A DNA stretch of 63,946 nt, counting the filler, from Polymyxa betae A26-41 (Eukaryota > Protista > Endomyxa: Phytomyxea): assembly GCA_003693705.1 (NCBI GenBank). It is 5 parts of 5 records of this genome, joined end to end, with 100 filler letters (N's around TTAATTAATTAA, not from the genome) between each part and the next. Parts side by side here need not be neighbours in the genome. Positions count along the whole stretch, not along the records: positions 23,476 to 51,468 come from RBZT01000356.1; 4 more parts are not named here. One strand, written 5' to 3'. Of this stretch, positions 1 to 63,946 are shown in pieces. How positions within the stretch are numbered: the stretch's first letter is position 1; every line of letters starts with the position of its first letter. The notes under the pieces were generated by a model. The model was not told the origin of the DNA. It searched no databases and saw nothing but the letters and a program-made list of their open reading frames with translations. The position numbers and the translations under genes are program-made.

Positions 1-163
1 ATTATTATAATTTTCATTTTTTTAATATAATTTTTGAAAATCCTATATTTTTATAAATTATCCTAAATTTACAAAGATTCGTCGAAAAATAAGGTTATTG
101 GGTGTTATAACGTGGATTATTGAGGTTTTTGTATGGGGGATGGGGGGTGAAAAAAAAGGGCCC

Positions 164-1450
164 TCAAACCATATGGGTCCATAAGCTGCTCGTGGCCTTC
201 AAAATGTCAACTTTGTAGATGTCGTGTTCACCCGCGGAATCTCTGTCTAAAGCGTTACCTATCTGAAACGTCCGATAGCGCTTCTTAAATGCAGCAATGA
301 TCCCAGCGTCCATTGGCTGAATTTGAGAAGTGGTATTGGGAGGAAAAAATAACACAGTAATGTTTGTCAGCTCGATAGACGCGACAGCGTGCGAAGGAGC
401 GTTACCTAGAAGTAGCAAAATTTGACGATTTTGCGTTTTCATATCCGAATCGAATTTCAGAAGCCATTGTTGAAACAATAAGCTGGTCATCCAGGCTTTT
501 TTGTTAAATCGGTAATAGAGACCGTAATCCTCCGCTTTCTCCTTTTTAAATGCTCGTGGTTTTTCGAAGTGACCGATAAAAAAGAGATCTCGTTTTTCAG
601 TTCCATCCGCGTTGGCGCACAAAAGCAATCGTGATCCGAGTTTTATCTTTTTTTTAACCCAGTAATTTGGCGGGTCGCTATCGTTCGATCTGGTACGAGA
701 CAATAAAAGAGTCCAGTCTCGTCCATGTTAAAGACATCAGACGGGTTATATTCGGCAATTATCGATTGTAAAACAGGTAACTCCGCATGGACTGCATCCA
801 TATCGGCAGAGCCTGCTTCTCCTGACAGTTTCAAGCTTTTCATTCCGTGACGATCCAGAAATTTTTGAAGCCATCCGTCAGAAAAAGTAGTGCATTGATC
901 ATCCGGAATATTTAGAATTTTTGCAAAGCGTTTGGCCTTTTCTTGAATAATTTGCCAATTTAAAACCACTCTACGTTCCTGACATTGAATAATCCATTCA
1001 GCAAGCGCGTTATCCAGAGCCGGATGCGGGATGCCTGATCACTCTTTTCCTCTTCAAATTCGAATTCCGATCAGAAAGATTGTCATCAATATAACGCTTT
1101 TTGTTTATGATATTCGATATTGTTCCTTGGCTCGGAGCTTTAGCCAACTTGAACTCCTTCTTCCCCCAATCTGCCAATTGCATCTGAGTCATTTTCGAGC
1201 CTTGTGCTTGTTCGTACACCGACTGGGCCTGTTTGACAGTTAATGTGTTCGATGTCGATGTCGTGACTCTGAATTCTTTCAAAATGTTGCTAACTGTGGC
1301 CTGCGATAGTTTTGGGAGATTAAACTGTCCTCTTGCCCAATCTGCAATTTTAGATTGGGACATCTTAGGATTCGAAAGGCGCTTTTCCAATATCTCCGAA
1401 CGTTGCGAAGGAGTTAGCTTGTTCTTCAGATGAACTTCAGCTGAAGGAGT
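164..1450 (-). mobile_element. pogo/Tigger (Tc1/mariner superfamily) transposase, frameshifted and 3'-truncated
   Basis: Three consecutive ORFs. 1010-1390 has two HTH-like repeats (SQSKIADWA..SQATVSNIL / TQMQLADWG..SQGTISNII). 643-969 has a CENP-B-type HTH (FSDGWLQKFLDRHG) and YNPSDVFNMDETGLFY. 164-703 has DDE_1 motifs (KKAWMT, LLLLGNAPSH, PPNTTSQIQPMDAGII). Confidence 0.93.
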
Positions 1451-1543
1451 AACAACCGGGTTCGTAACAGATAATTGACATTGTTCTGTTTTTGTACACC
1501 AGATTCACTTACCGAAACCTTCGTCTTTTTCATACGGCGTTCC

Positions 1544-1852
1544 TGTATCGGTTTGGGAACCAACTAAGCAATCTTAGATTGAGTTGGTTCCCAAAAAGAT
1601 ACAAAAATGTGTTCCGGCTCCTTTCGAGTCGCTTTTCAGCATTCCCCAGGGCATCCTCATATCCCCAGCACCTAAGCGCTTCGTAATGGTATCCCGAAAC
1701 CCCTCAAAAATCCTCAGTCATCAGCGTGACTCGAACCCCGGCCCTCCCGGAGACGAACACATTTTTGTATCGGTTTGGGAACCAACTAAGCAATCTAAGC
1801 AACTAAGCAATCTAAGCGCTTAGATTGCTTAGTTGGTTCTGAAACCGATACA
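1544..1852. repeat. Foldback/MITE-like cluster of four copies of a ~30-45 bp inverted repeat
   Basis: TGTATCGGTTTGGGAACCAACTAAGCAATC occurs at ~1544 and ~1766, with reverse complements at ~1575-1610 and ~1820-1852. AAAATGTGTTC/GAACACATTTT extends the inner pair. Confidence 0.8.
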
Positions 1853-2885
1853 TTCCACAGAATCGATGAACGCAACGATTACAGTCCGGACAGCTGCCGA
1901 TTGCGATTGAGAATATAAAAGCAACAAGACGCGAGCCGTCGATAGGTTGATTGCAAATTGCACACAAATCCATCCTGACGAGTTGGTCCTCCAGCTAATT
2001 CGCTATTCAGAATGAGGAATGAATGCAATGTGTTACGATGGCAACAGCAGCGTATTTGGGCAGTACGAGGTTTGATAACAAAGTAGATATTTATTCATCG
2101 CAAACAATAGTAATTACATTAAGTTGAGATGTATACAGCACGTGAATTAAACTGAAGGGCAGAGATGAAGACGAACTGGATTGGCCGTCTCGTCGGCGAA
2201 GTCAATTCTTGACTGTTCTGGCCTGAACGCCTGGCGAACGTTTTGTGGAATCCTTGTGGTTAATGACAGTTGATTAGTGGATTTGATGGCGACGAATACG
2301 GGTAGCAGAGGCCTCAAATCCAGGCATCGGCCAAGCCAAGACACTGAACCAATCATGTTAGAAAGAGCTTCATGAGACAAAAGTGCGCTGTGGTGCATTT
2401 ATAAATGCGTTACGGCGCAATCAATTTTTGCGCACGCAATATTAAGCTATAAAAGATTCGTTCTATAATTAATACGAGTAGGGTCTCCCGACCCTATTAA
2501 TTATAAGAAAGTCTACAGTAGTTCTCGAACTGTTCAGTAACACAAGAAATATCTCTCTGTGACTGTGTTTTTATTACACCACTATTAACAAAATAAACTA
2601 CAGCTTCTGACCGGGCTGAGCCTTTGGCCTCAGTCCGATCAACGAACGTTTCTACCAACATCACTTGTTGTGTCGCTCCCGCCTTCTTCTTAGATATTCT
2701 TCTTCTCTTCTCTTCTTCCTCTTTTCTTCCTCTTTTCCCCATTCCTCGACCCCTGTTGGTACCGGTACATAAAGAAATCCGCAAATCTACATCCAGTTTT
2801 AAAGGCAGGCAACAGTCACAGTAATAAAAGTGGGTATTTATCTTCCGTATTTTCTTGAAAGTGGATCTGAGTAAACACTTTTATT

Positions 2886-4880
2886 ATGATGTCTTCGTCT
2901 GAGAATGAAACCTCGATATCTGAGACGAATTATGATTCTAGCGATGACTTGTGGGATGGTCTCTGTTTTCTGTATCATTCTGCGATTGCTGCGCTGGATG
3001 CTGTTGAGGCAGAAGGGAGCACGGCTGGATCTCAGCAATCTGTCAATCAAAACAAACGCGTTCGTAGAATGCATGGAACTCTGATAAAAACACCTTCGAT
3101 CTTCAAGAACATTACTAATTTCACTGTGAACGAGTTTGAAGAGCTCTCCAGCTTCGTCAAAAATTAGGAGCTGAGCAACATCTCGTTACAGCTTATGCTC
3201 ACTACTCAAATGGTACAATCGAAATTGTCAATCGTCAAATTATAAATTTATTGAAATGCTTAATATCCGAGCTAAGAAGTGATAAAGCCGACTGGCCTTG
3301 GTTCCTAAAGTTGGTGGAACACACATTGAACCATCGTCCACAGCGACGACTGGGGGGCCGTGCTCCAATCACAGTCATGACCGGGCTTCCGGCTGACAAC
3401 CCACTTGATAGTATTTTCTATAATCCACAGACTTTAGCCATAAGTTCTGTTGAGATTGACACTCGAATAATCTCTGACACAGTAGAAAGTTTGCAGTTGA
3501 GTCTCCAACATATCACATATGCACAAGGAAGTGCAAGCTATGACCGAAAATGAGAGACAGTCACACCGGGACTGTAAATCGAAACATAGCACATTCCCAA
3601 ATTTTAGTATTGGTGATTATGTCTTGGTTGCTATACCAGAAAAGTAAACTAATACTAGTAAACTTGACTTTCTTTGGCATGGTCCATACAGATACTCATA
3701 AATCATATGTTTTTACAGTTGAGAATATTCTCACAAAAGAGACACAAGAAGTCCATGGTGACCGCATTCAATTTTATTGTGACAGTAAATTGAATGTGAC
3801 CGAAGAAATCTTAAATCAGATTGCTTATGATACAAAAACACGACAACTTGAACGAATTTGTAATGCCAGATTGAATTCCAATAGTACTGACATTGAGTAC
3901 TTAGTAAAATGGAAAGGCTTCACAGACATGGAGAATTCTTGGTGCCACGGATCCGATATCCTTCGTAACTATCCTGGTGCAATTGATAATTTTATATCCA
4001 ATTCTCCAAACCATCCATTTATGCCGATTATTCGTGCATCATTGCCAAAATCAGCTATATGCACTGTTTAGTAAGTAGACCTTTTTTTCCAAACCTTGGT
4101 TTCATCCCACAGGGTTTTACAAGGGGCGGTTTTACTGGTGCTTCTATCACGTGCTGACACAAATTTCTCACTTCCTCATTCTAAATTTGTTTTTGGGGGA
4201 GGTAGTGTATGGGATGGGTTGCGCCATCAATGACTGGTAGAGAACGTGATCTGAACGATTAGTGGAGAACATCCTGGCAACGACACTTTCCTCGTAGAAG
4301 AATATGATAATAAAATATCAGAAAGAATTTTATCTATCGATTGGGTGAAAAACCACACAAAGCGTCTGCCCAGTTATGAGATCTACAGGAAGAGGAGCTG
4401 GTCGCCCTCCAAAGCTGAGCCTTACACAGCGGCTCATGAAGTTATTGCTATTTTTAAAACATGATAATTCATGCAACTTCGATGCGCTCCAATGGAACTG
4501 GGCTAGGAGCTCAGTTTGCGACGACGCGATTTTTGTCGCCCGATGTATTTTACAGGCTTGCGAAATGAAATCCATTGGCCTGGACCTTCTAAGAGGGAGG
4601 CTTTAGGACGTACTATTCCGCATTTGCCAGGGTGCATTGTATTCATTGATGGTACATTTTTTCGAATTCGGCGACCTTACGACGATCCCGAGGAAAGACG
4701 GTGGTTTAACGGTCGAAAGAAAATGTACTGCTTCATAATCATTTTGTCGTCGATCACAATGGACTTTTCATCTACATAGACCCCGGATATTAAGGCTCTT
4801 TTCATGATGTGAACATCCTGAGAGAGTCCAGTCTTGACAGGAACTGGAGGAACTACTTCATGCATACCGATGACTATCAT
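2886..4880 (+). mobile_element. PIF/Harbinger DDE_Tnp_4 transposase, split by a Gypsy fragment and frameshifted
   Basis: The N-part (..FKNITNFTVNEFEELS) resumes at ~4363 as VCPVMRSTGRGAGRPPKLSLTQRL..KHDN..WNW..GCIVFIDGT..RRP..WFNGRKKMYC..VVDHNGLFIYIDP..GSFHD. It is collinear with the copy at 52688-53837. Confidence 0.88.
3160..4359 (+). mobile_element. Ty3/Gypsy chromovirus 3' fragment: integrase C-terminus, chromodomain, PPT and 3' LTR
   Basis: Integrase motif SNGTIEIVNRQI..W..L..V..LN..P and chromodomain EYLVKWKGFTDMENSW. PPT GGGGGAGGTAG is followed by an LTR TGTATGGG...ACCACACA (4206-4359). Confidence 0.85.
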
Positions 4881-5695
4881 CTGTAAGCTGGTCGGCTCTC
4901 TCAACTATATTGCAACCCGAACACGTCCAGACATCTCACATTCAGTTGATGTCTTGTATAGATTTTTGGAGAATCCAGGCAGAGAGCACTGGACAGTTGC
5001 CAAACGTGTTCTTCGGTATTTAAAAGGAACGGCTTCATGGGTTTTGAGATTTTATTCTTCAAATCAGCCGATAGAGGCTTATAGTGAAAGTGATTCTGCT
5101 GGCGATCCGGACCAACGGTGATCAACTTCGGGATTAATTTGTATGATGTCTGGAGCCCAATTATTTGGAGGAGCCAGAGACAGAAAACAACAGCCGAGTC
5201 TTCAGTCGAAGCCGAGTACATGGCCAAACAAATTTTGATAGAATTGGGATTTTTGAACAATGCCGAGGCAATTACAATCAAGGGCGACAACCAGGGGTTC
5301 GTTAAGTGTCGCAAACAATCATAGAGCTAACAAGAAACCAAATATATAGATGTTCGCTATCATGCAATTAGAGATAGAGTGGAAGATGGCACGATACGGC
5401 TAGAATTCCGTTTCAACAGAGAATATGGTCGCAGATTCACTCACGAAACCAATTCTAAGCAAAAGTTTGAGTGGTGCCGCGCACAATTAAGGTGTGACGC
5501 ATTCTCCAGATGGCATCATTTCTGAGGGACGTGTTGATACGAGCTAAGCTGCGGCAGAGCCAGCATCTACTTCCAGTCGGAGCCACTCTAGTACAGCCAG
5601 CATTCATCTACACTCAGTCACAGTAGCTGCTTCCTTCGCTGCTGTGTTATTAAATACTCACTTCCTTTGCTGTATTGTTCTGTATGCTTCCAACA
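4880..5695 (+). mobile_element. Ty1/Copia 3' fragment: RT C-terminus/RNase H, PPT and 3' LTR
   Basis: Motifs LVGSLNYIATRTRPDIS..HWTVAKRVLRYLKGT, WRSQRQKTTAESSVEAEYMA, KYIDVRYHAIRD and ADSLTKP. PPT TGAGGGACG is followed by an LTR TGTTG(5532)...CAACA(5695). Confidence 0.92.
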
Positions 5696-6300
5696 GTTTA
5701 ATAGAGATACCTGGATCAGAAGCGGATCAATCCCGCTGCTGGTACTCGCTACAACGAACAGACAATGGTCAACAGAAGTGACAGAACAATGATGCAGAAC
5801 CTGAGATCGATAGGCCGGTGTCCAGACCAATTTTCGAAACAAACGATGATCGTGACAAAAAGACGCTGTTCCGAGGTCGAGGTCTGAATAGAAGCTTCGT
5901 CTAAACGCCTGTGGGCATCTTCAACAGACTGATGCGCTGTCATAGTTTTCAGCTCCAGAATACATTCGAGCGCTTCTGATCCATCCGAATTTGGAGGATT
6001 CAAAATCACTACGCCATCGATAGATGTTGCCATCAGATGGTCGATCGTTAGTGCCGTCCACTGGACTTCTTTCGCAGCAATCCCCGTTCTACGATATCAT
6101 CCATGATGCGGAATTCTTCCCCTTGATCATCAAAGAATGCCGGCAGGGTGCGACGAATGCTCGACTCATTGACGCTTCCTAACTTCAATTGAGAGTTGGT
6201 GAAAGGTTTCATAAACCACTTCTCTATCAAACTGGCAGTCAGACGAACGCTACTAAGAGGTAAGCTTTTCGTGGGCTCGAGCAGGCGCTCGATCAGATCT
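5696..6300 (-). pseudogene. YqaJ/lambda-exonuclease-like PD-(D/E)XK nuclease relic, probably transposon-borne
   Basis: Frameshifted motifs in YqaJ order: LGSVNE..I, ERGLL, ATSIDGV, LELKT, YRSQVLHH..V..CLFVVA. Confidence 0.6.
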
Positions 6301-6421
6301 CTCTTGTTGCTCGAGAATTCTGATTCCTAGAGCTGCACAAGCTCCGTAACTCTGACACCGGTCTGTGGTTTAAATCGTCTCGATCGAAACCAGGGAAATT
6401 TCTCTGCCCTGTGATTTTAAT

Positions 6422-6687
6422 AGGGGGTATCAAACATGCGCTTTCCGTAGCTTTTAACGTCTGCTTTTAAAGGTTTTAAAAACGCTTTTCACTTTGCTGT
6501 TGATGCTATAAGTCTGTGCAAAATAGGCATTTTCCGTTTTTTTTCGCAAGCTTGCGTGGCCTCCACTTTTAAAGCGTTTTTAAAATTTAAAAAAGCATCT
6601 CCCGAGGTGCTTTTAAGATGTAAAAGCGCTTTAAACCGATGCCACGTTAAATTTTAAAAGCGCTTTACGCCAACTTTGATACCCCCT
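6422..6687. mobile_element. MITE (266 bp), PIF/Harbinger-like (PHIS) type
   Basis: 13-bp TIR AGGGGGTATCAAA/TTTGATACCCCCT, with a 3-bp direct repeat AAT on both sides (6419-6421 and 6688-6690). Internal AAAGCGCTTT-like repeats. Confidence 0.85.
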
Positions 6688-7641
6688 AATGATAGATAAC
6701 AGCGCCTGCTCGACTGGGGTATCGAACCGCTCATAACAATTAGAAGGAACAACGTGAGCAGCGGTTGAGGTGATGGACCCGGCCCGCAGAATGTGCCATT
6801 CAGCTCCGCTTAGGCTACGTGTTATACAATCAGTACATTGGTCAACCGTGGTTTGATCAATCAGTGGATGGCCTGGCTACCGGGAATGTGCCAGCACGTT
6901 TCTGCTTGCACCAGATGGCAGTCCTTGGTGCGGTTGAAAAGCATTGCGACTCTTCCCCGTCCACCAAAGGTAGGCGATACCATACACCCATTTGTCAGCA
7001 AACTTCTTTCGAGCTACTTATAAGCTTTTGACACCTTTGTCCATCATCACAAGGCAGTACTTGCTTTGCTGTGAGCAATGCCACCGAAGGGCCAATTATG
7101 TGAAAGCTTCACGCACAAAGATTCTTAATCAGTCCAGTGAATAAATAACCTGCATCCATAGCAATGGTTTTATTAAGCCTTTGAACTTGTTCAGGAAGGC
7201 CAGCAGATTACATCCACATCCTGAATACCTTGATATGTCAGAGTAACTTTCCCCTTTGACCAGAAGTCTGATTCCAAGAACCACATAGGATACAACGGAT
7301 ACAGCATTACTACAAACCACGCCGAAAGCCTTCACTTGTGAAACCCATATGCTCCGACAGAGCAGAAGTCAAACGATCTGGTCGTCATCCAGAGCTATAA
7401 CGATACACCACGAATATATGCCAATCTACATGAAGCGACGGTTACCGCCTGCTCCGCCGCCCGAACTCCTGAGTCAACCGCAAGTGGACAGTCCCCAGAG
7501 CTGCCATAATCCGACCCTCTGCGAGCGTTCAAACACTTCATAATATTCTGAAAAGAGTTTGCCTCAGTTCTCGCCAAGACTATCTTCAACATACTTGTCC
7601 CTGACAGTGTTAACGCAATCACTCTGTGCCTTGCCTCTGCC

Positions 7642-8400
7642 ATGGACATTGAAAAAATGCAAATGACGTTACAGCAGCAAAAGCTGCAGATTCAGGCTTT
7701 GTTACAACAGCAACAAGAGTTTATTCAAAGATCCCATCATCAGGATAATGCCGCCTCTGTTATCACTACGGCATTGCCCCAAGAACCTTTAGTTAAAAAA
7801 CCCAACCATTTCGACAGTGAAAAATCTCGTTTTCGAGGATTTATCAATCAAATTCATTTGTCATTCAGCAACAACCACGTGCAAATTCAACAGACCGCCA
7901 ACGTGCTCTATTGATTGGGAGTCTACTCATCGGACCGGCGCTTGACTGGTTCTCTCCAATATTCGAGGGCAATGATCCTTTTCTGGAGAATTTGAAGAGT
8001 TCGCTCGTGCATTACAGTCTCGTTTTGGAGATCCGCTTCGTCAACAACACGCTGAATCTAGATTACAAAGCATCAAGGCCGCAGGTCTGTCGATGAATAC
8101 TCCTCTGAATTTCAAATGACTTTAGAGTATGCCGGATGGGATCAACGGGCGGTTATGTTCATATTTTTTCATATTTTGCCAAGGTCTCAATATCGAAGTC
8201 AAGAAGTTGCTCCTGCCAATGCCGCAGCCGACCACACTGACCGACCGGATCTGGTACGCGAACCAGATCGATCTCCTCATTACTGAACCCTACCGCCAAT
8301 CGACATTCTCGAAACAATGGCAACAACCAGCTGCCCCGACCGCACCGGCTCCCCAGCGCTCTGTTCAGCCCTCCGATCCGATGGTGATCGAATCGGTCGC
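7642..8400 (+). mobile_element. Ty3/Gypsy gag (PEG10/retrotrans_gag-like), degenerate
   Basis: Coiled coil, then PNHFDSEKSRFRGFINQI, IGSLLIGPALDWF, FCQGLNIEVK and a PM(V)I end motif. Several frameshifts. A possible 5' LTR lies at ~7337-7542. Confidence 0.8.
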
Positions 8401-8607
8401 AAATGTAGCAAGTCTACTGAAATTGATGTTACAATTGTAATGATGAATGCAGAATGATTATATTAGATGGATTACAAGCCCTTATATATGTCATGATTCA
8501 CTACTTCCGTTCAGCTTCCGAGCTACCTCATGCGTCATCTACCATCAATTCCAAGTTCCTGTTGANNNNNNNNNNNNNNNNNNNNNNNNNNNNNNNNNNN
8601 NNNNNNN

Positions 8608-8924
8608 TCTTGTTCGCCTGCTTCTTCGTACCCTTCACTTATTCTTCCTCGCCCTGTCCCAGTCCTCACATTAGATTCGAGAATCCTAGTTCCTATTTAG
8701 TGCACCCGAACAAGACCCATGATCGTTAACGGCGCCCCTTTCGACGCTACAAACCCTGAACACCGCTTCGCTCCGCTCCACTCCGTGCCCGCCGCTCCGC
8801 CTCCGAGGACTCCTTGACGTCGTTCCGTTGCAGGACACCGGTCCCCCGCGTCCTACCCTCCGCTCCCGATTCATCGCTCCGCTTATCTAACCAATAAAAG
8901 GGGACCTTTTACTCGATCCTAACA
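8608..8924 (+). repeat. LTR-like repeat end, shared with 53981-54301
   Basis: ~160 bp near-identical to 54140-54301. It ends AATAAAAGGGGACCTTTTACTCGATCCTAACA and abuts the first zinc finger of the MULE ORF. Confidence 0.7.
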
Positions 8925-11900
8925 TTTCCGCTGTGAGCAATGTCAGCAGTCGTTCACCAGGAAGAACAGCCTTAACCGGCACAACGCTTCTAAACACAGT
9001 GACGACGTCAAAGTCCAGTGCCATTATTGCAATAAGGTTTACGCCAATGAACGGGTGCTTCATATGCACTGTAAAGGCTAAACACGGAGAGTCGTCGACC
9101 AAAAACATAGAAGGGAATTTTATACGTGATCAATGCGACGATGAAACATTCAAAACAGCCGAATCTCTATCCCAACATTATCAAACAGTAAGGCAACTTG
9201 ATGCTTAGAACTGATGCTGATATTTCTCAGGTCCATAATTTCACCGCCTCCAATGAGTTCTTGTTTGAATCAGAGGAAAGCTTTCTCCAATTTTATGAAC
9301 AACATCAAAAAGTCGCAATAGATCCAGACCCTTGGAAAGCATTTATTGGAAAACGGTAAATCGGTGATAACGTTCATATGCCGGCGATCGCATGACTCTC
9401 AGCATTATGTTGAGAAACGAAGCGAGCGATTAATTCGCGCCCACGGTTCTGTTAAACTCCAGGAAAATTGTATGTCTTGGCTTCGAGCTGTCTTTTATCC
9501 TGACGGAAAGATATCAGCCGTGTATTATTATCATCACACAGGGCATGATCCCGAAACCGATCACTTCAACACCTTGCGATTGGACGAATCTGTTCTAAGT
9601 ACCATCGATAGAATGATACTGGATGGAATCCCAGCTCTCACGATCATAAAAAAATTAGATGCTGCTTTGCGAGATCGCGATACACGGGAAGATGCATTTC
9701 AGGTATCTTATCACGGCAAGTAAGGTGTTAGGGTTTTCTGATTGTCAAGCTTAGAGCAGCGAGCGCTCAATGTTCATTCGAAGGATGGATATACGCAACC
9801 GCATGCAAAGGCTTAAATTACTAGCAGGAAAGAATACCGAAGATGCGAGGGCGGTCGATGAACTTGTACAGAAAATGCAGAAAGAGAGCTTCAACAGCAT
9901 ACCTTTTTATAAAGGTATCCTCTGCTCGAAAGCTAACGCAGATTAGATAATTCACAAATGTCCAGCTGCAGGTGTCGACGATTGCAGTAGGTTCGGCTTT
10001 CTGAAAGAAGATTTCTTTCTATTTATCATGACCAAGTTGATGAAATACCTGATAGAAAAATACGGTAAACTTCTGGAAATTGACGCAACACACAATACCA
10101 CGACATATGGTTACAAGTTAATAACTTTGATGATTGTCGAGCCTTCAACGAATTCAGGATATCCTGTGGCGTTTTGTATTGCGCCATCAGAAAACGAAAA
10201 ATGCATTCGTGCGTTTTTTCAGACCGTTAAAGCAAGTGCCAGCTCTTTTATTTTTGTTAAACTTATTCTGTGCTCAGACATCGGTTCCCGGCCTGCAGCC
10301 GACTGTCCTATTATCGGATGATGACGCAACGTCGTGGAATGTTGCTAGCGAGGTTTTTTCTGGATCTCTACAGCATTACTTTCTTTGTACGTGGCACATT
10401 GATAAAATTGGCGATTACAGGTAATGCAACTCCATATGGTAATGACTTTGATTTCTTCTAATTTGAAATCACTTTAAGCTTCGGGAAAAAGTTAAAGACG
10501 CTGCTTTAAAGAAACGGATTTACCACCAACTATGTATTCTTCGCTGGGAGCGAAATCCTGAGGTTTTCGAAAGGATGCTGGCGAGTTTCGTAGCACAGTT
10601 ACCAGACGAGTTTGCTTCATATTTCAACACCTATTACACGCCGCGAACAAAAAAGTGGGCTCTGTGCTATCGGGATCCAGAGCTGCCCGATACTACCGCC
10701 CACCCGGAATCGTTCCATAGAGTTCTGAAATACTTTTATATGGAAGGCAATGCCGAATGTTAATGATCCATTACGAATCTGCTAACTGAGTGCCTCTCAG
10801 GAAAACGTCAGCGCAGGTGCAACCGTTTGATTGGCATCCTATTGAATATGGAGTTCGACTACAGTATTTCCTTTTATTAAAACCCTAAGTTCCTATTTCA
10901 GGTTTGAGAGTGTTAAGGAATTCCAGGGTCCAGGGTCTCATCAAAAGTACGAAATCGGGATTTAGGGTCTTATATTATCAGCAGTTTATAGAATTTTTGC
11001 AGACGTTATTTCTCGCAAATACTTAGTCGTTCCGCAGGAAGGGTGATGCCCGAACCAGGGATGATGGGTTCCCCGAATGGATCTTCTCCTAATGACTCAC
11101 CAGAAAAGACGTAGGAAATAAAGACGATGACTGATCCCTCGGCCACAGGTGCAACATGAAAACCCTATCCTTAACCCAACAGCAAACAATGAGACGAGTA
11201 GAAAACAACGGATCAAACAGCTGCGCACTCCGTCATACATCACTTATTGATTAAACATCTCCACATCTATGATGCAATTTGTTTTTGAAAATAAAACAGC
11301 ATTTTTCTTCTGTTGAGACCCTGGAACTGAGCAAAATCACGCCTTCATTTTATTAAGACCCTGAAAGTAGTGATGAATCAGGGTTGAGGGTGCTAAACCT
11401 CACAATCCAGGGTTTAGGGCTTATTAAAAATACCGATAAGAAAAGGAAATACTGTATAATCTGAAAAATGAGAGGTGAGGGTCTCAAGTATTATTTTTAT
11501 AGCATTTTGTAATCCTTTTCGATCAGGCGGAGTTTTGGTCTTGATTACGATGGGATTCCAAAGAGCTTAAAAGAACGAATAAGAAGAACAGCTCGCATGA
11601 ATCCCGACCTTATTCAGGAACCCGCCGAAGATCTATGGAATGTCAAATCTGATAGTGGAGAAACTGTATGCATTTATATAGTAAGTCGAATCCCAAATTG
11701 CCCCAAACTAGAAGGTGTGTTTGTTTGTCAAGGCGTTGGTTATATGCAGACCGATTCGGAGGTTTCTGTAATGGATAACTCCATCATTACCAATGATGTT
11801 GATGCTGATTCCGCATTGACTGCATGCGAACCGTGCAAGGCTTTCAAAATCTGTGGAGGAGCATGTCGACATGTTTCCCATTGTGGTTGTATCGATTACA

Positions 11901-13227
11901 CAAAAGGGTTCACATGCAAGCATATTCTTGCTGTGTCTTTCAAGCAAGGTAACTGGTCGCCATCTACAATTTTCACAAATTCTTTACAGAAATGCACGTC
12001 TGGCTCGAATGATGGCTTGGCTTCAGCAAGCAGGGCTCTGAGATTACGCCATCTTCTAATGCAGATGATTTGGTACCTAGACAGCAGAATGTGAATGTAG
12101 CCAGACTAACGGCAAATATCTCGAATTCGCAACTTGTATGTTATTTGGGCTAATTTACAAAATTGCATTAATTGTGATATAGGAGATCACCGAAATGTTT
12201 AACACATTATCCGAACGTCTGAATCCTGAGCAGCCTACTGGTTGCAGCGATTTATTGAACATTCAACATCTGCAGACTTCCTTAAAAATGCATCTATCGA
12301 AGATGCTCGATTAAGTTTTAATTACAAAAAAAAAGCTAGCTTTGGCCCCCAAGAATCGTTAACGTCGCGAGCAATATTTCAAAAGCAGGTTCGTTTTCCC
12401 AGAATTTCGAAGAAATTAAAAAGTGTACCAACAGCAGGAGATTACGGGCGCCTTCGTCTAAAGAAATCGTGGAGGTGACCGAGGGGTTTAACGTCGTCGT
12501 CGCCGAGTCTGGAGTCCCTTTCGATGCATCTGAAGCACAATACCAAGAAATCGTGGCATCTGGGAACGGTAAAGCGGCTCAATGTATAAATACTGTGCTG
12601 ATATTGATATGATACGTAGAAACAGCTATTATCCCCGACGATGATATTGTTGATGCTATTGTTTTGGATCATTTTGTTGTTGCTGAGTCGCATCAGGCCT
12701 GGTCGCAGATTTTAAATCTGGAGCGAGCGTCTGCTTTACTAGTTGCTGAAGAACGTTTCAATCCGATTGCCCCAGAATCACATCTTTTCCAGAGAAGCGT
12801 TCTTCCACGGCCCATAATAGACGACGTTTGGCTCGAGTATCCGTTTCCGTCGGTCGTGCTTCCAATTACTTCTCTCAGGATAGGTGACATTGTGCTTGTA
12901 TCATTAAGCTATCCGATCGATATTTCAACTCAAGGTGTGATTAAAGCTTTTCCCGGCTCTGTATTCGGTGTTGGTCCGAATAGGAAGAAAATTCTTCCAT
13001 ATGAGATAGAGCTGGAGATCGTATGGGTCAACTATGAGCATAGGTCAGTAAGACTATCCAGCGATTATACAATGCCTGGTGTCGAGTTTGCGGGAGATCT
13101 CCAAAAATGTGGATCATGGCTATTTCCTTGTAACTGCATTTCCTTTATTTCCTTTCAAGGGCTACATGTTTCTATCCTCAAGCATGCAACTCTTAGTCGG
13201 ATTTATAGGCCAATGTTGGAGTTCTAA
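8925..13227 (+). mobile_element. Mutator-like (MULE) transposase gene with introns: C2H2 fingers, WRKY/GCM1-like domain, MULE DDE and SWIM; degenerate
   Basis: C2H2 fingers CEQCQQSFTRKNSLNRH and CHYCNKVY..H..H. FICRRS..GSVK..C..HTGH. DDE core LEIDATHNTTTYGYKLITLMIV..GYPVAF, LLSDDD, LCTWHIDK and TTAHPESFHRVLK. SWIM CGCIDY..CKHI. The 3' extent beyond ~12480 is uncertain. Confidence 0.9.
10862..11454. mobile_element. Tc1/mariner-type MITE inserted in the MULE gene
   Basis: TIR CAGTATTTCCTTTT/AAAAGGAAATACTG with a TA TSD. Removing it restores GAG TTC GAC TAT AAT CTG AAA (EFDYNLK). Confidence 0.9.
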
Positions 13228-13757
13228 AATTTTCTTCTGTTAGAATCGCGAATTATAATTCATAATAAACATTTAAGCTTGATTTTTGTTAGACGAAGAT
13301 TCTGTCTGTGCGATAGGAAAATATTAGAATCGCCTAAAACCGTCAATTCGATAGCGCCAGCAAAACAGAGCTTTTCCAGTAAGCTACAATCGCGATCGAG
13401 CAAAGTTACTAAGTATTGTTCCTCTAAACTAGATTACTAGGTAGTATATAGAGGAGCGCAGCCTGTTGGGGCAGGGAGTAGCCCATTGACGTGCTCTGTT
13501 AATCGTACGCCCATTTGCTGCCTTACTTTGCTCTTGTCACCAGCATTTAGTCGACAGATTGCTGAAATAGATCTTGGCCATCATCGTCCAGTTCGTCCAT
13601 CGCAGAGCAACAAGCTACGCTGTAGCGATTGGTACATTAACGAATATGATTCTAAAAGGGAATCGTTAGAGTCATACCAGAACTCAGACTAATAATCAGA
13701 ATCAGACATATTTAGGAATGTGGCAGGCGTTTGAAACAGTTTTTCTTGATGCACAGT

Positions 13758-14700
13758 CTAAGCATCCCCATACCAGCCGCTTTCTTCGTTGTTATTGACA
13801 TCTACTAAAGTGTTCTGAAGCTTACGTCGCCTCCAGTGAATGAAGTTCGTCAAGAGCGCACATGATCTGAACACAGTTGAAAACTTGCATCGTTGCCAAG
13901 GAAAACAGGATTTTAGCACGCGGAACTTCACTTTCATGCCCCCGATTCCCCATTTTAAGTTGACCCGCTTATTGGCATGACACTTGTTAAAAGCGTCAAC
14001 CACAGCACCATCAGCATCCGACGATTCGCGAGCATCAATTCGACGCATGATGTACATATCAGCTGCGATGTAGCCGGCTGCCATTCAAATCAGTGAAAGC
14101 AAAGCGTTTCAGTAGGTGAGGATTTCTTACGATCACCAAGAAGATATTCGAATGTATCTGCAGATCTTGTGAAATGATTTCTACAATTCTAATGTAAGCT
14201 TGATTCTTTCAAAATCGTAATATCATGGGCGCTGCCCGGGTAGCCAGGATCAACGTATATAATGAAGCCTTCATGGTCCACGACGATTGTGTTATTAAAC
14301 GCATAGATCTTTTTCTTCCATTGAAATAGCGACCATATTTGCGGCGCTTGTTCTTGGACATGTTTGAGCAATACGGGCGACGGATCTTACAAAGAGTCCC
14401 ATGAATTATTCCAATAGCTCCTGGGAATCTGGGCTCCATATTTGACAGAAAACGACGGCGTTCGGCATCAGGCCACATCATTTCACTTCCAAGAGCTCTG
14501 TTGATGCAGGAGCATATGAATATAGCATCATCACATACAGAAGCACGGTTCCAATTCCAAAGGGAAGCCTCGGGCCGGCTAGTCGATCCCTACAGACAAA
14601 ACGAAATAAGTGACATCGATAAAACAAAGCAATATCAATTAGCATTACGTATTCCAGAAGCAACAGACAACTTAGAATCCTCTCTTCAGCTGAATCGCCC
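13758..14700 (-). mobile_element. PIF/Harbinger DDE_Tnp_4 transposase, degenerate, with a 53-nt intron (14078-14130)
   Basis: WPDAERR..GAIGIIHGT..RRP..FNGRKKIYAFNNTIVVDHEG..DPGYPGSAHD..EYLLGD|PGY..KRVNLKWGIGGMK..SCALLTNF. Confidence 0.88.
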
Positions 14701-14739
14701 CGATGTGTTGACGGAGAAGGTGGAGAATGTACAGGATTT

Positions 14740-14881
14740 AGATTTGTCGAAAAAGTATACTCGAAAGCATTGCCCCTATAGTTTCAAAGACCTTGAACGT
14801 ATCGTCCCGAAGGCGCTGAAAACAACGTCTGTTGCTTCGATCCGGAAGCTGAGGCAACGAATCTTCCCAGAATGGTGGTAG
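14740..14881 (+). mobile_element. C-terminal fragment of a Tc1/IS630-related transposase
   Basis: KKYTRKHCPYSFKDLERIVPKALKTTSVASIRKL resembles the post-catalytic-E segment of that family. Confidence 0.55.
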
Positions 14882-15719
14882 TGGCATACATACCTGATTC
14901 TAACTGCAAATGTTTCGATGGGAACTCAATTAAGAATCATATTGATGATCATTCAGAAGTGAACAGTGGTTTTTGACCAAAACAGTTTAATATATTGCTT
15001 GTTACAAAATTGATGCCAAATATAGGTTAATAACCAACTTGTAAACAATGACTGTTCTTCCAGATATAGCTGTGTGATCTGAATTGCACCGTTGCCATCA
15101 CCATAACCCTACAATTTCAGTATGAGCTGGCAACCGTCCGTTATTTTGGTGGTAGGGGAAGAAATCGCTGGAAAAAAACTCTCTATTTTTCGCTTATATA
15201 CGAAAAGATTGCCCAAAAAATAGAAGTCGATTTGTGGAAGAATTTTTAATGTGAAGAATTTTCCGATTTTATTTGTATAGAGAACGATCATTTGAAAACT
15301 GTAGGGGGAATCTCTGAAATACTTCGCGCATTTTTCAGATTATAAAATTGTGCACAGTCAAGCACTTTGTAAAATTTTGTTTGCGGAGCCACATCTTGCA
15401 GTCTCTTCCTATGGCCAGGCCGAACAAGCAGAAGGGAAAGCTGAATCTGGGATACACTAAAGCGTACTGCCAACGTCACAGTGACAATCCTTTCAATAGA
15501 CGGCAGAGGACGCCAACGGAAGCGCTAAAAGTGCCCTTATCTTCTTTTTGGAAGTTTGCTAGAAAGAGCTTCAGATACAAGGATGCGTATCGAATCAGCA
15601 CTTCGAACGGTACAAGCCTCTATTCGAAGCAAATTGAGTAATACATGCCGTTCCGGCTCGAATTCTGATAAGGAATTTTCATGCAAATAATAAAAACTGC
15701 GTACGCAATTTGAAGTTTA

Positions 15720-16120
15720 ATTTGAAAAAGTTGTAGAGTTAGGGTGACGGCAACGGTACATGCAAAAACCAATCGGTGGTTTTCGTCATCGGTATGTCGG
15801 ATGTCTTGCATAATGGCAAACTGCTTGATGCGCTTAATCACGGTCTCATGGCAAGCCATCTTGGCTTTTTGCTGCCGATTAACTTCTTTATCCCAATTTG
15901 TCTGAGAGTGAGGGATTGGAGTTTTGAAAAAACGTCCGTCAAGAAAGCCGAGTTCTGCCAAAGCCCTCTCTCCTTGCTCTAACATCTGAAAAAAATCTGC
16001 CACGCTAATTATAAGTCAGGATTCGTTCCGCATGGCACCCCGCCTCCCCACCAAACGATCCGCCTTTTCGGTCCATACAAAAACACAGCAAACTTCAGCA
16101 TCCCTCCATGATTCAATACC
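15720..16120 (-). mobile_element. Second, distinct lineage of DDE_Tnp_4 (Harbinger/ISL2EU-like) transposase, C-terminal fragment
   Basis: VWWGGGVPCGTNPDL..LEQGERALAELGF..HETVIKRIKQFAIM..RH..H..VFAC..AV. Confidence 0.7.
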
Positions 16121-16689
16121 TTCTATCCAGTGGGCGATGTTCGGCACGGAAGCAAGCAACTCCGTCAATTGTCAGTGACGGATCCCAAACATTCCACTCA
16201 TGCCATCTTTCTGAAAAGTTCACCTTTATTTCTGGTTAGTAGGTATTGCATATACAGTAGGATTTTGAACAATTTGCCCAATTCAAAAAGATGTATTAAA
16301 AACTGATTCTTCAAATTCCATAACAGTGGAGTGGAAGTTGCGAAAAAATGGTTTTTAATTTTTCAGATCCATTTGCGAAAGGTTTTTGGGGAAGCTCCAA
16401 CCGACAAGACAGTTTCTCTTCTATAGGTTTCAAGAAAAACGGAGTCTAAAGTTGAGATGGTGGGAAATCCATAACGGAATGAGCTCCTACCAGAAGAAGC
16501 CGTATCTCAGGCGTCTGCAGAGACACCGAAATGTGTTCAGAAAGCTCTGTCGTTCGCTTGCGTTCCGGGTCCGCCACCGTTGATGAACATCATGCAAGAT
16601 GTTGAAACTTCGGACTCATTTGATTAGGATTGCACCGTTTTGTTTTGCAAGATGCGTCAAATAAATATTTGCCCCTCCAACCTTTAGAT

Positions 16690-16940
16690 TTAAACTCGAA
16701 GCCACCGCGCGTCAGGAGCGAAAGCATGATGATTCACTAAATTATCAAACATAAATAAAGCATCACAATCTGGATGAAGGATCTGAAATATTGACAAAGA
16801 TTTCTGTGGTGTCAGTTTCATGATCACAAGATCAGCATTCGTCCAGTATCCCTCCGCGTTACTCCCAGGTATGATAAGACAGGTTGAACCCATAATTGCT
16901 CAGGATATTGGCTTCTCTATGATATAGTCCGGACTAATAC
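16690..16940 (-). mobile_element. Tc1/IS630-related large DDE transposase fragment (second-D region)
   Basis: IPGSNAEGYWTNADL..IFQILHPDCDALFMFDN..NHHAFAPDA. Confidence 0.75.
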
Positions 16941-16999
16941 CTATCTGCGAATCGTTTTGATTAAAAACAACGGAAGCACTTTCGGAATTGCCTTCGTTA

Positions 17000-19710
17000 G
17001 CATCATCTCCTGCTGCCCCGAAGGTCCATATTCTCTCGGCACTATGGGAGAATTGTTGATGATGCTCATACCTAAATTGCTACTGAGTCATCATCGATAT
17101 TGTTGACCGTTACTTACCTGAAACAGGCTACAATGACCTTTTCGTAGAAATTCTTCATAATGTTCACAGCCTGGCCTTTGGAGGCGTGGCTCATCGATTT
17201 TGTCGGTCTCATAAACCACTCAGACCAAAAATTCCATGTCGATCCTGTTAAAGGCCCTAAATCTTAAAGCAAATGGGGAACTATGATCAACATTAAATGC
17301 ACAGGAAGAGTCATGAACATACACGGAAGTTGCTGTTCAACATGCTTAGGTTAGGATTGAGTGAGAATAGCAATAGAGCCTAACATCTTCAAGCAATGTT
17401 AGGCTTCCGTGAGCTCAACCTGAAACTTTTCTAAACCCGAACGCTTGGCAGCCAAGCAGAAGCAATCTGATAGCTTGTCAAACAACAAATACAGCACTTT
17501 CTGGAATTGTTTGGAACAGCTATCAGTTCCAAATAAACCTTTGGTCAAAAATTTATATAATCAATGCAGCATCATATGCCATTGCGCGTTCTTAATGAGG
17601 ACTTGAGATAATACATATGGATTGAACAGCTCGGGACATCCTGGTTTTCAGTTTCAGCATGGTTCGCAACCCAAAAATCAGATTAATAAACATGCCTTCT
17701 GGAGCTCTGAGCATTTTCAATCTGTCGGTTATCTCAACCCGGCTGCGTTTAATCAATGCCCATGGCAAGCGCGTGCTGAAGTCCCAAACAGTCGCCAGCC
17801 GATTCAGTGCTCTCTCAGCATCACGAGCTTCTTCATCAAGAACTAGCCCGGAGCCATTTGCCTCACAATCCAGCGCTCCAGTCAGCGTTTTGGCCACGTT
17901 CTATAACTGACATAAATTGTCACTTGGATTTCAATACAGTTGCACTTACGCCTAAATGATGCATATAATCAGATTTGAATTGGCGGCTGGGATTCCATCC
18001 GGAAGAAAATTGTTTGGACAAAGCATCAACGCCATAAAAGCCTGAACGCTTGTACGGATGATGTTGATCCTTTGTTCGGTCATATAGCTTCACATCTTTG
18101 CCTCCCTTTCGTGATTGCTGCATCGTTTTTTTTCGATCTTACGCATTTCGAAGTTCTCTGATTCAGTCCCTGAAGATGATTGTAAAATTAGCAGGATACA
18201 AAAGCTAAAATCAATCACCTATGGAACGCATTTCCTCTTGTGTAAAGAACTCTGGTGCTGAACTTTTTCGATCCAGTCCTATTTACTGGGACAGTAACTT
18301 TTTTTCGAATCGGATGGGTTTTCGGTAGAAATCGGTATGAACCAAGTCGACATGTTCTCCGACAACATCTGACACCCTGAATTTTGCAGATGCATGCCCC
18401 ATTTATACTTGAAGATCCTGCTTTTATGGACGCTTTCGCCCAAGCTGGCAGATCGGCCATGCTGCTCATCAATCTCATTTTTACCTGCGTTCAAGTCAAC
18501 TTACAGAACAAAACAATGCTTTCACAATACCTTAATCAAAGCTGACCGTGACGAATCAAAGATATATTGCCCGTTTTGATTGATCATATTCAGTTCGTGT
18601 GCGACCAAAGTGAAAAAGGCTTGACTTGAAAAGTAGGAGCATGACGTCATCACGACAGATGATGGTTTACATCTTGCTGTCGGTAGGAAGACAAATGGGG
18701 CCATACCGAAATTTTGGAACTGTTGTGGACTCTGGCACCGTCGTAACAATGTGATAAGGCGACAATCATGAATGCAACATCTGTAGACTGATTAGAGTAA
18801 TTATCGTAGAGCGAATCATATTCCAAGTTACCTGATTGCTTCGTGTGTTGAGCATCATGAGCAACGTGGAAAGGAGCATACAAATCATAGAAGAGGTCGC
18901 TTTGCATCCAATCGGTCATTATGTCTTCCTTACAATTGGTAGATCCATATCTTTGGACCAGTTCTGTGATTTTTTCGAAGCCCTCCCAGAATAAGCTCGC
19001 CATTGAAGGATATGCAAAACGAATCTGCATGATGTATTCAGACAGCAACTGACTAAGCGAGCGTAATTCCCTTACCTGAATATCGTAGGATAACGGTCAA
19101 TATAAAAAGAATTTAGCATGCCTCCTTGAGCTGTTACAAACGGGACATTCTTGTTCATTCTCCAGCTCGAGCACAAAGATACAATGTCCATTAGGACGAC
19201 ATGACTCCAAGGCAATGGGCTTGAATGATAAGAAAATGTCTCTGAGAATGGTTTCTTTGGCTTGTTTCCAGTTTTCGGGAAATCGCTCATAAACTTTAAG
19301 AGGATCACCGGAATCATGGTCTGGTCGAGTTGAAATCTCTTGAAGGTACATGCCAAGGAGTTCATCAAAGCATTTGCTAATGATATCGACGGGAACTTTC
19401 TGTTGATAACTCTGACAGCGCTGCATTGAAACGTAAATCTGGGGAAATAGGCTCTTCATTTGTCGCTGTCGTCATCAAAAGTGGGGAGTTTTCCTTCTCC
19501 AGCAATGCAGACACTCGGACAGGCGTGACAGCCCTACAATTTGACAGATCTACTTGCTCGCCATGTAAAACTGTTCGATGCAAGTATGGATCGCTCTCGT
19601 CCTGAAGTAGTTGCTCTCTGGCGACCAATTTCGATTCCTTGACAAACCAAACCATAGAGCCAGGAGCGGCGTCGTCCATTGCTTCAATAAAGGATTGCGC
19701 GACTATCAAA
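17000..19710 (-). mobile_element. EnSpm/CACTA (CMC)-like transposase, heavily degenerate
   Basis: Motifs in Transposase_21 order: C.PNGHC.F..E..ECPVC.SSR, DWMQSDLF, L..CYDGA..SVWP, C..C..YRFLP and DYMH. Many stops and frameshifts. Confidence 0.7.
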
Positions 19711-20899
19711 CCAATTTATTTCTAGTTTCGCAGCACTAAAGCACCAGCTACAAACTCATCAAATTCAGGATTTTTAGGCGAGCATTATTTCCAGCACTGG
19801 CGCATGTTTTGTATCAATCTGCATTTTGGCTGAGTTCAAGTGACGCATTTTGCCAACGTCAAATGTATTGTACAGGCAGTCTGGTGCATACCTACGGAAT
19901 CCGTACGGCAATGTTATTGCCCTCTCTCTCTCATATCGTCTCGATCTCTTCGTGGTTCAACTGAGGTTGTCCCTGGCTCCCATCAGATATCTGTGTCAAC
20001 GTCTCTTCCCAATCGCAGCAGCGCATCGACGTGGCAAGCTTTCCGTGTCTGCGGCCCATTAGGGGCCTGTGTTGAGGGTGCAAAAATCCGGTGCCTAGTT
20101 GTTGCCCAAGCTCAGGAAGCGAACCATATAATGATATAAGATGTACGGCTATTGGAAATATGGCCGGTCGCCTGAAATAATGGATGACCTCTAATATCAT
20201 TAGTGTCGCATGAGTTTTCAAACGCTGTGCAGGCTGAGAGTTCGGCATAGATACCCTGTCATTGTGTCGCCAGGACTATCCCTATGAATGTTGCGGATGA
20301 TCACCCAAACTAAAAGCAAGATTCAAGGGTCGAGATGTCAGTAATTTGTTGGAGCATACAGATATTAAACCATTCTGATGCATGCGCTCACACAGGCGTA
20401 CAGTTTCCTTGATTGACTGAAAACCCATCTATATACAGAAAAAGAGAGTCGTCTATTCATTCTTGGATGTCATAATTTGTGGTCATTAAGGAAAGACAAC
20501 AAATAGTGAAAAATTAAAATCAGTACATTTCTGGCTACATTACTAACAATTCTCAATATACTTTAATCACTGATTTATCATTTTACAGCGTTTACTCAAA
20601 ATCACTATATTACCAAAAAATCGCCTGGAATTGCCTACATCGGAATTTGCGTTTGGTTGCAATCCATGCAATGGGATGAAATGTGAATGCTGCGTTTTTA
20701 TGCAGGACAATGCTTTCATCACGCGTTTTACTGCATGGTTCTGCTTGACGCATTTCTGCGTTATACTGCCTATATCAACTGCTTTTTTCTGCTTCACGAT
20801 ACAGATGCTTTTTCTAGGGAAATATTGTGCGCAAAAACATGCGTAGCGTGCCTGCGTTTTTAGGGATCGTTTCGCAATTGCAGCGCAGCAAAAGGCAGA

Positions 20900-21261
20900 C
20901 ATACGGAGTTCCGGTGACCATGGCATTCGCACAAGAATGCAGAGACCATAAGAGACTTACCAGCACTTTTAGGGCGGATTTGTCTGTGATCCTTATCAAA
21001 CCATCCTGTCTTGCCACCGTCATTGTTCTGAAAACAAGACCCGTCATCGACTACCATAATGAGTGGCCTGGAATTTGCTGGCAACTCGTTCAGCTTTCGA
21101 ATCTCCATGTTTTCCCCTTCGCAAATGGGCATTTTTTGCTGGTGGATCTCCATTGCTTAGAGGAATTGCTTGCGATACTCAACCCGGTTATTATTTTTAA
21201 ATTCGAGCGCTTCAAGCGCGCGCAGCCCTTTTCGCAATTTTCATTGTACAGTCGCGCATAA
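20900..21261 (-). mobile_element. Tc1/IS630-related DDE transposase fragment (first-D region)
   Basis: LIMVVDDGSCFQNND..W..IRPKSAGKSLMVSAFLCECHG. Confidence 0.75.
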
Positions 21262-21383
21262 ACAAGGTTTTCTACAGTGCTCCTCTCAACTCTACACAGC
21301 TTAGTTGGGGGCAGCCTCCTCCGGCTATTCTATGAACACGGTCATTTCAATTGCGAACTTGGTAGAAGTAGAGCTCTTGAGTC

Positions 21384-22230
21384 ATGTCGGACAGGTTTAT
21401 TAACAGGCAAAGCCGCAGTCACCGATACCGATCGCAGCTCTATTCCCGGAGCTCTCGCCGGAGACATGATGAATCTATCTCTCCCCGTCGTTCGAAGCGC
21501 CACCGGCGCCGATACCGTCGTTCCCGGCGTTCGCTTTCCAGCCCGTCAATCTGGTCAGAGCGCGCTGACAGGCTCAGATCGTCGTAGTCGGTGGCGATCT
21601 CGCTCTCGTGAACGCTTTTCCTCTGATTCTGACTGTTTATCCCAATCCTCATCCTATCAACAATCACGACATTCGGCTAGTCCCTCGAATCGCAACACTC
21701 AACAGCCTTTGGATTGTCAACAGTCGTCTCGCATGACATCATCTGATGGCAATAACATTAATATCGATCCTTAGGCATCTTTAACAACGGCGCAACGATT
21801 TTCTCGAGGTATGAGTTTAAAGGCCAAGAAACTCGCCCTATTAAAGGCTCTTCAAGAGTTACGACGAACGAGAAATAAACTCTGCGAGTGCACTGGAGAA
21901 GCGAAAAAACACTAATATCGTTCGCTTGTTGGACACTTACCCGACTTTTGAGCATTTGCTGGAATCGGTGAACAAATTTGCCAAGGAAAGGGGGTGCTTG
22001 ATTGCTAGAACAACGCGTAAAATGGACAAAGCACGGTCTGTTGCTTTATTCTCGCGAGAAGATGGTACTCAAAGACGAGAGCTTTATTGTGTAAGTCCAA
22101 CAGAAGCTCAAAAACAGAGTGCTTGATTCAGTTGTAGTTCACATACGACTTCAACGAGAAAAGGTAAGTTTGGATTCGAAAAAATGCAGATTGGATCACG
22201 GCCATGACATCCGGCAACCTGCTGGGAGGA
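21384..22230 (+). mobile_element. Degenerate MULE/FAR1-type N-terminus (RS-rich leader plus WRKY-like domain)
   Basis: RS-rich stretch, then YPTFEHLLESVNKFAKERG..RRELYC..C..W..HGH. Confidence 0.5.
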
Positions 22231-22291
22231 GCGGGAATTTCAAATTTCAAGTTTATTTTGGAAAAAGTTATTTAAACGATTAATATGATTA

Positions 22292-23100
22292 TTAAGTAAA
22301 TGAAACAAACGTGTCCGTCTGCTTGATGGTGTATATTTTTTGGTAGGCTATCAACTCAACGACCAATATTAGGGCACCATCGGGCCGCTTAATACCATCC
22401 TTAGTCCAGGTTGAGGTATCGGTCTGAACTGTGATGCAAGCGATATTTTCAATGCAGCCCTGTGGGGCTGCATCGACTTTGTCTCGAAAGTTTTCGATCT
22501 CTGTCTGCAAGGCTATAACCTTCGGATGGTAGAGCTCCAGGGACTCCGATTTAACCCATTGCGCAAAAAGGTCCTCCATCATGTATGTCACTTTTGGCCA
22601 CTGGTATGTAATAACTGCGGAGCGGCCATCCGAGTTAATGTTGAACTGCACATTACTGGCTCCGGATGGGAGATGAATGAGAACAGTCACCTTATCATTT
22701 TGCGTAACTGGGTCGCGCCAAACAACTGTAAGCAGAGCTTCATTCTTTCTTCTGATCCCGGGCTGAGATGCGCCTTCACAGTCTACTCGGACAATGATCG
22801 TTTGGATCCGCTGATTTCAGCGATATCCAGGCTGTCGAATTCATCGGCTTGATCGTCAATGAATTTGATTTTTTTTAAGATTGATTTTGTTATCTTACAT
22901 GATCCACACTCATTTGCCTTGATTTTGTTGAAATGATTTCGAAACACATCAAGACTAAAAACTTGGAATTCTCTGTGCTTGTCGTGCACGTCCGCTGGTT
23001 TTGCGTCTGGTTCAATTAATCCATCCTGAAACAATTTCACAAGCTTTTTATGCTCCGCACAGGGTGGGCTAGTCTTCCACTTTTTGGCGTTTGGCAGCAT
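22292..23100 (-). pseudogene. Probable transposon accessory ORF (helical N-domain plus beta-sandwich C-domain), disrupted
   Basis: N-part W..S..KKL..LFQDG.I..EFQVFSLDVFRNHFNK. Likely short GTAAG intron at ~22849-22899, then a stop and frameshift. C-part VLIHLPSGA..V...DGRS..ITYQWP. Confidence 0.55.
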
Positions 23101-23375
23101 AATGTCGATCTTCGGAAAGAATCAGTTCCAAGGTAGCAGACAGAGGCAGAATTAGAATCAGAATGAACTTGGAAGGACATGATGTTGGTTTTCTCGCTCG
23201 GTGAGCGGCTACGATTCAGAACGATGTTAGCCGAACACAATCAATAACAGAATGAGATGTATTAGAAGTGAAAATTGATCTTTAAATACTCGAGTCTATT
23301 AGGGCGCTCTCATACCTTCGTAAACTCCGCGGCGGAGTTTTCATCCACCGTGGCTGTAGGCCATCACCCACTGGT

Positions 23376-23475
23376 NNNNNNNNNNNNNNNNNNNNNNNNN
23401 NNNNNNNNNNNNNNNNNNNTTAATTAATTAANNNNNNNNNNNNNNNNNNNNNNNNNNNNNNNNNNNNNNNNNNNN
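23376..23475. other. Artificial 100-bp contig linker (also at 51469-51568, 53881-53980, 61539-61638); plain N gap at 8566-8607
   Basis: 44 N + TTAATTAATTAA (stops in all six frames) + 44 N, identical four times. Confidence 0.97.
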
Positions 23476-23913
23476 TGCATCAGCCCGCTCAACTGCGATG
23501 TTCTTTCGCTTGGCATCCAACAAAAGACGAAGCTGGCGCTGTCGCTTAGTTGGAGGTGCCATTGCTTCTAAGAACCGGTCAAATGTGAGAAATGTGGGTG
23601 TCGACAGCATGCAAATCATCACCGTACGGAAGGGGCTGCGCCCGAGGCCGCGCAGAGGCCCCGCAATAGGCTGCGCTATAGTATTTCGTGTTTCCCCATA
23701 CATTTCTCATTTCTTCAATGTCCCATACAAAAAAAAAACGTAACACAGCTCTCGGAATTTATTTTTTCCGGAATTTTATCTCGTAACTTTCTTCTAAACG
23801 ATGAGATCAGTCGAATTACGAGATAATAATTTTGGTTGGAACCCTTTGGGAGGCCTCGATAAACCCCGGAAATTTCCCATGCAAAAGTTGTCGGTTTAAG
23901 ACTACCCGCACTG
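23476..23913 (-). mobile_element. 5' end of a Tc1/mariner-type element (copy 1)
   Basis: Near-identical to 51942-52378. The shared end reads TA|CAGTGCGGG on the minus strand. The ORF starts MAPPTKRQRQLRLLL. Confidence 0.8.
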
Positions 23914-24097
23914 TAGCAGCTTTGCAGCTGGCTGAATTTGAGATACAATCAAAACTGCGCATGTTGCGCAATACAAAATCGAACAAATTTGCGCCTCTCT
24001 ATTTGCTGTAAAACGATCGAATTTTTGCATCCACTGAGAATTACGTTTCCCTCGTCTTAGGTCGGGTTTCAGCTCAATTTGGAGTCTATATTGTTAA

Positions 24098-24615
24098 ATG
24101 GCGTCCATCGACGATTTAAAGGCGGTTATCAGGGAGACGCTGGAGACTCGCGGCGTCCTCGGTCAGCTTCAGTCTCGGATCCGCGCCGAGATCTTCAACG
24201 CCTTGGAGGATCGCGTAAGGCCTTGAAGCCTTGGCAACGCCATCTTGACGATCGTCTCCTCCATAGCCCGTTGACAAGCCGAAGCTGTCGAACGACAATC
24301 TCATTATTAACGAGCTGATCCGCGAATACCTCGAATATAATGGTTACTCGAACACTTTGTCTGTGTTTCTGCCAGAAACTGGCCAGCCAAACCCGCCGAC
24401 CTTCGAAACCCAGTTCCTTGAATCGCATCTGCATCTGCGTCCGGCGCTCAGAGATCGAGACTCGCTGCCCCAGTAACAATTATCATTTTTTGTCTTTCAT
24501 AGTTAAATCGTTTGAATGCAGCCCTTTGCTTTATCGAGCTATCAGGAAACTTCATGACCCAACGCCGCCCGTATCTGATCCATGTAAATCACTGATACCT
24601 TCTAGAGGTCGCTGA
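24098..24615 (+). CDS. FOPNL: FOP-related LisH centrosomal/basal-body protein FOR20 (3 exons: 24098-24214, 24267-24472, 24522-24615; ~138 aa)
   Basis: The spliced product is MASIDDLKAVIRETLETRGVLGQLQSRIRAEIFNALEDR PVDKPKLSNDNLIINELIREYLEYNGYSNTLSVFLPETGQP..PLLY, matching the FOR20 pattern. GT-AG introns of 52 and 49 nt keep the frame. The ORF track misses this gene. Confidence 0.93.
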
Positions 24616-24882
24616 CTTTAAGAACACAGATGCGAAACCGACGCCGTCGACTTGGTCGCAGGCACCGGCTGCGAGCGATCACCAAAGGAAGTTGTCAAGC
24701 GCGTCGGTGGACGCTTCGCTGGACCCGGCTACCGGCGACCCGAAACCTCTCTCGTTCATTCATTATTAAAACGCTTTACACTTCAGAAGACGGTTTGTTC
24801 ATGGTCGTGAATTGTTTTAGTTTTTCGCATCTGGAAGAGTTTGAGATTACAAGATTTAGAATGATGACGGCGCAGTTCCTTC

Positions 24883-26348
24883 ATGTCCAAGAGCAAGGCT
24901 GATGTTTACGCCGAGGCTCGGGGTCGAAGGCCTCAGAAGGAGTTTGCCGATCTGTCGGCATTGCTCTGGGGCGCCCTGCGCCGCCGGGCCTGGCAGTCGG
25001 CTGGCGAGGTGCTGCGCGCAATCGGGGCCGTCTTCGATCAGATGCCCATCGATTTCATGAAGGGCGCCGTCGAAGTCACGAGGCGTCGATTCTCGGCCGA
25101 ACGCATCTGTAAATTCCTCAGACAGGTTCAAGCCATTCAGGATAAAAACCCGGGAGAGAATGAGTTCGTGCAGACAAAATATTATGTAGGCTGTGAATGG
25201 TTCCCAATCATGTTTAAAGTTTTCTCTGGTTTTATCTTCATGCTTTGAATTATTATATTCTGCAAATGTTTTCAGTGGTTCCTTGTTCGGTTTCCAGAAA
25301 TGTTATTGAATTTTTGATTTTTCGGTTCGGTAATGATTGGACAGAGGGCGTATATTGTGGCAGAGGTCGCCTTCCATTTGTGTCGTATGGGTTATCTATC
25401 TCAGGCCTATGAGAACATGAAAGCGGCGGCCGTCCACGAAAAGTTCGCCTCGATAGCGTTATTCCATGCTTACACCGGGATCTTAGGCGTTGAACTTGCC
25501 AACAACGCTGCCGATCCGGATAGTCCTGAAAATAGGACCATCCTCAACGATTCCGTCCAAGCCTTACGAAGGGCTCTTGAACTGGCCCATCATTGTGATG
25601 TCGTTCTGCTCTATTTAACAGATGTCGCTGTGCGTTACCCCCATCTCGGTATCGAAGCCCACAATGAGATCGCCCAATTCACTGCGCGAAATCCAACTAG
25701 CCCTTACGCGCGTCGCTTTCATTTCAACTATGTCAAACATCATGGTAGCAATGACGATCTATTTGACGCTGGCTTCGAAGTATTGATGCTGGATCCGGCA
25801 TCTTCTGTATTTAACGATCTCGTCGAACTCTCTGACAAAAACCTTGTTGATCCGGGAAGGATGACGACCCTTTGCATACACCGACTACAGTATACACTGT
25901 TGGACCTGTCAGCCTGGAGGACATTAGCCGTACTGCTTCCGAATGTCAGCGAGGTCACCGTGCCCGAAGACTGGTGGCTTGATATGCATTTTCGACATCC
26001 GCGGGCGCTGGCCCGAGAGCTCGGGCTGCCGTTCGAGGAACCGGAATATATTGGCTCTAATCTTCCAGGTACGATTACAGACCTCGATCGAGTTGCCTGA
26101 TTGTGGTCGTTCACCTTTTGATAGCGCTGTCTAATGACGAATCATCGGAGATTCTGGATGCGCTTGTTTACAAGACCATCTGCGCCAGCTATTTCCTGCA
26201 TGAAGGATCCGAATCGCGGTTCGTGGTGGACACGATCGGAGCTCTGCTTGAAGGCGAACAGATGGGTCGCGTTGATCGAATCCGCGACGGGATTTCCCAG
26301 GCGTCGATGAATCGGGCGAAAAAACGTAGAACGTCGTCCGCTGTGTAA
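24883..26348 (+). CDS. TPR-like protein resembling the RNA Pol I SL1 subunit TAF1A/Rrn11 (~3 exons)
   Basis: AYTGIL, NPTSPYARRFHFNYVK, LSAWRTLAVLL and WWLDMHF parallel TAF1A motifs (AYKGLL, NPNAHIYLYNFLK, AWKYLAKYL, WWPGFHF) in the same order. Introns at ~25162-25346 and ~26069-26124. Confidence 0.65.
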
Positions 26349-26798
26349 AATCTGTTAAAACCAATTTATATTGCTCGGTTTTTTTATTAGCCAACCTTGG
26401 ACATGGATCGGATCCTGCGATGACCTCAAGCGAGATCATTGAAAAGAGAGGTCCATTCTGCGATAGAGTGAAAGAGGCCACGATTGTATGAGAGGCCGTG
26501 CCACTGCGTGATCACTCTCAGTTTCCTCTATACTTATGTTTCCTAATGTCAGGGAATTCTCTTCCACAATTTCTTTCATTATTCGTGAAACGATCAGTTC
26601 AGCTAATGGTGCCGAAGCTGCATGTGAGCAATGATTGGCTCTGACGAATTCGAATTTTCTCAGAGCCTTTTTTTAGGGCCAGCTCAATGGCGCGTGCCTG
26701 GTCAGGTCGTGCGTCATGCTCTGGTGTGGTCTGAGCTGACGCTTCAGGGCCGCCCAGAAACACATTCGGGTTAGAAACCGGGTCGTCGAGGCTCGTCC

Positions 26799-27692
26799 AT
26801 GTTTCGAAATGAGCACGGCGTCCCACATCAGCAATCGTTTGAGGATATCCTGCTCAGCGATAGCCTGAGCGATTTCAATCCGGCACCAATGACAACGATA
26901 GGGACTGATTTCGATTTGGATCTCGATCAGTTAACGAATACCTCCCTCGATATACCCGATTCAGATTGGGACGTCGTAGCCCAATCTGACAACATCCTCG
27001 ATCCGATGTTCGGCTCCAATGCGAAGCCAAATAATCTGTCGTTTCTTCAGCTATCTCCTCCTGCTATGCAGTTTGAGACCCTACCAGATACCAAATTTGC
27101 AACGACAGCAAGCGACCCGGTCCCGGTTCAGCAGCCTGCCAGGTCGTCTCCTTTCTTCCAGCAATCGAACTTCCATCAACAGCAGATTTCAGCCATACCC
27201 CTCCAGTCCGCTATGTACATGCCAGAGAGCCAAACAGGCGTTGTGAGAGCGAAGCTGATTTCAAGCGATTATGGCCAAATGAAGGTTCCATCTCATTACG
27301 AAGTAGCCTCTGCTTCTACTGCTACCGCTGCTAAAACCGGCCTACCTTCATCATCATCTAACATCGCTCATCATGATAAGGAACAGCAAGATCACATCGT
27401 TAACTCATTGTCGGTCTCGCAAATGCTTGCTGTTGCTTCTGCATACGAACACGTATGTCAAGTTGAAGATCTCGATATTGGTTGTGCCAACTGGTTAGCG
27501 TCAACCCCTGAGGCTTCTGAGGTTGATGTTCGGGCGGTCCGAGCCTTGTTTAACCCGGATCGATGGAACTTCGCTAAAGATATCGTGATTCGAGTCGTTA
27601 AAATTGTGGACAGTCTGCGATCGACAGTATCTGTATCGGCACCACAAAAAAGGAAAAATATCCACAAAGTACCTCAAACGAGGAACTTCTAA
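26799..27692 (+). CDS. Hypothetical protein (297 aa), acidic/Q-S-rich N-terminus and helical C-terminus
   Basis: Long intact ATG-initiated ORF in the gene island with no recognised domain. Confidence 0.6.
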   Translation: MFRNEHGVPHQQSFEDILLSDSLSDFNPAPMTTIGTDFDLDLDQLTNTSLDIPDSDWDVVAQSDNILDPMFGSNAKPNNLSFLQLSPPAMQFETLPDTKFATTASDPVPVQQPARSSPFFQQSNFHQQQISAIPLQSAMYMPESQTGVVRAKLISSDYGQMKVPSHYEVASASTATAAKTGLPSSSSNIAHHDKEQQDHIVNSLSVSQMLAVASAYEHVCQVEDLDIGCANWLASTPEASEVDVRAVRALFNPDRWNFAKDIVIRVVKIVDSLRSTVSVSAPQKRKNIHKVPQTRNF

Positions 27693-28987
27693 TTAACTCC
27701 TTACCTAATATATTGCTAAATATTGGTAGATCATAAGCGCTAAGCCCCTACTAGTGAAGTGATGCTCAGGCTCGGCAGGACGATACGTCCTTGGTTGGGT
27801 TTTATGCATTGCAGTGATTAAGCTTGAGGCTGCCTTCAAAAAATGTTATGCAGGTATGCACCTTGGAAACGTTGGAAAGCCGAGAAGACGTTCACGAGGT
27901 TCATTGTCAAAGTTAACCACTTGAACAAAAGGAAACATTCTTCCAAGAGTATGTCCTTGATTCTACCAAAGCTGCGAATCAGATTCCTGCTTTGATTGTG
28001 TTTTATGTAGTTCAGCAAGCTGTTTCTGATCCAATGCCAACAGAGAAACACAGAGAGCAATCTGCAGGGTCCTTTCCGGTATGGATGTCGTAAGCAAAGG
28101 ATGTTAGAAAAGCAGTGCCATTTTGCGACATCGAACTACAACGCAACGCAATCGAACAGACGAGCTACCAACTCTTTTTTTTATAGGTACTGTAAGTCCT
28201 TGAACAAACCACCCAGATTTATCCAATTTAACGCTGCTCGTTATGGAGACAGCCTGCCTTTTCTTGCATCTGTTGCCATCTCCAGTACTTTATGGTCGAA
28301 ACAGGGGTATTTATAACTTTACGACCGTTCTTATCGCTGCCGTAGGATTTTTAAAACTCACAACTCGTTTCAAAATTCTTTGCTTAATGATTTGCCCTAG
28401 TATCTGACAACGAAACCGCTCTAAACTTGTGGTTGCTAAGGCACGCAAACACGGTGGGCAAATAAAGAGCCTTTTCTTCTGCAAATGACAAATATACAAA
28501 ATCGCAACTGTGGCAAAACTTTGTCGAGTTCTCCATCGCATCATTGACCTAAATCGGTATAGGGATTTAATTGAATACAGCCTCATGCACGGCTCCAAAG
28601 ATGGAGAATAGAGATCCAATCTGGAAACGAAGCCCACATCAAAGCCCGAAGGTAATAGAGCACTAGGAAAATCGATACGGCTCTACACTGCACAACCATT
28701 CCATATACTGTCAGAAGGTAGATAGTAAATCCGAGGTCGGGAAACCAATTATGGCCTATGGGGTACCCGGTACAATCAAGTTGCGTATTCCGCTGCTCCA
28801 ATATGCTGATTTGCCTGTCGATATTCTCCAACACTGAATCGGTGCTTGATAATAGACAGTATGTGAGATTGCCAAACACATGTATTGTACACATGTATAT
28901 TAGTACCTATAAGCACTCGGACATTAAGGACCCCAGCTAGTGGGTGAAGATATCCAGTTTGACCGGAATCTCGCTTCGTACAACAGT

Positions 28988-31900
28988 CTACATCGATGAA
29001 AGATGTGCGATCTGGGAGCTTTGCACAGACGCTCGGATTCCCGACCGAGCGTCAACGGTTAATGTTTCGGGCTTTGTGGTCTCCATCATGGCCGTCGCTC
29101 GCTGTTCCATCTTCTGCCGCTTCTCATTCGACATCGATGGCACATTGAACGCCTTCTCCAAGTTATCCAGGAATTTCTTCATGGGCCAGTACGTGCACAG
29201 GAGCGCGATCACCGATGCCAGACATTCGATGCCCATAATCGATCCTTGCAAGAACACTTGCTGGGACAGCATGACGTTGTAGCGATCCTGAGGGACACCC
29301 GTCGCTTGATATGCGTTCAGCATGAGCGGAGTGAGTACGACATCGTCGGTGGAGAAGAAGGGCGAGATACAGACGGTGTCGGATTGACTTTCGATGTTGA
29401 GACCCTCCTGGACGAACATGCCGTCGGTCTGGTATGCGCTCACGATCCCGTCTTCAAGCAGATTCGGATATGTTTTTGTGATATCCACCGAGTAACCGAC
29501 TCGGTCCGAAGTCTGAATCACGTCTTGATATCGAACCAAAATTGGCAGAGTTGAACTGCACAAAACAGTAGAGGAAGCATCAAAATGGAGATAAAAACAC
29601 TGCTGAAACTCCTGGTCTTTGGAAAACAACCAAAGAATGTGCAAAAACGGGGCATGGTAACCTTTCAAAACAGGAACAAACACCATTGTTAATGTAAGAC
29701 ATTCTCGAACTTGATGAAAATCATGGGGGGGGGGGGTTTACAAAAATGAGGCCACTTTCGCAAATGTAAACCATTTTCTTTCGACCAAAGATGAAACGAA
29801 TGATAGAAAATGCAAATCGTGTGAAGTTTTTGCATGTTGAACGTTTTTTTTCGAGCAAGGCTACCTTCAATACACTTGAGACAACGGCGAACTTCTGATT
29901 GAAGCGATCCCATTCAAAAAGCCCTGTACATAATTTGTTTAGAAATCCGCAACTCAAAAAGGGTTCATGTATTACCATAATACCCGGTACCAAACGATTC
30001 AATAATACTGTCCCAGAGAGAAGTCTTGTTATTCAGAATAGTCATCACTACCATAGCACCGACCAGATTGCCCTTTTGTAAGGAATTGGTTGTCGCTATG
30101 ACAATATTAAGAAACCAGTGCGAAAAATAGCCACTCTTTACCATTAAATGTAACGGAAGTAATGGGGGATACAGCGAATTGAATGAAGACCGGCGCATCG
30201 TCCTTATTTGGACGATGCGGGGTGAATTTTTTCACATAGGACTGATGCCAATTCGTGATCGTCGTGAATGTAGCCAGTGCGTCATTTTTAAAGTAGTCCA
30301 TGATGCCGACTTCGGGAAATACCATCCCTTCACTACTCTCATAACTACTTACAATTACAGTGGAGTCTCTATGAAGGAAGATTAAAACTTGAGACCAAAA
30401 GCCGATAGCCGACAAATTTCTGAAAATAAAAGTTGAAGAATGTCCAAACAGGTAAAAAAGGTTTGTAAAATGGAGTAGAAAAAAGGTCGAAAAAAATGTT
30501 CAAAAGAAGGATTTAGAACGACGTACAATCCAATCATGTACATAGCATCGGCGGCGAACAATTGAAATCGCAAATCGAAATCTCTGCGAAAGTCGCTGGT
30601 AACGTTTCGAGCAGTCGCCGCGGAGACCACGGAGCTGAATCCGGTCCAGGAGTGCAAGCTCTCAGAGATAGCGCGAGAGTTATGGGCGACCAAGAATGGA
30701 CCAACACGACCCTAACACTTGAGGTCAGAATGACCACATCAAACGCTACAGTAGACGAGCCTGTGTGGTGGCCGAAGTGAAATGTTCAATCGACGATACT
30801 AGCACGTAACGATTGGCGAATATCAGTCCCAGCAAGACAGCCTGGACCAGCACGGTCTTCGACAGCAGAGCCCAGAACGCGCTTTTGCTCGATTTTAGCT
30901 CTCGGATACGATCATTGAATTCTTTCAATCTGCGATAAAATCATGTCAAAACAAGAACATTTTCAGAAAGCTTTTTGAATTGTCATCCAATCTCGGAACT
31001 AAAATAAAAAACGAATTCAGCATTAAAAACGTGACAGAATTGTTACTTCTTTTTTCTGACTGATTCGATAAGCAGTTTCATGGGATTCAGAAACCTCACA
31101 TCTAAACTTATGTTAGGGTACCGAATCATAAGACGTTACAATCGATGTTACAGGCGAGCTTGAGCGTAACGAAACTCAGTATGGTCATAACGACCCCAAA
31201 CGGAACATGCCACAGCAGGGTGGTACTAACGACCTTCTTGATCGCGTTCTCCGGCTCGGCGTGGATGATGACGGCCGCAGTGGGCGGAATTTGACCCGCA
31301 GTCGTCGATCCGAGTACCGGACCCTGTATCGGCAAAGCACCGAATGTGTATTCGATGTCCCCTGGCAACATGAACAAGACGCAAAACGTAACGTGAAACC
31401 TGTTACCAAGAGATAAACGCCCGATTTGAACAGAGCCGCTGGCGAAGGCATCGTTCAGATAGCCCGAATCGAAATGAGGTAATAGGTCCGGAAACTGAAG
31501 CGGGTAGCCGATATCGCCGGGTTTATTGTACGAGAACTCAGTCTGCCAGGTCCCATTCGAATTCCGAGCCAGCACCGTTACCAGCGACGAAGTCGTTAGA
31601 GATACCAATCGATTCATAATATCATATTTTCGCGGCGTTATGGCATTACCTGACAAATCAAGGTCATGTAGCTTGGCTGGTATTGATTGTTGGACGTACC
31701 CATGACAACGTAGCCGTGTACATTAGCGGTGCCGCAGACTAAAGGCGTTAATACGAGACGGACGAGCGTCTCTGTCGAGTTTCTCCATGAAGATAATTCG
31801 GGATGATATTGCCCTTTAGCGTCAAACACGGATGAGCCCACAGTCACGAACAAGCTAAGCGGCACCATCACAGACACTTGCATCTGAAGCAAAATAAATG

Positions 31901-32749
31901 GAACTGTAAAGATACCTGTAATGAGATTGACCTGTTGACTGGAGTCTGGATATTGCTGGAAGGTATTCGTGACAATATTCTGTGGATTGAAGGTTTGTCC
32001 GAGAGCAGTGGCGGATCCGCCATTGGCCATTATGATGCCATTCGTATCGGTAATGAGCTCGATCTCGTTACGCCTCCCTTGGAGATCGTTCATTAAACGT
32101 TGCTTATACTGATCTTGTGCTGATTTAACTCCTTTGAGCGTCATACAGGACGTAACAAATGTCTGATTCAGAGCAAACAGATTTGCTCCGAGAGTCTGCC
32201 CATCTTATCAGTACAATAAACATATCTCGTCAATACAAAATGTAAAACAAAATATTTTATCGATACAATGAAGAAACAGCATGAAAAAAAGGAAATTTAT
32301 GAAATGCAAACACTTCTGAAGCATTATGTAGAAAACAAAAAGACTTACCAGCCGGGAAAAGACTTCGTTATAACGAAAGCGATAGAATCCCATAATATCG
32401 GTAACACGATCTTCAAGAGCGCCATGCAGGGATTCATTCAGCCAGATCATTTGATAGGCGAGAGCTAGTAGTACAATCACATCTGCGATAATCACCACTA
32501 ATAAAGTCGTCTTCTTAACCGAATCGAGCTTATCCGACTGCTTTTTCTACACGATCGAGATTATAAACCCATTGTTAAGCATGCAGAACAATCTCCAACC
32601 TTAATACGAGAGGTAGTCCCGCTGGAATTCTTGCCATCAGAATCCCTCTGGGTGCTGCTGCTGACGGTACTGGTCGGCTGGTTCGTGGAGGAGTTCCAAG
32701 GCCTCTGCTGTGGAATCGACATCGCGTCTAACGAGCTCTTGACGTCCAT
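28988..32749 (-). CDS. Multi-exon 4-TM membrane protein with two extracellular Cache-like sensor domains and no recognisable output domain
   Basis: TM1 LLVVIIADVIVLLALAYQMIW. Domain 1: LMNDLQGRRNEIELITDTNGIIMANG..GQTFNPQNIV..LVRLVLTP..GYVVMG..VTVLARNSNG..GRLSL(G)DIEYT..AVIIHAEPE. TM2 at ~31140-31220 and TM3 TVLVQAVLLGLIFA. Domain 2: HRDSTVIVSS..EGMVFP..FIQFAVSP..GAMVVMTILNNK..FGTGYYG..TGVPQ. TM4 IMGIECLASVIALLCTYW, then a ~60-aa tail. Confidence 0.75.
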
Positions 32750-32899
32750 GCCGGCCTGCCACCCTCTAACGTCGACGTCAGCCGCCCAGGTTGTATATGA
32801 TCACTTGATCAGGGACATCCCTGTGAAAGCCTTTCGTCATAATTGTCATACAGTGACAGTCATGAACACGATGGTCGCGCTAATGGCTGCGTCCTCACT

Positions 32900-33330
32900 G
32901 CATGTCACATGATCCCTGTGACGTGTCAAATGAACGGAGAGCAGCAGCCCTCTGATTTGGCTGCGCTGCCGTAGAAAGGCGAGCAGGCAAACAAAAGCTC
33001 GGGGAAACAGCTGGCGATTATTGACGAACCCCTGCATCTCAATCAAAAACTGAACGCGAGTGACAAAATTTGGCGAATACTTTGAACAATGTTCTGTCCA
33101 ATGAACAAGTCAAAACCTGATACAAAACTGCAAACACATTTTGTTGATAAACACGGAAAACCTGTGTGGTTGCGGATGTGAGGTTAGCAGCCTTCGACGT
33201 CGAATATGAGACCCAGCCGGACGCCCAGGAATTAGAAGAATCTCGGAGAAAAGCGCGGTCGATCGTACTACGGCTCTGGTCCAGCAAGTTGATGCGTTCG
33301 TTGAATTCTTTCAGCCTGTTAAGAAACGAT
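32900..33330 (-). pseudogene. Degenerate partial paralogue of the 4-TM sensor gene
   Basis: RLKEFNERI...LTSATTQ|gt mirrors exon 30761-30929 (LKEFNDRI...FTSATTQ|gc) with the same donor position. The next exon aligns only weakly and with frameshifts. Confidence 0.55.
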
Positions 33331-33811
33331 TCTGCTGCATACGTAGACGATAAGTCGCCTACGTAATCGGAATGCCCTGTGTGAAGGACAACATGATTTG
33401 CTATTTCCATTTCATTCTACAATGCGCCTTTGCATGTCGAATGGGTGAAGTTATCGTCGTCAAGAATATGCACTCATTTACATCCACGATAAAAAAATAC
33501 GTTCAATCCTTGAATGGCCGTACTGGCCCGCTATCCAATGGAGATATCAGCTGTGATATCTCCGACATGCAGTATTGTATTCACATCTGCAACCTGCAGA
33601 CAGAGTGAAGCAGACGGTTTAGCTCTCATGATTTGCCCTTGGATGGGAATTGTCATAGCTCGGTACCTGACCAGAAAGAATGGTCGATGGGTTAGAAACC
33701 CTAACCGCCTTATGGCGATATTATGATCGAGGTCACTATGAATGCGCCGACTCCTTCTCATTCCAGTCTCTTATAGCTGCGCTGATGACAAGCCACTCTG
33801 CTGGTTGAATC

Positions 33812-36800
33812 TCAGTCTCCTCCCTCCCCCTTGATCAGATAGGCGGATGGGCGAACGTACCTGGAATATGATTGTCATAAACGCTGAGAAGATAGGGAAT
33901 ATGTGTTTGGAAACCCTAATGAGTGTCAAGGTTGAAGTTGAATGTATTAATCGACGTTGATAAATAGGGTTAGGGAATTTAATCCGCTGAATTGCTTGGA
34001 TGACTTTTACCCTTTGGTGGGAATGATTTCGGAAGTTTCTTGCCCTATTGTTTGCGTCTTGAACTTTTCTTTGACGACGGTGACACTCTCTCCCGCTACT
34101 GAATGAGTGTGGCATTCACCTGTCGCCAGATCGATAGTGCACCCGCCAGCAGCCGCATATGGACATTGCGGTAGCAATTGCGGCATGTAGAACTGACTTG
34201 GAAAATGCAGCTCGAAAGGCTTCTCGACGGCGGACTTGATCCATTGCAGTTGAAGCGCGGCATCGGGACAATAGCGCTTGGAAGAATTTCGACTCATGAG
34301 CCTTTTCACCGTACTCGTCACATTAGCTGGTGCGCGAGTTCTTGATAGATTCAGTTCGCCGCGTTTTGCCTAGATAAGATTAGAAGCAATGTGGAGTTGT
34401 TCCAGAGGCCTTACGGCCGTGGTATCAAGATGACACGATTCAGGTGTCAATAGGCGATAGATCATGGCACCAGCACTCCACATATCGGCTTTGGTATTAT
34501 ATCGCGAGCCTTGTTCAACTTCCGGAGCCACGTAGGAAAGCGTCTCACGATCCAACGCCGAGATGTGGAATTTTCTCAAACCGATATCGACCATCTATAA
34601 AATCCATCAGTGATGGGCATACAGGACACCAAACAGCAAAGTCTCCAAAAAAAATTAGAAAGGAAGTTGATCTTCCGAACAAAAAAGCAAACGCGTTTAA
34701 ACGTTTTTTAGCTGGAAAACCAGCTCAAATGAAAAGCCATCAGAACCGATTACCTGAATACGATGCTGCCTCAGTTTATCTAAGTGCAGAAGGATATTAC
34801 AAGGTCCCAAAACCCTAAACTTTCATATGAGAACGGCTGTACATTTGAGTACATGATTCGGATTACCCAAGGGCCATGCCGTGAGAATGCAAATATTTCA
34901 GGCCAGAAAAGACCTGACGCATGATCAAGGCAACACTGTTAAGCGACAGGACGCCGCACGCTCGAATGAGTTCATCAAGATGGACCCACCCTAAAAAATA
35001 TCATTTTCAACCAAACAAACAGTTGCATCCTAAACATCGGAAACAGTTTTTCGAGAAATAACCAACAGTCCGCAGCAGCAATTCATAAACAAAACAAAGT
35101 TCAAAAATTGATGAAGTTATGGGAACCCGAAATGACAATTACGTGGGATATGACGACGTATGACATAGATCTTGTAACGGTCTTCGTAGATAGCGACGGT
35201 GGAAGCGATGCATGGATGCTCGGCGAACCGAAGAACTCCAGCCTCCGTCCTTAGGGCGGCCAGGTCGGTCTCTTTAACCACTACAATATTGAAATCAAAA
35301 TAAGTTCACAGCACAATCGAACATATACGAACTCAATTTGTCGATATATTTCATCATGTATCGTTTGCCGGTATGAGCTCCTTTACATTCGAACACGTTG
35401 GGAAGACAAGGATGCACGACATGGCTCATATGATAATGTTCCTATGAGCATGAGTGAGAAGAACGACATTGCTGAAAAGCCAACAACAAAAGATGCTGCT
35501 AGAAAACCAGAGGAAAAGAAAGATCAAATCCAAAAATGTTCTGGGAAAGTGCAGCAAAAGCAACTTGTAGAACCAGGAGTCAGTAAAAGAAAGGCAAATG
35601 CAGAAGGCAGTCCAGAATACCAAAAACTCATTCAAAAGAGACCAAGATTCATTCAAAAAGAGAGAAAACTGAAAACTCCAGAACGCTCCAAATCTCATAA
35701 AGAGCCATTACCGCAAGAATGAAATTTCGGGAAGCAACCCGGATAGCTTTCACCCATGTATCGCGTTGTTCAGCAGTGTACACGAAGATGATTCGGGAAA
35801 TGTTCGACAGAGCTGAGACTAATCGAAAGGCGAACCGTGGCCGGGCGTTGTTGGGCAAGATAGGGTCGGAAACCTCTTCTCCCGTAACGAACGGGTTACA
35901 TGTCGCTCCAGACAGCGGCAGCACTAAATTTGGCTTCACAGATTCCTCTGTATGGAACGAGTACATCATGTTATTTCGAATCACGATCCAGCGTCGTTTC
36001 AAGCGCTAGAAAACCGTCACGAATCCAAACACATGAAGTAGTGACAGCTTACTCTCAAAAACCAGGTTTGCTTGAAGACGTAGCCGTGCATGGTCGCCGT
36101 ACTGCAAACATTGCTCTCGTGTTCCCCAATGAGAAGGTTTCGATCAGGATCGTCGCAATCGAAGTCGGATTGACGATAAAAGTTCAACGTGTGAATACAC
36201 GACGACGTCTCAGGTCCAGAGATACTGCAGATCATGTTAACACCTTGTATAATGATATCATGATAGAAGATTACCAATATTGAGGTGTTAAGGCTCGATC
36301 TAGGCAAACATAGCTATCAAGATTATGTGCATTCATACTATAGAGAGAATCAGCATTCGTATCAGGCGTTGTAAAACACGAAATTACCAGTATTCAGGGA
36401 AGGTGTATCGATGAAGGCACAGAAAGGTCCCTGCTACCGGGCATGTCTCGCAATCAGCGACATCGGTGGACGAGACCATCGGCATGATATGGAATCTCTG
36501 GTTCGGGATGACAGGCGGTAGATACGGGTCGGAGCAATGGCAGAGCAGGTCGCCAGATCGAATGGCGATCTCCAGGACGAAGGTTCGTAAATCGGCAAAA
36601 GTATCATGCTTGTCAACCTGACGTCAATGTTGAGGAATCGCCGAATACAGAGGCACACTCTAGCATTACCAGACCATACAAATCACCGGCCGGGATGAAG
36701 CCCGGTTTACCTCCATCATCCATAATCGTGTCAGCGATCTCTCTTGCCTGAATACATTCCTTCAGCACAAATGGCTGTGAAAAGAGACACAAAACATTGG

Positions 36801-37517
36801 AGGCAAAAGAAGAGCATAAAATCGACAGGAAACGAAAACCACAGCACTAATCTGTGGAAAGAAAAAAAATGAATTTGAAAAATCAGATAAAAATGAAAAA
36901 AACCACAGGAAATTCAACAATTACGAGCTATTTGTAGAAAGCAATGCGAATAAGAATACCTTGAGATCGGCCATCATGATATAGCCAGCATCATGGACGT
37001 TAACGCCCATCATATTGCAGGCACTATCAATAAGCAGATCGACAATGTGGATCAACTCGGGTCGATACACTTTGCGATCGAAACCGCCATAAAACATATC
37101 TCTCACTAAATCAATCTGAAAGCACAGCAGTAAGCTCAGATGAAAACATAATTTGATAAAACCGATTGAAAGTTTCATAAAACTGTCACCTTTTTGGAAC
37201 TTCTAGCATTCGTAAAGAGGCAAAGCGCCAGAAGGAAGTTGTTATAGTTGATGGCATCGCGATGGTAGTAATCAAACAGGTTAAATACATGTTCAGCCAC
37301 TTCCGGTCCTATAGCGAAGAGCTTGATGAAACTTGCCAGATCAATAGTCCGATCATGGCGCCGAGAGACGATCTCCCGGAATCGTCGGCGGATTGCAACG
37401 AAATCGTCGATCGCACAAACTGAGTGCTCGAGTAAGTCGTTTGAGGGCGCCAGACAAGGATGCCCACTAACAGAGCTGGCAGAATTCGATCGACTTGCAC
37501 AACACCAACGACGTCAT
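33812..37517 (-). CDS. EF-hand-PH-pseudokinase protein, paralogue A (CDPK7-like architecture)
   Basis: Start MTSLVLCKSIEFCQL|F. EF-like AEHVFNLFDYYHRDAINYNNFL. PH HGYVFKQT..KRRWIVIRNNMMYSF..EQRDTWVKAI. Kinase YMMKYIDK..LRTE..LKYLHSHGMALG|VLGPCNILL..VDIGL..YVAPE..KADMWSAG. The 3' end is 33812 if the last intron is spliced, otherwise 34007. Confidence 0.85.
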
Positions 37518-38355
37518 ACTCAGATTGCTTAAATGGGATTGTAAAGTTCATCGCATTCTTTGCAGCAGCAAGTTGCGTCAAAATTCATCCAGTTTTGAGC
37601 GCACAAACTGCGCGGAGAGTTCGTCGACTTTGGTGAGCGAACCGACTGTATGGAACATTCACAGTCAAGGTCAGAAACTGCGCACACATTTCATCCAGTG
37701 TTTTGTGTCCACGTCTTCTTTCATTGATTTTGGTGCATCACGGGAGAGTGGTAACTGACGACGTCGCTGCTGCATCTGGTCATGATACCCCTCAATCAAT
37801 CTCAGTTTTACAAATGCGCTTTCTCACCACTCGATTGACAAATAAAATCTGGTTCTATCCTGGAAAAACGTGTGATTGCGAACTTGATTGTGAAAGTATG
37901 AAGGTTGTTTATTGGCTTTCGGGTGAGAAGGACGGATCCGAATCGGCGCAGCAGGGCTGACATGAGTATCCACAATCATCGAAGCCGCACCTCTGTGATT
38001 AGGGCACGAATGAAATCGGCCCGCCAGTTGACACTTGACCCCATCTGCGGATCCCGGCGGAATCCCGCCGCCTTGCTGCTGCATAATACAGGCCAGACCC
38101 GCAACGGTTAGACTGTTCTTGTTACGGTGTACCTGAATAAGCGGCTGAAACTGCTGCTCACCTCGCTGCTGCATCTTCTCAGTAGTTTTCATTCAGTGGC
38201 GCCATTGCCAGCCTCAATTTCTATGCGGTTATTATCTCTCTGCTTTTGCGATTATCTTCGCTCTCTCTTTCTTTCTAATGCTGGATATCCGCTATGCTTG
38301 TCTGAGGGACTCGTCGGCAATCAACAGCAGTCGCGAAACCTGCGAAAACCTTAGA

Positions 38356-38750
38356 CAGCCTGGCCTGTAACCGATATTCGCCAAGCCGTTGACTGGGTTT
38401 GACCCGGGTCGAACCTGGGTTGGGCCCGGGTTGACTGAAAAAAATTCTAATAAACTTTCAACCCTTGGTGCAGGCCAAACATGAACTGCAGTCTTTTTAC
38501 ATCTTTTCAAAGTGTAAACGGTCGTGATTTGACAACCCAATCGATATTAAAGGAAAAGTAGCATTTCAAGAACAGTTATGATGAATTATCCCCGAACTCC
38601 CGAAGAGACCGGATAATTCCGTAAAATCAGTAAGATCGGGTCGAACCCGTTCGACCCAGTCAAGGTTCGACCCGACCGAAACCCGACCCGAGCCGATTCA
38701 CCTGACCCGGGTCCGACTCAGTCCGGCTCGGTCCGGCTCGGGTCGGGCTC
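38356..38750. repeat. hAT-like subterminal (G)ACCCG/CGGGT repeat cluster (MITE-like)
   Basis: Dense GACCCG/CGGGTC/TCGGG motifs at 38390-38435 and 38635-38750. No clean TIR or TSD found. Confidence 0.5.
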
Positions 38751-39110
38751 ATTTAGTGCGTGACTGACAATGACTGGCACTGGCAATAGGCATGACAAAA
38801 TGTGCGTGCAGTCATCGGTATCAACATGCCCCAGAAAGTGAAAAATGCGATTGAGAATTTGCAAAATAAAGTGCGTCTGGCCCAAAGTGCGCAACTTGCA
38901 ATTGTAACATTAGTTCGTGAGAAGTTGAACAGCCACCTGTCTGTCAGTTTGATCAGTTCCAACCAAGCAGTAAAGAGAATCTCGGCTGCAAGCGCACAAC
39001 TCGTATCTGCGCCAAGAATTTCGATTTCGCCATCCGAATCTGTCAGTTTCATCGGAGCTGCGCAGTCTCGTTCATTGCGTTTGCAGTCAGCAAACCCTCT
39101 GAGCGGCACG

Positions 39111-39656
39111 ATGCGGCTGAAACTGACCCGTCCACAGCTCATGCTGTCGTGCTTCCCCATCTTGATCACGGCCACGATGATTTTGAATCTGTTCCGAGGC
39201 CCGATAGATCCGGAGGCCGTGACGCCGCAGACGCTGGCCCATCTGATCGCAGCCGCAGGCCGGGACTTGGTCTCGCAGTTCAATCCGGACACGTACGCCC
39301 AATTAACCCGCATGCTGGACATCTGGCAGCGTAAATACCAGACGCGTCATTTGACAGGAAAATTTCGACGCGAAGTGCGCCGCACTCAGGCCCGGATGGA
39401 TGGGGCTCGCGGGCTTTTCCAGAATCAGATGCGCCGCGGACTCGCCGAGTTGCTGGCCCGATATGAAGAGGTCCGAAAGCAGGTCACAGCGGAAGCACTG
39501 CGGAGTTTGGAGCAGCTGCGAGACGAGTGGCTGCACCAGTTCGCCTGGTATATCTGGAGCACGGACGCCGCATTTCAGGAACGAGTCCGCCACGTACTGG
39601 CCGAGGTTGAACGGCTCCTGCGACAGAATCCGGGAGTAAACAAGGTCGTACAATAA
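39111..39656 (+). CDS. Small helical protein with N-terminal hydrophobic segment (181 aa), candidate secreted protein
   Basis: GC-rich intronless ORF from ATG 39111: MRLKLTRPQLMLSCFPILITATMILNLF, then amphipathic helices. The upstream in-frame extension has non-coding composition. Confidence 0.65.
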   Translation: MRLKLTRPQLMLSCFPILITATMILNLFRGPIDPEAVTPQTLAHLIAAAGRDLVSQFNPDTYAQLTRMLDIWQRKYQTRHLTGKFRREVRRTQARMDGARGLFQNQMRRGLAELLARYEEVRKQVTAEALRSLEQLRDEWLHQFAWYIWSTDAAFQERVRHVLAEVERLLRQNPGVNKVVQ

Positions 39657-39861
39657 CGTTACCGCACATCTTTGTATCTTTCGAGGTTCAAACGTCGTAA
39701 CGCTTACGGAACGTCATAAGGCTCCGTGTTCAGCAAATTCCAAGGGTTAACGGAACCGACTGAAATTGTTGAACATTGCAGCGTAGAGAAAACGTTACAT
39801 AATTACGTTACAAAGTTCCGATTATTGTTATTAAAATCTACTACCTAGTTTAGGCCGGTAA

Positions 39862-40193
39862 CAATCGTGCAGAAAATAGCGTAGAGCGCTGCTAGTCATT
39901 TAAATGATTCACACAAGTGGATAGTTTGCGTTACAGTTCAAGTTCAATCAAGTAACGAGATGAACAGTAACGATTATCATGTCAGCAGGGTCGGCGGTCG
40001 CTGGGAATGGGCGCGACCTGCTTCAGTTCTCCGGCCTCCGCGAGTTTGGTCGTACAATGATGCGTGGGTCCGTACACCTTTCCGCGAAAATTTTCAAATC
40101 TTGAATCGTAATTTCGGCAGCGTCATCTGGAAAGGCATCTGGGCCGCGTCGCAAATCCACCGCAACCGTAACGTATCAGAGGCGGAGTAGCGC
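39862..40193 (-). pseudogene. Duplicated 3' end of pseudokinase paralogue B
   Basis: High identity to ~45250-45614 (last coding exon plus 3' flank), with a ~35-bp deletion spanning the stop codon and small indels. Confidence 0.9.
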
Positions 40194-41454
40194 GGAAGTA
40201 ATGCTGTAATTGAGGCCATGTATGATGCCGAGAACGAGTGACATTAATCCTCCCAGCCTGTTCTGAATTACAAGTTGACATCCGTGATTTAACATCGCTT
40301 TCTCTCTTGATCACAAACAGCTAATCACAACGCTCCTTTCAAGCTGCAATATTGTCTACTTTTGAGCAATTGAATACCGGTTGATCGTGCAGAAAATGGC
40401 GGCTTGATCTATCTGCCTTAATGCTGTACTTAGCAAAAATCTGGATATTTGCCGTGACGAAGGCAAAGATCAAACGATATTTGGATCGCGGGTCGCCAGT
40501 CATTGAATACTGCACGAGAGAGAGAGAGAGAATAAAGGCTGAGGAGGTGCTTGCGTCTGATCATCTTCAGCAACCGTTTAGTTATTGACGGTTCCGCTGG
40601 CTCGTCTGCAGCGTCGGGCCCGACTCCGACGCCGCTGCCAACGATGTCGTTGCGTTCGTTGTTAATCAACTTCCAGGTTTGAAATGTTTGGATGTCTGCA
40701 GCTCATCGGTTTATATTGGAATCTCTTCGTCTTTAGAGGGTAGGGAATCCGGCCCGAAGGCATCCGGTACAGAAAACAGGAACTGTTCATGATTGATACG
40801 AAAGGACACTTCGCTATCCTTCAGAAAAGTCTGTATCTATCTATTTTTTATTATGTTTTTGGATCACAAATGCCTGCAAAAACCATGCTCCTTTGTAAAG
40901 CTTTAATAAAAAACAGATTTCACGGTAATTGCAAATAAGAAACAATGTTGTTATTTCCATACTTCATATGCCTTGTATACTTTTTTGTCGTCGCAATAAA
41001 GAATCTCCTCCGATTCGTTTCGTGAAAATCGTTGCTGATGTGGATTCCCGTCATGATGATCTGAACAGTACAAATGCAAGCAATATAACGATTCTTTCGG
41101 CTTGTTGTCAAGGCCCCGACAATGGGGCAACCCCATCAGCGCTGTAAGCACGATAAGTGATAACCTTAGGATAGCCAAGATTCCCACAACGAGAGCTGAA
41201 GAAAAAACTACATGGGTCCTGGACCCATACAAAATCAGGATGTTATCTGATATCCGTTTCTGGGATTTCTTACGGGCTTAAAGCGTTAGGTGGCTGGAGG
41301 CTATAGAGAGTCTGAACACCAGAAGCGATCTACTTTGTCTATCTAAGAGCTTGTCAAGTTATTCGAACAAACCAGCGAATAGTGAAACGACTAATGTACA
41401 GGAATCTCAGAGTGAATTTCATAAAAACTTTATTGATGCATCGGACAAGACAGA

Positions 41455-42396
41455 TCACCTGCGGAAGAGCGATTCTGGACGGAAATGATAGGCCCGGGTG
41501 TTGCTGGTCAGATTCGTGAATCGATGTTTCTGTGCAATAAGTCGGTAAACGAACCCCTGACAGCCTTCCTTTCCATCATAGCAGATCCTGGTCGATTGTA
41601 GATCATCGAAGATCATATTCGCACAGGATAGATCCCATTTATAGCTCACAAAGCTGATCAGATCTTCGAAGACTTGTCTCCTATCAGGTCGAACAATCAT
41701 CGATTTCCCAATCCAGCGATTATTCAGAAATGAATCTTTCCCCGATCTATCATCTTGGGTGAAAATCTCCTGAATGCTCACGCCAGATGCATATCCTGTA
41801 ATCAGCCAGAACATCCATCTTGTCGATTTCGAACTTTGCTTGATGATATCGGCAAAGTGCTGCAGACCGATTCGAGGCAGGTTTGGACTCCAGCCGAACC
41901 GTCCCAGATCCGAGGCGATTTTCCTTTTCGCAGATTGAAGCGTTTTCGGTAGCGAATGCCTCTCACAGAACACGGCGACTTCGGTAAAGCACGTGAAGAC
42001 GCTGATCGAGCTGAGCAGATTATCGCAGAGCTTCGCGGCTCCATCCGACATCATAAAATCAGCGATATGAGCGACCGCCAGGACGTCATCAGGACGATCC
42101 GCGCTCAGCTTGACCAGGCCGTACACGACCTTGAGATAGAGTTCGAAGCAGGACGTCTTATCGCATTTGGCGTGGAAAGAGAAACAGGAATCAGGGAGGT
42201 CGATGGTGACAGATTTCATGGCATTGGCGACTTCGAGTCCATCTGCTTGCCAATGCAGAAATTGCTCCAGATAACGACTAGCAGGACACATGACGACCCG
42301 ATGACATTGGAACGATCGATCGCCGACAACCAGCACCAGATCGCAGCATTGCCCATTGTTGTAGAGAGCGTTGACGATCGTCTCGGCGTTGAACAT
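41455..42396 (-). CDS. BTB/POZ (BACK-like) domain protein, 313 aa, intronless
   Basis: LYNNGQCCDLVLVVGDRSFQCHRVVMCPASRYL..FELYLKVVYG..VLAVAHIADFM..LCDNLL. Confidence 0.88.
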   Translation of the reverse strand: MFNAETIVNALYNNGQCCDLVLVVGDRSFQCHRVVMCPASRYLEQFLHWQADGLEVANAMKSVTIDLPDSCFSFHAKCDKTSCFELYLKVVYGLVKLSADRPDDVLAVAHIADFMMSDGAAKLCDNLLSSISVFTCFTEVAVFCERHSLPKTLQSAKRKIASDLGRFGWSPNLPRIGLQHFADIIKQSSKSTRWMFWLITGYASGVSIQEIFTQDDRSGKDSFLNNRWIGKSMIVRPDRRQVFEDLISFVSYKWDLSCANMIFDDLQSTRICYDGKEGCQGFVYRLIAQKHRFTNLTSNTRAYHFRPESLFRR

Positions 42397-43257
42397 GGCG
42401 AGCGATGGGCGTTCTGCTGGATCTGTCTTGCGAATGGGTTGACGATTAGATGGTAATAAGGGATATTATACCATGTGGTGATGGAGCGATCCGCTGCCCC
42501 GATTGGATCAGAATTGAGACGAAGCATTGCGTATTCATCGCATTGGAAAGTTCATGCGAATCGATTGAGGAAGATTGTTAGAACTTTGGTGGCGATCAAC
42601 TAACAACAAACAGCCAACAGAACATTGGTTGACAATAGATGGGTTTTAACTGGGAGAAAACGTACTCAAAAGCCAGATAGAGGCACATAAACTTACATTC
42701 GATGACTTGAGAAATCGAGCTGATAATTGGAATATTAAATACCAACGGTATCAAATTTCGGCTCGAAAAAAACCAAAGGATAAAAGGATCCTGCTGTACT
42801 TTACTGAAAGTTGAATGGTAAGGCTCATTTTAGGAGATGATGAAATAATATAACAGAGCGGGATGCAAAATCATTCCTCGTGCTACTTTTCTACTTTCGG
42901 AAAACAAAAGTAGAGCACAGTTTAAGAGTTAAACATGAATAAACATCCTTTACTCAAATACTATTGTGAGAGTTTTTGTTTTTCACACAAAGTGAATTCG
43001 ACTTCAACAAATTCCAGCCTGCAAGTAACGATTCTACAGTTTTGTTGGAAGAATTTGAGCGGCAAGACGGATAGAGAGGACATACTCCTGCCATTGCTTA
43101 CATGACTGATTTCATCTTCATTGAAGAGTCTCCTATCTGTCAGAGTATAAATGGTACCGCCAATCCATCACAGATAAACCCTTCCTTGGATCACACGAAA
43201 TCAATCGTAGCTGTATACGCAGAATGGTCCAGAATAGCTTCTTGTTCGGCGTAATTC

Positions 43258-43677
43258 ATGTTGACGATGTCGAGGAAGTGCTGTGAAGCCGACCAATGCA
43301 AATTGGAGACGATTCTCGGTTGTCTTCTTCAGGCGTTTTCGGTAGACACGCCTCGGGCAATCTCAGTTACAGAATCCAACGAAATTCAGACGATTATCAC
43401 AGAGCAGTACAGCTGTTACAGATATCTTGAAATGAGTAATCTCAGCGATCGCCAACGACTCTTGCCAATGCTGATGTTTACATATAGGCTTATGCAGGCC
43501 CTGCTTAAGCACGTAGAGGGTAATGCTGAACTCACTGATCTCGTTCGGGAAGCGGAGAGCCAGTATGCCCCCAACTACCATTATCAGGCGGATCGATTCT
43601 CCCGAGTTCACAATCGTCAACGGCTCCGTTTCCATCTGAAGAGCACTGCCGAATTCGCTCCAGCTAATAACGACTAG
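43258..43677 (+). CDS. Hypothetical protein or gene fragment
   Basis: 139-aa ORF with helical-looking composition followed by AT-rich DNA. No motif recognised. Confidence 0.3.
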   Translation: MLTMSRKCCEADQCKLETILGCLLQAFSVDTPRAISVTESNEIQTIITEQYSCYRYLEMSNLSDRQRLLPMLMFTYRLMQALLKHVEGNAELTDLVREAESQYAPNYHYQADRFSRVHNRQRLRFHLKSTAEFAPANND

Positions 43678-43899
43678 CTGGAATCATCTTTGGCCATTGA
43701 CACGGCGAAGATGGGGGAATCGCAATCCGACTAAACCGACCTCACTTTCAATAACAATCCCATAGAAAACAGCTAAAAGAAGTGGAACACCATCAGATCT
43801 TAATGAATATAAGGAATAATCGACTTCAAAACAACAAAAAAAAAACATCGAATTAGAAGAAAACAAATTGAATTAACAGTTATGTGTCAGAGACGCATT

Positions 43900-44490
43900 C
43901 GAGCAAAGAGCAGATCAATACGATGCCAGAGCAAGAGATCATCCGGACGAATATCCTTGAAGCGCTTACGAGATGCAATTTCCATCGCAACGACGCTCTT
44001 GCAAAACATAGAATTGATCAGTTGATAGCAGAACGCCCAGATATCTCTATATGGACAGATGGCAGCCTGTGTCGCTTCACTAATAAGGTAGAATCAGGCG
44101 CAGCTGCCATTATCAATATCTTAAATCTTGACCTTCTCAGCACAATCTTTGAACTCGAAATCCAGAGTACTTTTGAAACCTGGGAAATACAACGTCTAGC
44201 AACGAGATTGAGATCACGGCTTTACAGGCGTGATTAGAGACTATATTGGCACTAAATCCATGTGAGCGACACATCCATAGACTCCCTGTCATGTCTACAG
44301 CATACTATACCATACAAATTCTATTATACAAATTCAGTAGTGAAAGACGTTGCAGAGAAATTCGCCAGTTTTGAAATGCAGCAAACTCTGTTGATTGTAT
44401 CCCGAGCTATACAGAACAAATTCCAGAGAGCAACCGAGTTGATAGCCTCGCCAAAAACGCTAATCGCGACGAAATTTCGTCCTACCAGCT
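43900..44490 (+). mobile_element. RNase H relic of a non-LTR retrotransposon
   Basis: ISIWTDGS..SGAAAII..E..DSLSCLQ, frameshifted. Confidence 0.6.
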
Positions 44491-44699
44491 GAGTTTTAAC
44501 GGCCCTGCCTGCTAAGTCCGTATATCTACAACCCGGGTTCCATCGTTATAGATTGCTGTCTGTATTCTCCCTTTATGATTATTGCGTCATGCTTTCACGC
44601 CTGGCTATTTCGAGCTCAGGTTCGATCCATCACTGTCGAGTCCATCTTTGATGGTATCGCCTGCTGTGATTTATTCTCTCAGTGAAGAACTGAAAGATA

Positions 44700-45050
44700 A
44701 TGTTTCAATGAACAATGTTTGTGAGGGCGATTCCCCCGTCGGAACAGTGTTTCGGTCATTAGCAGTCGCTAGGCAAGAATGCGATCAGTTTTTTCTTGCT
44801 TTCCACTGTACCAGAATAGCACAAAATTTGAAGTTTGTAAACTTGTGTTGTTTCCGGGCTGGAACAATTCTATCAAGAAAAGAGTCGAAAGTCAATAAAA
44901 CATTTCAAAGGGAGCGGGAGACCAAAAAATGCAATTGTCCTTTTATCATCAAGCTCGCGCAGTGCTCCGATCACGCTTATATAAGAGCTATAAAACGAAC
45001 ACAATCACGAATGGTGAAATGATGACGAATCGGCGGTACTGGCTCAGAAT
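44700..45050 (+). mobile_element. FAR1/WRKY-like DNA-binding fragment of a MULE
   Basis: VGTVFRSL..C.RAG..RETKKCNCPFIIKL..HNH. Confidence 0.6.
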
Positions 45051-45403
45051 ATAATTCATTCCTAGAGGCGTTCAGATAAGATGCTGGAATTGGGAACAGC
45101 CTCGGTTTGCTATCATGCGCCCAAAAAATGACTCTGATTGTAAACGAGCACTTTTTGATGACTAAAAACCAAGGACAGGATGTGCCACGGAGTATCGGTT
45201 ATCAGGGTAGACACGGTACTATTTAGTCTTTCAGGCTCGTAAAGTTCATAATCGTGCAAAAAAAATAGCGTCGAGCGCTGATCGTCATTAAATGATTCAC
45301 AAAGTGGATAGATTACGTTACAGTTGAAGTTCAGTCAAGTAACGAGATGAACAGTAACGATTATCATGTGTATTTGTAAACAATGTTGCGGCACTGCGCC
45401 TGA

Positions 45404-48400
45404 TCAGCAGGGTCGGCCGTCGCTGGGAATGGGCGCGACCTGCTTCAGTTCTCCGGCCTCCGCGAGTTGGGTCGTACAATGATGCGTGGGTCCGTACACC
45501 TGTCCGCGGAAATTGTCAATCTTTAATCGTAATTTCGGCAGCGTCATCTGGAAAGGCATCTGGGCCGCGTCGCAAATCCACCGCAACCGTAACGTATCAG
45601 ACGCGGAGTAGCGCCGTGACGGATTCCGGTTCAGCAGCCGCTTTAGAGTGTTTAAGACTTCCGGGCTACCCTGAGTCCGTATCAAATCCAGCTTGTCATC
45701 TTTCGCCTAAAAGGATAACGTAAGCGGGTAACGTAGCGTGCAGTCAGATTATGTTACGGCTTTCAGGTTGTTGAGGTTGGAGCCCGGCGTCAGCAGGCGG
45801 TATATGATGGCGCCGACGCTCCACATATCGGCCTTGGGACCGAACTGCGCGCGGAGTTCGGCCTCCGGGGCAATAAACGAATGCGTCTCGTCGTCCAGCG
45901 CCGATACGAAGAACTTTCGCAGTCCGATATCAACCAACTATTGCATGAGTTAAACCGCAGTCAGGAGCAAAATATGCGAGAATCGAAAACTGAAGAGCAA
46001 TTTGAAATATTACAAAACCATTGATCAGAAAGCAAGTCCGAACACGGGGAGGCGAGTGCACGTCCCGAAAACCTTTCAAATAGAAGCAAGTCGAAAAGTG
46101 AAAATGCGCCGATATTTGCAGCCCCATTGCAGAATTTTGATAAGTAAATACAAATTGTCAAGTGTGTGACGTCAGAGGAACGAAGATCAGAAGCGAAACT
46201 GCGCAATGATTTTCATAACAGTGCAAAATGCGAGAAAATAGTGCGCAGTGTCAAAAAGTGCGATAAAAATGCGAAGTCACTTGCCTGAATGCGATGCGGA
46301 CGAAGCCGATCAAGTTCAACGACGATATTGGCGGGTCCGAAGGCGCTGCAAGACGCATCAGTTTGCTGTCCGTTCGAGGTGATCGTACATACCCGAGTAC
46401 CATCCCGTGACTATGAAGGAACTGCAGCCCGGCTATGGCCTGGCGCATGATCAGCGCCACACTATTGACCGACATGGTTCCGCCCACGCCTATAATCTCA
46501 TCTAGACGAACCCAACCTACATAGTCATGTTAGCTCAACTGTTTTCGATGAATTTTTTTGAAAAATATTTGATTAACATTTCTTTGCAGGTTTGAATGAG
46601 AATCTCGAAAGGAAATGTGAAGACAAACGTGTTGGAAAAGATTGAGAAATGAGTTCATATTACGGGGAATGAAGTGCCTTAAGATGTAAATCTTAGCGCG
46701 GTCTTCATATATAGCCACAGATTGGGCAATATCGTGGTGATCGGCGAATCGCAGAACGCCGCATTCCGTGCGCAACGAGGCCAGATCGTTTTCCTTCACC
46801 ACTACGGCTCAGTATCAGTTTGTTGATGATGCCCCCGACGGACGAGTACGAACAAGATTTGTCGATAAATTTCAGCATATAATGATGACCGGTCATTGCT
46901 CCTTTACATTCGAACACGTTAGGGAGACAGGGATGCACTAGACTGCTCATTTGATAATGATCCTAAGACAAACAAACACCCGTGGTTAGGTTTCATGAAA
47001 TTCAAAATGTTGAATTTCAAGAAACAAAATTAAAGACAAAGGTAAAAAAAGCGAAACTGAACGACCACATATTCACGATTCTGAAAATTTTAAAGTCGAT
47101 AAAAACACTTCTAATAAAAAGTAAAATTGTCACAGAGTATCAGAGAGGAGTATTCAAGAGAATTCTTACTGCAAGGTCGAAAATTGCGGCGGCGATGCGG
47201 ACAGCGCGGATCCATCGATCTCGCTGTTCGGCAGTCTGAAGATAGATAATACGCGCCAAGTTGGCCAGCGGCGAGACGAGCTTCAAGGCGAAGCGCGGTT
47301 TGGTGGCCTCTGGCGTCACTTCGTCCGGAATCGGATCGCAAAGCGCTCCGCATAACGGTATCACAATATTCGGCTTCATGGACGTCTCCTTATGGAACGA
47401 GTACAGCATGTTGTTGCGGATTACGACCCAGCGACGTTTCAACCGCTAACTAGGGTTTTAGGGTTTCGTTGGGTCGGATTTCCAGTAAACTTACATTCAG
47501 AAACCAGGTCTGTTTGTAGACGTAGCCTTGGATGGGAGACAAGCATTCTTCGGACTCCCATGGCCGCTGTCCGTTCAGTCTAGGATGTAACGTTTCGATG
47601 GTTGCGCCGGTAACGTAAATCCCCGTACCTGGATTCCGGAAAGATGTAGCGATGCAGGTCGTCGTCCACCCGGAGCGTCCTCGCATTCGATTTCTGGAAA
47701 AGGTTCGTTGCATTGGTGGCTCCACTGGCGACGCTCAAAGCGAAATCTTGCAGCTCGACGAACGTGTTATTGACTTCGATCTGACATCACTGGGTCAGAA
47801 GATCCGGCGACAGGAGACATCGAAGATGTCGTTACCAACTGATAGAGCTCCTTGAGCGTGACCCAATCGCGGACTTTCAGCTTACTGAGCAGTATGTCGA
47901 CGACCTCATTCGCCTGAAACTATGCCTCAACAAATGCCGAACAGCCGCCACGACAAAATTCTAAAAGGATAAAAATGGTTTTTTGTAAATAAAAATTGCG
48001 AAAATATGATTATTGAAAACAAAAACAGCTGTTGTGAAAACGTGAAAACAAACAATAAAACAGGACGAATGAAACATAAAAAAAAGGATTTCGGAACGAT
48101 AAAAGATTCGGAGTCGTGGAAACGTTCTGCTAATTTGGAAAGATTTGAAAGAAAACGCGAAACTTTGTGAAACATTTCAGTGCAGTTCAGCGCCAATCGG
48201 CCGCACCTTGATATCGGCATTGTTGATATACTCGGGATCGTGAATGTTGACGGTCATCAAGTTACAGGCGTTGTCGATGACCAAATCCACGATGTGGAGC
48301 AGTTCGGGGCGGTAAACCTCCCGATCGTTCCCAACACAGAAGATCTCGCGAATCCTGTATCGGTCGGACCAGATATCGAATTTAATTACATCAATCGCAC

Positions 48401-48995
48401 TTACAAATCCACCTGCTGAACGTCAACGTCGATGCCATATAACAGCTGGCAGACTTCGCGAAACTTTGGTAAAAAGAAAATCCAAAATTAAAATAGACAG
48501 TACCCAATAGCAAAGGAGTTTGAATTGTATTTGAGACACTGCTGAGACTTGAACTTTGATAAACAATCAATTTTTTTACAAACTTTGGAAACAGTCTTCA
48601 AAACAAAGTTTGATAAAACATTGTCGAAAATTTGACGTTAGTTTTAGAAACACGAGAAAATACCTTCTCTTCAGTCGGCGCCTTCGTGAAAGTACAGAAG
48701 GCCAGAAGAAAGTTGTTGTAGTTGATGAAATTCCTTTTGTAGTGATCGAAAACGTCAAAAACGTGTTCTGCGAGATGCGGTGCGATGGCGAATAGTTTCA
48801 GGAAATCGGCCCGATTGATGTTCCGCTGATTGGAGCGCCAGGCAATCTCCTGAAAGCGATGGCGAACATTGCCGAGATCCTCAACGGCGCGGACTGAGCA
48901 GATTGCCACCGTTAGGCCGTGATCGGATCGGGCCAAAAAGTTACCAGACAGAGGCGACAGAACTCAAGCGATTTAGAGATAGCCGAGGACGCCAT
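45404..48995 (-). CDS. EF-hand-PH-pseudokinase protein, paralogue B
   Basis: Start MASSAISKSLEFCRL|F. EF-like AEHVFDVFDHYKRNFINYNNFL. PH QGYVYKQT..KRRWVVIRNNMLYSF..EQRDRWIRAV. Kinase VHPCLPNV..YMLKFIDK..LRTE..LQFLHSHGMVLG|AFGPANIVV..VDIGL..FIAPE..KADMWSVG..LLNRNPSRRYSA. Exon structure parallels paralogue A. Confidence 0.87.
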
Positions 48996-51318
48996 TCAAA
49001 AACGATCGATTGATCACCGCTGATCGAGCAGACGTCAGAATCGCCTCACAGCTGACCTTTTAAAGCCACAAAATTCATCGATTTTGCTGCGCAAGTGGCG
49101 AGGAGAAGCTGCGCAAGTGGTGCGGAAATGTGCGCAACCGGCGCCAGAAGGCTTGGAAATTCTGCGCAACTCCGCACTTTTTGACTACCAAAGTCTGTTG
49201 ACAGCTGATTGTGGTTTCTGGGAGCGGCCGACATTGCTGCTGAGATGATGAAACCGTCTCGAATGTATTGATTCTGGAATTGCAGGATTCTATCTAAAGT
49301 CTCATTTTGGAACGTTTTTGAGTCTGCTCAGTTTTGTCAGCTGAATGATTTTTCGAATTTGTCTTTTTGCATTTGGTGCTTTCAGAGACAAGCTCAGCAA
49401 ACCGTCAATCGTGGCATATTTCATACAGGATGCAAAATTGCAACAGTTTTTGGCAGCTTGAATTACCTGATTTTGCAGCTTCTTCCCTAATTCGCCAATA
49501 TGTTTTAACTCTCGATTTCTACTTGATTCGGGTAACTAACGGTGAAATGTCGAAAACACGGGATATCAGATTCTCGGTTCTTCGACAGATTTCGGCATTT
49601 CCAGGCTGTAACCCCGATATCAGCGAGATGAAAAGAAGTGAATGGATTCATCAACATTGATTCGTAAATATAACAGACGGTGCTATCACCTTCAGCACAA
49701 GGCCATTCCTGCCGTTTTGCATTTGTTTTCGGAGAGTAGAATTACATCTCTGGTATGAGCAGCATAGAGCTGCTGTCAGTGGCCTATGATATGAGAAATT
49801 GTTCAATAAGGTGAATTTCCTTGAGATGGCGATGGAGGGAAAGCATAATGCACGTCCGCTCCCGACCACCGCCAGATCGCATAGGATTTGGTGGCCGCCC
49901 ATATCCATTCCAGCATCCTAAAGGGGTCTACATAAGCCCACACTGCTGCTGCAGGCGGTGTCAGTAGGGAGAGAGGGCGCTCCTCTAAACCATCCCGAAC
50001 GACTCCAATAGTTGGGGCGTCCGATAACAACAAGGGTTACTTAATGTAAACCGCGCCCTATCAGAGGAGTGAGAGCCGATAGATGACAGCTATCACTTCC
50101 AGCTATAATACAGAACTATGCGCCATTCATCTTGGTCTTCATGATACGATGTAATTTAATCGAAAATACTTCACCTATCTGTGTCTTGTATACAGCAAGC
50201 TAGCCAGCCTACCCTATAAACCAAGATATGTTAAAGATTCAGTATCAGATTGTGCCGAAAAACTGGCCATACTTGCCCAGAGCAACGCGATTGAGGTATA
50301 CTTCGTGGCAACTTACACTAAACCTCCCATGCCAGAAAGTCAACAAATCGACGGGCTGTCTAAGTCCGCATTGAAGAATGCCACCCCGTTAAACCACGAT
50401 CCATTTGTTTGCTCCAACCGATATCCATTTCAATGAGAAAACAAGAGAGAGCTTCCAATCTTACCTGAACAAAGCCATCACAGTAAGCCACTGTGCAAAC
50501 TAGCTGATCGACCGCCATACACATGATAGATACTCCGAGAGGATCGGAAACAAGACAGTTCAAATTGGAGTACACCATGACAGCTCCCTCCTTGATAGCG
50601 CCAGAACCGGTCATACCCAATGCAGCCCTAAACAGATGGGCATTGAGACACAAAGCAAATGCAGATTTTTTTATCGGAAATAAAACAAACTTTCAACCAC
50701 CTCCTCATAAAATGCGCCCATTTTCGAGAAAGCCTTGTCACGCGAACGATCCGCCTTTAGAAACCGCATCATAACAGACTGTAATAACAGCACTGTTGAA
50801 ACAGCAGAAATTCATGAATAAACTACCGCAGAAAGTTTACAATCACGGATGTCCAATTTAGTATACAATATGTTATAGAAGCTGTGAGACCAGCATGAGA
50901 TCGAAACATTGTTTGACTACAGGGTTCAACTCCCTTATGATTGGGCCAACAGATGGCTACACTTCAATGTCAGGTCTCTACGCTCTCTGTTGGGCTGAAG
51001 CTCACAAATTTCCCCCAAGCATTTAGGCCTCCGAAATATGATTCGTTGGAGAGCCACGGACTTCGTGTTGTGCCCCGAACTAGGGTTAAAGTGACGCCCA
51101 CCTTGCCGAAAGGCCCGGTAACAAGTACAATCCAATCTAATCCAAAATATGGAGAACCGAACCTAAAGCGAATGAAAATTGAGATAGAAGTTAGATCATC
51201 AGTATGACGGAGCAGATCACGGAATTTGAGATCAATCTACGAAATAATCACGCAGTTGATTCCGAAGACAGGTCTCGCTCCATTCTCATTCTGAAGCCGA
51301 TACTGTATCGCGACAACG

Positions 51319-51468
51319 ATGTCGGTTTTTCATGCAATGATCACGGCGATCTTGGCCGTAGCGGTCATTGCGACCACCCAGGGCACAGCTCTAGTTCGCG
51401 ACGGAGCGATGAAGTTCCCGGATGCTCCACCATCTGACGTTTCTGAACTGGAGGCTCCACCATCTGAT
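51319..51468 (+). CDS. Signal-peptide protein with start of an APPSD repeat, truncated by an assembly gap
   Basis: MSVFHAMITAILAVAVIATTQG, then DAPPSDVSELEAPPSD running into Ns. Confidence 0.55.
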
Positions 51469-51568
51469 NNNNNNNNNNNNNNNNNNNNNNNNNNNNNNNN
51501 NNNNNNNNNNNNTTAATTAATTAANNNNNNNNNNNNNNNNNNNNNNNNNNNNNNNNNNNNNNNNNNNN

Positions 51569-52378
51569 TGCCACATCAATTTGATTACCATTCTCCTTCA
51601 TTTTGTCACCAAAGGTGGCATTTAACCTTCTCATTCTTGATTACAACATAACAAGCATTGATGGAAGTTCCTGACAGTGCTGAAGAATTCGTCCTTGCGA
51701 AAAATGTGTGGATCTTCGGACAATCAGCAACCGAGCGATGACGCTGCTCTTGCTCCTTTTGCCTCCGATATTTCGTTGCTCTGCTGTCTCCAGTATAGGC
51801 GGCCCTCATTGAACTTTCTGCCGCAGGATTCCATTTGATCAAATCCTCCCATCTACTCCGGACAAGGTCCTGATCGAAAGCTATCCCATCAAGGTCAAAA
51901 TCGTCATCATTGATGACTATTTGAACTTCATCCACAAGCTCTGCATCAGCCCGCTCAACTGCGATGTTCTTTCGCTTGGCATCCAACAAAAGACGAAGCT
52001 GGCGCTGTCGCTTAGTTGGAGGTGCCATTGCTTCTAAGAACCGGTCAAATGTGAGAAATGTGGGTGTCGACAGCATGCAAATCATCACCGTACGGAAGGG
52101 GCTGCGCCAGAGGCCGCGTAGAGGCCCCGCAATAGGCTGCGCTATAGTATTTCGTGTTTCCCCATACATTTCTCATTTCTTCAATGTCCCATACAAAAAA
52201 AAACGTAACACAGCTCTCGGAATTTATTTTTTTCGGAATTTTATCTCATAACTTTCTTCTAAACGATGAGATCAGTCGAATTACGAGATAATAATTTTGG
52301 TTGGAACCCTTTGGGAGGCCTCGATAAACCCCGGAAATTTCCCATACAAAAGTTGTCGGTTTAAGACTGCCCGCACTG
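51569..52378 (-). mobile_element. 5' end of a Tc1/mariner-type element (copy 2) with transposase N-terminus
   Basis: TA|CAGTGCGGG terminus. ORF MAPPTKRQRQ..RAAYTGDSRATKYRR. Near-identical to 23476-23913. Confidence 0.8.
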
Positions 52379-52687
52379 TACTACAATGATATTCCGAATA
52401 ATTCACATAAAATAATATCCTTTTATGGAGAATATCAACCAACAAAAATAAATCATTTTGAACCGATATATGAGAATTCAATTGTTAAATATTTTGTTAT
52501 GATTGCTACAAATAAAAAAAAGAAAATAAATAAACCTATCCGTAAAAGGAACCCATCTTTGACGAGCAAAGCTGTGTGGCAACCAAGGTTTGCTGCTTTC
52601 CGTTATACTGACCGAACTTTGCTATGCAGCCAGTCACATCATAATAAAGCTTGGCCAGGTTTTTGAAGGTGCTATTTATTGCAACAA

Positions 52688-53837
52688 TGATCGATAGTGA
52701 CAGCGATTCCACCATCAACGAGATCCTCGACCAGCAGATGGTCGTCCTGATAGCTGCATCGACTGCAGCAGCTACTTCTAGCGTTTTCTTTGACGATGAA
52801 GAAATGACGAACGATGATCAGCGATTCGTCGATCCTGATGAAGGAGTTCGTGATCAACTTTATCTTTTAATGAAGAACCCATCGCTTTTCAAGGTTATGA
52901 CAAATTTCACTGCATCTGAATTTGAAGAGCTCAGCGCAAAGGTATGCCCAATTTTGGCGACAACGGCAAGATCGACCCGACAGCCAAGGGGGATATTCGG
53001 GCGAATTCCGAAACTTAATCATCAGCAACGTCTTCTCCACTTCCTTTTGTATATGAAGCACGATAACACAGTCGTGTTCGGAGCGCATGGCTGGAATTGG
53101 TCCAAGTCTTCTGCCTGCGACGATGAATATTTGTTGCATCTGTCATCAACGTCGCGCTGGCTGATGAGTTAAGGTGGCCAACTGCAGCAGAACGGCAAGC
53201 CCTAGCACAGAGAACTAGTTTCAATGGATGCATAGGGTTTATCGATGGAACACTCGTCCAGATTCGTCGCCCGATGAGCGACACTTTTGGAGAGCGCCAC
53301 CAATTTTGGTACAATGGACGAAAATCTATGTACTGTCTTAACAACACAGTCGCTGTTGATCACGATGGCTTGTTTATTTACGTGGATCCAGGATATCCCG
53401 GTTCCTTTCACGATATTAATTGTTTGCACCGTTCTGACCTATTCCGCGATTGGCGGCAGTATTTTGTTCATGATGACGATTATTTTGAGTATCTTTTAGG
53501 AGATTCTGGTTATGTTGGAGAGGAGATGTTTATCATGCACCGCATGCGGCAGCGAGGGCCTCCCAGAGCCAACCAAAAAATGGAGGTAATTGACGTTTTC
53601 AACGCTGCTCATGGGGGGATGAGGGTAAGGGTTGAATGGGGCATCGGAGGCCTTAAGCGAAAGTGGCAAAAACTGATGAAGAAGTTTGAAGCAACCATAA
53701 GCAAGTTTCTTCAGTTGTTTCGCGCCTGCGCTATTCTTACGAACTTCCTTCAACGTCGCCGTCTTGACATGCGAGCATTTGAAGAAGGAGTGGACGCTGC
53801 CTACGCAGGCTGGGATGACGAGGATCCTGAATTATGA
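52688..53837 (+). mobile_element. PIF/Harbinger DDE_Tnp_4 transposase, nearly intact (one frameshift at ~53127), intronless
   Basis: TNFTASEFEEL..KHDN..WNW..WPT..GCIGFIDGT..WYNGRK..VDPGYPGSFHD..LLGDSGY..RVRVEWGIGGLKRKW; the D-D-E triad is intact. Confidence 0.93.
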
Positions 53838-53980
53838 AATGTATATACAAAATTTTTATTTGATTGAAGGCGTCACACTTNNNNNNNNNNNNNNNNNNNN
53901 NNNNNNNNNNNNNNNNNNNNNNNNTTAATTAATTAANNNNNNNNNNNNNNNNNNNNNNNNNNNNNNNNNNNNNNNNNNNN

Positions 53981-54301
53981 CCCGCGTCCTACCCTCCGCT
54001 CCCGAGTCATCGCACCGCTTATCTAACCAATAAAAGGGGACCTTTTACTCGATCCTAACACCGCTTCCTTCTCCTCCACCAATCCCGGTAATGTCATCCC
54101 CTCACCGCTCCACTACGATCCCCTCACCGCTCCACTCCGACCCTCTCTCCGCTCCACTCCGTGCCCCGCCGCTCCGCCTCCGAGGACTCCCTGACGTCGC
54201 TCCGTTGCAGGACACCGGTCCCCCGCGTCCTACCCTCTGCTCCCGAGTCATCGCACCGCTTATCTAACCAATTAAAGGGGACTTTTTACTCGATCCTAAC
54301 A
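53981..54301 (+). repeat. Tandem LTR-like repeat (241-bp period)
   Basis: ...TTTTACTCGATCCTAACA ends at 54060 and 54301. Internal CCGCTCCACT repeats. Same sequence as 8760-8924. Confidence 0.75.
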
Positions 54302-55279
54302 GTTGTGCTCCTTTTTCCCCATTGAGTAAGTATGCATTCCATTGTAAAATCTTGAGTGAAAATGTGTGCTGTGGTTTTGAGGTGCTTGAGCGACTTCATT
54401 CTGTAAAAGTTCACCATTTTGAGTTTCAACAACGTTGGAAGTGTTTTGGTGAGTGTTCATGTTATCATTCATATCTAATCTGCTAAAAAATTCGGTGATA
54501 TTTCTCTGAACAGGGCGTGTCCGTTTCCTGGTGGTGGCAGCCTGTAAACCCTTGCTTCGCATTCTTGAGAACGAGAGTTTTCTAATGGGTTTTGTTATAT
54601 TCTTTCAAAAAAATCTAATTACGTGAGGTAGGACTTAAGCTTTGATCTTTTAAGGGAACTGGTTTAATGAATCCCTGAGTAACCATCATTTTAATGATGC
54701 TAATCATGTTTCTGTCGTGCTACATCAACGAGTGCCTGATAGGGCGATGGGGAATTATAGCGAAGGCGCCAACTCCCTCGTTGCCAGGGAACTTTTTAAC
54801 GTCATGACCCGGGCTGTGCGAGGGTTTTCGCGTGGTGATAGTAAACTTGTGGGAGTGGTGGGTGCAGCCTTGCGTCTAGCTAAAAATCGCAGTGCGCCGA
54901 GCAACTGTGCGCTGCGCCCCGCCTACAACGCTCTCTATTTCTCACCATTATATATTTGTGCTCTCTCTCATTCTTTTTGAATAAATTTTCGAATATACAC
55001 AACGCGCCGACTCGCATTTTTGTAGGAACGCGCAGAGGACATCTTTTAGTCGTCGATGGTGAGATTTATCGCGAAATGGACAGAGCATGAACCGTCATTT
55101 ATCGAGTATTTTCCAACAAATTATCAGATATAATTATATAAATCATATAATAGAGACATCAGTAAACGTAGCCAAACTGCCTGTAGTCACCCGCAGTTTC
55201 TCCAAAACTAACGGTGGGCTGCGCCAAAAATGCGGCGGAGCCTCCATACAAAAAACTACTGGTGAAACTGAAATGACTA

Positions 55280-55868
55280 CCGTTTTCCCCCGCACATAAG
55301 GCATATGCCTTATATTCAAGGGTGGATATTTTTTTGACATTCTCGCCTACAGTAGTCTATCCCTCGAAGATAAGGCATATGCCCTGTATTCAAGGTAACG
55401 TAGAGTATGCCTTCTATTCAAGGGTTCTAAAATTCCTTCGTTGGCGAAAGTGCTTGTGCCTATTATTCGAGGTTTTTGACATTTGTTTACATTTTGCAAC
55501 GCAACGCAAGCTTTTTATTCAGATCTATTTTGGAATAAGCGCCGTCTAATTTTTTTATGGCCCACGTACCCTTATAAAGGACTACAACAGAGTCTGACAC
55601 GGCCGGCTTTCCTGTCACGCTATCTCCTTCAACAGGATCCGCATTATATTTCCAATTTCAATTATTGCTCGAAGTCCTGAACCTGAATATCAATAAAAAA
55701 GAGCGGTACTGACGTTGAAAACTCGATTCGTAAGCTTCAAAAACTTCGAATAAAGGGACCAGAATCCAATCCCTTGAATAGTGCGCACACCACGCAGTTT
55801 TCGAATAGAAGCCCATGTGCCTTCTACTCAAATACAAGGCACTGTGCCTTATGTGCGGGGGAAAACGG
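55280..55868. mobile_element. pogo/Tc1-type MITE
   Basis: 24-bp TIR CCGTTTTCCCCCGCACATAAGGCA, flanked by TA on the left and GA on the right. Internal TAAGGCATATGCC repeats. Confidence 0.85.
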
Positions 55869-56206
55869 GACCGAAACTGTGGGTGGCATAATTTCGCCTT
55901 CAGTTTTGGACCACGGGCTGCGTCAGCATTGAAGGGAGCCATTTTCAGCAGCTGTTCTGGCTACGTCTGCCTGTCAGATACTGGTGACGTCACTGTAGGA
56001 ATGTCATGTTCCTTGGACCTCGACAGTCTCCATATGGAGAGCAGTGCTGACCGCTTTGCTTCTGGTTTAGTCGAAGCCGTTGTCTACACCAGCATCAGAA
56101 CCGTCGTCACGGGCGATCTCATCCCAAATATTCGTTAATCACACAAGAAATAAAGTTTTTTTAAAAACTGCCGGCGAAATTTTGAAATCAGGGACCAGTT
56201 TGCGGA

Positions 56207-57081
56207 TAGGGTTCCGATCGATGCCGGTACTACCCGACTACCGGCGCTCCGGTAGTCTCCCGGTCGGATACCGGTAGATGGGTGGTACCCGACTCGATTA
56301 CCGACACTACCGGCCTAGGAATAGTGAGTGTTGGAAATCTGCGTGGCGGACTTTGAAACCCTTCTTGTAATCATGTTTCATACTCGTAAACGAAGGGCTG
56401 ATGCTACTGTGCCCCGTAAATGCACCTTTCCTTCGCGCCAATCTGGGGATTGGAGTTTCCGATCCTGTCGAGAGCGATTACGTCATTACGAGCCCATTTT
56501 GTTGAGTGAAAGCTCCGGCAGAAGCGTTTTGTCAAACGTATTACCACCTGATTCAGCAACTGGAACCGAGGTTGATCGGATCGAATGGGAATTGCTCAAC
56601 AGCCGATAAACCCAAGGGGACCGTTTTATAATGAGATAAGCAAAAGAAACACAGATGGGGCCAACACCTTTTCTTCTTAAGCGGTGAGATCATGGACGAA
56701 GTTGATAAGTATCTCAGCCTTTCTTGCAACTTCACCCAGGTTGATCCAATCGGGTTTTAGTGAAGTTGGGGAATAAATTCTCTCTATCCCAGGTTCATCG
56801 GTCTCAGTGGAGCTGTTTATGAACGCGGTCGTGATTGTGATTTAATTGATCTTCACAGTCATCGACTCAACCGTGACACTTTAAGTGCCTTGCTGATTGA
56901 AGAATGCGTTTAAATCATTGAAACGACAGATGAATTGCTATCAGGAAACTTGGGCTTTTCTAAGACTTTCAGCTATTATGTGCTTCGGTAGCCGGTACTA
57001 CCGGTATCCGACCAAGGATTCTCGGGTCGGATGCCGGTAGAAGGGCGGTACCCAACCCGAACGGTACCGATCGGAACCCTA
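56207..57081. mobile_element. Non-autonomous hAT element (875 bp)
   Basis: 14-bp TIR TAGGGTTCCGATCG with a perfect 8-bp TSD TTTGCGGA (56199-56206 and 57082-57089). ACCGG/ACCCG subterminal repeats. Confidence 0.95.
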
Positions 57082-57199
57082 TTTGCGGATACCAGCACAA
57101 ACTGCGGGTCACCGCGTTTTTTTAACAAAACTGTCGGTGAAACTGCGGTCGACGTTTTACGGATTTCTTTAATAGCTCGTAAATGGGTATCGGGATCCT

Positions 57200-58484
57200 A
57201 CAATTTCGGACACGACTACCCATGCGGAAGCTTCTCTCAGCTTACTGAAAAGTATCTACCAGACTGGTAAGAGAAATCGTTACATACAAAAACTTATCCG
57301 GACTTCAATGTCAATGGAGAAGGAATTATTGGATTATTTTCTCAGGGTGTATAGTAGAGCTGTCCGCAAAAAGAGTAAAAGATACCTTAGTTTTTGGAAA
57401 GTTACCTTCGGACTAATTTATCTGCGTATCTATTTATAGATAATACCGAAGCTGATAACGTATCATTTGCAAAAGATAAAATGCTCCAAAAAGATACCTC
57501 TGCTCCTTTTTCAAAAGATACCTTTTTATTTCCTACGACTATGGACTTGACCGGTGCCATCATTTCTTTTCGGCTGAACGGCAGCCCTGATTATTATGCA
57601 ATGCCAGTTTACGATCATATCCCCATTAACTTTAATGGTGGAGAAACGATAACGGCAAGCGATGTTAAGAGTAGTAACACTTCAAGCGTTGGAAAGAATT
57701 CGGCATCGATGGAGGCTTCTGCTGTAAAAAAAACTACAACGCCAGCACGTGCCCAGCGAGTAACTCCTGCTTTTATGAACGCTATGGCTCCTTCTTATCA
57801 GACTCACCTCGAAGCGTTCCGTAAAGGTAATATCGATCGTCTGTTTATATGTTTAGATCCTAATAAAACTCAACATTAGATAAAAAGAGACGGCCTGATC
57901 AAAAGCTTCCGAATAAAGTTTGGGAAAGGTTGAAAAGGACATCTCAGTTCAATTCTTCGAAGGGCGCAATCTGTCGGATCGTCGCCGGCAACTTCGAACG
58001 AATTTGACAAATTTCTTGAAAGGTTTGAATACTGGGACCGCCGATGGAGAAAATAATGCCAACGTCTACGCTTCTCATCAAATGGCAGAAAAACGATTTC
58101 AAACCATACAGGAAGTTCATGCTACACCCACGAAGAAGCGGAAGGCGGATGAATCAGCAGAAACATCATCCTGCGAGGTAGTCGAGTTAGACATGACTCG
58201 TAAAGCGAGTCGCTCCCGCTGCACAGCAGCAATTTTTGTATTTGTTGAGGAGGTTGCAAACTCAAATGCTATGCAGGAGAGGTTCTTCCACCAGCAATCC
58301 GAACGGCATGCTTTTAAGCAAAGCCGTAATGTCTCAATCACTGCCATCGACGAACAAGAAGTGTTACGTCGGTCGAAGCTCGCAATCAAAGCATGAGCTT
58401 GATCTGCTGGTATTCCAGAAAGATCACGGCCTGATCGATGAGACAGAATTCCGAGCCCAGGCGAATCGCCTTTCACTAAATTGA
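57200..58484 (+). pseudogene. Probable accessory (second) ORF of the Harbinger element, degenerate
   Basis: Broken reading frames that end tail-to-tail within ~30 bp of the transposase stop. Basic NLS-like TPTKKRK, a coiled coil and a C-terminal GLIDETEF motif. Confidence 0.5.
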
Positions 58485-58512
58485 AATAAAAGTTGAAGAA
58501 TCAACTCTGTAC

Positions 58513-59640
58513 TTAATCATCTTGATCTGGCAGCTCGTCACCCCAGGCTCCACCGACTGCAGCACCAGCTTCTTCAACCGTCATATTCATCCGACGCCGA
58601 TGGCGAATTAGGATGACACAGGCTCTCATGGCTGTGGCAAACTTCTGCCTCCGATTTGTCCAGGTGCCGTTCATGGTTCTCCATTTTATCTTCAGCCCGC
58701 CGATCGATTCCCAATTCGACTTTAATCCTCTTCCCAGCGTGAGCTCTGTTATAGGCATCTTATGCAGGCCAATATAACATCCACAGCCTCCCGCTGGTCG
58801 ACTCTTCTCATTATAAACATATTGCATCCCAGATAGCCTGCTAAAAAACAATTAGCTCAAATCTTCGGTGAATACATGGTAGTGCTTACGATCCCCCATC
58901 ACGTATTCCAAAGAGTCGTCGTTATGGTGAAAGTACTGGCGCCAGTTATGAAAGAGATCAGACTGACGTAAAATCGTAACATCATGATAAGAGCCTGGGT
59001 AACCAGGATCAAGATAGATGATCAAGCCATCATGGTCGACCACTATGGTATTGTTGAAGGCAAAGATCTTCTTGCGACCAGTGTGGAAACGGCGCTCCAA
59101 TAAAACATCCAAGTCACTAGGTCTTTGGATCTTGACCCGTGTTCCATCAATAAAGCCCAGACAGCCATGAAATAAAAGCTCTCTGGTTTTTTTAATCAGC
59201 TTTTCTGGCTTCGTCAGGCCATTGAAGTTCATGGCTCAAATGCTGGCAGATTAGCTCGCATATAAAAAACCAATCGTCGCATAGAGAGGAGCGTGAGACA
59301 TTCCAAAGAGCTGATTCGTCTCTGGCGGCTTGATCCTAAATGTTTCATATTATTAGTCTATCTGATAGCCGTTAATTAAGGCCGATCAAACCTTTTTTTA
59401 ACAAAAGGATTGCAGCAAGTAGGCGCTGCTCAGCCGAAAGCTTGGGTTTCCTTTCGGGGCCAGCAATCGGCTGCCCAGTTAACCGAGCTGTCGTACGAAT
59501 AACAGGGACAAGAATTCTTTTCAATTCTTATGAGCTCGTTTATTCTGGTCAAATTATATTGTAATACTAGTTCAATCACCTCCCATTCCGGAATTGTGAA
59601 GCCAACGACTCTGTAAAACCGAGACGGAGAGCATATTTCC
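58513..59640 (-). mobile_element. PIF/Harbinger DDE_Tnp_4 transposase, degenerate, with a 49-nt intron (58841-58889)
   Basis: GCLGFIDGT..RP..GRKKIFAFNNTIVVDHDG..DPGYPGSYHD..EYVMGD|PGY..IGGLKIKW..RAC. Confidence 0.88.
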
Positions 59641-59654
59641 AAGAAAATCGTATG

Positions 59655-59790
59655 TAGGGTTCCGATCGATACCGGTACTACCCGACTACCGGCGCTCCGG
59701 TAGTCTCCCGGTCGGATACCGGTAGATGGGTGGTACCCGACCCGACTACCGACACTACAGGCCTAGGAATAGTGAGTGCTGGCGTGGCGG
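59655..59790. mobile_element. Truncated left end of the same hAT family as 56207-57081
   Basis: ~130 bp near-identical to 56207-56350, starting TAGGGTTCCGATCG. Confidence 0.9.
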
Positions 59791-60029
59791 AGCCTACACA
59801 GTCCGACAATTTCTATAGGTCAAATTAAAGCCGCCCTTCCGGTTCCGATCAGCTGTTCGTCGTGAAGAGTGGAAATTCAAGGACACATTCCGATTAGGCA
59901 TTTATTGTCTTAGGGTTCTCTTTTTTTGTAGAGCATTAGTGCATTACCTTTGCACTACTGACAAGAAATTCATCAGTATGAGTTCTAGACATCATAGGAC
60001 AAATCGCACCTGTATTCAGCAGACAAATT

Positions 60030-60700
60030 ACGATCAGAATAATGTCCGATGCGATTGCCGAAAGGACAAACGCGGCATCAGACGATGTGATCCCCAAAAA
60101 TGCTTGCACATGCAAGCTGAATTTAGATATGCATGTGCCGGAATATGATGCTCCAGTACAATTACAAAAAACATGCATGCTATAATGCGGTCAGGGAAGA
60201 AGCTACGGAAAGGCGTAAAGGTTTTCATTGTATCATTAACAAAAGAGAAAATATTCATGTCTGTGCAGGAAGCTTTTCAATATAGAATCCCAGATTCAAC
60301 CCAGACGATGAAGGGATTATTTTCTACCAAGGACATCCTCAAAGGAGGTATCGTTGCATACTATAGCGGTGAGCGAACCTGCAAGCGACCTCCTAGAAAT
60401 CATTTCGACAGCGAATATATCTTCAAAATCGACTACGATAATTATTTCATTGGAGAGTGAAATGCGGGAGCAGCATTGGCTAATTGCGATTTCCAAGAAT
60501 TGGTCATTGATCAGGAAATTCACATATTCCTCGTCGCGGATCGTCGAATCAAGTTGTGTAGAGACCAATTACTTGTTTACGGCATTTGATAAGCTGTTAG
60601 CTGAACAAATACATCGGGGTCCGTTATGGTTGGACACCGGGGAATCCGGGATGCCGCTGTAATGCAAGACCTTGCTGTGGCACTATTGGCTGCACGGAAA
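60030..60700 (+). pseudogene. Degenerate AWS/pre-SET-SET-post-SET domain gene
   Basis: Cys-rich CDC..C..C..C..C, then KGLFSTKDILKGGIVAYYSGE..YIF and post-SET Y.W..CRCNARPCCGTIG. Contains stops and frameshifts. Confidence 0.7.
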
Positions 60701-63700
60701 TGGCACACAACAAAAAGGTCGCACAGATGCAGGCGGCTGTTTACACACAATAAGAAACTCTTGATAAAGACTTCTTGAGATTCAATCCAATCCAATCCAT
60801 TTTGAAGGAGCAATTAAATTATACCGGTCATCGCGCTTATACACCAAATATGACGTCGCGACGATTTCATTCCGACCTTTAAAATGGCACAGGTAGTTCG
60901 CGGAGGGCAATCGCATCAATGATCTATTATGATTAGATCTCCGTCAATTGTTTCTACATGCTTGATCAGGTGATGATTGATTTCTAAGCAATGTCTTTGA
61001 TCATTCGTTTGCATGACCTGATAACTGATATGCATATTGACTGTATAGAATGAAATGCCTGGTTTATTGCAGATTCGGAATAATAAGGATTTAATACCAT
61101 GCTTATGCTGCTTAATGGGCAATAGTGTCCCCTCTAACCAATTAACCGTTTGCAGTAAATACAGCAGCGATCACAGACAAGCGATTTTGGCTGACTTGAA
61201 AAAGCCGACAGCGACCGTACGAAATGTTCTCATGGTGCCATGATTACGAAATGCGTTTCCACTAGTTCTCATCAAGTTGAAATTGATATCACGTTATCTA
61301 AGCTCAAATGTGTGATCGAATCCACTCACACATTTGGGGCCACACAATGATTCACAAAATTAACATTTTGCCTTTTTTATTAACATCCGATATATGTTCA
61401 TCACACGCTCTTGAGAATCGTTCAAATGCGCTCTCATGGTCGGTCTCAGCAAGCTTCGTAGGTTGATACGATACCCTATCGATACCATATCAGAGCTCTA
61501 GTTGAGACGATACCATATTGATACCATATCAGAGCTCTNNNNNNNNNNNNNNNNNNNNNNNNNNNNNNNNNNNNNNNNNNNNTTAATTAATTAANNNNNN
61601 NNNNNNNNNNNNNNNNNNNNNNNNNNNNNNNNNNNNNNAGGGTTTTTAGTACTTTTCTGGAAATTTTTCTTAAGATTTTCGTGTCAATAAACCTCCCCAA
61701 TTTGGATAACGTTATACTTGATAGCAGGTCGTCTGGCAGCCCTGTTGGAATTTCAGTACTGTATTGCACAATATGACTTAGTGAGAGGCTCGATGGAATA
61801 TGAAGCGTATCTGGCCTAGTCCAGTACGACAACTGCTGACTCCATCCAAGGTGACTGTGATTCGTATCAATGCGTTACGCTAGATGGCATTATCTTGCCA
61901 CCATCCCGAACTAAATTTTCATAGAGGAAACACAATGCGGTTAGCGACTTGCAATCGGTCCTATCCCTATATCAGCCTCTGCCAAGTACGCCACAAAATA
62001 CATTGAAAACATTTAAGAAATACTGAAACTGTGCGGTCTCGACAAACAAAACCCGAAAATTCGGACAAATGCCGCGCTTAAGCTAAGATCATATATATTT
62101 CCGATGACTCTGTCGCATCAAGGCTTTTCGTCATCAACACTCGTGTCCAGCAATCACACATAAACGGAGTAAGAGAGGCATTCAACCATGTAAGAGCATT
62201 CATCACAGCAACGGCGACCTTTGTCGAAAGAATTTGTTCGCAATTCGTCGTTTGAAACACGATCATACCGCCTTTCTGCGAATTCATTTCGGATTCCAGA
62301 ACAGTGTTGCCTGAGACATGATCGCATCGGATGCGGCTGCGGTCATGGGAATACCGCCCCCCCTGCTGGACCTTGCAATTGGATGACGAAACTCCTTGCA
62401 AGCTTCCGAATCCAGCTGGAGATTTTGGTAGATTCTGACGAGAGCCACATTGCGGACCATTCCGACGACGGCCTCTGGGACCCGATTATCCGTGCGAGCT
62501 GGACGAATTCATCCGGTTTTCCGGAATAATGATAGAAAACAAATCCGAATGGGATCCTAAACCCTAAATCTAATATAGAGGACGTGATTGGGTCGGCGGT
62601 GTGCTTTTACTTCGCATACACCCAACGAGCCATTGGAATGCGATCGTTGATGTCCAACTCGGAAACCTTCCGACCCCGGAGATCACATTAATCTGCATAG
62701 TATCCATGAGGAGATCAAAGACGACTCTACGCCTTAATTATCGTTGATGACATCTACTTTGCGTGTTTCGCCATTTTTCTTGTCCTTACCAATGTTTAAC
62801 GACCGGTGGAATAGAGACTTTGTCTCTAAAATTCTGACTAAGAACAATATAGCTGTCTATATGGGGGCAGGGCAGAGTATGCAGGCATACAAAAACGACT
62901 GAGGAGAAAACGTTTTCAGAACTGATGTCGCTTTGTAAAGGCCTGATCATACGCTCATGTTCAGAGACCTCGATTTTCGAAATATATTGTTAAGTCGACA
63001 TTAACCGCTATGTTGCAAACTGCTATCAAGTCATCTGAAGTACAGCAACCAGACGATGTCGGGTCATCATCAAAAATTCTTTGAAGGTCGGAGCAAAGTG
63101 CAGGCTCAAAAACAGGATCTAAACTATACGTCAGCCGACGGAAGAAGGGGAAGACATCCGTGCGGCCCTGCCCCAAAAGGGAAACATGTCCAAGTAGCGA
63201 AAAATTTCCGCCGATTTCTTAAAAAACAGATTCACTCTTTGATTTTATTGTCGACTGTATGCAGTGGGAGTCGCACAGATAGGGGCTGTGCGACATACAG
63301 TCGCACAAGGGCTTATTTCTGCGAGGGGTCGCACACGTATCAGGGTCGTTCCAAAGAACGTACTTAGGGTTTAGGGGTTAGGGTTATATATCTCAATTCT
63401 TTTACAAGTATTCGATCATGGCAATCCCCATAAATTTCTGCTCTATAATCGACTTTCCGCGTAGAATCGCTCCGACAGATTCGTGCGAAATAGGACGACT
63501 GATTCCAGTGATTATTCATATTCAGAGCCCAGAGGTCAGTGGCGGATACTCTTACTGCCATCCTGAAGACCGTAATCGGACAGTCGCAAGGGCCGCATTT
63601 CCAAATTGTTCTCCGATATCAGTGCGATCTGATGTTTCCGGATCACTGCCCAACTGTCCACTGTCCACGTAACGCGGAGACGCAAAGTGAAATTTCACCG

Positions 63701-63946
63701 ATAGAAGACTGGCTGCGCAACCATCGTGACGGAATTTTGTTTTTTAAATTCATGGGTTTTTTTTTTATCAATTTGGGCGCGATTTTCAATGCTGTTCTGT
63801 ACTCGGAGCAGAATATTTTCTATGAACTCAACCGGCCAAATCTGGTTAGTCCCAATAATGGAACTGAACCTGGTCGTACAGGCTCTCTTCAACAAGGCCG
63901 CCTGCGCCGACATGCTGCTGATTGTCAACGACCACACGTTCTATGG

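Follow-up and report, generated by a model that had tools for sequence, protein, structure and literature searches.

The minus strand at 28988-32749 carries a real, intron-rich eukaryotic gene of Polymyxa betae. The reading that best explains the whole, to which we assign a probability of roughly 0.55, is that one gene encodes a four-pass membrane protein whose first ectodomain is of the dCache type, and that this protein would transduce to a separate partner. The window analysed is a stretch of 63,946 nucleotides of P. betae DNA, filler included. The original prediction for this locus was a eukaryotic receptor built from two bacterial-chemoreceptor-like Cache domains; its account of the gene, the membrane layout and the missing known outputs stands, the Cache assignment is weakly supported for the first domain, and the proposed kinship between the two domains and with a particular bacterial family does not.

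Gene structure

The spliced gene runs from an ATG at 32749 to a stop at 28988-28990, and its 13 modelled exons encode a product of 896 aa (Table 1). All 12 introns are canonical GT-AG introns of 45-262 nt, and the reading frame is open throughout the 896 codons. Two splices (EVFSRL|TLGANL and DSSQQ|MQVSVMVP) are the same in independent gene models (P0001 and P0011; near-identical beet contig), and the homologous environmental contigs L002-L004 have intron positions in common with the window gene. These features bear out the predicted eukaryotic, intron-rich character of the gene. The window and the beet contig L001 agree throughout the exons except for one substitution (L213R), and intron 3 differs by three indels. 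For the intron after 'NLITG', lengths of 32 nt and 39 nt were set aside in favour of the 48-nt intron 31931-31884, because P0011 agrees with the latter and the choice is insensitive to the inter-isolate indels. Exons 7-12 were modelled by splice-site logic alone. Searches, family construction and fold runs used single exons or unspliced references, and the joined translation was used only for hydropathy and self-comparison.

The region at 33042-34400 was considered as an upstream paralogue and rejected, as it is part of, or comes after, a PH-domain kinase gene. It shares with the gene only a stretch of ~20 aa ('RLKEFNxRI') and the hexapeptide 'TSATTQ', and the latter likeness to an upstream ORF falls inside modelled intron 8. 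An intronless BTB ORF was also noted, for which the homologue search came back empty. The GC content of the piece is 46.1%, and that of the unannotated P. betae draft is 45.1% (PMC6328671).

Table 1. Exons and features of the gene; residues are numbered along the 896-aa product
Feature	Position	Strand	Remarks
Whole gene, ATG to stop	28988..32749	-	13 exons, 896 codons; open model, all introns GT-AG
Exon 1, aa 1-50, Ser/Thr-rich predicted cytosolic N-terminus	32600..32749	-	
Exon 2, aa 51-116, contains TM1	32349..32546	-	Exon 3 splice matched in P0001/P0011; homologue L003 67% identical
Exon 3, aa 117-204, long helix and first hairpin, with the FNPQN motif and the invariant C133	31932..32195	-	Donor CAG|GTCAAT confirmed by P0011
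Exon 4, aa 205-266, invariant C254, 'LVLTPLxCG...GYxxxG'	31700..31883	-	
Exon 5, aa 266-347	31407..31649	-	L002 and L004 carry homologous sequence
Exon 6, aa 347-417, last part of ectodomain 1 and TM2	31152..31361	-	
Exon 7, 55-nt mini-exon (VRFLNPMKLLIESVRKK) linking both halves	31047..31101	-	Splice-site logic only
In-frame ATG in exon 7	31079-31081	-	
Exon 8, aa 435-478, remaining linker and TM3	30800..30929	-	3' boundary uncertain
Exon 9, aa 479-540, first part of ectodomain 2	30527..30711	-	Homologue not found
Exon 10, aa 540-633	30142..30419	-	
Exon 11, aa 633-673, 'GNLVGAMVVMTILNNK...GTGYYG'	29976..30095	-	
Exon 12, aa 673-692	29865..29923	-	Junction with exon 13 least certain in second half
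Exon 13, aa 693-896 and stop, end of ectodomain 2, TM4, tail	28988..29602	-	P0012/P0013 (contigs L005/L006) 55-65% identical
TM1 (TLLVVIIADVIVLLALAYQMIWL), aa 64-86	32439..32507	-	Kyte-Doolittle peak 2.58
TM2, aa 392-414	31159..31227	-	Kyte-Doolittle peak 1.88
TM3, aa 453-476	30806..30877	-	Kyte-Doolittle peak 2.04
TM4, aa 808-830	29189..29257	-	Kyte-Doolittle peak 1.83; 65-74% identical in homologues
Ectodomain 1, aa 87-391, introns included	31228..32438	-	Probable double PAS-like / dCache-type
Ectodomain 2, aa 477-807, introns included	29258..30805	-	No assigned fold
Conserved cytosolic juxtamembrane segment WPMKKFLDNLEKAFNVPSMSNEKRQKMEQRATAMM	29084..29188	-	78-83% identical in P0012/P0013

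Membrane topology and cytosolic tail

Hydropathy gives the layout TM - ~305 aa - TM - 38-aa basic linker - TM - ~330 aa - TM - 66-aa tail, and the four strong hydrophobic segments fall in the order originally proposed. Lys/Arg-rich flanks lie on the predicted cytosolic sides of these peaks, eight of the ten N-x-S/T sites are inside the two large domains, and C133 and C254 do not vary across the family alignments. Together, hydropathy, basic flanks, sequons and conserved cysteines predict that the two large domains, each held between TM helices, are extracytoplasmic.

Pfam searches of every exon piece and of the downstream minus-strand ORFs returned no HAMP, MCPsignal, kinase, cyclase or RGS domain at E<=1, in keeping with the prediction that the protein lacks these outputs. 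The short tail, foreseen at about 60 aa, is genuine because two homologues (P0012 and P0013) stop at about the same place, 56-68 aa past TM4. Within the last exon, the best-conserved region relative to these homologues is a 35-aa cytosolic segment that follows TM4, with 78-83% identity versus 33-64% in the adjoining ectodomain (48% over the longest comparison, 90 residues). This conservation makes the segment a likely candidate for a partner-binding site. The claim that the protein has no signalling output holds for known domains, and the strongly conserved segment in the tail qualifies its broader form.

A probable Cache/PAS-like fold in ectodomain 1

Two lines of evidence suggest, weakly, that ectodomain 1 probably adopts a Cache/PAS-like fold. 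When exons 3-4 were compared by protein language model, the ten best named clusters all belonged to dCache_1 or the Cache clan (0.94-0.96). The matches have 145-155 of 256 features in common, a degree of overlap that would fit either a distant relative or chance. For exons 5-6, a low-confidence AF2 model (pLDDT 48, pTM 0.44) has the order alpha-beta-beta-alpha-alpha-beta-beta-beta, a PAS-like topology, and its best structure matches, all weak, are to PAS, LOV, GAF and Cache domains. The AF2 model of exons 3-4, made with a 10-row alignment, reached pLDDT 34 and was discarded. On inspection, the invariant FNPQN motif apparently stands where the Y/R/W/Y/D amino-acid-binding motif would be.

Conventional searches returned no Cache match. 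No Cache-family profile (Pfam clan CL0165, dCache_1 PF02743) matched the exon pieces, P0011, P0012 or any of the ten sequences in alignment A1 at E<=1-10, and no Pfam family of any kind matched the exon pieces and homologues at E<=10. Searches of the PDB by phmmer and hmmsearch, whether run with single sequences or profiles (A1, A5 and A6), were empty or gave noise only, and plasmid sequences searched by tblastn with exons 3-4 likewise yielded noise. An exhaustive phmmer search of 1.84 billion representative proteins brought up no bacterial sensors at E<=0.001; two of its hits, P0005 and P0009, were dismissed as repeat-protein false positives. The motif match to PilJ-type methyl-accepting chemotaxis proteins of cyanobacteria, on which the prediction had drawn, was not reproduced.

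Ectodomain 2 and the relationship between the halves

By predicted topology, ectodomain 2 occupies a position equivalent to that of ectodomain 1, and sequence likeness between the two is undetectable. Their Smith-Waterman score of 28 lies below the mean of shuffled controls (35), with 485 of 500 shuffles scoring at least as high, and hhalign profile comparisons gave probabilities of 0.1-1.1%. No similarity of half to half was found by tblastn, and a 'PMK' motif that comes after each of TM2 and TM4 scores z=1.4. A hairpin provides the one faint echo, 'ELITDTNGIIMANGGSATALGQTFNP' in one half and 'LIFLHRDSTVIVSSYESSEGMVFPE' in the other (hhalign E 0.048, probability 1%). Homology of the halves through internal duplication was not detected by any of these tests, and the suggestion that both domains share a motif order is not supported. 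A language-model search with the last exon gave no usable match, and the evidence for a Cache fold, weak for the first domain, does not extend to the second.

A rare family

The family is rare and almost invisible in public data. It consists of nine ORF fragments from environmental sequence, spread over seven short contigs in six samples, plus two contigs from beet assemblies. Of the fragments in these two beet-related assemblies, L007 matches the window exactly and L001 almost exactly, and some family fragments are mislabelled as sugar-beet proteins. A homologue search with exons 5-6 retrieved just the window's own fragment, as its length filter passes over the short homologous ORFs. Family-pattern scans, two of metagenome contigs and one of bacterial and archaeal genomes, yielded no confirmed relative.

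Alternative interpretations

One might question whether the locus is a single gene. Gene A could comprise exons 1-6 and read through to a stop at 31126-31128, with gene B starting from the ATG at 31079-31081 (MKLLIESVRKKK...); we judge this arrangement distinctly unlikely, and its corollary, that each product is a bacterial-style TM-ectodomain-TM protein and the linker a modelling artefact, is to our minds equally improbable. The mini-exon does carry an in-frame ATG, exon 6 does meet a stop 24 nt beyond its modelled donor, and the halves are not detectably related. Furthermore, homologues of each half lie on separate short contigs, and the TM2-TM3 junction is spanned by no homologous contig. 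However, the gap from stop to ATG would be just 44 nt, whereas other neighbouring genes in the piece are at least ~300 nt apart, and the halves are bridged in frame by two canonical introns, 50 nt and 117 nt long. The sequence GTAAC opens both bridging introns and two others in this gene, for which 50 nt is a usual intron length, and the bridged product obeys the positive-inside rule.

Even a single four-TM protein need not be a receptor. It might instead be a glycoprotein that serves in adhesion or recognition, such as host root attachment, or act as an auxiliary channel or transporter subunit, a view that we regard as credible but somewhat unlikely. The known eukaryotic Cache proteins alpha2delta and CACHD1 are auxiliary subunits, the ectodomains here are rich in glycosylation sequons and have conserved cysteines, and the lack of a Pfam output domain would suit such a role. 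The ectodomain is nevertheless less conserved than TM4 and the cytosolic juxtamembrane segment, where conservation peaks, the pattern to be expected if information or partner contact crosses the membrane. This weakens the non-receptor view only mildly, because an auxiliary subunit could show the same pattern. There is also a minority chance that the ectodomains are alpha/beta domains specific to this lineage, with no relation to Cache, and that their matches reflect a generic helix-then-beta-sheet pattern. Against such a coincidence, two independent pieces of ectodomain 1, each examined by a different method, agree in pointing to the PAS/Cache class, and the placement between two TMs, the length of ~300 aa and the long leading helix are dCache-like.

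Proposed mechanism and significance

We favour one four-pass protein with a dCache-type first ectodomain. In this model, a single gene of 13 exons, in a sugar-beet-associated eukaryote with a small genome, would produce a membrane glycoprotein of ~896 aa, with both termini cytosolic and two extracytoplasmic domains of ~300 aa each, bracketed by TM pairs. Ectodomain 1 would begin with a long N-terminal helix and continue into two PAS-like alpha/beta modules, stapled by the conserved Cys133-Cys254 pair, and would form a dCache-type ligand-binding domain. An outside ligand might then shift TM2, TM4 or both inside a four-helix TM bundle formed within one molecule, much as in dimeric bacterial Cache sensors. 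We infer that a separate partner, in the cytosol or the membrane, would read the signal and could dock on the basic TM2-TM3 linker and the conserved 35-aa segment after TM4. A far more specific proposal, that this is a plasmodiophorid-restricted, single-chain, pseudo-heterodimeric Cache receptor formed by fusion of two highly diverged bacterial-style TM-dCache-TM units, lacking VWA in contrast to all eukaryotic dCache_1 proteins yet described, signalling through a 35-aa cytosolic helix to a separate transducer and serving zoospores as a host-root sensor, strikes us as unlikely in all its particulars.

Polymyxa betae is the vector of the rhizomania virus, and we know of no receptor for zoospore host recognition. 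A surface sensor of the kind favoured here would be a concrete candidate for that role, and the conserved 35-aa tail motif would offer a direct handle for discovering downstream partners. If ectodomain 1, and perhaps ectodomain 2, is a Cache domain, the protein would be a eukaryotic Cache protein that follows the bacterial TM-sensor-TM plan, doubled and lacking a known output. If true, this would depart from the nested dCache_1-VWA architecture of all eukaryotic dCache_1 proteins surveyed (PMC8915833), and would provide a new entry point to the eukaryotic re-use of a prokaryotic sensor.

Comparison with known sensor systems

Bacterial Cache sensors are homodimers of two-TM subunits, whereas the window protein has two ectodomains and four TMs in one chain, is encoded by a eukaryotic gene with 12 spliceosomal introns, and shows no profile-level sequence similarity to these dimeric sensors. 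Their Y/R/W/Y/D amino-acid-binding motif is not evident here, and neither are their HAMP, MCPsignal, HisKA or GGDEF outputs. Methyl-accepting chemotaxis proteins carry cytoplasmic HAMP and MCPsignal domains, in contrast to a 66-aa tail that has no Pfam match. The CHASE-domain receptors, among them the plant cytokinin receptors (CHASE4 structure 8wct), have histidine-kinase and receiver outputs that are absent here, and Pfam finds no CHASE domain in the window protein.

A parallel might be drawn with the dCache_1-VWA proteins (alpha2delta, CACHD1 and their protist relatives), which share with the predicted protein eukaryotic extracellular Cache-type domains and the lack of an enzymatic output. 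Cache function in eukaryotes has been described as unknown (PMC8915833). In all eukaryotic dCache_1 proteins, one dCache_1 is reported to be nested in the other, with a VWA domain inserted (Gumerov et al. 2022, PMC8915833); Pfam finds no VWA domain in any exon piece of the window gene. The two double-Cache units that these proteins carry per polypeptide can be likened to the doubled window protein. However, the units of alpha2delta and CACHD1 are nested and held by a single anchor, whereas the domains of the window protein are arranged in tandem, split by TM2-linker-TM3, and each is flanked by TMs as in bacteria.

Gene structure and its surroundings

Translating the region in three frames and examining the junctions gives the studied gene 13 exons and 12 GT-AG introns on the minus strand. 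Its reading frame starts with the ATG at 32749, stays open until the stop at 28988-28990 and codes for 896 aa. Exons 7-12 were placed by splice logic alone, and the database, family and fold searches used single exons or unspliced references as queries.

Features of the studied gene and of the 28-kb piece that carries it
Feature	Position	Strand	Following intron (nt)
Exon 1	32749-32600	-	53
Exon 2	32546-32349	-	153
Exon 3	32195-31932	-	48
Exon 4	31883-31700	-	50
Codon 213	31858-31860	-	
Exon 5	31649-31407	-	45
Exon 6	31361-31152	-	50
Exon 7 (mini-exon)	31101-31047	-	117
Exon 8	30929-30800	-	88
Exon-8 region	30749-30940	-	
Exon 9	30711-30527	-	107
Exon 10	30419-30142	-	46
Exon 11	30095-29976	-	52
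Exon 12	29923-29865	-	262
Exon 13	29602-28988	-	
Upstream ORF	33042-33416	-	
PH-domain protein kinase genes	~34000-37600; ~45100-48960	-	
Repeat, two copies	39915-40193; 45302-45614		
BTB/POZ ORF	41458-42396	-	
260-aa open frame	25318-26097	+	

The main reading, a single gene, has a probability of about 0.7-0.8. Because exon 6 can be read through as far as a stop at 31126-31128 and an ATG lies in the mini-exon at 31079-31081, the same exons could instead form two tandem genes of two transmembrane (TM) segments each, which we regard as unlikely: the intergenic gap would be just 44 nt, both bridging introns are canonical and start with GTAAC, a beginning shared by two more introns of the gene, one of the bridging pair has the gene's typical intron length (50 nt), and the topology of the bridged product is consistent.

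The ORF just upstream of the studied gene shares 'F..RLKEFN(D/E)RI..L..S.S' with the exon-8 region and, about 45 aa further on, 'TSATTQ' (tblastn E 0.001; Smith-Waterman score 61 versus 25.7 +/- 4.5 for shuffles); 20 of 23 bases are identical in DNA, with the mismatches at third codon positions. Since TSATTQ lies inside modelled intron 8, either the boundary of this intron is wrong or a short segment has been duplicated.

Elsewhere in the piece, the two PH-domain kinase genes (PH domain, Pfam E 1e-6) are paralogues about 11.5 kb apart, direct repeats D2 and D4 are 77-80% identical, and the upstream copy ends just before the studied gene. A repeat of about 280-310 nt occurs in two copies (94-98% identity), and Rfam has no match anywhere in the piece. 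An intronless ORF of 313 aa carries a BTB/POZ domain at its N-terminus (Pfam E 6e-8); a search of 5.8 billion proteins returned no homologue for it (E<=0.001), and no record matches it exactly. In a 260-aa open frame, similarity to TAF RNA polymerase I subunit A is weak and below threshold (E 0.007).

Relatives and beet contigs

An exhaustive phmmer search of 1.84 billion representative proteins, with exons 3-4 as one unspliced reference, returned nine matches, seven of which are true relatives and all seven short fragments. P0001 is GenBank KMS93467.1, 'hypothetical protein BVRB_031190, partial [Beta vulgaris]', from an unplaced 756-bp contig of the sugar-beet assembly GCA_000511025.2. In P0011, a UniParc entry in the same cluster, exons 2 and 3 and the beginning of exon 4 are spliced together precisely at the modelled junctions (EVFSRL|TLGANL, DSSQQ|MQVSVMVP), which supports the model independently. 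Environmental contigs L002, L003 and L004 have 39-67% protein identity and share intron positions with the studied gene. P0008 and P0007 lie on one Logan contig, separated by 25 nt where intron 3 would fall. For the last exon, P0012 and P0013 (ENA ERZ778523) are homologues with 55-65% identity, and one relative originates from a wetland metagenome. The gene family is real and rare.

Exons of the window and of the P0001 contig differ by a single substitution, L213R, and intron 3 (48 nt) differs by three indels, which is the coding and intron pattern that would be expected of two isolates of one organism. Residue 213 is Leu in the window (VPLSL) and Arg or Lys at this conserved basic position in the beet contig and all homologues (VPRSL, IPRH, IPKE); the Leu is an isolate-specific substitution.

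The beet genome is ruled out as the origin because of introns of 45-55 nt and dense gene spacing; the beet contigs are contamination that was annotated as beet protein. Fragments of the gene sit on tiny contigs: KQ102445.1 of at least one published assembly of sugar beet, GCA_000511025.2, and AYZY01091925.1 of the neighbouring-accession assembly GCA_000510975.1. The latter contig is 100% identical to the window across 567 bases. In RefBeet the fragment is annotated as the Beta vulgaris protein KMS93467.1 (UniParc UPI00053F39BA), a label that represents contamination spread into protein databases. The GC content of the piece is 46.1%; the draft genome of Polymyxa betae, which is unannotated (27 Mb, N50 61 kb), has 45.1%, and the organism was grown on the beet line of the reference assembly (PMC6328671). 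These figures are consistent with P. betae as the probable source of the piece.

Topology and the two ectodomains

The predicted layout (N-terminus inside, ectodomains 1 and 2 of ~305 and ~330 aa separated by a short basic linker, and a tail of 66 aa) is borne out by four strong Kyte-Doolittle peaks (aa 64-86, 392-414, 453-476 and 808-830), by Lys/Arg-rich flanks on the predicted cytosolic sides (before TM1, in the 38-aa TM2-TM3 linker and after TM4), by the location of 8 of 10 N-x-S/T sequons in the two large loops, and by C133 and C254, which are invariant in the family alignments.

The original prediction had also read one motif order in both domains. No likeness between the halves was detectable by tblastn of gene pieces against the whole 28-kb piece, by Smith-Waterman alignment of aa 87-391 with aa 477-807 (score 28; shuffle mean 35) or by profile comparisons (probability 0.1-1.1%); the sub-shuffle score and low probabilities therefore place that order within chance. 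A 'PMK' motif after TM2 and after TM4 is not significant (z = 1.4). If the halves come from a duplication, its signal has been erased.

At the level of sequence, nothing backs the proposed motif match to PilJ-type chemoreceptors of cyanobacteria, given that Pfam has no match for any exon or homologue, PDB sequence and profile searches gave nothing or noise, the phmmer search contained no bacterial proteins, and a scan of 185,579 prokaryotic genomes found no bacterial relative. Language-model neighbours of exons 3-4 come only from dCache_1/Cache-clan clusters (0.94-0.96; recognition 3285), with a shared-feature count of 145-155 that fits a distant relative or chance. A low-confidence AlphaFold model of exons 5-6 (pLDDT 48, pTM 0.44; unspliced input including 15 intron-encoded residues) runs helix, two strands, helices, three strands. 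Sensor structures of the PAS, LOV, GAF or Cache type make up nearly all of its top 50 Foldseek matches (E 0.009-0.1), and its ESM Atlas neighbours are bacterial kinase and chemoreceptor sensor regions (TM 0.5-0.64); for exons 3-4, modelling failed (pLDDT 34). By inspection, the family-invariant 'LVLTPLxCG...GYxxxG', followed by a helix and second hairpin, resembles the Cache strand pattern. Of the two proposed Cache ectodomains, the first is plausible: its language-model and structural neighbours are indirect evidence of a Cache/PAS-like fold, and we consider it probably Cache-like. The second is unproven: a language-model neighbour search with the last exon had no match, and a Cache-like identity, judged on position and size alone, is tentative.

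Output and comparison with known systems

The claim that the gene has no known signalling output is confirmed: Pfam found no such domain in any of its exons or in ORFs past its stop on the minus strand. As P0012 and P0013 also end 56-68 aa after TM4, onward splicing into an output domain is unlikely. Compared with the window, the homologues of the last exon are identical at 33-64% in the ectodomain part (48% over the longest comparison, 90 residues), 65-74% in TM4, 78-83% in the first 35 cytosolic residues (WPMKKFLDNLEKAFNVPSMSNEKRQKMEQRATAMM) and 13-16% in the remaining tail. If a partner reads the receptor, the strongest candidate for the site is this conserved juxtamembrane segment; a chemoreceptor role is speculation.

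The studied gene is not filed as a dCache_1 member because the family profile test failed. The closest functional analogue of its product is the bacterial dCache_1 sensor domain. It differs from eukaryotic dCache_1 proteins, all of which, among those surveyed by Gumerov et al. (2022), have a VWA insertion and nesting.

Follow-up and report, generated by a model that had tools for sequence, protein, structure and literature searches.

Two neighbouring genes of Polymyxa betae A26-41 (GenBank assembly GCA_003693705.1), here called A and B, raise the question of what a kinase fold does after catalysis has been lost. Both encode EF-hand-like motifs, a PH domain and a kinase-like domain in which the catalytic motifs are replaced. 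They could be decaying copies, unusual enzymes, or proteins kept for a non-catalytic role. The genes lie in RBZT01000356.1, one of five parts of the assembly joined in the window, the whole 63,946-nucleotide stretch of DNA that was analysed. Spliced protein models were used for alignment and for dN/dS, and database searches were run exon by exon.

Gene structure and expression

Genes A and B are intron-rich neighbours arranged in tandem on the minus strand (Table 1). Thirteen collinear exon blocks link them in tblastx comparisons, their proteins are 53% identical, and all 12 introns predicted for B have the same position and phase as in A. The reading frames are open throughout 13 to 14 exons, in agreement with the earlier note on this DNA, and for A this is backed by an exact spliced transcript.

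Gene A is expressed. Spliced, polyadenylated transcript contigs of 2379 and 2348 nt from public runs X4 and X6 match it with 0 mismatches and confirm all 13 of its introns. Raw-read runs X12 and X15, which bear the same species label as the runs with transcripts, gave no reads on gene A, a null that does not count against its expression. These include the one at LG/VLGP in the catalytic loop, where the slash marks the splice junction. The earlier note had placed such a junction (LG/xxGP) in both genes. In A the two sides are joined in the spliced poly(A) contigs, and in a third member of the family, C, the corresponding stretch is contiguous in one contig. The loci and motifs given earlier for gene A were right. 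The gene has 14 exons, one of them a 63-nt micro-exon missed in the earlier note, and the earlier start of the region at 33812 overshoots the poly(A) site by about 108 nt.

The exon-3 acceptor of gene B is weak, and its predicted intron 11 is GC-AG. The partial copy of B between the two genes is 96% / 90% identical to positions 45250-45614 by blastn, with tblastn matches in two frames.

Table 1. Features of genes A and B, in positions of the window
Feature	Position	Strand	Details
Gene A transcript	33920..37554	minus	14 exons, 13 GT-AG introns; poly(A) site ~33920; 5' end at or beyond 37554
Gene A CDS, 747 aa	34007..37517	minus	Gene model; every junction confirmed by transcript contigs
Gene A exons 1-5	37517-37472, 37419-37190, 37115-36960, 36747-36670, 36617-36388	minus	
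Gene A exons 6-10	36337-36275, 36224-36053, 36005-35712, 35441-35333, 35280-35143	minus	
Gene A exons 11-14	34990-34867, 34814-34754, 34594-34415, 34369-34007	minus	
Gene A micro-exon, 63 nt, linker	36275..36337	minus	Flanked by two 50-nt skips in transcript contigs; no counterpart in B
A, four degenerate EF-hand-like motifs and linker start	36388..37419	minus	EF1 and EF2 in exon 2; EF3 in exon 3; EF4 in exons 4-5
A, PH domain	35712..36091	minus	Pfam PH 32.4 bits, cut-off 25.1; beta1 at end of exon 7, remainder in exon 8
A, CAMK-type kinase-like domain (six exons) and C-terminal tail	34007..35441	minus	Exon-wise Pfam Pkinase matches
A, VHPCLPNV replacing GxGxxGxV	35394..35417	minus	Aligned to canonical kinases
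A, LG/VLGPCN catalytic-loop replacement	34796..34871	minus	Aligned to HRDLKPEN / HLDLKPQN
A, DIG replacing DFG	34580..34588	minus	Motif coordinates verified
Gene B predicted CDS, ~639 aa	45404..48995	minus	Built by homology to A, identical intron phases
Gene B predicted exons 1-5	48995-48950, 48893-48664, 48344-48207, 47913-47836, 47780-47629	minus	Acceptor of 48344-48207 uncertain
Gene B predicted exons 6-10	47579-47495, 47445-47170, 46962-46854, 46801-46664, 46516-46393	minus	
Gene B predicted exons 11-13	46345-46285, 45937-45758, 45706-45404	minus	
B, PH domain	47170..47533	minus	Pfam PH 29.6 bits, cut-off 25.1
B, VHPCLPNV	46915..46938	minus	Motif coordinates verified
B, LG/AFGPAN catalytic-loop replacement	46327..46397	minus	Spans predicted intron 46346-46392
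B, DIG replacing DFG	45923..45931	minus	Motif coordinates verified
Partial copy of B last exon and 3'UTR, frameshifted, between A and B	39863..40193	minus	blastn, tblastn

N-terminal region and PH domain

The EF2 loop reads DYYHRDAINYNN in A (37238-37273) and DHYKRNFINYNN in B (48712-48747). The EF3 loops are YGGFDRKVYRPE and CVGNDREVYRPE, and the EF4 loops DGGKPGFIPAGD and KLKVRDWVTLKE, in A and B respectively; Asp is absent from position 1 of the EF1 loops. All four motifs depart from the canonical Ca2+ loop, which has Asp, Asn or Ser at positions 1, 3 and 5, Gly at 6 and Glu or Asp at 12. The earlier note had described loops without DxDxDG..E ligands, and the loops that it quoted are present and lack this pattern. 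Its account fell short in extent, quoting one loop per gene where four EF-like motifs are present.

The evidence for EF-hand identity is concordant, each line being individually weak. Pfam EF-hand_6 scores 12-13 bits on this region, below the cut-off of 25. In a profile search against the PDB, 17 of 17 matches were EF-hand proteins, individually weak with a best E of 0.0018. An AF2 model of exon 2 of A (pLDDT 74) has a helix-loop-helix twice, with paired short strands, and the top 50 Foldseek matches of this model are almost all EF-hand-containing entries, but with E >= 0.3. The N-terminal exon matched only proteins of the NCS / calcineurin-B-like group (hippocalcin, NCS-1, CBL2, calcineurin B, MICU3), in which the predicted helix-loop-helix pair is alike. 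Unlike these proteins, A and B lack the ligands at positions 1, 3, 5 and 12 and a myristoylation signal, and are fused to a PH domain and a pseudokinase.

The PH domains of both genes score above the curated Pfam cut-off (PF00169). Their best PDB matches are cytohesin/GRP1 PH domains, with cytohesin-2 at the top (E 6.8e-4). By direct reading and alignment, all three proteins (A, B and C) have a basic signature, K...KRRW, together with the beta3 Tyr.

Kinase-like domain

The kinase-like domain matches the protein kinase profile (PF00069 fold) across its subdomains. Exon 13 of A scores 33.7 bits against a cut-off of 31.7, and the other exons give collinear partial matches. The 13 collinear blocks, the matching intron phases, and the Pfam scores above cut-off, for PH in both genes and for Pkinase in an A exon and in member C, indicate that the resemblance is not due to chance. 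The PDB searches were made with the third member, C. Its C-lobe matched 772 PDB kinases at E <= 1e-3, the best being DRAK, DAPK, CaMKIV and CDPK of the CAMK group (E 5e-12 to 1e-10); for its N-lobe, apicomplexan CDPK1s head the PDB matches (E 5e-4). These matches suggest that the domain is of the CAMK group. STK17A/B (DRAK), DAPK1-3, CaMKIV and apicomplexan CDPK1/3 share its subdomain order from beta1 to XI, but all of them are active enzymes and none has the N-terminal EF-like and PH arrangement.

Alignments to STK17B, CDPK and a PH-kinase with canonical motifs, found in a JGI metagenome (P0005, locus L003), equate GTGKFSAV with HPC-LPNV, HRDLKPEN with LG[VA][LF]GP[CA]N, and DFG with DIG. All three glycines of the glycine loop are replaced in A, B and C; the new loop has no Gly at all, has proline at two positions and falls one residue short of the canonical length. 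In A the catalytic loop consists of LG (34867-34871) and VLGPCN (34796-34814), joined over a 52-nt GT-AG intron (34815-34866). In B, LG (46393-46397) is joined to AFGPAN (46327-46345) over a predicted intron of 47 nt. The HRD Asp is replaced by Val in A and by Ala in B and C, and the catalytic-loop Lys has become Gly in all three.

Other motifs are kept in both A and B: the beta3 Lys (RYMMKYI / HYMLKFI), the alphaC Glu of LRTE, the catalytic-loop Asn, the DIG Asp, APE and DMWS. The earlier note had listed the identical VHPCLPNV, the catalytic loops LGVLGPCN and LGAFGPAN without Asp, the DIG, and the retention of the beta3 Lys, LRTE, APE and DMWS. Each of these was located in both genes. It had also held that an alternative exon supplying HRD would speak against its reading. 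HxDxKxxN, DxKxxN and GxGxxGxV are absent from every sense frame of both loci. Under the operational definition of a pseudokinase, which is the loss of at least one of the VAIK Lys, HRD Asp and DFG Asp, A, B and C all belong in this class. A hinge/alphaD deletion appeared as a gap in the MAFFT alignment and was rejected; a gapless alignment and the HMMER alignment fit equally well.

A third member and selection

The search for relatives with VHPCLPNV that the earlier note proposed yielded one further sequence, member C, a transcript from another sample. It has the identical VHPCLPNVFECKGA run and the catalytic loop LGALGPAN, and Asn instead of the beta3 Lys. Its C-lobe scores 61.4 bits with Pfam Pkinase (E 1.2e-16), above the cut-off. 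Searches of 1.84 billion representative proteins and of JGI metagenome contigs yielded no member beyond A, B and C. A word search with P0001 as the query returned P0001 alone, and the clusters matched in the ESM Atlas were all generic PH/kinase ones. One metagenome match to the patterns VHPCLPNV / FECKGA[HM]T (L002) was rejected as a chance match in a bacterial heparinase-like ORF. The literature searched held nothing specific on a CDPK7-like pseudokinase.

The dN/dS values indicate that purifying selection acts on the A, B and C proteins. Between A and B the ratio over the whole CDS is about 0.13-0.2, and among the three members it is 0.08-0.14, with dS saturated in both cases. The earlier expectation of a ratio well below 1 is thus borne out (about 0.08-0.2, at saturated dS). 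Taken as a whole, the kinase-like domain is under strong constraint. The 14-residue run VHPCLPNVFECKGA, which includes the loop replacement, is the longest one that is invariant in the three members (shuffle P = 0.024), and its codons differ synonymously between them. The run is the most constrained part of the protein, and therefore it probably plays a new part, in structure or in binding, where the nucleotide pocket used to be.

Function and origin

Because A is expressed and both genes are kept by selection, A and B can be regarded as real pseudokinases. The best explanation, with a probability of about 0.7, is that they are tandem, anciently duplicated, non-catalytic pseudokinase paralogues that are targeted by their PH domain, belong to a very rare eukaryotic family, and act as a scaffold or regulator. 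The predicted order in the protein is four EF-like motifs of the NCS/calcineurin-B type, a variable linker, the PH domain and then directly a CAMK-type kinase fold. Judging from their motifs, the proteins appear to be catalytically dead and would be incapable of canonical phosphotransfer, leaving a presumed role as a non-catalytic scaffold or allosteric regulator. The PH domain, with its basic K-Xn-K-R-R signature and conserved Tyr, may recruit them to phosphoinositide membranes. The kinase-like fold and an EF-like domain that would be Ca2+-independent may serve as protein-binding surfaces. A likely partner would be a paralogue that is still active, or else a kinase acting upstream, which would phosphorylate the conserved activation segment ET.S[YF][IV]APE.

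The family may descend directly from the alveolate CDPK7, as an orthologue or in-paralogue that lost catalysis, or it may have arisen by an independent fusion of an NCS-like EF region with a PH-CAMK protein. In CDPK7 of Toxoplasma gondii and Plasmodium falciparum, N-terminal EF motifs and a linker precede a phosphoinositide-binding PH domain that adjoins the C-terminal kinase, and regulation by calcium has yet to be proved (PMC7909640). The A and B gene models have this order, as the earlier note recognized, and the likeness is in domain order only. The published CDPK7 is a catalytically active kinase that is essential; it is described as having two EF motifs, a putative myristoylation site and a long linker (PMC7909640). 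In contrast, the catalytic motifs of A and B are replaced, with no catalytic Asp, catalytic-loop Lys or glycine loop. Their proteins of 640-750 aa have four degenerate EF motifs near the PH domain, a shorter linker, and no N-terminal Gly at position 2 for myristoylation.

The N-lobe, with apicomplexan CDPKs as its best solved relatives, is consistent with descent from CDPK7, but for the C-lobe DRAK, DAPK and CaMKIV are equally good matches. Descent is also favoured by the existence of the canonical PH-kinase P0005/L003, which shows about 28% identity over the PH and kinase domains and has the same spacing from the PH end to kinase beta1. Unlike A and B, this protein keeps GTGKFS, the VAIK Lys, HRDLKPEN and DFG. 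Its catalytic-loop intron is 7 nt from the position of that in A and B, and no EF region is visible in it, although its contig is cut off 5 nt upstream of its start. On balance direct descent from CDPK7 is tentative, with the odds somewhat against it.

Some pseudokinases, such as STRADalpha, ILK and JAK JH2, bind nucleotide as a switch without phosphate transfer. A mechanistic variant of the non-catalytic scaffold or regulator is that A and B bind ATP/Mg2+ in this way. Four ATP-site residues survive in A and B (beta3 Lys, alphaC Glu, catalytic-loop Asn and DIG Asp), and therefore these proteins may still bind nucleotide or metal or have some unconventional activity; the strong constraint on the whole kinase-like domain points the same way. 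However, the Asn of member C at the beta3 position does not fit such a switch, and the short, glycine-free loop with its two prolines argues against a normal phosphate-binding clamp. Nucleotide binding as a switch is therefore doubtful.

Unexpected activity through atypical kinase residues is exemplified by WNK, CASK and SelO. By analogy, A and B could be active kinases or other nucleotide-dependent enzymes that use a displaced catalytic residue, and the ATP-site residues kept in A and B and the strong selection on the former active-site region are compatible with this. However, the catalytic base, the catalytic-loop Lys and the loop glycines are jointly missing in all three members, the beta3 Lys is missing as well in C, and no compensating Asp or Lys is evident near the replaced residues in the alignments. 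Such an enzyme is very unlikely. That the genes are decaying pseudogenes, or their motifs artefacts of a wrong exon model, might be suggested by the frameshifted B fragment nearby and by the unusual splice sites of B at exon 3 and intron 11, but this is highly improbable given the intact frames over 13-14 exons, a dN/dS of about 0.1 and the contiguous critical stretch in member C, and it is already contradicted for A by the exact full-length spliced poly(A) transcript.

A more far-reaching idea concerns the invariant His/Cys/Pro hairpin VHPCLPNVFECKGA in place of the glycine loop. Rather than a mere remnant of the lost active site, it could be a newly evolved functional element, for instance one that senses metal, redox state or a ligand, or one that serves for docking. 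This is unlikely. If true, these proteins would form a new class of sensors that are targeted by a PH domain and use the kinase fold as their framework, in an almost unsampled eukaryotic lineage.

Significance and rarity of the family

Pseudokinases in general are common. Tribbles, CaMKv and PSKH2 are CAMK-related pseudokinases that have a degraded glycine loop, degraded catalytic motifs or both, and act as scaffolds; their accessory domains and substitutions differ from those of A and B. The family is thus interesting but within what is known for kinase families. It is a small one that unites a PH domain, an apparently calcium-blind EF-like domain and a kinase fold whose former ATP clamp is the most conserved part. 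As such it may offer a clean natural case of what a kinase fold does after catalysis is lost, and of how CDPK7-like PH-kinases might signal non-catalytically. Its practical value is modest for now.

The rarity of the family, with three sequences against billions searched, and the neighbouring genes without homologues point to an under-sampled eukaryote. A 313-aa ORF with a BTB domain had no homologue at E <= 1e-3 in a word search and was absent from the assembly collection, and no Rfam families were found in the searched DNA. In the 20 flanking ORFs searched with Pfam, the BTB domain was the only one detected, along with sub-threshold matches to TAF1_subA and ZGRF1.

Gene structure, selection and expression

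Genes A and B, which encode EF-like, PH and kinase-like domains in tandem loci, are real paralogues kept by selection. They lie on a piece (23476-51468) with about 45% G+C. A listing of ORFs and tblastx identified 13 collinear minus-strand blocks with protein-level similarity between 33400-37700 and 45000-49400, and the DNA between these blocks does not align. The gene models come from three-frame reading of both loci and a listing of all frame-compatible GT/GC-AG introns between the blocks. All 12 introns predicted in gene B agree with gene A in position and phase, and intron lengths differ, with a short class of 45-56 nt and a long class of 150-350 nt. Predicted intron 11 of gene B begins with GCAAGT and would be of the GC-AG type, while its homologue in gene A is GT-AG. 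Across 633 aligned codons the two proteins share 53% identity, and identity at the three codon positions is 0.64, 0.74, and 0.42. Their dN/dS is well under 1, as the earlier note expected; counting methods put it at 0.13-0.21 and maximum likelihood gives a lower value, with dS saturated.

Features in the region of genes A and B
Feature	Coordinates	Strand	Basis or remark
Gene A CDS	37517-34007	-	three-frame reading and intron listing
Gene B CDS (predicted)	48995-45404	-	three-frame reading and intron listing
Intron 11 of gene B (predicted)	45938-46284	-	
Linker of gene A	36053-36617	-	
Micro-exon in gene A linker, 63 nt	36275-36337	-	visible only in transcript contigs
Putative gene fragment	39863-40193	-	
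Intact single-exon ORF, 313 aa, N-terminal BTB/POZ domain	41458-42396	-	Pfam E 5.2e-8
ORF, 255 aa, sub-threshold TAF1_subA	25333-26100	+	

Gene A is expressed. Four public runs contain about 53-55% of the sampled words from 33900-37600, which is the share expected from exons alone. Two runs, X4 and X6, each hold one gene A contig (2379 and 2348 nt). These contigs match the window with no mismatches, skip 13 CT..AC intervals (GT..AG on the minus strand), and are polyadenylated at 33920. They bear out every predicted gene A intron, including the one at 34815-34866, whose removal joins ...HSHGMALG to VLGPCN... and confirms, for gene A, the LG/xxGP splice junction proposed earlier. Predicted intron 5, of 163 nt, proved to be two 50-nt introns flanking a micro-exon, and the corresponding place in gene B has a single 49-nt intron. 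With the micro-exon added, gene A encodes 747 aa from 14 exons. The gene A linker is far longer than that of gene B and is rich in cysteine (CHC, CETC, and several single Cys), a pattern not kept in gene B.

The replaced active site

By the sequence definition, A and B are pseudokinases. Pfam Pkinase matches are collinear exon by exon (profile positions 39-80, 85-119, and 160-193); one gene A exon is above the cut-off, and the domain can be placed in the CAMK group only. Motif equivalences were taken from HMMER alignment to STK17B/A and CDPKs, BLASTP against P0005 (a canonical relative, a PH-kinase from a JGI metagenome with GTGKFS and HRD), and a four-way alignment with spliced L003, the P0005 locus. 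The three alignments are concordant, and the motif coordinates were checked by re-translation. Together they bear out the substitutions described in the earlier note. The glycine loop GxGxxGxV is replaced by VHPC-LPNV, which is one residue shorter and has no Gly and two Pro. HRDLKPEN has become LGVLGPCN in A and LGAFGPAN in B, with loss of the catalytic Asp and the loop Lys and retention of the Asn, and DFG has become DIG. The residues said to be kept are indeed present, namely the beta3 (VAIK) Lys, the alphaC Glu (LRTE), APE, and DxWS (DMWS), and the subdomain XI Arg is retained as well. HxDxKxxN, DxKxxN, and GxGxxGxV are absent from all three sense frames across both loci, so there is no hidden alternative exon with HRD that could restore the motifs. 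Classical catalysis is unlikely. Some remaining nucleotide binding by A and B is possible. L003 has a 37-nt intron (699-735) directly after HRDL, 7 nt from the catalytic-loop intron of A and B; the positions are near but not identical.

The family is rare. An exhaustive phmmer search with the gene A PH exon gave five matches among 1.84 billion representative proteins. One of them, P0001, belongs to a further family member, C; it is a 204-aa Logan protein from contig L001 of SRR18189689. L001 encodes in read-through a PH domain, VHPCLPNVFECKGAHTG, LGALGPAN, VDIG, APE, and DMWS, and LG-ALGP is uninterrupted. The contig (1-1158) lacks four gene A introns and has two introns retained or present, which leaves two readings, a transcript spliced only in part and a gene with fewer introns. 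The beta3 Lys of A and B is Asn in C (YMVNYI). All three pairs among A, B, and C have 62-67% identity and dN/dS of 0.08-0.14. In the three proteins, no invariant run is longer than the 14 residues of the loop replacement (shuffle P = 0.024). Seven of its codons have synonymous differences, showing that the constraint is at the protein level. A word search with P0001, a metagenome motif scan, and the Atlas gave no additional members. The sole metagenome match to the motif patterns, L002 (1902-1949), is a chance FECKGAHT in an unrelated 662-aa bacterial heparinase-II/III-like ORF.

Accessory domains and possible function

The N-terminal exon may encode degenerate EF-hands. Its best Pfam match is EF-hand_6, at E of only about 0.1-0.2. 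Searches of PDB with single sequences and an A+B profile found EF-hand proteins exclusively (MICU3, hippocalcin, NCS-1, CBL2, calcineurin B, and neurocalcin; best E 0.0018). An AlphaFold model (pLDDT 74) has a helix-loop-helix pair and short paired strands as in an EF-hand pair, and the top Foldseek ranks are almost only EF-hand-containing entries, at E of at least 0.3. When A and B are aligned with each other and with calcineurin B and NCS-1, four EF-like motifs fall within about 170 residues. The 1-3-5-12 ligand set is missing from all four, in agreement with the degenerate loops noted earlier. The PH domain is above the Pfam cut-off in both proteins. Its closest relatives are cytohesin/GRP1 PH domains, and it retains the basic K...KRRW signature along with the beta3 Tyr.

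In CDPK7, two EF motifs at the N-terminus are followed by a long linker and then a PH domain adjoining the C-terminal kinase domain; the protein binds PIP, and its regulation by calcium is unproven (PMC7909640). The domain order of A and B is identical to this published description, and the likeness drawn in the earlier note holds for order alone. The most likely mechanism is PH recruitment followed by a non-catalytic role. The PH domain would recruit the protein to phosphoinositide membranes, where it may serve as a scaffold or an allosteric regulator. The EF-like domain would be a calcium-independent interaction module, and the former glycine loop may have been co-opted for a new, tightly constrained role.

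Neighbouring sequences

A word search of 5.8 billion proteins returned no homologue of the BTB ORF at E <= 1e-3, and public assemblies contain no exact record of this ORF. The lack of a detectable homologue suggests that the lineage is poorly sampled. The plus-strand ORF matches TAF1_subA (RNA polymerase I TAF subunit A) at E 0.0089, scoring 15.8 bits where the cut-off is 31.8, which is too weak for taxonomy. The interval separating genes A and B contains a partial, frameshifted copy of the last exon and 3'UTR of gene B, likewise on the minus strand. Identity is 96% across the final 212 nt of coding sequence and 90% across the 3'UTR, and there is a gap of about 35 nt. The copy seems to be a recent gene fragment.
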